A DNA stretch of 64,000 nucleotides. It comes from Macrostomum hystrix. Its lineage: Eukaryota; Animalia; Platyhelminthes. This document shows, piece after piece, positions 1 to 64,000 of the stretch. Each line of letters starts with the position of its first letter. Within the stretch, counting starts at the first letter, position 1. The notes beneath the pieces are model-generated. The model was not told the origin of the DNA. It saw only the letters and a program-made list of their open reading frames with translations, and did no database searches. Location of the stretch: NCBI GenBank assembly GCA_950097015.1, contig CATNEN010000008.1:3038001-3102000 (forward strand). The letters are read 5' to 3'. The position numbers and the translations under genes were made by a program.

Positions 1-1645
1 GATTGGCACCAGAATCCCAAGATTATCATCAGAATCCCAAGATTGGCACCAGAATCCCAAGATTAGCACCAGAATCCCAAGATTATCATCAGAATCCCAA
101 GATTGGCATCAGAATCCCAAGATTAGCACCAGAATCCCAAGAATAGCTTCAGAATCCCAAGATTAGCACCAGAATCCCAAGATTAGCACCAGAATTCCAA
201 GATTAGCACCAGAATTCCAAGATTAGCATCAGAATCCCAAGATTAGCACCAGAATCCCAAGAATAGCTTCAGAATCCCAAGATTGGCACCAGAATCCCAA
301 GATTAGCACCAGAATCCCAAGATTATCATCAGAATCCCAAGATTGGCATCAGAATCCCAAGATTAGCACCAGAATCCCAAGATTAGCTTCAGAATCCCAA
401 GATTAGCACCAGAATCGCAAGAATAGCTTCAGAATCCCAAGATTAGCACCAGAATCCCAAGATTAGCACCAGAATTCCAAGATTAGCACCAGAATCCCAA
501 GAATAGCATCAGAATCCCAAGATTAGCACCAGAATCCCAAGAATAGCTTCAGAATCCCAAGATTGGCACCAGAATCCCAAGATTAGCACCAGAATCCCAA
601 GATTATCATCAGAATCCCAAGATTGGCATCAGAATCCCAAGATTAGCACCAGAATCCCAAGAATAGCTTCAGAATCCCAAGATTAGCACCAGAATTCCAA
701 GATTAGCACCAGAATTCCAAGATTAGCATCAGAATCCCAAGATTAGCACCAGAATCCCAAGAATAGCTTCAGAATCCCAAGATTAGCACCAGAATCCCAA
801 GATTAGCACCAGAATCCCAAGATTAGCACCAGAATTCCAAGATTAGCACCAGAATCCCAAGAATAGCTTCAGAATCCCAAGATTAGCACCAGAATCCCAA
901 GATTAGCACCAGAATCCCAAGATTAGCACCAGAATCCCAAGAATAGCTTCAGAATCCCAAGATTAGCACCAGAATCCCAAGATTAGCACCAGAATCCCAA
1001 GATTAGCATCAGAATCCCAAGATTAGCACCAGAATCCCAAGAATAGCTTCAGAATCCCAAGATTAGCACCAGAATCCCAAGATTAGCACCAGAATCCCAA
1101 GAATAGCTTCAGAATCCCAAGATTAGCACCAGAATCCCAAGAATAGCTTCAGAATCCCAAGATTAGCACCAGAATCCCAAGATTAGCACCAGAATCCCAA
1201 GATTAGCACCAGAATTCCAAGATTAGCACCAGAATCCCAAGAATAGCTTCAGAATCCCAAGATTAGCACCAGAATCCCAAGATTAGCACCAGAATCCCAA
1301 GAATAGCTTCAGAATCCCAAGATTAGCACCAGAATCCCAAGATTAGCACCAGAATCCCAAGATTAGCACCAGAATCCCAAGAATAGCTTCAGAATCCCAA
1401 GATTAGCACCAGAATCCCAAGATTAGCACCAGAATCCCAAGAATAGCACCAGAATCCCAAGATTAGCATCAGAATCCCAAGATTAGCACCAGAATCCCAA
1501 GATTAGCACCAGAATCCCAAGATTAGCACCAGAATCCCAAGAATAGCTTCAGAATCCCAAGATTAGCACCAGAATCCCAAGATTAGCACCAGAATCCCAA
1601 GAATAGCACCAGAATCCCAAGATTAGCATCAGAGTCCCAAGATTA
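1..1645. repeat. 20-bp minisatellite (GATTAGCACCAGAATCCCAA), about 82 copies, in the tropomyosin intron upstream of exon 4a; left end beyond the window
   Basis: Strict 20-bp periodicity with variant units (GAATAGCTTC, GATTGGCACC, GATTATCATC). Confidence 0.97.
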
Positions 1646-1716
1646 GCGCCGAATTTCCTGGTATCTTGGGATCGTCATCCACCATTGCTGACACTCGCCG
1701 GTCTCCGCTGTCCCAG

Positions 1717-1905
1717 AGGCCGCAAGGTGCTGGAGACCCGCTCCATCGCCGACGATGAGCGCATCAACTCGCTGGAAGAGCAGCTGAAGGAGGCCAAGTT
1801 CATCGCTGAGGATGCGGATCGCAAATACGACGAGGCCGCCAGGAAGCTGGCCATCACCGAGGTCGACCTGGAACGGGCCGAGTCCCGCCTGGAGGCTGCT
1901 GAGAG
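1717..1905 (+). CDS. Tpm: Tropomyosin path A, fused exon 4a+5a (189 nt = 118+71)
   Basis: tcccag| acceptor and |gtggcg donor, both phase 2. Encodes [62 protein letters not shown], typical tropomyosin. Confidence 0.95.
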
Positions 1906-2154
1906 GTGGCGCATCCCCCTGATCTTTTTTTCCATTCTGCCGAATGAGTTTTTTATCCCCGTTCGCACGCACTTGGAACTGACGTGGCCTTTTCAAGTAA
2001 AAGAAGTCAAAACAGCTTCTGCGTGGCCTGACTAATGCGCATTGCTTGCTTTTTGGTATTGTTTGAGTTTTACATGATCCATAACTGACATAGCTTTACT
2101 GGCATTGAACCCTTCCTAGCGATTCTATTGTATCCAAAGAACGTTTAGATCCCT

Positions 2155-2590
2155 TCACAGACGTTCACATCCCATCCCGATTGTTCAGATCCCATCCCGA
2201 CTGTTCAGATCCCATCCCGATTGTTCAGATCCCATCCCGACTGTTCAGATCCCATCCCGACTGTTCAGATCCCATCCTGACTGTTCAGATCACATCCCAA
2301 TTGTCCAGATCCCATCTTGAATATTTAAATCCCATCCCGAATGTCCAGATCCCATCCCGACTGTCCAGATCCCATCCCGACTGTTCAGATCCCATCCCGA
2401 CTGTTCAGATTCCATCCCGACTGTTCAGATCCCATCCCGACTGTCCAGATCCCATCCCGATTGTTCAGATCCCATCCCGACTGTCCAGATCCCATCCAGA
2501 CTGTTTAGATCACATCCCAATTGTCTAGATCCATCTTGAATATTTAAATCCCATCCCGACTGTCCAGATCCCATCCTGAATAAAAAAATC
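2155..2590. repeat. Intronic 20-bp minisatellite (CAGATCCCATCCCGACTGTT)
   Basis: Visible tandem periodicity; explains the repetitive ORF 2181-2528. Confidence 0.93.
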
Positions 2591-2879
2591 TCATCCCGCA
2601 TTTTCAGATCGTATCCTGTATAGACCCCATCTTTGGAATCCCATCTCCGTCAACAAACGGAATAAAAAATCCCATACTAAGACGCGAATGTATTTTTGCG
2701 TGTCCCCAGTAAACCGTTTTATACAATTGTTTTTGTTTTTTATTACTATTTGCATGTGTTTTTGCTGTTACAGTTTTGCGTTGCCAATTGAGGTAGAAAT
2801 TCTAGGCTAGGATTATTCGACACGCATAATAAACATGTCAGCCTCATTGCACTCGCACCCGAACGTCGGATGTCATCAG

Positions 2880-3026
2880 ATCAACCGGAAGCTGCTGCTG
2901 ACCGAGACCCAACTGGATCGGGCCGAGCAGAGGGCCGAAGCAGCCGAGCAAAAAGTCAAGGACCTGTCGGACGAGCTGCACTCGGTGGCTAACAGTCTGA
3001 AATCGTTGGAGCTCAGAGATGCCAAG
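2880..3026 (+). CDS. Tpm: Tropomyosin path B, fused exon 5b+6b (147 nt = 71+76)
   Basis: catcag| acceptor and AAG|gttctt donor, phase 0/0. INRKLLLTETQLDRAEQRAEAAEQKVKDLSDELHSVANSLKSLELRDAK aligns to tropomyosin residues ~165-213. Confidence 0.85.
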
Positions 3027-3343
3027 GTTCTTCTTCACCTGTGTTTATATATATATATTTATTTATTTATTAGTTTATTTATTTGTTTATTTATTTGTTT
3101 TTTGTTTTTTTTTCTTTGTTTATTTGTTTATTTATTGATTATTTGTTTATTAGTTTATTTTTACAAAACGCCAGGGGGTCCTAGATGCAGTACTGTGTAG
3201 GTTTTGCAAATTATGTGGGTTGGTACCTTGTTCGACAGCATGGCCTGTTTGCCTCCTCGTCTCTCTTGACTTGATTGATTTATTAAAAAACGATTCTAAA
3301 AAATCTTGCTTAGCAACAAACACGTGTAAAAATATCATGGCAG

Positions 3344-3482
3344 CAAAATCCTGGAGCTGGAGGAGGAGCTGCGAGTTGTTGGCAGCAACATGAAATCTTT
3401 GGAGATCTCCGAGCAGGAGGCCGCTCAGCGCGAGGAGTCCTACGAAGAGACCATCCGGGATCTCACCGAGCGCCTCAAGGCT
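3344..3482 (+). CDS. Tpm: Tropomyosin path A, fused exon 6a+7a (139 nt = 76+63)
   Basis: ggcag| acceptor (phase 2) and |gtaagg donor (phase 0). Encodes [46 protein letters not shown]. Not in the ORF track because it lacks a start codon. Confidence 0.95.
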
Positions 3483-3552
3483 GTAAGGGAATTAGCCCGA
3501 CTGCACATTGTTGGCGATTGCTTTTACAGTTAGCCATGTTTACAAGTTACCA

Positions 3553-4172
3553 ACACATCTATTAGATTACGGAGGATTAGCAGCACATCTAAGAGATCAC
3601 GGATGCTTAGCGGCATGCTTAGCGGCACATCTATTAGATCACAGAGGATTAGCGGCACATCTATTAGATCACGGATGCTTAGCGGCACATCTATTAGATC
3701 ACAGAGGATTAGCGGCACATCTATTCGATCACGGATGCTTAGCGGCACATCTATTAGATCACAGAGGATTAGCGGCACATCTATTCGATCACAGAGGATT
3801 AGCGGCACATCTATTAGATCACTGATGCTTAGCGGCACATCTATTAGATCACAGAGGATTAGCGGCACATCTATTAGATCACTGATGCTTAGCGGCACAT
3901 CTATTAGATCACAGAGGATTAGTGGCACATCTATTCGATCACGGATGCTTAGCGGCACATCTATTAGATCACAGAGGATTAGTGGCACATCTATTAGATC
4001 ACAGAGGATTAGCGGCACATCTATTAGATCACTGATGCTTAGCGGCACATCTATTAGATCACTGATGCTTAGCGGCACATCTATTCGATCACAGAGGATT
4101 AGCGGCACATCTATTAGATCACAGAGGATTAGTGGCACATCTATTAGATCACGGAGGATTAGCGGCACATCT
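3553..4172. repeat. Intronic 30-bp minisatellite (GATCACAGAGGATTAGCGGCACATCTATTA)
   Basis: Tandem periodicity; 10-aa repeat ORFs on both strands. Confidence 0.93.
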
Positions 4173-4494
4173 ACAGCTTAAAGGCCAACTCTCATGTATT
4201 TTTCGACAGTCCAAGATTATGCTCACAATTCGATATTTTCAAACCATGGTTCTGTCAAAGAGGTACATAAATTCATGCTAAAGCAAAGTTCGATGCTGAA
4301 CTCCAGTCGTGTCGTCATCGCCTACAGATCTTGTGCATTTATGACTGATCCACATGCTGTGCTGTGAATAACCGAATGCGGATGACTTAAATGGGCTTTC
4401 AAGAGCATGGCGTTTTTGCGTTTCAATTAACGAATTTTTATTTTCATTTTTTATTGCAACTCTTTGACGTGAAATTATCAGATTTTCCTCATAT

Positions 4495-5185
4495 TTCTTT
4501 CTTACCCTGTCCTATTCTCCGATTTCTTCCGTTTCCTCTCCCTCCCCTCTCCTATGTCCTCTTCCCCGTCCTATTCTCCTATTTCTCCCCTTCCCTCCCC
4601 TCCCCTATGTTCTCTTCCCTGTCCTATTCTCCTATTTCTCCCCTTCCCTCCCCTCCCCTATGTTCTCTTCCCTGTCCTATTCTCCTATTTCTCCCCTTCC
4701 CTCCCCTCCCCTATGTTCTCTTCCCTGTCCTATTCTCCTATTTCTCCCCTTCCCTCCCCTCCCCTATGTTCTCTTCCCTGTCCTATTCTCCTATTTCTCC
4801 CCTTCCCTCCCCCCCCTATGTTCTCTTCCCTGTCCTAATCTCCTATTTCTCCCCTTCCCTCCCCTCCCCTATGTTCTCTTCCCCGTCCTAATCTCCTATT
4901 TCTCTCCTTCCCTCCCCTCCCCTATGTTCTCTTCCCTGTCCTAATCTCCTATTTCTCTCCTTCCCTCCCCTCCCCTATGTTCTCTTCCCTGTCCTAATCT
5001 CCTATTTCTCTCCTTCCCTCCCCTCCCCTATGTTCTCTTCCCTGTCCTATTCTCCTATTTCTCTCCTTCCCTCCCCTCCCCTATGTTCTCTTCCCTGTCC
5101 TAATCTCCTATTTCTCTCCTTCCCTCCCCTCCCCTATGTTCTCTTCCCTGTCCTATTCTCCTAATTCTCCCCTTCCCTCCCGTCC
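4495..5185. repeat. Intronic 53-bp pyrimidine-rich minisatellite
   Basis: Unit CCTATGTTCTCTTCCCTGTCCTATTCTCCTATTTCTCCCCTTCCCTCCCCTCC; ORF starts 4554 and 4660 are 2x53 apart. Confidence 0.92.
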
Positions 5186-5267
5186 ACTGTGTTTTCTTCC
5201 CTGCATGAGCATAGCCCAATGCACCTTGCTTGTTTTAACCAGCCCTGCCTGTCGTACCGGTTTTCAG

Positions 5268-5330
5268 TCCGCCACTAGGGAGGAGTCGTACGAGACTCAG
5301 ATTAAGAACCTGACTCGCCGGCTTGCCGAG
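5268..5330 (+). CDS. Tpm: Tropomyosin path B exon 7b (63 nt)
   Basis: ttttcag| acceptor and GAG|gtaaat donor, phase 0/0. SATREESYETQIKNLTRRLAE matches residues ~214-234. Confidence 0.9.
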
Positions 5331-5519
5331 GTAAATAGCGTGCATTGTTTTGTTCTTCAAAATATTTAACTTTGGCAGCTGAGTGTGAGCGTGTGTGCTG
5401 AACTGTATGAGTGATACTTTTTACTTGGCTTGTTGGCATGCTCTGTTCTACGTCCAGTTTTTTTATGAAGGCATGACATTAATTAAAAAGCAGCATGCTT
5501 TCATAATTTTGACTAATCA

Positions 5520-6130
5520 GTAACCCCATCAGTCACTCTCAAGCCTAATCAGTCACTCTTAAAGCCCATCAGTCACTCTTAAAGCCCATCAGTCACTCTT
5601 AAAGCCCATCAGTCACTCTCAAAGCCCATCAGTCACTCTTAAAGCCCATCAGTCACTCTTAAAGCCCATCAGTCACTCTTAAAGCCCATCAGTCACTCTT
5701 AAAGCCCATCAGTCTCTCAAAGCCCATCAGTCACTCTCAAGCCTAATGAGTCACTCTCAAAGCCCATCAGTCACTCTCAAGCCTAATGAGTCACTCTCAA
5801 AGCCCATCAGTCACCCTCTAAGTCCTCCAATCACTCTCAAAGCCCATCAGTCACTCTCAATGCCCATCAGTCACTCTTAAAGCCTTCCAATCACTCTCAA
5901 AGCCCTCCAATCACTCTCAAAGCCCATCAGTCACTCTCAAAGCCCTCCAATCACTCTCAAAGCCCATCAGTCACTCTCAAAGCCCATCAGTCACTCTCAA
6001 AACCCGATCAGTCACTCTCAAAGCCCATCAGTCACTCTCAAAGCCCAATCAGTCACTCTCAATGCCCATCAGTCACTCTCAAAGCCCATCAGTCACTCTT
6101 AAAGCCCATCAGTCACTCTCAAAGCCCTCA
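5520..6130. repeat. Intronic 19-20-bp minisatellite (AAAGCCCATCAGTCACTCTY)
   Basis: Visible tandem periodicity. Confidence 0.93.
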
Positions 6131-6332
6131 AATCACTATCACTCACTCTCAATTAACAAACTAACATCATAACGAACTTATCCTAACCGGACGACACGAC
6201 TGAGAACACAGAGAAAATTATACTAGCCTGAGTCAAAGAAACCTGCAAACATGAACTCGCTGAGACCTGAGCAAGACCTGAGCAAGACCTGAGCAAGCCA
6301 ATATTAAAATAATGCTTTCTCACTTGTTAAAG

Positions 6333-6402
6333 GCTGAGCAGCGCGCCCAGGAGGCCGAACGGCAGGTGTCCAAACTGCAGAGCGAAGTGGACAGGCTGGA
6401 GG
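6333..6402 (+). CDS. Tpm: Tropomyosin exon 8a (70 nt)
   Basis: ttaaag| acceptor and G|gtatgc donor, phase 0/1. Encodes AEQRAQEAERQVSKLQSEVDRLE. Confidence 0.92.
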
Positions 6403-6590
6403 GTATGCTGACAGGAGATAACATCGAGACGAAACGAACCGATTCCCACTTCGAGAGCATTGCGTCGGCAGCTTAGAAGCGGGGCAGAGCAGAGCATGCC
6501 GCATGCCTGTGTGTGTGTGTGTCATTTCAGAGCTGCCCAAGCATTTCGCATGCCTCATTGCCCCCCGTGTGCCAACCCTTTCTATTCAAG

Positions 6591-6660
6591 GCTGAGGATC
6601 GGGCCGAGAAAGCCGAACGCGAGTCCATCAAGCATCAGAAGGAACTGGATAAGGTTGAGG
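6591..6660 (+). CDS. Tpm: Tropomyosin exon 8b (70 nt), alternative to 8a
   Basis: ttcaag| acceptor and G|gtgagc donor, phase 0/1. Encodes AEDRAEKAERESIKHQKELDKVE; same size and phase as 8a. Confidence 0.88.
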
Positions 6661-6974
6661 GTGAGCATGCGACCGTGTGCTGTGCCAGAGTCACTTCGCA
6701 TCAGGGACAGAGCCGGGGTTTGGGGACGCTTGAGTAGGGATTAAAGGATGTTCAACAGCCATGTCAAGATAATTGAGGGATAAATTATATAAGGTGGGAT
6801 AAAAATAAGGATAGTGTGATTCAGGTTCGGATAAAGAAAGACAGTAAATAAGAAGTAGAAAAGAGGGGAAGCGGGACACGGGTTTGTGATAAACAGAGAC
6901 AGGTAGTGTAAGTGGGGAGACAGGATGAGGTAGATGAGGAACGGGTTTAGATAAATTTGGGATAACTGAGGGAT

Positions 6975-7960
6975 AGTGAAACCGGTTGAGATAATTGAGG
7001 AACATGTTGGGATAAGTGAGGAACAGGTTGGGATAAGTGAGGAACAAGTTGGGATAAGTGAGGAACAGGTTGGGATAAGTGAGGAACAGGTTGGGATAAG
7101 TGAGGAACAGGTTGGGATAAGTGAGGAACAAGTTGGGATAAGTGAGGAACAGGTTGGGATAAGTGAGGAACATGTTGGGATAAGTGAGGAACAGGTTGGG
7201 ATAAGTGAGGAACAGGTTGGGATAAGTGAGGAACAAGTTGGGATAAGTGAGGAACAAGTTGGGATAAGTGAGGAACAGGTTGGGATAAGTGAGGAACAGG
7301 TTGGGATAAGTGAGGAACAGGTTGGGATAAGTGAGGAACAAGTTGGGATAAGTGAGGAACAGGTTGGGATAAGTGAGGAACATGTTGGGATAAGTGAGGA
7401 ACAGGTTGGGATAAGTGAGGAACAGGTTGGGATAAGTGAGGAACAGGTTGGGATAAGTGAGGAACAGGTTGGGATAAGTGAGGAACAGGTTGGGATAAGT
7501 GAGGAACAGGTTGGGATAAGTGAGCAACAGGTTGGTGATAATTGAAGATCAAGTTAGGGATAATTGAGGAACAAGTTGGGATAAGTGAGGAACAGGTTGG
7601 GATAAGTGAGGAACAGGTTGGGATAAGTGAGGAACAGGTTGGGATAAGTGAGGAACAGGTTGGGATAAGTGAGGAACAGGTTGGGATAAGTGAGGAACAA
7701 GTTGGGATAAGTGAGGAACAGGTTGGGATAAGTGAGGAACAGGTTGGGATAAGTGAGGAACAGGTTGGTGATAATTGAAGATCAAGTTAGGGATAATTGA
7801 GGAACAAGTTGGGATAAGTGAGGAACAGGTTGGGATAAGTGAGGAACAGGTTGGGATAAGTGAGGAACAGGTTGGGATAAGTGAGGAACAGGTTGGGATA
7901 AGTGAGGAACAGGTTGGGATAAGTGAGGAACAGGTTGGGATAAGTGAGGAACAGGTTGGG
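6975..7960. repeat. Intronic 21-bp minisatellite (GAGGAACAGGTTGGGATAAGT)
   Basis: Tandem periodicity; source of the GISEEQV and LFLTYPN pseudo-ORFs. Confidence 0.96.
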
Positions 7961-8039
7961 TACAACAGAGGAGCAGGGAGCATGCCCGGCAGGTCCGCAT
8001 GTTGCGCATGGTTCTGTGATGTGCGAATTCCTATTGCAG

Positions 8040-8122
8040 AGCGCCTGCTAGACGAGAAGCAGCGCCACGCGGCCCTCAAGCAGGAGATGGACGGCATGCT
8101 GGGCGAGTTTCAGAAGATCTAA
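8040..8122 (+). CDS. Tpm: Tropomyosin terminal exon 9b (83 nt including stop)
   Basis: attgcag| acceptor, phase 1. Encodes (E)RLLDEKQRHAALKQEMDGMLGEFQKI*. Confidence 0.88.
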
Positions 8123-9600
8123 AACCCGATTGCCGCGATCAGAGGAATAGAAACAGAATTTCTCCCGTTTCTGAGATCCCGTCTAGCGGGGGTTTCTTTT
8201 GAAAAGAACTGGCTAGAAATGCTGCAAAATAACAAAACGCTTTACCGCCTGAATCCATTTAGTATTTCTCCGCTTGCTCTGTGTTGATGCGTCTGCACCG
8301 ACTGACCTGCAATGCTTTAGTTTATTAATAACTTTTTTATTAACAAACGCTCGCTTCAGTTTTCTTGTTTGAACCGGCCTCTCCACTCTGGTGTTGTTTA
8401 CCCTGTTGGTCTGTTTGTCTGTTCATCTTTGGCTTCAAGTTAGTCTGTCTGCGGTAGCTGCTGCAAGTTTGGGGTTGTTTCACCAGTTCTTTTCAGAGGG
8501 ATCAATCAGGACTGAAATTCGGTTTCCCAAATCAATTTTTCTTAGCATTGCTTCTCATTCCTTTCGTTGGTCTACTAGAATTGCAGCTTTATTTTATATT
8601 TAAACAAAAATGTTAGCCTGGTATTTATGCTTAGTGTATACTTATGAAACTATTTATTAAAGCGATACAATCTATTTAAATATTCCGAATTTCCTATCTC
8701 CAGCTTTGCACATCTCCATACAATCATCTGCTTCACCCGATTCTCGCTCTATCCGATTTCTGAACCATATTGAAATTATAAGCTAGTCCTAAAATATTCC
8801 ACAATATGAGCTACAAATGCGCATCTGCCTACTATTAAGTAGCGCAGTAGGAATATTCCGCAGCTTGTGTGTTTTTTACTAAAATTTCCATTCCCTATAG
8901 CGTGATCGCATTGTTTTTGTTAAGTAAAAAGTAACAAGTTTACTAAAAACGGAAATGTCCTTGTTTTCGATTGTGGCACAGCAGTTAATTATGCACGAGC
9001 TGCTAACAGTTCTAGACAATTTTTCGCAACTTTCTCGCCTTATATTTCTTCTGTAAGTAGCAAGTAAGCAAATTATGCTAGTTTTTCTGCCTGTTTTTGT
9101 CATAGACTGGCTTGGAAAACAATTCTGGTTTGACGAAGCAATCGCCAGTTTACATGCCACTTAGCCCAGTAATTCAAAGCGATTTGCGTATTTATAATGC
9201 AACTCCTTCAAATTCGTTTATAATACACTTCTCATTTAGTTAATTCGAAAGCCATAGCCCCTATAACGGCTGCTAGAAGGATCATTTCGAGGGAAATAAT
9301 ATTGGCTTGAATCGTTTTGAAGTTCTCGCTAACCGCTGTGAAGTAGTTTTATATTGTCAGTTTTTTGTTCATTTTTCCACATTGGGAATCTGGTATGCCC
9401 TATTCGAGTTTCTGTGCTAAATAACTGCCACCTGGCTTGTTTTTCACTCATTGCATGGAGCGTGGAAATTGGTTAGTAACCTTTTTATGATAGTCGAAAT
9501 GGGTTCGTTTCGTCTCTTATTAAGTATTGGAAAACAATTGCCGATGCATACTACTGTCAGGGGCAGTCAACGTATACCATTTGCTATTTTATCTCCGCAG

Positions 9601-9683
9601 ACGAACTGCTGTCAGAGAAGGAGCGCTACAAGGGCATCAGCGAGGAGCTGGACCAGACCTTTGCCGAGCTCACCGGCTATTAA
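9601..9683 (+). CDS. Tpm: Tropomyosin terminal exon 9a (canonical invertebrate muscle-type C-terminus)
   Basis: ctccgcag| acceptor, phase 1. Encodes (D)[26 protein letters not shown]. Confidence 0.95.
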
Positions 9684-12052
9684 AATCCAACGATTTAGTG
9701 AGGCCTCGGGTTCGATTCCCATCGGTCCTGATTGGCGCGTGTCGATTAACAGCTACTGCATCTGCACTGACTGCAAAGGTGGCAATGGAAACAATTTTTC
9801 AATCTGTGTTTCTCTATTATTTCTGTATTCGCTCTTCTTACTCCACTCCCCGTCTCTAGTAAAAACGCCATGTTCGACTTTCTTTTTATTCAAATTGCAG
9901 AGAGATGTATCAAGATCAGGAGAGGGGCGAGCTTCGCACAAATTTTATAATTTTTTTCGATGTACGCACGCCATAGTAATGCATTACAATCATATATGCT
10001 GTACCTTAATAGCCTAAGTACTTTTAGGTTAAAAAGTACATGTAAGTTCTGCTTCCGCTTTCCTGGCTCCCCAAAATGCGAGCCCCGGATCTTTCGGTAA
10101 TCCCCGCACTTCTTTTGCTATAGCTAATAATAGATTCTATAATAATAAACAATTCTGCATGCTACGAGCCTAAAGCCTGATCCAGAGAAATGCGAACAAG
10201 ATATCAAAGCTTGAAGTATCCGATTTATAAGATACCGATACAGTATACGATTCTCCTTTCCTTTTTTACCGCGCTTTATCTCAGTAAAATACAATGGGTC
10301 TTCGCGCTCGCCAGCCTTAATTTTCAATGTACTAACAAATGCCAGTTAACTAGATTTCTTTACTTTTGGGTCTCCCAAAAAGTATTTTCGCGAAGCTGCG
10401 GCGCTTCCGACTCTTGTAGCAAAGTCCCCGAGCTCGAATCTTCAGCGAGGCCACATTGATATGTTATGTAGCCACAGAGAGAAGGTCTACTGTTTGTAGG
10501 GCAACTCATGAAAGCCAACCCCCAAGGCACAGTGAGAATGTACAGCACTGCCTGACGATGAGAAATGCTGGGCAAAGGCAAACATGCAGTGCACCTGTGA
10601 GGGCTATAGCGCAGTGTGCTTGTGTACGCTACGATCACTGCCAATAGTTGTTCTCATAGAGGTCAGTGGCATGGGTATAACTCCCCGCTGGCAGGGGATC
10701 GATGATATGCGTCAAAACCCACAGCGCTTTTGTCTAGACCCAATTTCGTAATAGTCTGAAATCAACAGATCTTTTAAGCTGACTGAAGTTTCGAAACCAA
10801 AAGGTTTGTATCCAGATCCGCAACATCTAGATCTAGGTTAAGATTTAGAGAGAAACCCTGATATAATTTTTGTACGAGTATACGAGTAAGCCAAATATAA
10901 TAAATATACAATATTTCTTTTTTACTTGAATTTCCGTATAGAAATCAAAGTACATCTCTGTCATTGCTTTCCTTTCTTCCGGATATCCGTTAGGCTAACA
11001 TGTTCTTTGAACTTTCTGCATACCAAGTAGTAGAAGACAAAATTGAGCAGTGTATATATTCACAGCATCAATTAAAAGTTTGTTTGGTGAGACACTAGAC
11101 TTAGAAAATTTAAATCACAAGTTCTTTGCAGCTTAATAATTTGTTTTACTTTAGATGTGCAGTTTATATCAAATTTAACTTCGTTCGTTGAGTCAATTAA
11201 ATTTTAATTTTAATTTAATTACATAATATATCACTGTGATAATCAATATCATAAAAGTCAAGATTCATGTTATTTGTTGAAATGAAATTGAAAATTGGAA
11301 AGATGAAATTGCCTTATCGAATATTGCCTGCATCAGCCTGCTGAACCTATATTCTACATATCGCATATCACTTCACTATCACATATAATATTTATTTATG
11401 AATTATGTATGGCCAGTATGGGTTCCCCAACAGAATTTTCTCCCTCACCTAAAGGCATGCATTCATTTATTTTACTAGTAGGTGCAGACACTGCCTAATG
11501 CATTTGCTTGCTACCAAATGCAACCTGAGACACTAATTAGTATTCATCTCTTACAAGCAGTCATAAGTACTCATCTTTTAAGTCTTTAGAAAAAAGTTCT
11601 TCACTAGGCCCTAATTGGTAGGCCCTACTTGTACCTGTCTTTGACTAAAGTAGCTGGGACATGCGTCAAGATGTGTCAAGGTCACAGCACCCATTTGTTT
11701 AATGTTGATGGGTATGACAAAAGCAGCAAAGGGGCTTCTTAACTTTATTCCTATAAATACTTGCATTTTCCAATCAACTTGAAACTTCACCCACCATCTT
11801 CTACAAACAGTGTTTTTGTCTTCTACAAAGACAGTGGGTTGTTGACTGACTAAGTTTGTAGCTTGCCTGTTGACTGTAGCTGAGAAAAGTTTATATATAA
11901 AGTAATAAGTACAACTTTTCTTATAGCTTTAGTTTTTATGAAAAAGAAGATTAAAACTAGTCTTCATTTATGAACAATAAGTGCTTTATTGCAGTTTTTG
12001 CTGTCATTAGTCATCATTGTCATGATTCCCACAAAGAAAGTCCTTCTCCTTG

Positions 12053-13227
12053 GGTGCCAGGCATTTCGGTGACAGGGCTTTTCGGTATAGTGCATTTTGG
12101 TACCAGTCAGTGCTTTTCGGTGACTTAATTTTCGGTACAGTGCATTTCGGTACCTGCTTTTCAAACAGTGCCTTAAATAGACAAGCATTAAAGAGTAAAT
12201 ACTATACTAGCTCCCCTGTTAGTATTCGTGTGAATACGTATTTTAACGGTATATTTTAACGAGAATATTTTAATATTTTAACGAGAACAACAAAAAGACA
12301 TTGCTGAAATACAATGTACTGCAACGTTCCAGTACATATACAGTTACAAGATTTTCCTGTTTAGTAACGACACTCAATGCCAATTAAATTGTCAATTGTC
12401 CATGCACAAAGTTGCACAAAGTCAAGTTGATTAGCAATATCTGTGGACAAAGTTCTAAAGAGAAAACGATAAAACAATAGGGATAGATGCACCTGTAAAG
12501 GTCATTGCTAAAATACATCCAGACAAGATCTGGAACTAAGAAGATCTAGGCAACCAGTGCCAGACGTGTATCAGTTATTTTCCGACAAAGCGGCTGCAAG
12601 TAGCCAGCAGCTGGTTGACAGTCAGAAGGCCCTCAGAAAACTGTCCCCAGGCATTATGTATGTTAGCCTGCATTGTGCGGTAAGCAACGCGCTGCCTGCA
12701 TCGCAGGGCCCCCCTCGAGACGAGCTGCGCATTCATTGGTATCGTGCTCGCTTCAGAGGAGAGCAGTTTTAGCAGAATGTAAAACTGTAGAGTGCTGCGC
12801 CCAGCTTTGGCATTCAATCGTCGGTGGTACCCTTCGACGTCATTGTTGGAACAAATGGCACGGCCGAATACACTGACGTCTTCTGCAGTCCAGAAACTGT
12901 CTGCTGACAACCAGGTACTGCGATTATAGTCGCAGACAGCGATCAAGCGGGAAAACAAATCTAATTTTGTTCCGTGATCAGCTCCCATTATTTGTTCCTA
13001 TTGTGCTTATTTTTAGAGACACTACTATTATTTGCACCGTTCCATTTTTCTAGTATTGCATCAATCGAAATTATTGTATCATTTTGGCTTCGCAGGTTGT
13101 TTACCTGTGCCAAAATATCTACTACTACCACTAAAACTACTACTATAATTCAGCGGTACCGAAAAGCACTGACTGGTACCGAAATGCACTGTACCGAAAA
13201 GCCCTGTCACCAAAATGCATGGAATCC
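12053..13227 (-). mobile_element. Internally deleted Mutator-like (MULE) DNA transposon, 1175 bp
   Basis: Imperfect TIRs at 12053-12121 and 13158-13227. 9-bp direct repeat TTCTCCTTG at 12044-12052 and 13228-13236. Contains a transposase C-terminal fragment. Confidence 0.88.
12575..12988 (-). pseudogene. MULE transposase C-terminal fragment (137 aa)
   Basis: YNRSTWL...W...SNNDVEGYHRRLN resembles the RTNNxxEGWHxxLN motif (third catalytic E) of MULE transposases. The upstream DD part is absent. Confidence 0.75.
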
Positions 13228-14996
13228 TTCTCCTTGGGCAGTTAGGCTCATCCTATAATTAGGGCCTAATATTAATAATTTTCAATAGTTCCCATGTTTC
13301 TAGTTAATCCCATTTATGTCCTGCTTAGTGTGGAATTCCTATGTATTGGGGTCCCTGCAAAAGTCTTTAGTTTTTCTTAAGGCCATCCAATTATAAATAT
13401 GAGTAATCTTAAATAGATCCTCTTGACTCTACTGAAGTTGAATCCTATTTATTTGCTAACACCTAACAAAAATTTTCTTGAAAAATGCATAATTCCCTAT
13501 ATGACACAAAGGTGTGGTCATCCTGTAACAGGAAAGCAATTCGATAGAAAGTGGTTGCAGATAAAACAAAAAGGTTTTCTCTTTTGAACTCTGTACATAA
13601 AAACATTTATAGACAGATTTATGCACCTACTAAAACTGGAACTATTTTATAAGATTAAAGTTCAAGAAGCCCCAGCAAAGAACCAGAGACTTTAAATGAA
13701 AACATCTGAAAAACTTCTTGGCTTATTTGCATTTCTGAAGGGCTATTTTGTAGCAAAGACATGTATTCAAGATGTAAATAATTCTCATGTCATATGGAAC
13801 AAGTATAAGGTCACAGCACTCATTTGTTTAATGTCAATGGTATGATGAAAGCAGTAAAGAAGCAGAGAAAACACACTTTAAATTAGAATATCTGAGAATA
13901 TCAAGAAAAGTACTTTGTTAATTTGTGTGTTTGAGGTGTCATTTTGTAGTAGGGACATGCATCAAGCAGTTATAGCAGTATCTGGTGAAATAATTGATCG
14001 ATGCCTTTAGGTGAGGCAGAAAGGATCATAATACACATCCAGAAAACCATCAGATCACACTTTATAAGTTTCTACAGTTTCTGCTACATATCCTCAGAAT
14101 AACTTAATAGCCAGAACAACTCAAGATTTTTTATGCCTGTCTATATTTTCAGCCTTTGTCTAGCCTATGAAGCACATAAAAATTTCACATACCAATTTTT
14201 ATCTATAGTCCTAGGGCTTCATGGTACTTTTATATGTGACATTTTTTGCCTTTGGCTTTGGTCTGCTATAAGGAAAGATCTAAAACTGTAGTCCCCTTTG
14301 GACTTGCAAAAATTAGTCTATTGAAATTGTTTATTTAACAAGAGATAAAACATTGCTTGTCTCTTTTCTAGAGATTTTCATATGTCAAAATTTGTGTAAC
14401 AATCACTTTTTATGAAATACTTGTATGTAGATTCTTCTAAAAAGAACTCTACTATTTAAACATGATTTGTATACGTAGCCATACATTGGGACAATTAGTG
14501 AAGCATTTATAATTATTTATGACCTTTCCTATGTACTTTATTAGAGAACTCTATATATTGGCTTTTCTTTTTCTTAATTGGCACTAATGTCTGAAGGTCT
14601 ACCTTATAAGAGTTGTGAGTCAGCAAAGCAAAGCTGCTTAAAATCTATCAGATAGCATTACAGTTTTTACTTATCCAATATGCAAAATCTTAGCCTTTAT
14701 GCAGGATGATTCGAGTTCACTAGCTACAAGTTTTAATAAGCTTGCTAATTGTGGCAATCTAGTGGATAGATATTCAATTCCGAGTATTTTCTTATCCTTG
14801 TTTAAATTGTTTAAAATAGCACTTATGAATCAACAGGTAATTTTTTTTAATTAAAAAGGCTATTTAAGGTATTCGAAAAATTTCATCAGTTTTCATTGTG
14901 AAATAGATCTATAGAAGTTAAGTTGGAAAAAATTTCTCCTTCTTGCAACTGCAGCAGAAGCAGTAGGTGTCAGAAAACTGCACTACAGTCTCAACA

Positions 14997-16686
14997 ATGT
15001 CGGTCGCAGACGATGACGCATTCAACAGGCTGGCTAGCAGCATCGACAGCCAGATTGACAGCGTCAAGAGCAACGCCAACCAGATCAGGGCGCTCGCCCA
15101 GGCGGTCGGAACCGAGCGGGACTCGTCGGACAGGCGGCAGCAGCTGCACTCGCTGACCCATGCCACCCGCTCGCTGTGCCAGAAGGCGGCCGATCAGCTG
15201 CGGGACGAGCTGGCGCCGATGTGCATCGGATTGGCCGGTGGTGCCAGGCGGGCGCAGAAGGACCGCCTGGTTGACAAGCTGGCTAAGGCGGCAGGCGACT
15301 TTCAGGTCTGCTTTGGGTCTGAGCGGGTCAGCAGAGTTAGTGCGCGCATGCTAGGTTAGGTCAGGTCAGCAAGGCAGGTCAGTGGTAGGTCAGCAAGGCA
15401 GGTCAGTGGTGGGTCAGCAAGGCAGGTCAGTGGTGGGTCAGCAAGGCAGGTCAGTGGTGGGTCAGCAAGGCAGGTCAGTGGTGGGTCAGCAAGGCAGGTC
15501 AGTGGTGGGTCAGCAAGGCAGATCAGTGAATGGCTCATTAAGGAAATTAGCTGAGTACGTCATCGACCCTTGCCCAAACCCATCCAGGAGGCGCAACGGA
15601 TTGTCCAGTCGCGCGAACGCGAGCTGGTTAATAAACAACGCCGCGCCGCAAGCGGCCTCGAAGCGGCCTTCAGTGGCCAGTCGCAGCCTCTGTCGGAAGA
15701 TCTTGACAATTCAAATCCGTTCACTCTGGAGGCTGCGCAGCAGCAGGCTCAGGCGACTGCCCAGCTGGATCTGCGGGCTGCTGAGGAAAGAGAAAGCCAA
15801 CTGCGGCAGCTGGAACAGGACATTGTCGGTGTGTGGCTGCGCTTGTCACAGCTAAGACTCAACCTGTCCTCACCACTGCGAGCCACACCCAGTCCTCACC
15901 ACTGCTGAGCCACACCCAGTCCTCACCACTGCTGAGCCACACCCAGTCCTCACCACTGCTGAGCCACACCCAGTCCTCACCACAGCTGAGCCACACCCAG
16001 TCGTCACCACTGCTGAGCCACACCCAGTCCTCACCACTGCTGAGCCACACCCAGTCCTCACCACTGCTGAGCCACACCCAGTCCTCACCACTGCTGAGCC
16101 ACACCCAGTCCTCACCACTGCTGAGCCACACCCAGTCCTCACCACAGCTGAGCCACACCCAGTCGTCACCACAGCTGAGCCACACCCAGTCCTCACCACT
16201 GCTGAGCCACACCCAGTCCTCACCACTGCTGAGCCACTCCCAGTCCTCACCACTGCTGAGCCACACTCAGTCCTCACCACAGCTGAGCCACACCCAGTCC
16301 TCACCACTGCTGAGCCACACCCAGTCCTCACCACTGCTGAGCCACACCCAGTCCTCACCACTGCTGAGCCACACCCAGTCCTCACCACAGCTGAGCCACA
16401 CCCAGTCGTCACCACACCCTCGCAAACCTATCTTTCTGCAGGCATCAACGAGATGTTCAAGGACCTGGCTCAGATGGTGCACGAACAGGGCGACATGATC
16501 GACTCGATCGAGGACCACGTTGGGCAGGCGGTCATGCAAGTCGAGGAGGGCAACAAGAACCTGAAGCAGGCGGTCACATATCAGAAGTCTGCTCGGCGCA
16601 AAAAGATCATCATTGCGGTTGTGGTGATTGTGGCGCTGGTCATTTTGGCTATCATTATCTACTTTGCTGTGCCAAAGCCCAAGTAA
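14997..16686 (+). CDS. STX7/12: Syntaxin-7/12-like Qa-SNARE, 264 aa; exons 14997-15305, 15588-15828, 16442-16686
   Basis: GT-AG introns in phases 0 and 1 keep the frame. Helical Habc-like N-terminus, SNARE motif [32 protein letters not shown], C-terminal TM IIIAVVVIVALVILAIIIYFAV. Confidence 0.93.
15358..15527. repeat. 24-bp minisatellite in syntaxin intron 1 (GGTCAGCAAGGCAGGTCAGTGGTG)
   Basis: About 7 tandem units. Confidence 0.92.
15880..16415. repeat. 27-bp minisatellite in syntaxin intron 2 (CACACCCAGTCCTCACCACTGCTGAGC)
   Basis: About 20 tandem units. Confidence 0.95.
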
Positions 16687-16869
16687 CAAATATTTTTCGG
16701 CAAAATAAACTAGCTTTTTCTGTGCTACGAATATTTGCTTTGCTTGGCCTAACGATCAAAACCCGAGGCCCACCTCACTGCTCCCTTACCGGTGCGAGTC
16801 GGACGGTACTCACGTTTAGGTGAAATTCTGTTTGGTATAAATCAATTCAAGTTCGTGTGCATGACAATG

Positions 16870-17745
16870 CATCAGTTCTGTGCGCTGGAGTGACACAGCA
16901 TCAGTTCTGTGTGTGCTGGAGTGACACAGCATCAGTTTTGTGTGTTGGAGTGACACAGCATCAGTTTTGTGTGTGCTGGAGTGACACAGCATCAGTTTTG
17001 TTTGTGCTGGAGTGACACAGCATCAGTTCTGTGTGTGCTGGAGTGACACAGCATCAGTTTTGTGTGTGCTGGAGTGACACAGCATCAGTTCTGTGTGTGC
17101 TGGAGTGACACAGCATCAGTTTTTGTGTGTGCTGGAGTGACACAGCATCAGTTTTGTTTGTTGGAGTGACACAGCATCAGTTCTGTGTGTGCTGGAGTGA
17201 CACAGCATCAGTTTTGTTTGTTGGAGTGACATAGCATCAGTTCTGTGTGTGCTGGAGTGACACAGCATCAGTTTTGTGTGTTGGAGTGACACAGCATCAG
17301 TTTTGTGTGTTGGAGTGACACAGCATCAGTTTTGTGTGTTGGAGTGACATAGCATCAGTTCTGTGTGTGCTGGAGTGACACAGCATCAGTTCTGTGTGTG
17401 CTGGAGTGACACAGCATCAGTTTTGTTTGTTGGAGTGACATAGCATCAGTTCTGTGTGTGCTGGAGTGACACAGCATCAGTTTTGTGTGTTGGAGTGACA
17501 CAGCATCAGTTTTGTGTGTTGGAGTGACACAGCATCAGTTTTGTGTGTTGGAGTGACATAGCATCAGTTCTGTGTGTGCTGGAGTGACACAGCATCAGTT
17601 CTGTGTGTGCTGGAGTGACACAGCATCAGTTCTGTGTGTGCTGGAGTGACACAGCATCAGTTCTGTGTGTGCTGGAGTGACACAGCATCAGTTTTGTGTG
17701 TTGGAGTGACACAGCATCAGTTTTGTGTGTTGGAGTGACAGTTCT
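16870..17745. repeat. 29-32-bp minisatellite (GGAGTGACACAGCATCAGTTYTGTGTGTGCT) downstream of syntaxin
   Basis: Tandem periodicity with a variable TG tract. Confidence 0.95.
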
Positions 17746-18204
17746 GTGTGTGCTAACAGAAGTAAGATTTCATAAAGAATTTCATCAGCAGGACAGGAAG
17801 CAGCCATATCATTTGTCAGGTATCGTAACTCTTTATTACTTTTTTGCATATAGAGCAACCGCTAATGTACAATCTTTTATCGATTTTCTATTTCTGTACA
17901 TGAATTTTTGTTCCTGCTGTGATTATTTTATGGGGCCGTGTGCTCAATGTTGCCCAGGCTGCTGCTGTGTAGAGAGTGACATCCTTAAGGGCGCAGTACA
18001 GATTAACAGATCCGTCATGCTCAGTTAATGACACAATGAAGCCTGTATGAAAAAAAATTTACTTCTCTGTGGCTTTCAAAGATCAATTAAAAGATTAATT
18101 TATCCAGATCAGCTCACAATTATACAATCTCTTGGCATAACTACTTTTACTAGCTTTTTTATTTTTGTCACAAACATTTTACCTACAAGTTCTTCGGGTA
18201 TCTC

Positions 18205-18600
18205 ACCCATCCACTGACCTTCATGTGTCTGACCCATCCACTGTCCTTCAGGCATCTGATCTGACTCATCCACTGTCCTTAATGCATCTGACCCATCCAC
18301 TGTCCTTCATGCATCTGACCCATCCACTGTCCTTCAGGCATCTGATCTGACCCATCCACTGTCCTTCATGCATCTGATCTGACCTATCTACTGTCCTTAA
18401 TGCATCTGACCAATACACTGTCCTTCATGCATCTGACCAATCCACTGTCCTTCAGGCATCTGACCCATCGACTGTCCTTCGTGTGTCTGACCCATCCACT
18501 GTCCTTCGTGTGTCTGACCCATCCACTATCCTTCGTGTGTCTGACCCATCCACTGTCCTTCGTGTGTCTGACTCATCCACTGTCCTTCAGATATCTTGAC
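18205..18600. repeat. ~27-bp minisatellite (CATCTGACCCATCCACTGTCCTTCATG variants)
   Basis: Tandem periodicity. Confidence 0.9.
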
Positions 18601-19365
18601 CCATCGATATATAGCATGCAACTTTTTTATTAAATTTTGATTTCAATTTCGCATTCCATATCTGCTTATGTAGCTGGCTATCCAAGCTATTTCAATGCGG
18701 CTGTTTCCTTATAACTATTCAGTTGAATATTTTTTTTTCATAAAAATTGTTAATTTTTTACAAAATATGGTACCCCTCGATTGTTGTGCTTTATAAACAA
18801 GCCAGCTTCTGTACGCGTTTTAAGTACTTTAAAACCATTACATTTGCTATCTAAACGGTTTATTTATTGCTTACTACTATGAGTAGACACTGAGTTGCGA
18901 TAAAAGCATACATTCGAGCTATTTAGTTTTTTAAGAAGGATCGTATATATTTACATCAGTGGCTAATGCTAAATGTCACAAATCGGAATACTTTGTGTAT
19001 AATCGTTTTGGTTTTGTAGATAAAGAAAAATATCAAAGTCGGCGTATTTGTTATCTTTATCTTAAAAAGCCCATAGTTTTCCAGAAAGTTACCTTCCAGC
19101 TCCATTTTTAGATTAATAAAACCGAATATCAACTCTGACAGGGCTATAGAATGCTGTTGAGTAGAGGTAGATTGGTGTGGGTCAGGGGTAGAATAGAGTA
19201 GAGCACGGGTAGAGTAGATTAGGGCAGGGGTAGAATGTTGTAGGTCAAGGGTAGAATGAGGGTAGAATGGTGTAGATCACAACGAATCCTTGCACCTGCT
19301 CAGTGCTGATCATCACAGATACCTAAACGCATCCGGTGAATTGTTTTCGCAGTCCCTCAGTCTCA

Positions 19366-22300
19366 ATGGCAGCTCTGGCTCTGAACCCTTTGAATCAAAG
19401 CATTGGTGGCACCGGCAGCGGAGGCGCGTTCTCGCCGCTCACGCTGTTTGAATGCACCATCACCAACGCCACGATGCTGGTGGACAGCATGCCGGTCCGA
19501 GACTTGCTGGCCGCCTTTCGCATCGTCTCCCAGCTGGGCGCGCACGTTGCCGAAGTGCTGGAGCCGCAGGTTGGCCGTCTGGCAGACTCTGCTGACGATC
19601 AGCAGGCTACGGCTGCTGCGCCAGCCTCGGCATCCGGAGTCGGGCTGCATCGGGTGCATCAGCAGCCGCCACCGCCGCCAACACTGCCGTCTCAGCAGGC
19701 AGTGCCGCCAACTCAACCGCTCTCCTTGAAGCGAGAATTTTTCGACGAAGAAGACGACGAAGAGCCACCGGATGCTGATTTCTGCGGAATCGGCATCGGC
19801 GGCGGTCTGGGTGGATCGTTCTGCTACGACGACGCCAGCGGCTCCAGCGCAGCTGCTGGTCCAACATCCGCCAAAACCATGCGGCGCAGCTCCACGGATG
19901 TCGCCGGAGCCGGCGCCCTGGTGGCCGAGACTGGCGAGCTGTCTGCCGAGTGGAAGGTAGGGGGCAGTAGCTAGTGGCCTGATTGCAGTTAATTCTGATG
20001 AGGATGACTTGTCGTATTTGCTGGGGCTGCCCCTACCCAGCGTCCATAATTTATATATAGAATTCTTTATACTTATAATTTATACTTTAAGTGAAGGTAT
20101 GCTAATTGTCCTACTCATGTAGTTAAAGTCTTCGGTAAAAATGTTTCCTAAAAATTCCACTGTATGCCCTATTCTATTCTTTAGAGTTAGGTATCAGGTA
20201 TCAGTCTAGTAAATTACTACGTATAATTATGATATCGGCAAAGCTTTTTTGACCCTTTGTGACGCTGCAGCGGCGGCTTTGGATGATACGCACGTGTGAT
20301 AATCACCGGAGCACCCTCCTACCTGTTGTAAATCTTCGCACCTGGTGTGCTGACTTTTTATCTTATCAGTTAATTACGTGCTATTTAGAATGGCGCGTTC
20401 TTGTTTAAATTTTAAATATAGTATTTAAAAGTAATTAATTATATTTTTATGGCCTCGTTGCAAATAGGTTTTGCATTGCGCGAACCTGCTTAAACCCACA
20501 GAGCATCCTGCGCAGGGCCTACCGCGTTCTTAAAGATGAAACTGGTAACAATCTGTTCGATTTTGCCCTACCCTATTCGGCTAGAGTCAACCTGGAAGCC
20601 GCCAATCGGGTGATTGATAGGGCAAGAACAATGGCCACAGAAAGTGTGCCGGCCAGTCATTTGACAGCATGGACCAGTGAGTTCATGTTTATGTTAAATT
20701 TATTTAGTGCTGATGCTTCGACTATAAATGTCTTAATTTGTCTTGTGCAATTCGTTAATATGTATCACATGCACCAACCAACAACATAAACGGACGTTGC
20801 AGGGCTCTACAGATTTGAAGAATTATCTGTGTGACTTTAGATCTTATGAATGAAATTTTTCTTTATACTTTTATCGACTTATTTATTGACAATCTAGCGC
20901 ACAGAAAGTGAAGCCGGACCACCTTTGTATTTCTATGAATTAATTAACTAATTAATATTCAATTATTGCTACTTATAACATCTTACAGTTGATAATTAAT
21001 ACATTGTCTCCCATTCGCAGACTGCAACAGTCCTTTAGTTTAACGATTAAGCCAGACAGGCAACAAGCAAAAGCAAAACAAGACTTTTGTTTACCAACTT
21101 TCCCAGCACTGTGTCGGAGGTACACCCGACTGTACTTTAAGGACACCCTAAAGCGTACATACGCCTCTGAGAACTGTAAACAGAGGAACAGCGACGTTAT
21201 CAACTTTACTTATCCTGTAAGCTGTGTAAAGATCTGTGTCAAATTAATATTAGGATTAGTAATGAAGTAAAAGCACTGCAGCTCCCGTTTTATTTACTTC
21301 GATTTGATTCTATCTACTGACTGCCTATTTAACCAATTTAAAGAATTCGCCAATTATTATCTGTCTATATACTACAACAAGACGTTAAAAGCTAACTTTT
21401 GGCGTCGGAGGAAACCATTTTCTGTTGGAGTTCTCTTTGTGAGTAGTAGGTCCTACTAACATTTTTCACTTTTAATCTTAGAGCCTGTAACAGTTTTTGT
21501 AAAATCTTTACAATTTATAAATAATCTTCCAAACTTACTAGTTTACCCATTATCTGCAATCCGTAGGTATGTGCTCAAAATATATGAGCACTTATTTCTA
21601 CTGCACTCTGGTGTCAAATAGAAAAAAGAAGCTTAAGTCTAAGAAATGGGACGCACAGTGCAGAGCATTGTCTGTAAGTACAACTTACAAAATTGTTACT
21701 CTTAGGGCGTCTCTAACTAGACCATTAGGACTTTGGACGAATGCAAGGCAGCTCTTAGGGTGCTTACTCTGTACACACAATGATTCATTATCTGTTCAGA
21801 GTAGTACCCGAAAGCATTTCAACCTTGTCCGGACGGCTTGACCTGGGAGATCATTCATATCGTAGGGTGGATGAGTTTCGTGGCGAAGCGGGACGTTTTC
21901 AATGTACACCAAACTTTAGTATGGCGTTTGTGTATACAAAGAAAACGCCCGCCTGTTAAGCTTCCACGATTATCGATACATCGGTAGTGAGCGGAAATAG
22001 GTTTGGGTTTGGAATGCTAATGATTTACACATTTAGATCAATGAAGAATCAAGAAAGTCCTTGCGGTGCTGTCGTAGTCCATTTGTCGTTCTTAGACACA
22101 GACAAATGGACTTACGAAGCGCCACTGGGAGCAGTCTTCTGTTTTAAAAGTTTGACAAATTGCGACTTACTGAACTCGCCAGAGCGGAGCTGTAACAATT
22201 CACATTCATAGGACTTTCAGTTAGGCCTGAGACCTTCGCTCTTAAAAACTGGATGAGAGAAGGCAATGAAATAGAAACGTCGATAAATTGAAGGCCTTTT

Positions 22301-25300
22301 ATGGAGTCTCTTGACTTTATCTACGACTTTTTATTGGTGTTGGTCGGCTGTTATGCCTTGTCTATCCTACCACCTCCCTCCTTCCGCGGATTGGCCAACG
22401 CGTGGGGTGGGGCCTACGCTTTAGACAGTGGGGGGGTTAAGGCTGCGTGCGAGAAAAGGGGTTAAGGCTGCAAACTGACGCCACCTCACAAACCCTTGCC
22501 TCAATTCAACCCCATGATGTCCAGCTTGACCACGACGGAGTCTGAAACCCTCAAACCCAACGCCAGCACCCACAAACACCCAGCCAAGTAAAATGAAAAA
22601 TGCAACTTGAAATTTTGCGCTTCGTGATCAATAATGACTTTCTAGCAATTTAAGCTACAATTCACTTTCAATAGTATACCGTTACAGAATTTGCACTTCT
22701 TTAATTTGAACTGAGTTAGATTTTAACTGAGTAACATTTTTTCTGTATGCATTCTGTATTTTTTATATACATTGTGTGTCGTTTTTTCGAAAACTATTTT
22801 TATCGGCTTATTCTGGTCTAGGAACTATTCTCATTCGGCAGTGGTTGAACATAAGACAGGCTTCTGGGCTTCTAACCTATTGTCAATCTTCATTCCGCCT
22901 TTATCGTAGAGATTATAGCCAGCGTTATAGTAATCTTTATAATTTCAAATAATCAGAAGTATTGACATTGCAATTAGTAGATTTGAGTAATTCCATCAGA
23001 ATAAAGAAGGAAAGGATGCCCGGATGAAAAACTGCCTAAAAATAGGTCATCGGCCTTAGAAGTTCGCTAGCTGAGGTGATTCGAGGCTTGGTTACTACAG
23101 TTCTAACTTATAAAATATGCTTGAAGCCTGTCTATTATCAAGGTTTAAATGTTTTATGAAACAAACATGTTTGTCTATTTATTGTCTTCTACAACAAAAT
23201 TGTAAGCCGAGCCGAGGGGCAAGTGTTGCTTGGAAAACATTCATAGACCCTAAAATTCAATGACTTGTAACCCTGTGCCCTGAGGCATTCTAAATTTTGA
23301 AAGCACTTTCTACGAGTATAATGCAAGCACTATCTTGTGTTCTCCTTTTTCTCAACTTTAATCATGTTTTAGATTTTGGGTGAATTGAAATGAAAAACCT
23401 GAGGTAATAATTGACGGATTGTCCCTAATTAAACACAAAGCCTTGGTCGATATAGGGCTGAAAGGATCATGGGGTCTTTAAGCCCCTGAAAGAATTAGCG
23501 AGTTGGTGTATAATGTGGACACACGTAAGCATTGTGTCCACACCTTGCCATTGTTCTCTGGTCTTATCTTGGTGCCCACCTGGCTTATCCGAGTCCATTT
23601 TATGACAAAGACGTTTTGTTGATGAAATTTCCTGCACTCTGCCAGATGGTTTACTGTGTGATTTCGCACCTCCTGTTAGCGCATTCAACTTCCCGACCAA
23701 CCTTGATCTCACCTCACTGGCAAATTGCGCAATAGCGTGTACAAATGGCACGTTGTGCTTAGCTCGGCATTGAGTTAGTTGATAAGCTGTCTCGTTTTAG
23801 AGCTTTGTTGGGGTTCGAGTTGGTCTTGTGTGTTGTTTTTGCCACCACCTTTATCGTGTTTGCATCATTGCTTTTCTTATCTTTATAAATATTTGTGTAT
23901 GCAAGACAAAAATTGAGCACCAGTTCAGACAACTCTTATTTGCTTCTAGTTTGTTCCTTTCGATCCAATAATCAGGCATCTCTGGCTTTAGTTTAATAGG
24001 TAGAATACCTCCTGTTTCGGATCATACCAATGCCCACCCACTGCGTCTCATCCCAATGCTCACCCACTGCATCTCATCCCAATGCTCACCCATTGCATCT
24101 CATCCCAATGCTCACCCACTGCACCTCATCCCAATGCTCACCCACTGCATCTCATCCCAATGCTCACTCACTGCATCTCATCCCAATGCCCACCCACTGC
24201 ATCTCATCCCAATGCTCACTCACTGCATCTCATCCCAATGCTCACTCACTGCATCTCATCCCAATGCTCACTCACTGCATCTCATCCCAATGCTCACTCA
24301 CTGCATCTCATCCCAATGCTCACCCACTGCATCTCATCCCAATGCTCACTCACTGCATCTCATCCCAATGCTCACCCACTGCATCTCATCCCAATGCCCA
24401 CCCACTGCATCTCATCCCAATGCCCACCCACTGCATCTCATCCCAATGCTCACTCACTGCATCTCATCCCAATGCCCACCCACTGCATCTCATCCCAATG
24501 CTCACTCACTGCATCTCATCCCAATGCTCACTCACTGCATCTCATCCCAATGCCCACCCACAGCATCTCATCCCAATGCTCACTCACTGCATCTCATCCC
24601 AATGCCCACCCACAGCATCTCATCCCAATGCTCACTCACTGCATCTCATCCCAATGCCCACCCACAGCATCTCATCCCAATGCCCACCCACTGCATCTCA
24701 TCCCAATGCTCACTCACTGCATCTCATCCCAATGCCCACCCACAGCATCTCATCCCAATGCCCACCCACTGCATGTCATCCCAATGGTCTTGCAACCACT
24801 GCATCTCATCCCAATTCCCACCCACTGCATCTCATCCCAATGCCCACCCACTGCATCTCATCCCAATGCTCACTCACTGCATCTCATCCCAATGCCCACC
24901 CACTGCATCTCATCCCAATGCCCACCCACTGCATCTCATCTCAATGCCCACCCACTGCGTCTCATCCCAATGCCCACCCACTGCATCTCATCCCAATGCT
25001 CACTCACTGCATCTCATCCCAATGCTCACTCACTGCATCTCATCCCAATGCTCACTCACTGCATCTCATCCCAATGCCCACCCACTGCATCTCATCCCAA
25101 TGCCCACCCACTGCATCTCATCCCAATGCCCACCCACTGCGTCTCATCTCAATGCCCACCCACTGCATCTCATCTCAATGCTCACCCACTGCATCTCATC
25201 CCAATGCCCACCCACTGCGTCTCATCTCAATGCCCACCCACTGCATCTCATCCCAATGCCCACCCACTGCATCTCATCCCAATGCTCAACCACTGCGTCT

Positions 25301-27256
25301 CATCTCAATGCTCACTCACTGCATCTCATCCCAATGCTCACCCACTGCATCTCATCCCAATGCCCACCCACTGCATCTCATCCCAATGCCCACCCACTGC
25401 GTCTCATCTCAATGCCCACCCACTGCATCTCATCCCAATGCCCACCCATTGCATCTCATCCCAATGCTCAACCACTGCGTCTCATCCCAATGCCCACCCA
25501 CTGCATGTCATCCCAATGGTCTTGCAACCACTGCATCTCATCCCAATTCCCACCCACTGCATCTCATCCCAATGCCCACCCACTGCATCTCATCCCAATG
25601 CTCACTCACTGCATCTCATCCCAATGCCCACCCACTGCATCTCATCCCAATGCCCACCCACTGCATCTCATCCCAATGCCCACCCACTGCATCTCATCCC
25701 AATGCCCACCCACTGCGTCTCATCTCAATGCCCACCCACTGCATCTCATCCCAATGCCCACCCACTGCATCTCATCCCAATGCTCAACCACTGCGTCTCA
25801 TCTCAATGCTCACCCACTGCATCTCATCCCAATGCCCACCCACTGCATCTCATCCCAATGCCCACCCACTGCGTCTCATCTCAATGCCCACCCACTGCAT
25901 CTCATCCCAATGCCCACCCACTGCATCTCATCCCAATGCTCAACCACTGCGTCTCATCTCAATGCTCACTCACTGCATCTCATCCCAATGCTCACCCACT
26001 GCATCTCATCCCAATGCCCACCCACTGCATCTCATCCCAATGCCCACCCACTGCGTCTCATCTCAATGCCCACCCACTGCATCTCATCCCAATGCCCACC
26101 CATTGCATCTCATCCCAATGCTCAACCACTGCGTCTCATCTCAATGCTCACCCACTGCATCTCATCCCAATGCCCACCCACTGCATCTCATCCCAATGCC
26201 CACCCACTGCATCTCATCCCAATGCCCACCCACTGCGTCTCATCTCAATGCCCACCCACTGCATCTCATCCCAATGCCCACCCACTGCATCTCATCCCAA
26301 TGCCCACCCACTGCATCTCATCCCAATGCTCACTCACTACATCTCATCCCAATGCCCACCCACTGCATCTCATCCCAATGCTCACCCACTGCATCTCATC
26401 CCAATGCTCACTCACTGCATCTCATCCCAATGCTCACCCACTGCATCTCATCCCAATGCTCAACCACTGCAGCTCATCCCAATGCCCACCCACTGCATCT
26501 CATCCCAATGACCGACCACTGCGTCTCATTCCAATACTCACCCACAGCATCTCATCCCAATGCTCACCCATTGCATCTCATCCCGATTCCTAGCCACTGC
26601 CTCTCATCCCAATCATTGAATCCATAAAGTCCGAGAAATTCATATTAAACTTTTCTTTTTTACTCATCTTCAATTACTTTAATTTATGATTATGATTTAT
26701 GATCAAGTGATAAATAAGTGATCCCAGTTTGTTTTCCAAGGTTATCCCAAATCCCAGTTTCCTGTCCCTGATCCAAAGTTTTCCCGAGTTCTAATTCCGG
26801 CCTGGGGATTTTCACATTCGCCGCCCTCCGCAGAAGCTGAACCGGCGCCAGAAAGCCTACGAAGTCATTCGCGACAGTCTCGACCCTGCCGCACGCGAAC
26901 GTCACGAGCGCGTCCTGACGCGAGACTACACCTCCTCGGACGAGGAGGACGGGGCTTCACCGGCCGGATCGCTGCGAGTCCGCCGACTGGCCTGGGAGTC
27001 TGACGACCTGCGCCGGATGAAGCGCGGCCTGGACCAGGTGTTTCGGACACGGCTAGCCGACGACAGGCAGCGCGCCGAGATGGATCGGCTACGGCGAGGC
27101 GACGGCGAAGGAGACGGCGATGGCGAGGATAGCCGCGGCGGCATCTGTAGCACTCGCGGACCGCCCAGCGATTGTCCGGACTGGGCGATGAGGCCAGCAG
27201 GAGATGGCGGTGGCAGCTACCGTGTCGGCGGTAATAGCTCAGTGCTGACTGGCTGA
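19366..27256 (+). CDS. Uncharacterised protein, C14orf93/DUF4616-like, ~432 aa; exons 19366-19956, 20502-20676, 21107-21216, 26834-27256
   Basis: Splice phases 0/1/0 join in frame. Motif order F.LPYS..VN ... LCRRYTRLYFKDTLKRTY ... KLNRR ... DYTSSDEED ... VRRLAWES..L..MK..LD ... S.RGPP..CP.WA matches my recollection of the C14orf93 family. The exon 3 donor is the least certain site, and a small extra exon may be missing. Confidence 0.72.
24028..26620. repeat. 26-bp minisatellite (CCCAATGCYCACYCACTGCATCTCAT), about 100 copies, in intron 3 of the DUF4616-like gene
   Basis: Tandem periodicity; all three + frames are open only because the unit has no stop codons. Confidence 0.97.
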
Positions 27257-28821
27257 GTCCAGTGAGGTTCAGAGGCATGACATCACTATCATGTTGGGTC
27301 GGCTCACTTTCGTCCATTGCTTTGTACTTTTTAGTTTAACTGTTCTTTTTTGTAGCTGATTTCCAGCAATCTTATAAGCATTTTATTCCGTATTTTCTAA
27401 TCCCTATATCTAACGAATCTATTCCCATCTCTATCTAAGAATCCCTACTTTTCCCAACAAGCAAAAAATCCAAATATACCCATTTCAAACCTTAAATCCA
27501 AAATACGAGTTTACATATCTAACATAATAATTGCAGGAGGGTACAGTAGACCTGCAGCCAGCGATGAGGCAACTTTGCCAATTCCGCTGAATTCTTAGTA
27601 CACACGCACACAGATACCGTACATATAAGCAGGCACACGCTCACACAGGTGTGTACATCTGCACTGACTTTCTCATCGTCAGGCTGTGTACACTTTCACT
27701 ATAAACTTTTAATAATGTCCATATCTAACTTGAAATCCTAACTATTCCCATGTTTATATTACCAATTATATAAGTCCCAACTATGCCTATCTCAGATTCT
27801 GAAATCCCAGCTTTGATGGATATCTCAGTCTTAAAATGACTGCCCTCTCTCCTCCCCCCTCTCTTTTTCATGTAAACTTACCGAAAATCGCAAAGTCCCA
27901 CATCCACTAGCTTTTAAAATATCAATTTCCCAAAACTACACCTTCTAAATCCCAGCTTATCTAAGCTAAGTTTCCCAATTGCTAGCATTATTATTAGAAT
28001 CCCTAGCCGGTAATTCTAGTCTCTTTAGAAACCGACTTACACCATCTGTTGCTATCTAGCTGAATATAAAAAAATGCTGGATTAATTTCACTATCACTCC
28101 ATAGGATTTGTACAGTAGCAATCGGCAGTTGTTTTTCAAGCCATATTTAAGTACCGAGATGTTCGGCATTTAGACTCGACCGAGTTTCGCTCGTCAATGC
28201 ATCTCGTTTGCTAATTTCCTTAAGGTTAGTACAGAAATTTAGTCTTCTATATGTAATGCAGTTTGAGCTCTTTAATGTTGGGCAATTTGTAAATGCCTTT
28301 GTGTCGAATAATAGTTCACCTTATTGTAATGTGCCATATCGCTAATCGAATAATCTGTATGGCAATTGCTTATACGAGTATATTGCATTACATAAATTGT
28401 GTTCATTCTAATAATTTTCAAATTTATGTATGTCTATGTTACTATAACGCCATGTTTTTTATCAGAATTATTTTACTGTTATATTTATTGTGCCCTTTTG
28501 TTTGCTGTGTAATACAATCAATCACAAGCCATTTGAAGCGTTAATCCTAGCTTCGTCTGAAAATCGAAGGAATTCAGTTTGTTTTCGCATGTTTTTTATT
28601 GCCGCTGTGTACCTATGCACTGACTTTCTCATATTTGAGCAGTGAGTGAGTGTACTATCGCCTATCGCTGTACCTTGGGTATTGAGCCTCATGGGCGTAA
28701 ATTGCACGACAAGCCGCTGAACTTCAGTAGGTCTCGCAGAGGATTCAGCAAAACTTGTTAAGTGCTTATTAAGAAGATGTGAAATTAAATGTACAAATAC
28801 AATATTAGACTAGTAAGTAAG

Positions 28822-28851
28822 AAGACTGCAGTCTTTTACGTGGGGGCGAAC
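28822..28851 (-). other. 3' terminal signals of copy 1: subTIR (TGGGGGCGAAC on +) and 14-bp perfect palindrome AAGACTGCAGTCTT, 12 nt from the terminal CTAG
   Basis: Read directly; repeated at 41521-41550 in copy 2. Confidence 0.85.
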
Positions 28852-30641
28852 ATAAAGGGATTTCTACTCACTGCTATATTCTTTCCTGCATTTAGATGCA
28901 CAAAAAATGCACAAATTGAATATGCACTTGTTTTAATAAAAGATATTCAAAAATCTCGACGCAAGCCTTTCTGCAAGGCGGTCGTTTTATCAATGAAAAG
29001 AGAAATATCTTTCTCTGAATTGAACCTTTCCCTTTAGGCTCGAATTTAACAAATGTATTCGCGAAAACCAGTGAAGGAACTATGGGTGAATAGAGAAAGA
29101 AAGGTGGCATATGATATAAACAGCATAGTAAAGCATATTTCCCCTTAAATCGCAATTCGCCGTAGAAACAGCTCAAACAGAGGAACAAAATGCTCAATAA
29201 AAGAGTCAAAATCGTTTGGAAGCATTTAGAAGCTATATGGCTGCCTTGTGCCTCTAATCATACACACAACTGCAGTAAACTATGCCAATTTCAAGTTACA
29301 CCACTACACTGCAATTGACGAAACAATGCAACAACTGGACTGCAATCAAGGCAACAATTCAACAAGCGGAGTGCAATCAATGGAATGATTCAACCACTGA
29401 AGTACAATCAAAGCAATTAAATGCAAAAAATGCAAATGGCGCAGCAACATACTCGTATTAATTGCAATCTAAGCAAACGAATGCAACTGACATGTCAACA
29501 AAGGAACGTACGATATGAAATGCAAACAAGCCAGCCATTATTGTTGTTAAAACGAATCCCCCGAAGTACTGGGGCGCGGGTCAGTTCCGAGGAACTCTGC
29601 CGCTTTATTTTTTAATATATTTAATTGGAATTTATTAAAAATATACACGCAATTCGATTTAGATTATTTTATACGAATATTGAAAATAAAAATGAAACAT
29701 AAAACAATAATTCAATATTTGGCAATATTTGGGCACGCATTGGGAGATAAAAGGGAGAACTATACAGGGGGAATCCCGCACAAAGAAGGGATCTAATAAA
29801 AAAGGGAAATCTAAAAGGCATGCATGCAAGATATTAGCCAGCCATTTATTAAACTTGAATGAAATTTCAAATTACTGCATGCAACTGGAATACAATCAGC
29901 GAAATTTACATTATTAAAAAGCAATTCGATTACTTGAAAAGTGGAGGCTATATACACAGCATACAAACAGCAATTAAATGCAATTTACTGCGGACAAACA
30001 ATTAACAATACGGAACATATTAACAAGTTGCATAAATTGTTATCCATTTATTATACGGCAAAATGGCCGTAGCCAATGGTTCTGTTTTTTGCAATAGCAC
30101 TACCAAAGATAAATAAACTATAAGGACAACGCAATTATTGCAATGGCAAGTTGCAATAATGCATAATACCAAGAAACAAGCCTTCTATAAACATCATTCT
30201 ATAGACAAGAGTCCTATCCTTTATTGGTACATTTTTGGCACTGAATACGGAGATGCAGCTGCTTTGGGAACAGCCGCATTTCAATAAATAAGGGGGTGAG
30301 ACAATCTTTTCTAGGGTTGCAGGGCTAACATTTACAGGCTTAACATTACTTAGCTTAGCTTAGCCTACTTAACATAGCTTACTAAATTCCAATGACATTT
30401 GCCACATTCTCCTATAAAATAGGTCAAACATTTCCATGCCTAAGCCAGACACCCAATTACTGAGTAATCCCATCGTGTGCCAATGCTACAACAAAATAGA
30501 GGTAATTTTTTATATTACACTGTGTCCCTAGCAGTTCTTTCGTCGCACTGGCGGCCGACCGACCACGGCAACGCTGGGCACACTGACCCAACTAGCACAC
30601 CTGCCAGGGAATCACATGTCCACAAAACATGAAATGCGAAT

Positions 30642-32326
30642 CTACGGCTCGCTAACGACAGCCTCGTCCGCCCGGCCCTTCTGGGTATCTTCCCGGCCAA
30701 CAGCTGCGGAATCAGGCACAGCCATTTTCAGCAAACGCTCTTGCTCAAACAGCTTTAATCGCACTGACTGAGAATCGCACAGTTTCTGGTAGTGCGAATA
30801 GTCGCATGAACTCACCCGGAGGTCAGCAAGACCACGCACGCGACTAAGCCCGGTGTAAAAGAGGCCTGGCGTCTGCTTTCGCCGCCCACCAGACCCACTA
30901 AGGTCCACGTACGCCTTCCGGAGTGTCAAACCCTGCGACTTGTGCACGGTGATCGCCCAGGCCAGCTTCAACGGCAGCTGCGTGCGAGACACGCTCAGTT
31001 CCCCGTCAGACCAGCTCGCCGTCAGAGGCAGAATCGGCACCACTCCACCGGCGTCACAGTACGATAGATATGCATCACCGGCAGGTGGCCGACAATAGCC
31101 CGGTCCGGTGTAGTCTTCGAACTCAACCCAGACACACTCGGGAACAGCCGGCGAAGACACCCCCGGTGGGAAACAGATGCCCTGCACAATGCCGATTGAC
31201 CCGTTGACCAGGCCACAGGCCACGGAGAGGTTACGCGTCAGCATCACACGACAGCCGACAGCCAGGTAGACGCGCATTGCGAGGCCCGACTCCGAGTCGG
31301 CCGATTCACCGACGGCACCAGCGCCCTTGCAGAGGGCGTTAACCGTGCAGACTGGATTCTCATGGCTGGCAAGCTGGCCCAAGCGGTAGCAATTCTCCTC
31401 GTGAACCGCGGCATTTGTCGAGTACAGATGCGTACAATCCTCGAATCCGTCGCCAAGTGTCTCAGGCACCATCACACGGCATTTCATAATCAGGCTGAAA
31501 TCTTCCATTCTCGCCCGTCCTTCGCGAATTGCCTGCAGGACGTCCGCATAGCGCTGGTCTCCGGCCTGGCGTACCTGAGTAAATGGAGAGAGAGAGAAAA
31601 ATTTGATACAAAATGTATCGATAAATACAGTACATTACGCATTTATCGCATAGTTCACTGTAAACAAAGTAAATACTGAAACAATAAAAACATCAACTGC
31701 AAATAGTAATTCAGCCCACTACTCACTAGCTCGTTGAGGTGAACGACCCTCTTAAAGGACCGGTACGCCAGCCAGCCACGCGTCAGCAGGTTCCGTTTCA
31801 CACCGACGGAACTGGAAGCGTCCTTGCACTTCGGTGTGTTTTCGCTATTCACGTACATCGCAGTGTCCATCACGGGCGGCAGTTGAAACAAATCGCCAAC
31901 CAGGATGACAGACAGGCCACCGAAGTACTCTTCGCGTCGGCCGGGAAAAGCCTGTCGCAGCCGCGCATCCACCATGGCAAGGGTTCTCTGGCCGACCATG
32001 CTGAATTCGTCCACAATAGCATATCGCACAGCTTGCCATTCCGATTGCAACTTGCCCAGCACAACAGAGCCTTCTGGCAGCTCCGCAAACGTCCTCTTGG
32101 TACCGAGTCGCAGCGCCGAATGCAAAGTCTGGCCAGAAATGTTGTGAGCAGCCACACCCGTAGGCGCCATCACTTTGCAGGCCTCACCAAGAAGCTGCCG
32201 AATCAGATGAATGACAAAACTTTTGCCCGTTCCAGCGCTGCCGTACAAAATCACCAACAGCGGTTCACGCGAAGCCACTCCACCAGCGGCGCAGTTGCCA
32301 CCAGCAGAGTAATGCTCCGAAACCAT
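30642..32326 (-). CDS. Helitron PIF1-family (SF1B) helicase, copy 1; exons 32326-31727 and 31574-30642 (510 aa from the ATG at 32326)
   Basis: Motifs GSAGTGKS, APTGVAA, IVDEFSM, GDLFQLPPV, L|VRQ..D, VMLTRN..GLVNG, QLPLKLAWAITVHKSQGLTL, YTGLSRV. A 152-nt GTGAGT..CAG intron restores HLNELVRQAGDQRY. Confidence 0.93.
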
Positions 32327-32335
32327 GTCAAACAG

Positions 32336-35300
32336 TTACCGCTGCCGTGCATTCAGGCCACTCGTGTCCACCGGGGCCTCCTGCTGCTGCCGCTGCACCG
32401 CCGGACCCTTGCAGGCACGAAAGTACTCATGCAGAGCCTTTGCATCCACAATGCCCGGAAACTTGCTAGCAGAAGCGCTCCAGTCAAAGTTTGCCGGCAC
32501 AGGCGGCAGTTGATCCTCCGGCCGTTTAAACTGTTCCGCTGCCGTCTGCCGCGCCCCCAACATGGCCATCCAATCCTCCTGCATATTGTCGGGCCGGCTC
32601 GCGCCAACCACCGATTCCGCTTGCGCCGCTGTCATATCCGGCAATTCGTTCACCTGCACAGCCACTACAGGGTCATCGGCCTCGTCCCGCTGCAACTCGC
32701 CAAGATGGCGAAATCGCAGGGGGCAACTGTCGGCCGGCAGCGCGTCAAATGCCTCGCGCCACGTAGCGTGCGTGCCCTTGGCAGCCTCCACGGTACGCCA
32801 AGACGAATACAACAGCACCTGCTGCTTAAAGTATTCCTCGCGTCGCTCCTCTAACGTATTGTTTGGCCGCAGACCTGGACTGACCACCACTATAGCCTTC
32901 CGTTCTCTCGGCCTCCAGCCGCGGCCGTTTATCCCAGCAGCCTCCCAGTTGCTAAAGAACGCGTGCATGCTGACCGTCTCCAGCTGTTTAGGCCGCTGTG
33001 TGTACTTGTCCAGGCTATTGCGGCAGGAGCCTTGTCGCTCAATCATCCGCATGTCATCCGTCCGGACGTACGCAAATGTCCGGCTGCACTTGTACATTGG
33101 CTGTTGAAGCAGCAAACGGCACACCTCCTGGGCGGAATAGTCCCGGGCAGCAATTGTTGCCATCAAATGCTGCTGCACTACCCGCTTGGCCGTGTCCATC
33201 CTCTGCCTCTCGTCGGCAGCGACTGTGCCCCGCTTGGCCTCTTCCGCTGCCAGCCGGTCAAACAGTGTCTGCAGATGACCGGAGCGCACCTCTCCCTTGC
33301 TAGCGTATTTCACCAGGTAGCGGATTATATTCTTTGCCGAGGAAATCAGCTGCATATCAATGTTGGCACGCCACAGGCAGAGTATCTGCGGATTGTAGGA
33401 GCACCTCTGCGTCTCGTCGCAGAGGTCGTCGTTCCTCTGCGTCTCCACACTGAGGTGCAACCGGGACAACCGTTTTACTTCCGTGCGGTCCCGCAACTCC
33501 TTCGGATATTTGTACCGACACTCCTGCTTGCCCCCCTTCAGGGTACGAAGGCATCGATCGCCGCACTTGCTGTGCCGTTCAATAAGGTGACCCAGCGCCT
33601 GTAGATCCACCCGGTTGTTCGTAATCTCCTCGGGTGCCAGCTTCGAGGGATGCACCGAAATGCCATCCCCATTGGCGATTAGGCCTCCAGTCTCGGAGCC
33701 GTCCAGCGCAGTATTCCAGCTGCAGACATACCTGTCCACGTAGGCGCGTATATTGTCCACCGTCACATTCGCTTCAGTCACATCCAGGCCATCCGGCATC
33801 CAGACGAAACCGTGCACGTGGGGACTACCGCGGCTCTGATATTCAATACGGAACCAGAAATCTTTCACGCCCCAGTGTTCAACCAGAAAGCGACGCAAAA
33901 ATACTTCGAACCGGGTCCAAAATAGTGTATCTCCAATCGCCGGATCACTCTGCAGCCTCTTCAGCAGGTCGGCTTCTTCGCCGGCATCCATCATCTGCCA
34001 GGCGGCACGCAGTTCCGGCCAGTGCGTATCAGCCGCCGACAGGGTCAGAAAGAACTGCGGCAAGCCCAGTAGCATTATCAGGCCCTCGAGCTGCCGCCGC
34101 TTGCTCTCCCAGTAGATTTGCGTGCCTCGCAAATGCATTCCTCTGGCAATCACACTTGCCATGGCGGCCGGATCCTTGAGCTTTTCGCGCATCTCTGCTG
34201 CGTTCAGCTTGCCAATGCCACTGTGCTTCACGAATAACCGGCCCAGTGCCAATGCTCGCCAGCGCATCACCAAATTCTCAATGAAAAATCGAAAACGTGG
34301 ATCCAACCGAAATCTCGGACAACTGTACTGCATCAGATGTCTTGCGTAGTCGCCAATCTGTATCGTATGCTCCCGGGGCATTTTGTACTCGCCACTACCG
34401 TCGGGAAACAGATGCGGAAAGGCCAAGGTAAACAGGCTCTCCTGTTGAAACTCGTTCACCGGCTTACGGCCCACTGTGGGCCATGGCAATTTCTGTTCAA
34501 GCAGTTTCCTTCGAAATGCTTCATCCAGCAGACGAAACGGCGTCTCCATCAGGCCACTAAGCGTTTCCTGTGCAATAGCGTCCTCGATATCCTGTTTGTT
34601 TGCGCGTTCTAGCGCAGCCTTTTCGGCCGCCTCCATTGTCACTCCCTCGGGCAACTCGGATTCGTGCATCTCGCACAAATCTTTCATCGGCCCGTCAACA
34701 GGCAACTCGCTCAGCGCCACGCGGTCCAGCGTAACGGCATACTCCCGAAAGTACGCATTGTGCTTCAGCAGGTAATTCATGGCTTTCAGCACCTTATCCC
34801 GACGAACACGCAGGTTACTCAACGGCGGACCGCCCAGCGATTGCCTCTCACTGCTCCCTCGCTTGCCCTGGAACATCAGGACGACGGGTAGAGTTTTGCG
34901 CGGCAACTCTCTTACAATGTCCGCCTGGTCTTGTGGAAATATTATGCCATGACCACGACTGCACAGCTGTCCTTGTGGAAACAATCGATACACCATCATG
35001 ACACACAACACAGGAGAGATTAGCATCTGTTCTGTCACTGTCAAATCTCGCAATTCCTCCGGCTGCTCACACGGGTTCGCATTATTCTCATCGCTGAATA
35101 GCTTCGGCACGTGTTGATCCTTAATACACCGCTGACAGACCTTGTCATCAGCATTTCGGTAAAACACACCGGGAAACTGTTCCTTGCAGACCCGGCACTT
35201 TCGCAGATTCGTCACAGCAGCGATCGTCTCTTGGTAGCATTCCTTCCGAATATTAAGGAATTGTTCCGTGAAACTATTGCGCAGTACTGCAGGCAGTGAC

Positions 35301-37973
35301 AGATCGCCTTCGTTGACAACCAACTCCTCGATACAGTCAGGTACAGCAGCCTCTTGCCGCTGATTCTCCTGGCTTGTCCGTTCAGTCGCATCTGTCGCCT
35401 GATCGGCGCTCGGAAACAGAATCTTCCGCCGGGCAGATGATTTCGGCTTCGTTGTGCCCTCAGCTGTCCGTGCTCCACCCTGCTGAGCTGAATCATCAGC
35501 TGAAGCAGCGCCACTGTTTCTAGCAGAAATAGCAGACTTTGCAGCCGGTGAATCCACACCGCCATAAACGACGCCTCGAACTTTCCTTGGAGAACGTCGA
35601 ACACCGCCAACAGACCCAGTAGCAGACTGACTGTCGCTCTCTCCGCCGCTCTCTGACACCGTTGTCGGGTCTCGCTGCCTTCGCTTCCTAGGTGACGACG
35701 GCTCTGCAGCGCCAGAGGTCGCAGTCTCAGAATGTACACAGCTGCCGCTCTCTGCGTCTGATAAGTCCAAGTCAACATTACAAGCTGCTAGAATTGGCCT
35801 CGAATCCTCGGCAGTCAACTCAGCAGCCTCGCCATCAGTCATCAGAGGCTTCTTCAGGGGGGATCGGTGTGCCGCCGTGTTACTATCGGGCGAGCCAGCA
35901 CTGCTTGCTGTACGCTTTTTTGGTGACCCAACTGACGCATTTGACGTCACTTCTTGCTTTTTCACAGGGCGAGAGTCCAGCTTTCTTGGCCTTCCCCGGC
36001 CTCGAACCTTGCTGCTCGCGACGGGCAAGCATTCGTGAACAACTGGCGCCGCAGGCGGCGGCATCAAGTGTCGGTCTTCAGCTACCACCGTCAGAGCACT
36101 GTAGTGCTCGTTCACCAGCTGCAGACGCACGGTAGCAGCAGGTTTGCCTTTGCACGGGCAATACTGCAGCCGAACACCATTTGGGCCATAGATATAAATT
36201 TCCACTCCCAATATGTAACCGACAACAGGAGGAATTTCGTCAGGAACGTCTTGTCCTTCCGTAAAGCAGTTCAAAAGAATATTGTCAATGTCCCCAAAAA
36301 TGCGACCATCCTTGTGCCATTCACTCAGCATAGCATATGCCTCGGTAGCTACTCGTTCTCGCAGGTTTACGAAGTTCGTCTCCAACGGCGTACCTAGCAG
36401 CTGTTGACACACTGCATGGAAGAAACAATTGCCGTCTCCATCAATTCGGATAACGCGGCAATCTTCCCATGGGATCCACGTTGGCTCTGAATCTCCGTTC
36501 AAATTCGGCACCAGTTCAGCAGCTGCAGCCACTTGTACGCCTGATAAATAGGTACATATGTTATCGGCGCAATGTAGGCGACTTGCTTTGACTTAGCGGC
36601 AGGGGGCCTCCATGACGGACGCAGCGAGAATGTAGGCGACAGATTTGAACTTAAATGTAAAACGTTTGTTCAGCACAACAATGTAATAAAAATTCGTCCA
36701 CTTTCGAATAAGGAATTATTTTGGCTAATATTAAACTTTCAGCCTGTTAGCTAAGATTGACAGCTAATGCAGCAGTTGAGGAGAAAAATATAATATGCGT
36801 TCAGACCATAAACCTTTTCCATTCCATAGAAACATACTTACTGTATAATATTCTCTGTCATCAATCACGAAAATGCCCATTCTCTATCAAATATGCTCAA
36901 ATACAAGTAATAACTAAATACGTACCATTTGACGCAAGCACATCAATAGCCGGTTGCGACACGTTGTCTTGCTGGCAACCCACTCCATCATCCAAGCCCA
37001 AGTCGACCGCAAAGGCTGCTACCGCTGGTTCCGAGACCGGTAATTCGATGCTTGATCGCGACTCAACTGCCTGCTGACGTTTTCGGCGCGCACATTCCTT
37101 GCGCGGCTTCGATGCGGCACCAGCGGCTTTGCCAGACGCCCCACGGATGTCAGCTGGGATCCTTCCTTCCGGATTGCCTACAGCTGTGGACACATTCGAA
37201 CGTGCGCTAGCTCTAGAAGACGCTCTCGAGCTTGAAGAACTGTGCGACAATTCCTCGTTGCAACATGCGCATCGCGTAATGCGCCTGATCCGACTGGATC
37301 TTTGGAGCCCACCATCCGCAACCGACGCACAGTCCAGGGACAATGACGATCCACAGTCGCTGATGACACTGCTGTCCATGGCCTCTGGTACGACCTCCGC
37401 CTCGTTCACCTCAGACAGGCAGTCCCACCGATTTGCCACGGCAACTCCAGAGTGGACGACAACCTGTCTTGGCTTCTCTGCCGCGGTGGCCGACACGGGC
37501 TTGCTCTTCCTCGGTATGCCCAGCCTGGATGTAACTGGACGCCAGCTGTCCGTCTGTTGAAGCGGATTGGGCGATTCCTCAGTGCTCCTTTTCGAAGCAG
37601 CTCCTACTTCACTTGACACCGGAGGCACTTGCTTCGAGGAAGAATCGCCCAATGCAGCGGCACCAGCAGGCCCACGTGCAGCCAACTTCCGCTGCTTTGA
37701 CGGCCGGCCGCGACTACGAATTGGAGCACGGATGTCACTGCTCGTCCTGTGATATGAAAGTAACAATACTAAATTAGTACATCACTAATATCACCAAATA
37801 AAGAGAGAGAGAGAGAGAGAGAGACAGGATGGGAATTTCTTTGATGGGATTTCCACACATGGAATTGCAATGGATTGGAGAACTACTCACACATCAGTAC
37901 TCCTGACAGACACATCATCATGCAGCTTGTCAGGCTTGCATGATGTTTCACTTGCTGTGTTGCATGCTGCCAT
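32336..37973 (-). CDS. Helitron OTU-Rep protein, copy 1; exons 37973-37891, 37746-36926, 36540-32336 (1702 aa to the TAA)
   Basis: OTU motifs IDGDGNCFFHA and NEHY; AT-hook-like RGRP motifs; CxxC..CxxC finger; DUF6570-like segment; Rep motifs FFLTLSAAD..W, EYQSRGSPHVHG, YLVKYASK, RDYSAQE. The two 5' introns (phase 2 and phase 1) have GT-AG ends and join in frame. The 5' exons are less certain than the main ORF. Confidence 0.88.
37803..37824. repeat. (GA)11 microsatellite in Rep intron 1; it is (GA)12 at 50502-50525 in copy 2
   Basis: Direct count; accounts for the offset change from 12699 to 12701. Confidence 0.9.
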
Positions 37974-40900
37974 TTTTATTATGAATGAATGATAGCTGCA
38001 ATGGGACTTTTTATCTCTGCATGAAATACCTGTGCAAATTTCATTCCATAATTTCATTTTCATGTTCATATTTACACATTTATGTATATACATGTTTCTG
38101 ATTCTACTACTACGAGCGCAATAATTTAATAATACATATGCCTTTAATAGGCCTTCCACTCTAAGCCTATGGATAATAGCCCCCCTATGAGATGATGCAC
38201 GATTAAACAATAGATGGGATGACATGTGGGAATAGAATATGTAAAATACATCTTGAAACTTCAAAGCCTCAAAGCTCAAAAGTGCCTTTGGTTCATTATA
38301 TATCAATTCAAGGCTTCTGATCACTACTACCTTGATACTAGGACTACAAGGATTTAATAATGGATGCAAGTGTGAAGACACATTAAATTTTCTCATGGAT
38401 TTGGTTCATTGGTTGTCAGTGCCTATGCCCTCCACTGTGCTGCTCTTGCAGATACCCTGTGCCTTCCAGGGCATCTGGCTCTGTGTCAATGGCCATCTGT
38501 TAGAGGTGCCCAACTGCAGTCCTATGGCATATGTATGCAGCTTCCTGTGCCTGCCTTGATTGGGACCAGAGGCTGCAGCTACTGCTTCTTTGGAGATAAA
38601 TCTGACTCTTAAGCCGATTAAGTCCGGCTACCAGGTTTTCCTCCAAATTGGAGGCTCCAATATGCAGTTGAAACCAATGACTGGACTGGTGGACAGATCA
38701 GCAAAACCTGGATAATTAATACTATTTCATATACATTTTCTATTATACTTTCACTCTAAGCCTATGGATAATAGGCCTTCAGCCTAATTTTATAATGTAT
38801 ACTCCATTTAAGCCAGAAAATCTGTACATGTCAACAAGGGAACATACGATATGAAATACAAACAAGCCAGCCATTTATTAAACTTGAATGAAATTCCAAA
38901 TTACTGCATGCAACTGGAATACAATCAGCGAAATTTACACAATTAAAAAGCGATTCGATGACTTGAAAAGTGGAGGCTATATGCACAGCATATAAGCAGC
39001 AATTAAATGCAATTTAAATGCAAAATTAAATTGACTAGGTCTATTGAGGGCTGGCTAAGACATTTTTTTAATTAGATTAAAACTAATCTTACAATAGCAC
39101 CATTATGTGCTAGAGCAAATTTATAAAGGAGAATAATGATTCATATGACTGGCCAAGTACATTAAAAGCAATTAAGTATAAATGCATAGAAAAGATAGGG
39201 AAAATATTACACAGCTTGAAGCAGACTTTTTGACCTGAATTTAAATATCTAAGATGTCATCACTTGCACAAAATTTGTGATGACTGTAACATAGTGTTAA
39301 TTCAATAAAAAGGCATCCTACGTATTGAACATTATTAATAAGACTTTGTAAGAGAATATAAATGCACTTTTTGTGCATATGGCATATACTTTCGAATACT
39401 GCAAGAAGTGAGTCAATAAAAGAGTATAATCGACATTATCAACACGACAATGAAGACCGACATTTAAATGCGCATCAATTACATTATCCATGCAAAAGTA
39501 AAAAACCCAGACAAATCAAAGGCCTGCGCGTGTGTGATGTGACAAGCGTCAAAACACGTCCTGAAAGGCGATAATGTTCAAATAAAAAGTTTCAACGACA
39601 CAAAGACGTGCGCGCTAAAAGGAAATACAACATAAGGTGATTTCTACTGACTGCTACATTCCTTCCTGCATTTAGATGCACAAAAAATGCAGAAACTGAA
39701 TATGCACTTGTTTTAATAAAAGCAATTCAAAAATCTCGACGCAAGCATTTTCTGCAAGGCGGTCGGTTTATCAATGAAGAAGCTAAAAAAGTTGCAATAA
39801 TTTAGGATTTAATCATCAAAATCAAAACCGTTTGCCAAACGGCAAGCAACCAAAAAAAGTTTAACTACCACAGATACTGTTTATCATCAACGGAACTTGC
39901 AAAATCTTTCAATAGCAAATAACGGATGCTTCAAAAATGATAGTGTCCAAAATTTGTACCCCTTACCTTCATGTACTCAATAGGATCCAGACACGACACA
40001 CGTTAACCAATCTAGCCGTGTGAGATGTCGTTGGAATGTAGACAACATTCCGCGTCGATTGAAGCCATCCGCGCTTAAAGCCATCAGGAATTCGCAGACT
40101 TATACACAAAAGTACACACAAATATGCACAAAGTACACGCTGTGCATAATTACATTTTCAGGTACTAATCCTAACAGGTAATACGTGTATCGACGGCAGT
40201 ATTTTTCCCATATACCCACATGGGATGTGCATCTTTAAATACCAAGCTCAAGGAGTATTACGCCCTTTTCGCCTCCAGCCGTAGGTTTGAGCACAGCAAA
40301 GTCTGCACCGGTCCCGAACCCGACCTTTCACCAGTCTGGGTGGACTTTCTCAGCCCGGGTAGGGCCGAAAGGTGCGCGCAATATCTTGTTAGACGCAAAA
40401 CAATATTTCCAGTAGATTGACGCATCATTCGACAAATTCGGAGCCGGATTTCGCGAAATGCGCGCGTTGAAAGGAGAAAAATACAAATGTTTCACGAAAG
40501 TGTATGTGCACTATTATGTACTTTTAATACACTTGCGATGTACTTTTATCAACGCCGACTCAGTATGTCATGTGCCCTAATGTTGTGCATACTACATCGC
40601 TTGCGGCTAAGCTGTCCGACTGTTTGTCTTCGAAAAAAAAATTTTTGACTCCACCAAGGTCGGCATGCATTTTCGAGAAAACGGCAAAAATGCACGTTTT
40701 GCACTGCATTTCCCAGTACTGCTTGATAACCGTGCATTGCATAGAGTCGCCTTGCATAGCGTCGTGTAGCAGGCATCCGTGCCGAATTTTTGACACCACT
40801 TGCGCAGTGCAACTACCTGCCATTCAGCTGCAGTACCGTGCAGCACGCAAGTGTAAAATCTGGCTGCGCCATATTTTACACTTGCTTCATCAGATATCAG

Positions 40901-41223
40901 GCGCGCGGTACACTCGCAGTCCATTGAGTCACACCTCGCTGGAAAGAACTCACCGAGTAGAAAAAAAAGACACCACCCGCGTGACAATCGATTCAGCCCT
41001 TGGGGAGCTGCGCTGGAAAATGTAACCCAAAAAAGCAGTACCTAAAAGTATGTTTTTTGCACTTTTATCATAGACTATGAGGAAATTGAAAAATCGCTTT
41101 CCTGCCTCGCCTGGGCCAGGCCTGCCCGCAACTTTTGTGTCTCAACTTTTCTCCGTGCCAGAAAAAATGTGCGCTGGAAATGAGTTTGCGTAAAATCGAT
41201 TTCCAAAAAAATGGCAGTTTTAC

Positions 41224-41259
41224 GTTGCCATGGCAACCCTCACGGGTTGCCATGGCAAC
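41224..41259. promoter_or_regulatory. Two perfect RFX X-box palindromes GTTGCCATGGCAAC (41224-41237, 41246-41259)
   Basis: Exact match to the established X-box consensus; function untested. Confidence 0.5.
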
Positions 41260-41448
41260 CAACCGCCATAAATCGGATAACCCTATAAGTTACCTACCCA
41301 ACGACACCACCCGCGAGGCAAACGGTTGAGGCAGTCTCAAATGGCGCCCAATATGCCTTGAAAATGCGTGATTTTCGAGGTGTTTTCTATCTCACTACGT
41401 ACGCTGGATCTTAGGTGGGGCTCACTCCGATTTCGCCCCTCGGCCTCT

Positions 41449-41507
41449 ACCGAGGCCTCGGTGCTCGGCGCTTCGCGCCTCGCGGCTCAATACTACGTTC
41501 GCCCCCA
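41449..41507 (-). other. 5' terminal region of copy 1: palindrome ACCGAGGCCTCGGT, hairpin GGCGC-TTC-GCGCC and subTIR GTTCGCCCCCA
   Basis: Read directly at 41449-41462, 41467-41479 and 41497-41507; repeated at 54150-54208. Confidence 0.8.
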
Positions 41508-43340
41508 ACTAGTAAGTAAGAAGACTGCAGTCTTTTACGTGGGGGCGAACATAAAGGGATTTCTACTCACTGCTATATTCTTTCCTGCATTTAGATGCAC
41601 AAAAAATGCACAAATTGAATATGCACTTGTTTTAATAAAAGATATTCAAAAATCTCGACGCAAGCCTTTCTGCAAGGCGGTCGTTTTATCAATGAAAAGA
41701 GAAATATCTTTCTCTGAATTGAACCTTTCCCTTTAGGCTCGAATTTAACAAATGTATTCGCGAAAACCAGTGAAGGAACTATGGGTGAATAGAGAAAGAA
41801 AGGTGGCATATGATATAAACAGCATAGTAAAGCATATTTCCCCTTAAATCGCAATTCGCCGTAGAAACAGCTCAAACAGAGGAACAAAATGCTCAATAAA
41901 AGAGTCAAAATCGTTTGGAAGCATTTAGAAGCTATATGGCTGCCTTGTGCCTCTAATCATACACACAACTGCAGTAAACTATGCCAATTTCAAGTTACAC
42001 CACTACACTGCAATTGACGAAACAATGCAACAACTGGACTGCAATCAAGGCAACAATTCAACAAGCGGAGTGCAATCAATGGAATGATTCAACCACTGAA
42101 GTACAATCAAAGCAATTAAATGCAAAAAATGCAAATGGCGCAGCAACATACTCGTATTAATTGCAATCTAAGCAAACGAATGCAACTGACATGTCAACAA
42201 AGGAACGTACGATATGAAATGCAAACAAGCCAGCCATTATTGTTGTTAAAACGAATCCCCCGAAGTACTGGGGCGCGGGTCAGTTCCGAGGAACTCTGCC
42301 GCTTTATTTTTTAATATATTTAATTGGAATTTATTAAAAATATACACGCAATTCGATTTAGATTATTTTATACGAATATTGAAAATAAAAATGAAACATA
42401 AAACAATAATTCAATATTTGGCAATATTTGGGCACGCATTGGGAGATAAAAGGGAGAACTATACAGGGGGAATCCCGCACAAAGAAGGGATCTAATAAAA
42501 AAGGGAAATCTAAAAGGCATGCATGCAAGATATTAGCCAGCCATTTATTAAACTTGAATGAAATTTCAAATTACTGCATGCAACTGGAATACAATCAGCG
42601 AAATTTACATTATTAAAAAGCAATTCGATTACTTGAAAAGTGGAGGCTATATACACAGCATACAAACAGCAATTAAATGCAATTTACTGCGGACAAACAA
42701 TTAACAATACGGAACATATTAACAAGTTGCATAAATTGTTATCCATTTATTATACGGCAAAATGGCCGTAGCCAATGGTTCTGTTTTTTGCAATAGCACT
42801 ACCAAAGATAAATAAACTATAAGGACAACGCAATTATTGCAATGGCAAGTTGCAATAATGCATAATACCAAGAAACAAGCCTTCTATAAACATCATTCTA
42901 TAGACAAGAGTCCTATCCTTTATTGGTACATTTTTGGCACTGAATACGGAGATGCAGCTGCTTTGGGAACAGCCGCATTTCAATAAATAAGGGGGTGAGA
43001 CAATCTTTTCTAGGGTTGCAGGGCTAACATTTACAGGCTTAACATTACTTAGCTTAGCTTAGCCTACTTAACATAGCTTACTAAATTCCAATGACATTTG
43101 CCACATTCTCCTATAAAATAGGTCAAACATTTCCATGCCTAAGCCAGACACCCAATTACTGAGTAATCCCATCGTGTGCCAATGCTACAACAAAATAGAG
43201 GTAATTTTTTATATTACACTGTGTCCCTAGCAGTTCTTTCGTCGCACTGGCGGCCGACCGACCACGGCAACGCTGGGCACACTGACCCAACTAGCACACC
43301 TGCCAGGGAATCACATGTCCACAAAACATGAAATGCGAAT

Positions 43341-45025
43341 CTACGGCTCGCTAACGACAGCCTCGTCCGCCCGGCCCTTCTGGGTATCTTCCCGGCCAAC
43401 AGCTGCGGAATCAGGCACAGCCATTTTCAGCAAACGCTCTTGCTCAAACAGCTTTAATCGCACTGACTGAGAATCGCACAGTTTCTGGTAGTGCGAATAG
43501 TCGCATGAACTCACCCGGAGGTCAGCAAGACCACGCACGCGACTAAGCCCGGTGTAAAAGAGGCCTGGCGTCTGCTTTCGCCGCCCACCAGACCCACTAA
43601 GGTCCACGTACGCCTTCCGGAGTGTCAAACCCTGCGACTTGTGCACGGTGATCGCCCAGGCCAGCTTCAACGGCAGCTGCGTGCGAGACACGCTCAGTTC
43701 CCCGTCAGACCAGCTCGCCGTCAGAGGCAGAATCGGCACCACTCCACCGGCGTCACAGTACGATAGATATGCATCACCGGCAGGTGGCCGACAATAGCCC
43801 GGTCCGGTGTAGTCTTCGAACTCAACCCAGACACACTCGGGAACAGCCGGCGAAGACACCCCCGGTGGGAAACAGATGCCCTGCACAATGCCGATTGACC
43901 CGTTGACCAGGCCACAGGCCACGGAGAGGTTACGCGTCAGCATCACACGACAGCCGACAGCCAGGTAGACGCGCATTGCGAGGCCCGACTCCGAGTCGGC
44001 CGATTCACCGACGGCACCAGCGCCCTTGCAGAGGGCGTTAACCGTGCAGACTGGATTCTCATGGCTGGCAAGCTGGCCCAAGCGGTAGCAATTCTCCTCG
44101 TGAACCGCGGCATTTGTCGAGTACAGATGCGTACAATCCTCGAATCCGTCGCCAAGTGTCTCAGGCACCATCACACGGCATTTCATAATCAGGCTGAAAT
44201 CTTCCATTCTCGCCCGTCCTTCGCGAATTGCCTGCAGGACGTCCGCATAGCGCTGGTCTCCGGCCTGGCGTACCTGAGTAAATGGAGAGAGAGAGAAAAA
44301 TTTGATACAAAATGTATCGATAAATACAGTACATTACGCATTTATCGCATAGTTCACTGTAAACAAAGTAAATACTGAAACAATAAAAACATCAACTGCA
44401 AATAGTAATTCAGCCCACTACTCACTAGCTCGTTGAGGTGAACGACCCTCTTAAAGGACCGGTACGCCAGCCAGCCACGCGTCAGCAGGTTCCGTTTCAC
44501 ACCGACGGAACTGGAAGCGTCCTTGCACTTCGGTGTGTTTTCGCTATTCACGTACATCGCAGTGTCCATCACGGGCGGCAGTTGAAACAAATCGCCAACC
44601 AGGATGACAGACAGGCCACCGAAGTACTCTTCGCGTCGGCCGGGAAAAGCCTGTCGCAGCCGCGCATCCACCATGGCAAGGGTTCTCTGGCCGACCATGC
44701 TGAATTCGTCCACAATAGCATATCGCACAGCTTGCCATTCCGATTGCAACTTGCCCAGCACAACAGAGCCTTCTGGCAGCTCCGCAAACGTCCTCTTGGT
44801 ACCGAGTCGCAGCGCCGAATGCAAAGTCTGGCCAGAAATGTTGTGAGCAGCCACACCCGTAGGCGCCATCACTTTGCAGGCCTCACCAAGAAGCTGCCGA
44901 ATCAGATGAATGACAAAACTTTTGCCCGTTCCAGCGCTGCCGTACAAAATCACCAACAGCGGTTCACGCGAAGCCACTCCACCAGCGGCGCAGTTGCCAC
45001 CAGCAGAGTAATGCTCCGAAACCAT
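43341..45025 (-). CDS. Helitron PIF1 helicase, copy 2; exons 45025-44426 and 44273-43341
   Basis: Translation identical to copy 1. Confidence 0.93.
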
Positions 45026-45034
45026 GTCAAACAG

Positions 45035-48000
45035 TTACCGCTGCCGTGCATTCAGGCCACTCGTGTCCACCGGGGCCTCCTGCTGCTGCCGCTGCACCGC
45101 CGGACCCTTGCAGGCACGAAAGTACTCATGCAGAGCCTTTGCATCCACAATGCCCGGAAACTTGCTAGCAGAAGCGCTCCAGTCAAAGTTTGCCGGCACA
45201 GGCGGCAGTTGATCCTCCGGCCGTTTAAACTGTTCCGCTGCCGTCTGCCGCGCCCCCAACATGGCCATCCAATCCTCCTGCATATTGTCGGGCCGGCTCG
45301 CGCCAACCACCGATTCCGCTTGCGCCGCTGTCATATCCGGCAATTCGTTCACCTGCACAGCCACTACAGGGTCATCGGCCTCGTCCCGCTGCAACTCGCC
45401 AAGATGGCGAAATCGCAGGGGGCAACTGTCGGCCGGCAGCGCGTCAAATGCCTCGCGCCACGTAGCGTGCGTGCCCTTGGCAGCCTCCACGGTACGCCAA
45501 GACGAATACAACAGCACCTGCTGCTTAAAGTATTCCTCGCGTCGCTCCTCTAACGTATTGTTTGGCCGCAGACCTGGACTGACCACCACTATAGCCTTCC
45601 GTTCTCTCGGCCTCCAGCCGCGGCCGTTTATCCCAGCAGCCTCCCAGTTGCTAAAGAACGCGTGCATGCTGACCGTCTCCAGCTGTTTAGGCCGCTGTGT
45701 GTACTTGTCCAGGCTATTGCGGCAGGAGCCTTGTCGCTCAATCATCCGCATGTCATCCGTCCGGACGTACGCAAATGTCCGGCTGCACTTGTACATTGGC
45801 TGTTGAAGCAGCAAACGGCACACCTCCTGGGCGGAATAGTCCCGGGCAGCAATTGTTGCCATCAAATGCTGCTGCACTACCCGCTTGGCCGTGTCCATCC
45901 TCTGCCTCTCGTCGGCAGCGACTGTGCCCCGCTTGGCCTCTTCCGCTGCCAGCCGGTCAAACAGTGTCTGCAGATGACCGGAGCGCACCTCTCCCTTGCT
46001 AGCGTATTTCACCAGGTAGCGGATTATATTCTTTGCCGAGGAAATCAGCTGCATATCAATGTTGGCACGCCACAGGCAGAGTATCTGCGGATTGTAGGAG
46101 CACCTCTGCGTCTCGTCGCAGAGGTCGTCGTTCCTCTGCGTCTCCACACTGAGGTGCAACCGGGACAACCGTTTTACTTCCGTGCGGTCCCGCAACTCCT
46201 TCGGATATTTGTACCGACACTCCTGCTTGCCCCCCTTCAGGGTACGAAGGCATCGATCGCCGCACTTGCTGTGCCGTTCAATAAGGTGACCCAGCGCCTG
46301 TAGATCCACCCGGTTGTTCGTAATCTCCTCGGGTGCCAGCTTCGAGGGATGCACCGAAATGCCATCCCCATTGGCGATTAGGCCTCCAGTCTCGGAGCCG
46401 TCCAGCGCAGTATTCCAGCTGCAGACATACCTGTCCACGTAGGCGCGTATATTGTCCACCGTCACATTCGCTTCAGTCACATCCAGGCCATCCGGCATCC
46501 AGACGAAACCGTGCACGTGGGGACTACCGCGGCTCTGATATTCAATACGGAACCAGAAATCTTTCACGCCCCAGTGTTCAACCAGAAAGCGACGCAAAAA
46601 TACTTCGAACCGGGTCCAAAATAGTGTATCTCCAATCGCCGGATCACTCTGCAGCCTCTTCAGCAGGTCGGCTTCTTCGCCGGCATCCATCATCTGCCAG
46701 GCGGCACGCAGTTCCGGCCAGTGCGTATCAGCCGCCGACAGGGTCAGAAAGAACTGCGGCAAGCCCAGTAGCATTATCAGGCCCTCGAGCTGCCGCCGCT
46801 TGCTCTCCCAGTAGATTTGCGTGCCTCGCAAATGCATTCCTCTGGCAATCACACTTGCCATGGCGGCCGGATCCTTGAGCTTTTCGCGCATCTCTGCTGC
46901 GTTCAGCTTGCCAATGCCACTGTGCTTCACGAATAACCGGCCCAGTGCCAATGCTCGCCAGCGCATCACCAAATTCTCAATGAAAAATCGAAAACGTGGA
47001 TCCAACCGAAATCTCGGACAACTGTACTGCATCAGATGTCTTGCGTAGTCGCCAATCTGTATCGTATGCTCCCGGGGCATTTTGTACTCGCCACTACCGT
47101 CGGGAAACAGATGCGGAAAGGCCAAGGTAAACAGGCTCTCCTGTTGAAACTCGTTCACCGGCTTACGGCCCACTGTGGGCCATGGCAATTTCTGTTCAAG
47201 CAGTTTCCTTCGAAATGCTTCATCCAGCAGACGAAACGGCGTCTCCATCAGGCCACTAAGCGTTTCCTGTGCAATAGCGTCCTCGATATCCTGTTTGTTT
47301 GCGCGTTCTAGCGCAGCCTTTTCGGCCGCCTCCATTGTCACTCCCTCGGGCAACTCGGATTCGTGCATCTCGCACAAATCTTTCATCGGCCCGTCAACAG
47401 GCAACTCGCTCAGCGCCACGCGGTCCAGCGTAACGGCATACTCCCGAAAGTACGCATTGTGCTTCAGCAGGTAATTCATGGCTTTCAGCACCTTATCCCG
47501 ACGAACACGCAGGTTACTCAACGGCGGACCGCCCAGCGATTGCCTCTCACTGCTCCCTCGCTTGCCCTGGAACATCAGGACGACGGGTAGAGTTTTGCGC
47601 GGCAACTCTCTTACAATGTCCGCCTGGTCTTGTGGAAATATTATGCCATGACCACGACTGCACAGCTGTCCTTGTGGAAACAATCGATACACCATCATGA
47701 CACACAACACAGGAGAGATTAGCATCTGTTCTGTCACTGTCAAATCTCGCAATTCCTCCGGCTGCTCACACGGGTTCGCATTATTCTCATCGCTGAATAG
47801 CTTCGGCACGTGTTGATCCTTAATACACCGCTGACAGACCTTGTCATCAGCATTTCGGTAAAACACACCGGGAAACTGTTCCTTGCAGACCCGGCACTTT
47901 CGCAGATTCGTCACAGCAGCGATCGTCTCTTGGTAGCATTCCTTCCGAATATTAAGGAATTGTTCCGTGAAACTATTGCGCAGTACTGCAGGCAGTGACA

Positions 48001-50674
48001 GATCGCCTTCGTTGACAACCAACTCCTCGATACAGTCAGGTACAGCAGCCTCTTGCCGCTGATTCTCCTGGCTTGTCCGTTCAGTCGCATCTGTCGCCTG
48101 ATCGGCGCTCGGAAACAGAATCTTCCGCCGGGCAGATGATTTCGGCTTCGTTGTGCCCTCAGCTGTCCGTGCTCCACCCTGCTGAGCTGAATCATCAGCT
48201 GAAGCAGCGCCACTGTTTCTAGCAGAAATAGCAGACTTTGCAGCCGGTGAATCCACACCGCCATAAACGACGCCTCGAACTTTCCTTGGAGAACGTCGAA
48301 CACCGCCAACAGACCCAGTAGCAGACTGACTGTCGCTCTCTCCGCCGCTCTCTGACACCGTTGTCGGGTCTCGCTGCCTTCGCTTCCTAGGTGACGACGG
48401 CTCTGCAGCGCCAGAGGTCGCAGTCTCAGAATGTACACAGCTGCCGCTCTCTGCGTCTGATAAGTCCAAGTCAACATTACAAGCTGCTAGAATTGGCCTC
48501 GAATCCTCGGCAGTCAACTCAGCAGCCTCGCCATCAGTCATCAGAGGCTTCTTCAGGGGGGATCGGTGTGCCGCCGTGTTACTATCGGGCGAGCCAGCAC
48601 TGCTTGCTGTACGCTTTTTTGGTGACCCAACTGACGCATTTGACGTCACTTCTTGCTTTTTCACAGGGCGAGAGTCCAGCTTTCTTGGCCTTCCCCGGCC
48701 TCGAACCTTGCTGCTCGCGACGGGCAAGCATTCGTGAACAACTGGCGCCGCAGGCGGCGGCATCAAGTGTCGGTCTTCAGCTACCACCGTCAGAGCACTG
48801 TAGTGCTCGTTCACCAGCTGCAGACGCACGGTAGCAGCAGGTTTGCCTTTGCACGGGCAATACTGCAGCCGAACACCATTTGGGCCATAGATATAAATTT
48901 CCACTCCCAATATGTAACCGACAACAGGAGGAATTTCGTCAGGAACGTCTTGTCCTTCCGTAAAGCAGTTCAAAAGAATATTGTCAATGTCCCCAAAAAT
49001 GCGACCATCCTTGTGCCATTCACTCAGCATAGCATATGCCTCGGTAGCTACTCGTTCTCGCAGGTTTACGAAGTTCGTCTCCAACGGCGTACCTAGCAGC
49101 TGTTGACACACTGCATGGAAGAAACAATTGCCGTCTCCATCAATTCGGATAACGCGGCAATCTTCCCATGGGATCCACGTTGGCTCTGAATCTCCGTTCA
49201 AATTCGGCACCAGTTCAGCAGCTGCAGCCACTTGTACGCCTGATAAATAGGTACATATGTTATCGGCGCAATGTAGGCGACTTGCTTTGACTTAGCGGCA
49301 GGGGGCCTCCATGACGGACGCAGCGAGAATGTAGGCGACAGATTTGAACTTAAATGTAAAACGTTTGTTCAGCACAACAATGTAATAAAAATTCGTCCAC
49401 TTTCGAATAAGGAATTATTTTGGCTAATATTAAACTTTCAGCCTGTTAGCTAAGATTGACAGCTAATGCAGCAGTTGAGGAGAAAAATATAATATGCGTT
49501 CAGACCATAAACCTTTTCCATTCCATAGAAACATACTTACTGTATAATATTCTCTGTCATCAATCACGAAAATGCCCATTCTCTATCAAATATGCTCAAA
49601 TACAAGTAATAACTAAATACGTACCATTTGACGCAAGCACATCAATAGCCGGTTGCGACACGTTGTCTTGCTGGCAACCCACTCCATCATCCAAGCCCAA
49701 GTCGACCGCAAAGGCTGCTACCGCTGGTTCCGAGACCGGTAATTCGATGCTTGATCGCGACTCAACTGCCTGCTGACGTTTTCGGCGCGCACATTCCTTG
49801 CGCGGCTTCGATGCGGCACCAGCGGCTTTGCCAGACGCCCCACGGATGTCAGCTGGGATCCTTCCTTCCGGATTGCCTACAGCTGTGGACACATTCGAAC
49901 GTGCGCTAGCTCTAGAAGACGCTCTCGAGCTTGAAGAACTGTGCGACAATTCCTCGTTGCAACATGCGCATCGCGTAATGCGCCTGATCCGACTGGATCT
50001 TTGGAGCCCACCATCCGCAACCGACGCACAGTCCAGGGACAATGACGATCCACAGTCGCTGATGACACTGCTGTCCATGGCCTCTGGTACGACCTCCGCC
50101 TCGTTCACCTCAGACAGGCAGTCCCACCGATTTGCCACGGCAACTCCAGAGTGGACGACAACCTGTCTTGGCTTCTCTGCCGCGGTGGCCGACACGGGCT
50201 TGCTCTTCCTCGGTATGCCCAGCCTGGATGTAACTGGACGCCAGCTGTCCGTCTGTTGAAGCGGATTGGGCGATTCCTCAGTGCTCCTTTTCGAAGCAGC
50301 TCCTACTTCACTTGACACCGGAGGCACTTGCTTCGAGGAAGAATCGCCCAATGCAGCGGCACCAGCAGGCCCACGTGCAGCCAACTTCCGCTGCTTTGAC
50401 GGCCGGCCGCGACTACGAATTGGAGCACGGATGTCACTGCTCGTCCTGTGATATGAAAGTAACAATACTAAATTAGTACATCACTAATATCACCAAATAA
50501 AGAGAGAGAGAGAGAGAGAGAGAGACAGGATGGGAATTTCTTTGATGGGATTTCCACACATGGAATTGCAATGGATTGGAGAACTACTCACACATCAGTA
50601 CTCCTGACAGACACATCATCATGCAGCTTGTCAGGCTTGCATGATGTTTCACTTGCTGTGTTGCATGCTGCCAT
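45035..50674 (-). CDS. Helitron OTU-Rep protein, copy 2; exons 50674-50592, 50445-49625, 49239-45035
   Basis: Translation identical to copy 1. Confidence 0.88.
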
Positions 50675-53600
50675 TTTTATTATGAATGAATGATAGCTGC
50701 AATGGGACTTTTTATCTCTGCATGAAATACCTGTGCAAATTTCATTCCATAATTTCATTTTCATGTTCATATTTACACATTTATGTATATACATGTTTCT
50801 GATTCTACTACTACGAGCGCAATAATTTAATAATACATATGCCTTTAATAGGCCTTCCACTCTAAGCCTATGGATAATAGCCCCCCTATGAGATGATGCA
50901 CGATTAAACAATAGATGGGATGACATGTGGGAATAGAATATGTAAAATACATCTTGAAACTTCAAAGCCTCAAAGCTCAAAAGTGCCTTTGGTTCATTAT
51001 ATATCAATTCAAGGCTTCTGATCACTACTACCTTGATACTAGGACTACAAGGATTTAATAATGGATGCAAGTGTGAAGACACATTAAATTTTCTCATGGA
51101 TTTGGTTCATTGGTTGTCAGTGCCTATGCCCTCCACTGTGCTGCTCTTGCAGATACCCTGTGCCTTCCAGGGCATCTGGCTCTGTGTCAATGGCCATCTG
51201 TTAGAGGTGCCCAACTGCAGTCCTATGGCATATGTATGCAGCTTCCTGTGCCTGCCTTGATTGGGACCAGAGGCTGCAGCTACTGCTTCTTTGGAGATAA
51301 ATCTGACTCTTAAGCCGATTAAGTCCGGCTACCAGGTTTTCCTCCAAATTGGAGGCTCCAATATGCAGTTGAAACCAATGACTGGACTGGTGGACAGATC
51401 AGCAAAACCTGGATAATTAATACTATTTCATATACATTTTCTATTATACTTTCACTCTAAGCCTATGGATAATAGGCCTTCAGCCTAATTTTATAATGTA
51501 TACTCCATTTAAGCCAGAAAATCTGTACATGTCAACAAGGGAACATACGATATGAAATACAAACAAGCCAGCCATTTATTAAACTTGAATGAAATTCCAA
51601 ATTACTGCATGCAACTGGAATACAATCAGCGAAATTTACACAATTAAAAAGCGATTCGATGACTTGAAAAGTGGAGGCTATATGCACAGCATATAAGCAG
51701 CAATTAAATGCAATTTAAATGCAAAATTAAATTGACTAGGTCTATTGAGGGCTGGCTAAGACATTTTTTTAATTAGATTAAAACTAATCTTACAATAGCA
51801 CCATTATGTGCTAGAGCAAATTTATAAAGGAGAATAATGATTCATATGACTGGCCAAGTACATTAAAAGCAATTAAGTATAAATGCATAGAAAAGATAGG
51901 GAAAATATTACACAGCTTGAAGCAGACTTTTTGACCTGAATTTAAATATCTAAGATGTCATCACTTGCACAAAATTTGTGATGACTGTAACATAGTGTTA
52001 ATTCAATAAAAAGGCATCCTACGTATTGAACATTATTAATAAGACTTTGTAAGAGAATATAAATGCACTTTTTGTGCATATGGCATATACTTTCGAATAC
52101 TGCAAGAAGTGAGTCAATAAAAGAGTATAATCGACATTATCAACACGACAATGAAGACCGACATTTAAATGCGCATCAATTACATTATCCATGCAAAAGT
52201 AAAAAACCCAGACAAATCAAAGGCCTGCGCGTGTGTGATGTGACAAGCGTCAAAACACGTCCTGAAAGGCGATAATGTTCAAATAAAAAGTTTCAACGAC
52301 ACAAAGACGTGCGCGCTAAAAGGAAATACAACATAAGGTGATTTCTACTGACTGCTACATTCCTTCCTGCATTTAGATGCACAAAAAATGCAGAAACTGA
52401 ATATGCACTTGTTTTAATAAAAGCAATTCAAAAATCTCGACGCAAGCATTTTCTGCAAGGCGGTCGGTTTATCAATGAAGAAGCTAAAAAAGTTGCAATA
52501 ATTTAGGATTTAATCATCAAAATCAAAACCGTTTGCCAAACGGCAAGCAACCAAAAAAAGTTTAACTACCACAGATACTGTTTATCATCAACGGAACTTG
52601 CAAAATCTTTCAATAGCAAATAACGGATGCTTCAAAAATGATAGTGTCCAAAATTTGTACCCCTTACCTTCATGTACTCAATAGGATCCAGACACGACAC
52701 ACGTTAACCAATCTAGCCGTGTGAGATGTCGTTGGAATGTAGACAACATTCCGCGTCGATTGAAGCCATCCGCGCTTAAAGCCATCAGGAATTCGCAGAC
52801 TTATACACAAAAGTACACACAAATATGCACAAAGTACACGCTGTGCATAATTACATTTTCAGGTACTAATCCTAACAGGTAATACGTGTATCGACGGCAG
52901 TATTTTTCCCATATACCCACATGGGATGTGCATCTTTAAATACCAAGCTCAAGGAGTATTACGCCCTTTTCGCCTCCAGCCGTAGGTTTGAGCACAGCAA
53001 AGTCTGCACCGGTCCCGAACCCGACCTTTCACCAGTCTGGGTGGACTTTCTCAGCCCGGGTAGGGCCGAAAGGTGCGCGCAATATCTTGTTAGACGCAAA
53101 ACAATATTTCCAGTAGATTGACGCATCATTCGACAAATTCGGAGCCGGATTTCGCGAAATGCGCGCGTTGAAAGGAGAAAAATACAAATGTTTCACGAAA
53201 GTGTATGTGCACTATTATGTACTTTTAATACACTTGCGATGTACTTTTATCAACGCCGACTCAGTATGTCATGTGCCCTAATGTTGTGCATACTACATCG
53301 CTTGCGGCTAAGCTGTCCGACTGTTTGTCTTCGAAAAAAAAATTTTTGACTCCACCAAGGTCGGCATGCATTTTCGAGAAAACGGCAAAAATGCACGTTT
53401 TGCACTGCATTTCCCAGTACTGCTTGATAACCGTGCATTGCATAGAGTCGCCTTGCATAGCGTCGTGTAGCAGGCATCCGTGCCGAATTTTTGACACCAC
53501 TTGCGCAGTGCAACTACCTGCCATTCAGCTGCAGTACCGTGCAGCACGCAAGTGTAAAATCTGGCTGCGCCATATTTTACACTTGCTTCATCAGATATCA

Positions 53601-53924
53601 GGCGCGCGGTACACTCGCAGTCCATTGAGTCACACCTCGCTGGAAAGAACTCACCGAGTAGAAAAAAAAGACACCACCCGCGTGACAATCGATTCAGCCC
53701 TTGGGGAGCTGCGCTGGAAAATGTAACCCAAAAAAGCAGTACCTAAAAGTATGTTTTTTGCACTTTTATCATAGACTATGAGGAAATTGAAAAATCGCTT
53801 TCCTGCCTCGCCTGGGCCAGGCCTGCCCGCAACTTTTGTGTCTCAACTTTTCTCCGTGCCAGAAAAAATGTGCGCTGGAAATGAGTTTGCGTAAAATCGA
53901 TTTCCAAAAAAATGGCAGTTTTAC

Positions 53925-53960
53925 GTTGCCATGGCAACCCTCACGGGTTGCCATGGCAAC
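53925..53960. promoter_or_regulatory. Paired X-box palindromes, copy 2 (53925-53938, 53947-53960)
   Basis: Identical to 41224-41259. Confidence 0.5.
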
Positions 53961-56107
53961 CAACCGCCATAAATCGGATAACCCTATAAGTTACCTACCC
54001 AACGACACCACCCGCGAGGCAAACGGTTGAGGCAGTCTCAAATGGCGCCCAATATGCCTTGAAAATGCGTGATTTTCGAGGTGTTTTCTATCTCACTACG
54101 TACGCTGGATCTTAGGTGGGGCTCACTCCGATTTCGCCCCTCGGCCTCTACCGAGGCCTCGGTGCTCGGCGCTTCGCGCCTCGCGGCTCAATACTACGTT
54201 CGCCCCCAACTAGTTTAGTTAGGTCGTAGCAATTGTGAACGATGGTAACGTGTGCTCTGCACTGTTGAAACTGTACACAGTACACAACTACGATAAATTG
54301 TGTTTAAATATTAAATATCGCCTAAATAGTTTTATATTAAAGCCGTTAAAAAATTAAACTAAGAGCCTATTATGCGCTTTCGCATTAGTTTTCGATTTGT
54401 TTAAATATATAACCGATTACCGAGCTACGTGAGGTAAATACAGAAATTTATTTAAATTACTTTGTTTCTAAGAAAACGAGAAACAACCCATGTTTCATTA
54501 TAGTTCTGAAGTCTAGTTTTTATACTGTCATACCAATTTCATTGACTAAGATACTTATTTTATTTTCATTATAACCGATAAGTCACTAAAATGTGAAACT
54601 ATGAAAGCATTAAAAGTAAGTGCACATAAAAATGTACAAAACTAAAAACTATAGACGGGGAGCATTTTTTATAGCTTAGGATATTATGTATTTGGGTTCT
54701 AGTCAAGTTCTAGTCAAGTCAAGTTTGGTTCTAGCTTTAATCATTGTTGCTCTGTATCTTATTTTTTGTTAGCGTTTGTTTTTATACTTAGCTATATTAT
54801 TTTTATTTCAACTGCATAAAATAAATACATTTATCAATTGCTGATTTGCACAGTCTCTGTGTGTATGTATAAAATTCAATCTGAATAATCTGATTCCTCT
54901 ATTTGTATTTTTGTTATTAATTTCAGTAAAGTGGGAACTTACAGTGGTAAATATACTACAAATTCCTTTGCATTGTATGCACTTATTACACATAGCTAGC
55001 AGTTAAAATAAAAATGCAGTATATATATCAACAATAGCTCCTAGCTTCTATTATTGTAATTTTAGCCTTTGTTAATGAAAATTTGCTGAAATATCTAATA
55101 AGATGTTTTGCTATCTATATTTATTTTTTAGTTATTTGTATTATAAATACAAATAATTTGTATTATGACAAATAATAGGGTTATCTAATAAATATTTAAT
55201 AATGAGTAATTATGTTGGCAATATCCTTGGCTTAAGTCTCTCTTATAAATAATCTTTAATGTTTGCTAACCAGAGGTCGTGAAACCTCTACTTAATAATC
55301 AAACTTTATCATTGAGCCCAGAGTTATCATACTGTGATTATGATTATTTACATTAGTCCCTGAGTTCTAATATATTGTTAAAAGTTGCAAAATCTTTTTT
55401 AACTTTTATATTTTCCTTCAATTTTTAAACTCTTTAATTTCATATAAGTATTTCTTAAACTATTATTTTTCAGCTACAAACTTATATAGTTTTTTAATTG
55501 ACCTAATAATAAAGTACTTCAATATTTGTCACATTGGCATCAGTATGTTTGTATATTCAAAAAAGCAAAAAATATTTTTTACATAGTTGCTGATTGTAGT
55601 CAGGTTTTTATAAAAAAGAAAGAACCCAAAATTGTTGCATGCTGTACAAAAAAGAAGTAATGTTTTGAAATTGAGCTTTTATTGCTCCAATGCTTGAGTG
55701 CTTGTTGTATATTAAATTATAACTGTTTTGCTTAACTGCCTTCCACCTCTGCTAGAAAGCAACATTTGAGCAGATGTCTCTATTGTAGAAAAAAATTACT
55801 TTTGCTTTGTAACTTTACTTTATATTTGTTGTTGCTGAAATTATTTCTGTGTTTTGTATTTATACTGTGTCACATTACATTTTGCATATTTCTGTTTAGA
55901 TACTTTAGATTTAAACAGAAAAATAATTTTTTACTTTATATTTGATACATTCTAAATAAAAACAGGAGAGCAGTGACAATAAATGATTGTTAACCACCTA
56001 GCATAGGATCATATCAGTGGGTTTTAATAAATAAACTCATCACCTATAAATTTATTGCATCACCTGTGCAACATTGCAGCCATTAAGGTGCAACAGCAGA
56101 TCATATC

Positions 56108-57095
56108 ATGGGCAACACTCTGCCAGTTGACATGTGCTCCACATTTGACATGGAGGAGCTCAAACGGCTGGGCAAGCGGTTCAAGAAGCTGGACCTCGAC
56201 GGTTCCGGCAGTCTCTCTGTGGACGAGTTCATGTCACTGCCGGAGCTGCAGCAGAATCCGCTGGTTCAGCGAGTCATCGATATCTTTGACACGGATCAAA
56301 ATGGCGAAGTGGACTTCAAGGAGTTCATAGACGGAGTGTCGCAGTTTTCCGTCAAGGGCGACAAGGACGCCAAGCTGCGGTTTGCCTTCAAGATCTACGA
56401 CATCGACAAGGACGGCTACATCAGCAACGGAGAGCTGTTCCAGGCAAGTCACTGCCGACTCTCGAAATTGTAAACTGTGGCTATTCCACTAGACCCACCC
56501 GCAGTCCAGTAGTCACCCACAATCCACTTGACTCACCCACATTCCACTAGACTCACCCACATTCCACTAGACTCACCCACATTCCACTAGACTCACCCAC
56601 ATTCCACTAGACTCACCCGCAGTCCAGTAGACTCACCCACATTCCACTAGAGTCACCCACATTCCACTAGACTCACCCACATTCCACTAGACTCACCCAC
56701 ATTCCACTAGACTCACCCGCAGTCCAGTAGACTCACCCACATTCCACTAGACTCACCCACATTCCACTAGAGTCACCCACATTCCACTAAAGTCACCCAC
56801 ATTCCACTAGAGTCACCCACATTCCACTAGAGTCACCCACATTCCACTAGAGTCACCCACATTCCACTAGAGTCACTAATGCCACGCAAATGTTTCGCTA
56901 GACAGACTCCCGGCCGAATTTCAGGTGCTGAAGATGATGGTTGGCAACAACCTGAAGGACGCCCAGCTGCAGCAGATAGTGGACAAGACCATTATCTTCG
57001 CCGACAAGGACGGCGACGGCAAGATCTCGTACGAAGAGTTCTGTGACCTGGTCGGCGGCTTGGACGTGCACAAGAAGATGGTCGTGGATGTGTGA
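56108..57095 (+). CDS. PPP3R1: Calcineurin B regulatory subunit, 168 aa; exons 56108-56443 and 56925-57095
   Basis: MGN myristoylation-type start, four EF-hands, and signature sequences [43 protein letters not shown] and ELFQ|[29 protein letters not shown]. The intron is CAG|GCAAGT...TTTCAG|. Confidence 0.97.
56490..56876. repeat. 20-bp minisatellite in the calcineurin B intron (ACTCACCCACATTCCACTAG)
   Basis: About 19 tandem units. Confidence 0.95.
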
Positions 57096-58204
57096 GCTGG
57101 GTCGCCACCAGCCTGCTACAGAGCTTTGCGATTCGGTCTTTACCCATGGCGTTAAGTACATTCTGCCCAAGTCCTACATTCTTACCCTGCATTGGTTCCT
57201 TGTCTGAACTGCTGCTGCTGTTTTTGGCGTATTTATAATCGTTATTATTGTTTACTGCCTCACACTTTGCCTCTATAACATAAAGCCATTTTCGGGTCTA
57301 TGTCGTCATCAGAGTACATATAATGAAAGATTTTTTCAACAATGCTGTATTATTATTTTTCTTTATTAACTTTTGTTACTACTTGCGAGTAGTGTGATGC
57401 GGGCATTGCGATATTATTATTGAATACTCATTTTACATTTGACTGCGTGTGACGCGCACTTTTTAACTTCAGTGGTTGTTAATTAGCATCTTACCTGGCT
57501 TTTTCTTCTGCATCGATTTACTTTCAATGCTCTTGTCTGCTGTCCATGCCACTATTGAATCAGTTTGCTTTTATCCTACAATAATACTAACACTTTCCTG
57601 TTTAACTCAACATCTGGATTTACTTATTTATCCTTCTAAAATTGTTCTCCTACAGGTTCCAGTTTATTACCTTGTTTGCTTGTCCTCGCTTTCTGCTAAA
57701 AAATTATCCGAAAATTGTCAAAATAACAAAGGAGGAGTGCTTTATTGCAAACAAACTGGCTTAAATATTTGTCATATTCTGTTATTGTTTTTGATCGCAT
57801 GTTGATTACTATTCCATAATTTATTGTTGTAAAGGTCACATTAGTTGTGAATCGTTTTGTAAGTTTCTTTGGTCAATTTTTTTTCAAGTATCTTCTATAA
57901 GCTTCTATCCTTTTTCTTACTGCGCACTGTGATAATAACAGATCAGCACACAAACTTTACTACTTCTGTCCGTTTGTCTACAGATACAATGCGCCTGAAA
58001 TCCTTGCTTAGCGGGTTCTGAGCGGGATTGTTCACTTGCAGCCGTGTCTGTTGCTTAAGGCTGGCAATAGTCTTTGTTGCATCATTTTCTTGTTCTTGGT
58101 AATTTATGAACAATTAAGTCTAGCCATCTTAGAGTTGCACTTATGAGACTTTGCTAAATACGAGTATGAAGCTCCGGAAGAGCTTTCCAACGGTACACAA
58201 AATT

Positions 58205-58606
58205 AACCTGTGGTGCTAAATACCTGCGGTGCTAATTACCTGTGGTGCTAAATACCTGCGGTGCTAATTACCTGCGGTGCTAATTACCTGCGTTGCTAAA
58301 TACCTGAGGGGGCTAATTACCTGAGGGGCTAATTACCTGCGGTGCTAATTACCTGAGTTGCTAAATACCTGAGGGGCTAATAACCTGCGGTGCTAATTAC
58401 CTGCGATGCTAATTACCTGCGATGCTAATTACCTGAGTTGCTAAATACCTGAGGGGGCTAATTACCTGCGGTGCTAATTACCTGAGTTGCTAAATACCTG
58501 AGGGGCTAATAACCTGCGGTGCTAATTACCTGCGATGCTAATTACCTGCGATGCTAATTACCTGTGGTGCTAATTACCTGCGGTGCTAATTACCTGCGGT
58601 GCTAAA
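58205..58606. repeat. 15-17-bp minisatellite (GTGCTAATTACCTGCG variants)
   Basis: Tandem periodicity. Confidence 0.92.
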
Positions 58607-59689
58607 TATCAGACAGCACCGCATATTCTGTAATATTACTGTTGCAATGGCAATTTCTTGCGGTGACAATTGTCTTGGCTGTGGGTTGAGTGGCCGAGTA
58701 CTTAAGGCACCAGTCTCTCGCACAATAGTCCCTGAGCTCGAATCTGCGGTGAGGTCACTTTCGTTTGCGAGGCACAGGAGTCAACGGATTGACAGATAGG
58801 CAACTATTGACCTACATCATCATCTATCTACATTGATTTTCGGGCGAATGTTTTATTGCCTCAATCGAGTCTCCTGAGAATTAACTGGAATTTATTTATC
58901 TATGCTACCGGGATATAAGTGTTTTCGGTTTGGAAGCGCGGAGAGACAGCGCAACTGCTTCTTGCACAAGTTTGTTTTTCATCAACCCGTGACCGAATTT
59001 CTATTATTTTTCTATGGTGGCCCGCACTTCAGAATTTAGAAGCTCGAAATGTGGAAAAAGGCCTGACATTTCTCTGCCTGGGAGGAACAATTTTTCTAGT
59101 GCGTCTGGGGTCGTCCTTCCCTTGCCAAATCCTCACTAATGTATAGTGTCACGAATTCGAACGAAATGAATAATTAATGAGAATTGCACTCGGAGAAAGG
59201 TTTCGCCTTCCTCTCTCCATTGCTCATAGTATTTGCCTGCTGCAACACGGTAGAAAATTCTAAAAACAGTGTTCACTACTTATAGTAGACTGCTAGGCAA
59301 TGTGCTCGACACTTTTGTTTCGAGGCGCAAATAACATTATATTTTTATAGACGCAAGCTAACTCCGGATCGACAGTGAATTCTAGGAATCGGGTGGAATG
59401 TGCTCTTAGATTGATCGCCCATATTGCAAGCAATAATCAGGTTTGGACTCTTAGCGATTATTCACAAAAGCCATTGTGAATGGAGCAGCAATCACGTAGC
59501 ATCAGTTTCTGTGTGACGACTACTTCCCATCGCGCAATACTGAGTTTCGTGACTGTAAAACATACCGACAGCAAGCCATTGCACTCATGCAACAGTAGCA
59601 CTTCAATATAGGAGTAAATTAACTAGAGAATGAGACAATAAAAAAGTTCCATTGGGCACTGCAACAGTGTGGCAGAACAAGTTCGGAAT

Positions 59690-61012
59690 TAGAGATTGTT
59701 GGTGACATGGGAGATTGAGGGTGAGATGAGATTGTTGGTGACAATGGAAGATTGAGGGTGAGATAGGGAGATTGAGGGTGAGATAGGGAGATTGAGGGTG
59801 AGACGGGGAGATTGAGGGTGAGATGGGGAGATTGAGGGTGAGATGGGGAGATTGAGGGTGAGATGAGATTGTTGGTGAGATAGGGAGATTGAGGGTGAGA
59901 TGGGGAGATTGAGGGTGAGATGGGGAGATTGAGGGTGAGATGGGGAGATTGTTGGTGACAATGGAAGATTGAGGGTGAGATAGGGAGATTGAGGGTGAGA
60001 CGGGGAGATTGAGGGTGAGATAGGGAGATAGGGTGAGATGAGATTGTTGGTGACAATGGAAGATTGAGGGTGAGATAGGGAGATTGAGGGTGAGATAGGG
60101 AGATTGAGGGTGAGACGGGGAGATTGAGGGTGAGATGGGGAGATTGAGGGTGAGATGGGGAGATTGAGGGTGAGATGAGATTGTTGGTGAGATAGGGAGA
60201 TTGAGGGTGAGATGGGGAGATTGAGGGTGAGATGGGGAGATTGAGGGTGAGATGGGGAGATTGTTGGTGACAATGGAAGATTGAGGGTGAGATAGGGAGA
60301 TTGAGGGTGAGACGGGGAGATTGAGGGTGAGATAGGGAGATTGAGGGTGAGATGGGGAGATTGAGGGTGAGACGGGGAGATTGAGGGTGAGATAGGGAGA
60401 TTGAGGGTGAGATAGGGAGATTGAGGGTGAGATGGGGAGATCGAGGGTGACATGGGGAGATTGAGGGTGAGACGGGGAGATTGAGGGTGAGATGGGGAGA
60501 TTGAGGGTGAGACGGGGAGATTGTTGGTGACAATTGAAGATTGAGGGTGAGATAGGGAGATTGAGGGTGAGATGGGGAGATTGAGGGTGACATGGGGAGA
60601 TTGTTGGTGACAATTGAAGATTGAGGGTGAGATAGGGAGATTGAGGGTGAGACGGGGAGATTGAGGGTGAGATGGGGAGATTGAGGGTGAGATGGGGAGA
60701 TTGAGGGTGAGATGGGGAGATTGAGGGTGACATGGGGAGATTGAGGGTGAGACGGGGAGATTGAGGGTGAGATGGGGAGATTGAGGGTGAGATGGGGAGA
60801 TTGAGGGTGAGATGGGGAGATTGAGGGTGAGATGGGGAGATTGAGGGTGACATGGGGAGATTGAGGGTGAGACGGGGAGATTGAGGGTGAGATGAGGAGA
60901 TCGAGGGTGAGATCGGGAGTTTAAGGGTGAGACGGGGAGATTGAGGGTGAGATGAGGAGATCGAGGGTGAGATCGGGAGTTTAAGGGTGAGACGGGGAGA
61001 TTGAGTGTGAGA
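59690..61012. repeat. G-rich 20-bp minisatellite (GGGAGATTGAGGGTGAGATR) with shorter variants
   Basis: Tandem periodicity; source of the PSISPSHPQ pseudo-ORFs. Confidence 0.96.
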
Positions 61013-61152
61013 CAGGTGAGATAGATCGTAGATCCATTTAGACGTATCAACTATGTCAGTAGAAAGTCATGAATCGCGCCAATTGTAGGTGACTAGACTA
61101 GAGATTTACAGGTAGGTGGCACAATCGAAATGCTTGCAGCCGTCAGCTTTGT

Positions 61153-64000
61153 TCAGTAGTCTCTATGGAGCAGCAGAAGTGCTGGTGGCACGAGGATGAG
61201 CCATAGACAACTTCTGGGTGACCATGCATGATTGTTCAGGCCGGAGAAGAGAATGCTCGGATCTGATTGGCCAACAGTGGGGATAGCCAAGTTAGTGCAC
61301 AATTCAAAACAGTGTTCTACGCTCGTGTACACTCTCCCTGTCCTAGTTATCAGTATAATTTAGATTTTATACAGAGAGTCCGATTGTCCTGAAGGAAATC
61401 ATTCTTGATTCCAGCTGCAAGAATTCTACCAACGAATATTCTATTTACCACAGAGACTACAAACGTACGCTATATTATCACTGCCCATTAGCTTCCTCTC
61501 CTCATTCTCTCTCCCTTCATTCTCCCTTCATTCTCTCTCTCCCTCCATTCTCCCTCCATTCTCCCTCCCTTCATTCTCACTCCCTCCATTCTCCCTCCAT
61601 TCTCTCTCCCTTCATTTTCCCTGTTCATTATCCTTTTCTTCATTCTCCCTCCCTTCATTGTCCCTCCCTTCATTGTCCCTCCCTTCATTGTCCCTCCCTT
61701 CATTGTTCCTCCCTTCATTGTCCCTCCCTTCATTGTCCCTCCCTTCATTGTCCCTCCCTTCATTGTCCCTTCCTTCATTCCCCCAACGGCCCCTCTCCGC
61801 CCTCCGAATTTCTCACTTATCTGGCTCTCGAAGAAGTAGTTGGCGTGGAAGCCAGCCGCCGAGTAATGGTTGTTGCTGACGAAGGTCAGTCGCAGGCAGG
61901 TGGTCCGGCGGGTCACGGAGTAGGCGGTGCCGGGCTCCGGCTTGCCGCAGAAGGTCTGCAGCCGGTAGTTGGGCCTGTGGCACTCCTCCACCAGCACGTA
62001 GTCGCTGTCTTCGGGCAGGCAGCTGGGATCGGTGGCGGCGGACGAGGCTTGATGTTTGATGGCAACTGAACTGGGTTCTGTAGTGACTGAGTGTCAGTCG
62101 CGACACGCAGAGTAACAATGGGATGGACAGAAATCGAGGAGACACAGGTACATACTCTAACATTGGGGTACATCTACCCAGACCTTTTCATTATCAGACT
62201 GTAAAATCTCACTCATGGGCCGCCTAAATTGTACGATCAGTTCGATTAATCAGTCTGGGCCTTCCCCCTAAATTGATGTGTCCTCGCCACGGATTCGAAC
62301 TCAGGAAGCTCTCGATCTCTCTCCCCGAAAGAGTGTCCGAAGCGGCCAATCAGGCTTGGAATCAGCCGGGGGACTCACAGGCTCGAGGATTCTGTTTCGT
62401 AGTTGGTGAACTCGATCCGGATTCGCTCCCCTGGGCGCGCCTGGAACACGTAGTGGCAGGCGAGGCTCTCGGGGTAAGTGTGCGGGTAGTTCGGGCTGGT
62501 GAAGCTGCCTCGGACGCTCTGCCAGCTGCGGAACTCGAAGTAGCAGTCGGCGCCACGATTCTGGTTCTTGAACTCGCCGCTAACGCCGTAGTCTGGAGAG
62601 GAGGGGCAGTTGATGAAGAGTCGCCAATCACAGTCGCTCATGTACACGGGCTGTGAGCTGCTTGCCCTTTTGAGCTCGAACTCCTATATGCATTATCGAT
62701 ATCTACGCTTGAAATGAGACAACTTCAGGTCATCATAGTTGACATGTGACTCGTGACTGACGTTAGAGAATCAGAGGTCCCTTATACTTCTACACGAAGC
62801 CAATTCTTCTACACGGGGGCCAATCCTACAGGTATAAATTGCACCAACCAAACCCAGGTTTTAACTACCAGAACGCCTAAAATATCATGGATCGAGCAGT
62901 TAATTCGGACATGCGCAACCGTGAGACCCCTCTCCACAACTGTACCGACCTCTCACGAAGCTGTAGGTGAATTCCAGTCCGCCGCGAGTCCTCGAATCTG
63001 CGGTGGCGTTGAAGGTGACGACCAGGCGGGCCAGACTGGAGCTCATGACGCGCACCGGACGGTCGCGGCTCACTCGGCAGAAGGCGAGCGGCGGTGCCGC
63101 CTCTTCGCGGTCTCCGCCACCTGGCTCCCGCAAGAACTTGGTGATGAGCACCCGGTCGCCGTCACTCCTGGCGCTGCAGCCCGCGCCGCTTAGCAACCCA
63201 GATGGCGGCGATGGTTCCAAATCGACGTGCCGCAGCTCCACGACGATTCGCTCATCCTTCACACCTCGAAGATCCCAGGTGCAGACGCCTCGCTTGTAGC
63301 CCAACGGGAAGTCGTGAGTTCGAACCTGGCCGGACAGCGGCGCCGAGCCTCTGATGATCACAGGCTCCCTTGGACAATCGGGAGAGGAGGCCGCTGTTGA
63401 TGACTGCGGCCTTGGCTGTGGCTTTGGCGGCGGCTGCGGCTGCGTCAATGGGATGAACGGACGCGTCGGTGGAGAAGGCGACGGTTTCAGCTGCATCGGT
63501 GGTGGCATCGACCGGCGGAAGAAGCGGTAAGTGGCGGCAAAGCCCAACTCGCCAGGACCAACAATGGCGTCGGAGCGAAACTCGAGCGTCAAATGGCGAC
63601 CCTCCGACCAGAAGTCGTCAACTGTGCGACGGCCGCACCGGGCTGTGACGCGGCTGCTGAAGTCGACGCCGTAGCCATCGAAAATCAGCAGACGGTCGCC
63701 AATGTAATCGATGCCGCAGGTCCTGCTAAAGGTAAGGAGTCTGTCTTATCTCTGTCCTCGTACCTTTTATTGTCGGTACCTGGCCTGGGCACCGAAATCC
63801 AACCACAGTCCGCATAAACTATAAAGCTGCGCCTCACCCAGTCTCCGAGCCCAGACTGAAGGCCGAGAAGCTGATGCAGACTGTTTCGTCCGGCTCGCCA
63901 AAGAACCTGTACGTGACACGGGCCAGCGGCGGATAGGCGCGGGGGAAGTCCGGGCTGGTGAAGCTGCCCTCCTTGGCGTTGCTGCTAAAGAACTGATGCT
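61153..64000 (-). CDS. Multi-CUB-domain extracellular protein (SOL-1-like?), 5' part outside the window; exons >64000-63838, 63725-62957, 62650-62379, 62070-61817, 61262-61153
   Basis: Three CUB repeats (GSFTSPDFP..YP..., GQVRTHDFP..Y..CTW, GSFTSPNYPHTYPESLACHYVF...GFHANY). Phases 2/0/2/1 join in frame. Hydrophobic C-terminus WSPRSCLWLILVPPALLLLHRDY*. The 62070 acceptor is weak. Confidence 0.82.
61490..61790. repeat. 15-bp pyrimidine-rich minisatellite (CATTGTCCCTCCCTT) in the last CUB-gene intron
   Basis: Tandem periodicity; source of the KGGTM repeats in ORF 61488-61997. Confidence 0.9.

Follow-up and report, generated by a model that had tools for sequence, protein, structure and literature searches.

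The window analysed here, a stretch of 64,000 nucleotides of Macrostomum hystrix DNA, holds at positions 1-9683 the 3′ part of a tropomyosin gene whose alternative exons form two staggered series, A and B. We consider it rather likely that this is a working gene of a Macrostomum type, in which the series became staggered by loss of introns between neighbouring exons and the choice between A and B is controlled through GCAUG by an Rbfox-type protein. The enrichment of GCATG ahead of the B exons is a new observation.

Exon anatomy and reading frame

A sequence-only reading of this DNA had described eight exons of 189, 147, 139, 63, 70, 70, 83 and 83 nt in two series. This observation was confirmed: translation and inspection of the borders revealed a tropomyosin peptide in every exon, AG acceptors, and GT donors on the internal exons. 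All are on the + strand. Exon 4a5a of the A series (1717..1905, 189 nt = 118+71, codons 125-188) is bordered by ag and gtggcg, ends after the second base of codon 188 and contains the ancestral 4/5 boundary at 1834/1835 without an intron. Exon 6a7a, also of the A series (3344..3482, 139 nt = 76+63, codons 188-234), likewise runs through the ancestral 6/7 boundary at 3419/3420. Exon 5b6b belongs to the B series (2880..3026, 147 nt = 71+76, codons 165-213); it is in phase 0 at both ends and its acceptor has no pyrimidine tract. Intronless boundaries and phases are thus as they had been read before. A whole-genome profile scan with PF00261 gave 74.7 bits for 4a5a, 56 for 6a7a and 40.6 for 5b6b, all above the family cut-off. 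The B series continues with exon 7b (5268..5330, 63 nt, codons 214-234, phase 0, borders ag and gtaaat). Further downstream are the slowly evolving, A-like exon 8a (6333..6402) and, 188 nt past it, the fast evolving, B-like exon 8b (6591..6660), both of 70 nt. The two terminal exons are of 83 nt including the stop; 9b (8040..8122) encodes a C-terminus of the low-molecular-weight class type and 9a (9601..9683) a canonical invertebrate muscle-type C-terminus.

An exon 4b ending in phase 0 had been predicted upstream of the window. It was found about 0.7 kb upstream (L005:9296-9413 = C8:3037296-3037413); it is 118 nt long, does end in phase 0, is bordered by ag and gtagtg, and matches PF00261 positions 82-128 with 37.9 bits. 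The whole gene extends from C8:3034278 to C8:3047683 in the order 1a, 2, 1b, 3, 4b, 4a5a, 5b6b, 6a7a, 7b, 8a, 8b, 9b, 9a, with upstream exons of 62 nt (1a), 178 nt (2), 141 nt (1b, with an internal start) and 134 nt (3). Each path A intron that survives between exons 2 and 8 houses an exon required by path B. Most of the 4b-4a5a intron is occupied by a minisatellite with 82 copies of a 20-nt unit (window 1..1647). It is one of six such arrays in consecutive introns, the other five being at 2141-2622, 3619-4173, 4500-5203, 5525-6127 and 6980-7960.

The frame was followed exon by exon through all 32 include/skip combinations. The native 328 nt were obtained in frame only from A (4a5a+6a7a) and from B (4b+5b6b+7b); wrong combinations lose the frame and run into stop codons. 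Since their boundaries differ in codon and phase, the series cannot form a full-length in-frame A/B hybrid, and full-length protein is predicted to be either all-A or all-B over the two staggered series. The earlier claim that A and B cannot be mixed in frame therefore holds for full-length hybrids. It fails for A+7b (+21 residues) and for several deletion products, which are among six further products, shorter or longer than native, that remain open. Since A+7b stays open, 7b is not policed by frame alone. Within each of the pairs 8a/8b and 9a/9b size and phase are the same, and the frame permits any combination of them.

Such frame-dependent mutual exclusion, backed by nonsense-mediated decay, is known elsewhere: mismatched exons put translation out of frame and bring in stops, and many C. 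elegans mutually exclusive clusters have exons whose lengths are not divisible by three (PMC4165533). Here, however, incompatibility comes from the different boundaries of the series and not from length alone, and exclusion is incomplete at the 63-nt exon 7b. The gene also resembles C. elegans lev-11 (tmy-1), a single gene with tissue-specific promoters and several mutually exclusive exon clusters, among them exons 5a/5b/5c of 118 nt, as long as exon 4, and exons 7a/7b of 139 nt, as long as fused 6+7 (PMC4165533). In a lev-11 cluster the alternatives have the same boundaries and substitute singly for one another, whereas here the codons at which the series are cut differ (189/139 vs 118/147/63 nt) and exchange involves an entire series, made up of two or three exons that do not adjoin.

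Predicted products, paralogs and identity of the B series

A message 1a-2-3-4a5a-6a7a-8-9 would have 284 codons and specify a canonical muscle-type protein. A message 1b-3-4b-5b6b-7b-8-9 would have 251 codons, and its product would be the counterpart of the spiralian low-molecular-weight cytoskeletal tropomyosins, a class of 251-254 residues. Judging from the DNA, both paths would be spliced and path B expressed; the collections searched contained no transcript or protein of this species. In a tree built from the 49 residues of the exon 5+6 region, the four 5b6b copies of this genome formed a clade with the low-molecular-weight class, annelid members included (support 97/91), and the spiralian A class formed another (100/100). 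Exons 4b, 5b6b and 9b had the same 242-254-residue proteins as their best database matches; among 369 database proteins fetched, the 9b peptide matched best P0275, a low-molecular-weight tropomyosin of about 242 residues. The 9a peptide is 77-85% identical to the C-termini of Schistosoma, Echinococcus and molluscs.

Paralogous genes on contigs C1 and C38 of the same genome have the same ten-exon layout with the same lengths. A third paralog, on C25, has only B-type exons plus a decayed 6a7a relic spanning the 6/7 boundary. The 147-nt exon 5b6b is present in C1, C38 and C25, and 63-nt counterparts of 7b are found in C38 and C1. In three paralogs, at a synonymous divergence of about 0.5-2, none of the five B exons has changed its length or lost its open frame or AG/GT borders, and no copy has a stop or frameshift. 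The divergent isoform B of the sequence-only reading is thus real: it is conserved in three paralogs and falls with a spiralian class of about 250 residues.

For A exons dN/dS is 0.03-0.17. Amino-acid identity of 4a5a is 94% to C1 and 81% to C38 (dN/dS 0.06-0.15), that of 6a7a to its paralogs 93-96% (0.03-0.06), that of 8a 100% to C38 and 87% to C1, and that of 9a 96% to C1. Between C8 and C38 the B exons are 53-73% identical with dN/dS of 0.07-0.23; 9b is at 73% and 0.07, and 8b is 57% identical to its paralogs. B exons of C1 are strongly diverged (19-44% identity to the other copies), and constraint on them may be relaxed.

Evolutionary rates and orthology suggest how 1a/1b, 8a/8b and 9a/9b would pair with the A or B series. 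It is doubtful, but far from negligible, that A and B are both used and yet uncoupled from these pairs, so that many isoforms are made instead of a single muscle protein and a single cytoskeletal one. The freedom of 8a/8b and 9a/9b to combine would allow this, and in C. elegans and vertebrates tropomyosin genes join promoters and exon clusters in diverse combinations (PMC4165533, PMC5840707). Against it, evolutionary rates are B-like for 8b and 9b and A-like for 8a and 9a, the C-terminus encoded by 9b is similar to that of the low-molecular-weight class, the 251 codons of 1b plus the B series fit the length of that class, and GCATG clusters precede 8b and 9b as they do 4b, 5b6b and 7b.

GCATG ahead of the B exons

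Of the 1024 5-mers, GCATG, an Rbfox-type core, ranked first in the 200-nt stretches preceding the B exons of three paralogs. There were 27 sites in 2960 nt before B exons vs 3 in 2200 nt before A exons (p 9e-12), with a background of 2.2 per kb over all introns. GCATG still ranked first with only the two paralogs in which the enrichment had not first been noticed. The words ranked next overlap GCATG and no other 5-mer comes close. On the + strand of the window a site lies 128 nt upstream of 5b6b (2752..2756) and another 65 nt upstream of 7b (5203..5207). Three sites (6494..6552) lie in the 8a-8b intron, 97, 90 and 43 nt before 8b, where shuffles gave an expectation of 0.19 (P 0.001), and three more (7980..8010) are 60, 43 and 34 nt upstream of 9b, against 0.18 expected; three were reached in 0 of 2000 shuffles. 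Overall, clusters lie upstream of 4b, 5b6b, 7b, 8b and 9b, and mostly these are also positions downstream of 4a5a, 6a7a and 8a.

The enrichment points to a common repressor of the whole series, and suggests that a single factor may switch the entire B set. Probably the A/B choice is made by a GCAUG-reading factor, an Rbfox-type protein. By the Rbfox position rule (PMC5840707) all B exons would be repressed together and A exons favoured, so that cells with the factor (muscle, by analogy) would make A and other cells B. Similar control is known for mutually exclusive exons of C. elegans egl-15 (5B/5A) and vertebrate alpha-actinin and MEF2D, where GCAUG lies upstream of the silenced and downstream of the used exon and the outcome is muscle-specific (PMC4165533, PMC5840707); in egl-15, RBFOX and SUP-12 repress the upstream exon in a muscle-specific manner (PMC4165533). 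Those are single pairs, whereas here five motif-bearing exons extend over about 9 kb (10 kb including the 4b sites). If the prediction is true, the GCAUG array is a series-wide switch.

The enrichment could also be real without being an Rbfox switch, reflecting another protein, an action at the DNA level or enhancement of B exons; we regard this as unlikely. Crude searches of this genome brought no Rbfox gene to light, although a planarian rbfox gene shows that flatworms have one (PMC4978528). The leading U of UGCAUG is present in only 3 of 21 C8 sites and many sites are the palindrome GCATGC; GCAUG itself is nevertheless the established core of Rbfox binding (PMC5840707, PMC11874969), and no rival word approaches it. 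A cluster downstream of 7b in C8 is not predicted by a simple position rule, and the B-only paralog C25 retains sites ahead of its exons; on the other hand, motifs upstream of one series and downstream of the other are the classical Rbfox arrangement (PMC5840707, PMC4165533).

Origin of the staggered layout

The intron positions 4/5, 5/6 and 6/7 are also found in vertebrates. We compared a handful of outgroup loci: Schistosoma (L015), Echinococcus (L016), Helobdella (L019) and Paralvinella (L014). Comparison with other flatworms had been proposed in the sequence-only reading, and the Schistosoma and Echinococcus genes do keep introns 4/5 and 6/7, as well as 5/6. These genes of the same phylum (tpm-1/tpm-2), which encode muscle-specific long isoforms (PMC4015340), have A exons 76-96% identical to those described here and two copies of exon 4, with 4b ahead of 4a; exon 5 is also duplicated in Schistosoma, and 6b and 7b were not detected in either locus. 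The Helobdella B-type gene retains the 5/6 intron. It and C25, as separate B-only genes, are cases of external paralogy in the 'internal and external paralogy' picture of tropomyosins (Irimia et al. 2010, as summarised in PMC3342872). The annelid Paralvinella has tandem duplicates of exons 4, 5, 6, 8 and 9, the same and in the same order as here, with two promoters and muscle-type and cytoskeletal-type products, but they are unfused (4b..4a, then 5a,5b, then 6b,6a, then 7), form conventional clusters and keep all canonical introns. The order 6b,6a was seen in this one outgroup, and exon 7 is single in every outgroup examined.

Since the outgroups keep introns 4/5, 5/6 and 6/7, the layout would have arisen by intron loss between neighbours of the same series; given the annelid order, the pairs fused later were already neighbours. 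The proposal of exon-wise duplication followed by intron loss is thereby supported. Outgroups point to an ancestor with tandem mutually exclusive pairs in the order (4b,4a)(5a,5b)(6b,6a)(7a,7b), from which the 4a/5a, 5b/6b and 6a/7a introns, lying between neighbours that were always spliced together, would have been lost, probably by recombination with spliced cDNA. In genomic contigs of close relatives (L017, L018) loss is more extensive, with codons 21-234 in one exon; both share with this gene an unusual intron at codon 20/21.

It is very improbable that no introns were lost, an already fused ancestor having duplicated differently bounded segments or other animals having gained introns later. 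The 139-nt exons of lev-11 have the size of 6+7 (PMC4165533, Table 1), so fused 6-7 exons exist elsewhere, and the outgroup loci are few. However, the three positions are common to vertebrates, annelid, leech, fluke and tapeworm, 5b6b is orthologous to separate annelid exons 5b and 6b, the annelid order is exactly that required for fusion of neighbours, and close relatives have lost still more introns. Very improbable too is that 4b, 5b6b and 7b, perhaps together with 8b and 9b, are unexpressed remnants of old duplications in a gene yielding the canonical A protein only: B exons do evolve much faster than A exons, the 5b6b acceptor lacks a pyrimidine tract and the C1 copies are highly diverged, but the B exons are not relics because they are under purifying selection, with lengths, frames and splice sites kept in three paralogs, and group with a widespread, expressed spiralian class, while a fourth copy (C25) uses B-type exons only and a specific motif is maintained ahead of them.

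Exon anatomy and reading frame

A tropomyosin gene lies with its 3′ two-thirds inside the window, which is part of a 220-Mb, 42-contig assembly. Family membership was judged with the PF00261 profile (curated cut-off 38.6 bits) in a scan of the whole genome. Taken singly, exons 4a5a (74.7 bits), 6a7a (56 bits), 3 (46.6 bits) and 5b6b (40.6 bits) all scored above this cut-off, and exon 4b alone, with 37.9 bits, fell slightly below it. Two extra matches just upstream of the window in the same scan led to the 5′ part of the gene in L005, the adjoining stretch of the same contig (C8:3028001-3038000).

The eight exons claimed in the sequence-only reading are 4a5a (window 1717-1905, 189 nt), 5b6b (2880-3026, 147 nt), 6a7a (3344-3482, 139 nt), 7b (5268-5330, 63 nt), 8a (6333-6402, 70 nt), 8b (6591-6660, 70 nt), 9b (8040-8122, 83 nt) and 9a (9601-9683, 83 nt). 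All of them translate as tropomyosin and have AG/GT borders, and the claimed sizes are indeed exact sums of canonical exons of 118/71/76/63 nt, with the ancestral 4/5 and 6/7 boundaries falling at 1834/1835 and 3419/3420. It had also been predicted that a path using 5b6b would need its own exon 4b upstream of the window. Reading of L005 located this exon at L005:9296-9413 with exactly the predicted properties: it is 118 nt long, ends in phase 0 and is bordered by ag on the 5′ side and gtagtg on the 3′ side.

The remaining 5′ exons are 1a (L005:6278-6339, 62 nt, the coding part from ATG), 2 (L005:6767-6944, 178 nt), 1b (L005:7258-7398, 141 nt, with its own ATG, 47 codons and a donor in phase 0) and 3 (L005:8864-8997, 134 nt). 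Summation of exon lengths gives a long message of 62+178+134+328+70+83 = 855 nt (284 codons and a stop) and a short message from 1b of 141+134+328+70+83 = 756 nt (251 codons and a stop). By this arithmetic the gene matches the canonical tropomyosin lengths (284 residues for the long form, ~250 for the short) and exon sizes (134/118/71/76/63/70 nt). The first coding intron (L005:6340-6766) follows codon 20 in phase 2, the canonical position being codon 38/39; in the Schistosoma (L015) and Echinococcus (L016) loci an exon appears to begin at about codon 39-40, as judged by tblastn match starts alone.

Exons 8a/8b (70/70 nt) and 9b/9a (83/83 nt) are homologous, adjacent and equal in length and phase, as classical mutually exclusive exons are. 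The exons covering codons 125-234 do not form such pairs: the A series, of canonical muscle type, is cut into 189 and 139 nt and the B series into 118, 147 and 63 nt, and the phases differ. The exchange unit over these codons is the whole series and not an exon pair. The frame was walked through the 32 include/skip combinations of 4b, 4a5a, 5b6b, 6a7a and 7b between exons 3 and 8. Only 4a5a+6a7a and 4b+5b6b+7b kept the frame open at the native length of 328 nt, and every swap toward a full-length A/B hybrid ran into a stop codon. Six further combinations stayed open. Five of them lack part of the 328-nt segment (6a7a, 6a7a+7b, 4b, 4b+7b and 4b+5b6b), and the sixth is the complete A series plus 7b, with 21 residues inserted. 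The claim that the two paths cannot be mixed in frame therefore stands for full-length hybrids but not for 7b, which can be added to A. The frame lock does not police 7b, whose skipping must be a matter of regulation. The idea that 4a could be joined to 5b6b from a cryptic donor within 4a5a, at its former 4/5 boundary, was considered and rejected, because the sequence there is GAG/GCC with no GT and a proper exon 4b exists.

Tandem exon duplication and the use of two promoters are established for tropomyosin genes, as is the trade-off of alternative exons against separate genes (PMC3342872, citing Irimia et al. 2010; PMC9741552). In C. elegans, lev-11 also contains exons of 139 nt, equal in length to 6+7; these form a conventional pair with equal boundaries, unlike the staggered series described here (PMC4165533). 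No account of tropomyosin gene structure in Macrostomum was found in the literature. Within the available text of the papers, including Irimia et al. 2010 as relayed by others, no description was found of two series that divide one coding stretch at differing intron positions, or of a single motif that marks all the exons of a series.

Origin and age of the staggered layout

Outgroup exons were mapped in loci reached through database proteins. In Schistosoma margrebowiei (L015) and Echinococcus granulosus (L016), exons 4b, 4a, 5a, 6a and 7 are separate and the 4/5, 5/6 and 6/7 boundaries all carry introns; a second exon 5 is present in the former. Comparison with other flatworms, as the sequence-only reading had proposed, thus finds these three introns retained in both species. 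In Helobdella a gene for a 253-residue tropomyosin (L019) consists of separate exons, all of B type. In the annelid Paralvinella palmiformis (L014) there are four exon-4 copies, a B-like copy lying ahead of an A-like one, followed by 5a, 5b, 6b, 6a, 7, two exons 8, a 9b-like exon and 9a, none of them fused. This order (b..a, then a,b, then b,a) is the one seen in the window, and it makes neighbours of 4a/5a, 5b/6b and 6a/7. Removal of just the introns within these three pairs from the annelid order gives the flatworm layout, which bears out the suggestion of exon-wise duplication followed by intron loss between same-path neighbours. The Octopus locus covers exons 8-9 only, and this view of the ancestral exon order is drawn from the annelid and flatworm loci.

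The path-A introns that survive between exons 2 and 8 each enclose an exon that path B uses (1b, 4b, 5b6b or 7b). This fits a mechanism in which introns would have been lost via cDNA, with selection for the second isoform acting as a check. The nearest relatives found for the A exons (80-89% identity) lie on two genomic contigs, L017 and L018, where codons 21-234 lie in a single exon without B exons inside. Both have the same unusual codon 20/21 intron as the gene studied. Their lineage is evidently one in which an A-only copy lost every intron across codons 21-234. L017:1-1703 comes from the Logan assembly of run SRR33002330 and L018:1-839 from ENA assembly ERZ27256860, at ~37-38% G+C; in the former, exons 8 and 9a follow, set off by short introns, and the latter stops within exon 8.

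Three more tropomyosin loci were found in the M. hystrix genome, on contigs C1, C38 and C25. The first two carry exons 3, 4b, 4a5a, 5b6b, 6a7a, 7b, 8a, 8b, 9b and 9a with order and lengths kept and splice sites intact; exon 9a of C38, which lies outside the stretch fetched, is the one gap in this ten-exon comparison. Synonymous divergence between the paralogs is ~0.5-2, so the duplications are old. The A-series exons are 79-100% identical among paralogs, with dN/dS of 0.03-0.17. The B-series exons are 19-73% identical; between C38 and C8, the contig of the gene studied, their dN/dS is 0.07-0.23, and for the most diverged B-exon pairs the ratio is not computable owing to saturation of synonymous sites. 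It could be supposed that the B exons are decaying, as their low identity might suggest. Yet in three copies, and across this synonymous divergence, all five keep open frames and exact lengths, which is unlike decaying sequence and supports the claim of a maintained B path. The B exons of C1 (G000:C1:25262001-25282000, minus strand) are far more diverged than those of C8 and C38, with identities of 19-29% for 7b and 23-27% for 9b and a dN/dS of ~1.2 for 9b, while frames and splice sites are kept; this may reflect relaxed constraint or a new function.

Only B-type exons are present at the C25 locus: a 118-nt exon 4, a 147-nt fusion of 5 and 6, and exon 7. The locus also contains a decayed copy of 6a7a (L013:79-220, that is G000:C25:3480079-3480220) which aligns across the 6/7 boundary and is, to all appearance, a trace of a lost A path. 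Together with the shared fused layout of C1 and C38, this relic makes the fusions older than all these duplications, and C25 is apparently the one copy that turned B-only afterwards. Within the relic the 6a part is open, and the alignment is lost a few bases beyond the 6/7 boundary.

Affinities of the B series

A maximum-likelihood tree was built from the 49-residue exon 5+6 region, with inner branches that are weak at 49 columns. The four 5b6b exons of the genome fell together with annelid 5b+6b and the class of 242-254 residues (support 97/91, starred), and the spiralian muscle-type class stood apart (100/100, starred). Among 369 fetched proteins, 4b, 5b6b and 9b were matched best by the same low-molecular-weight proteins, P0270-P0275, P0045 and P0001. 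By these comparisons, exons 4, 5-6 and 9 of the B series group with the spiralian low-molecular-weight class and not with the muscle-type class. Exon 1b, with its ATG and donor site, is present, and a short message starting there and carrying B exons would encode a cytoskeletal-type product. What is said here of splicing and tissue, and of how the series are linked to promoters or 3′ ends, is deduced from sequence conservation and orthology. With exons searched singly, 5b6b had no match above 60% identity among all cluster representatives, and word-indexed searches with P0105 and with alignments of database protein and 5b6b returned no near-identical protein; in the collections searched, no transcript, protein or further contig of the species came up with these exons. 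In the public annotation of the Paralvinella locus (JAODUP010000104.1:306943-335243) one tropomyosin locus is split into two gene models and alternative exons are strung together, 5b+6b and 6a+7 standing in one 201-residue product, P0001.

GCATG as a candidate switch

The pentamer GCATG was first noticed near 8b and 9b and was then counted in all three ten-exon paralogs (C8, C1 and C38). The 200 nt upstream of B exons contain 27 sites in 2960 nt (9.1 per kb), with at least one site in 12 of 15 such windows, compared with 3 sites in 2200 nt (1.4 per kb) upstream of A exons and 55 sites in 25359 nt (2.2 per kb) in all introns. Ranked by enrichment upstream of B exons, GCATG is first of 1024 5-mers (binomial p = 9e-12), and the words ranked after it overlap it. 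It remains first when the count is confined to C1 and C38, which were not the source of the initial sighting (p = 2e-6). Position-specific enrichment of (U)GCAUG in flanking introns, as expected of Rbfox-regulated exons, was thus found and was replicated in paralogs; the leading U is present at few of the sites. The 200 nt downstream of A exons are also rich in GCATG (14 sites in 1760 nt, 8.0 per kb), because in this layout the exon just before a B exon is usually an A exon. In C8 a cluster also lies downstream of 7b, and the B-only C25 retains sites ahead of its exons. A similar tendency, with small numbers, is seen in the annelid locus: GCATG stands before exon-4 copy 4-i, the B-like copy 4-ii, 6b and the exon resembling 9b, and it stands after the A-like 4-iii, 4-iv, 5a and 6a.

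Proteins of the Rbfox family recognize a GCAUG core, upstream binding leading to exon skipping and downstream binding to inclusion (PMC5840707). Muscle of C. elegans gives an example: of the egl-15 exon pair, the upstream member is silenced there in this manner by RBFOX together with SUP-12 (PMC4165533), and an rbfox gene exists in planarians (PMC4978528). The simplest reading of the GCATG pattern is silencing of the B exons by a single factor. Such a factor would silence 4b, 5b6b, 7b, 8b and 9b jointly, favouring 4a5a, 6a7a and 8a, and muscle-type message would be made where it is expressed. Crude searches of the genome with the Fox-1_C profile (PF12414) and with two degenerate RRM-motif DNA patterns gave no match. 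None of 67 RRM loci in the genome looked Rbfox-like in an equally crude search, in which an RRM split by introns could be missed.

Tropomyosin is a classic gene for the study of splicing coordination, and how distant alternative choices on one pre-mRNA are coordinated is still poorly understood. The most far-reaching interpretation is that intron loss turned four mutually exclusive clusters into two staggered, frame-locked series and that a single GCAUG-binding factor flips 4b, 5b6b, 7b, 8b and 9b; taken as a whole it is tentative, and we would give it somewhat less than an even chance. If true, it would offer a natural and genetically tractable case of such coordination. The structural answer would be that intron loss welds together exons that travel together, staggered boundaries making full-length hybrids unreadable, and the regulatory answer that one short motif stands ahead of B-series exons in three old paralogs. 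The usual methods for detecting mutually exclusive exons seek pairs of equal length and phase and would miss a staggered arrangement, which may therefore be under-reported. RNAi and in situ hybridisation are routine in Macrostomum, a laboratory flatworm, so both ideas are directly testable.

Six different minisatellite arrays, with units of 20-53 nt in 7-82 copies, occupy consecutive introns of the gene (window 1-1647, 2141-2622, 3619-4173, 4500-5203, 5525-6127 and 6980-7960). On the sense strand the array at 4500-5203, with a 53-nt unit, consists almost entirely of pyrimidines. Its end lies 65 nt upstream of exon 7b, and a repressor that binds pyrimidine tracts could use the array as a platform. 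Arrays of the 2141-2622 family recur at many other places in the genome.
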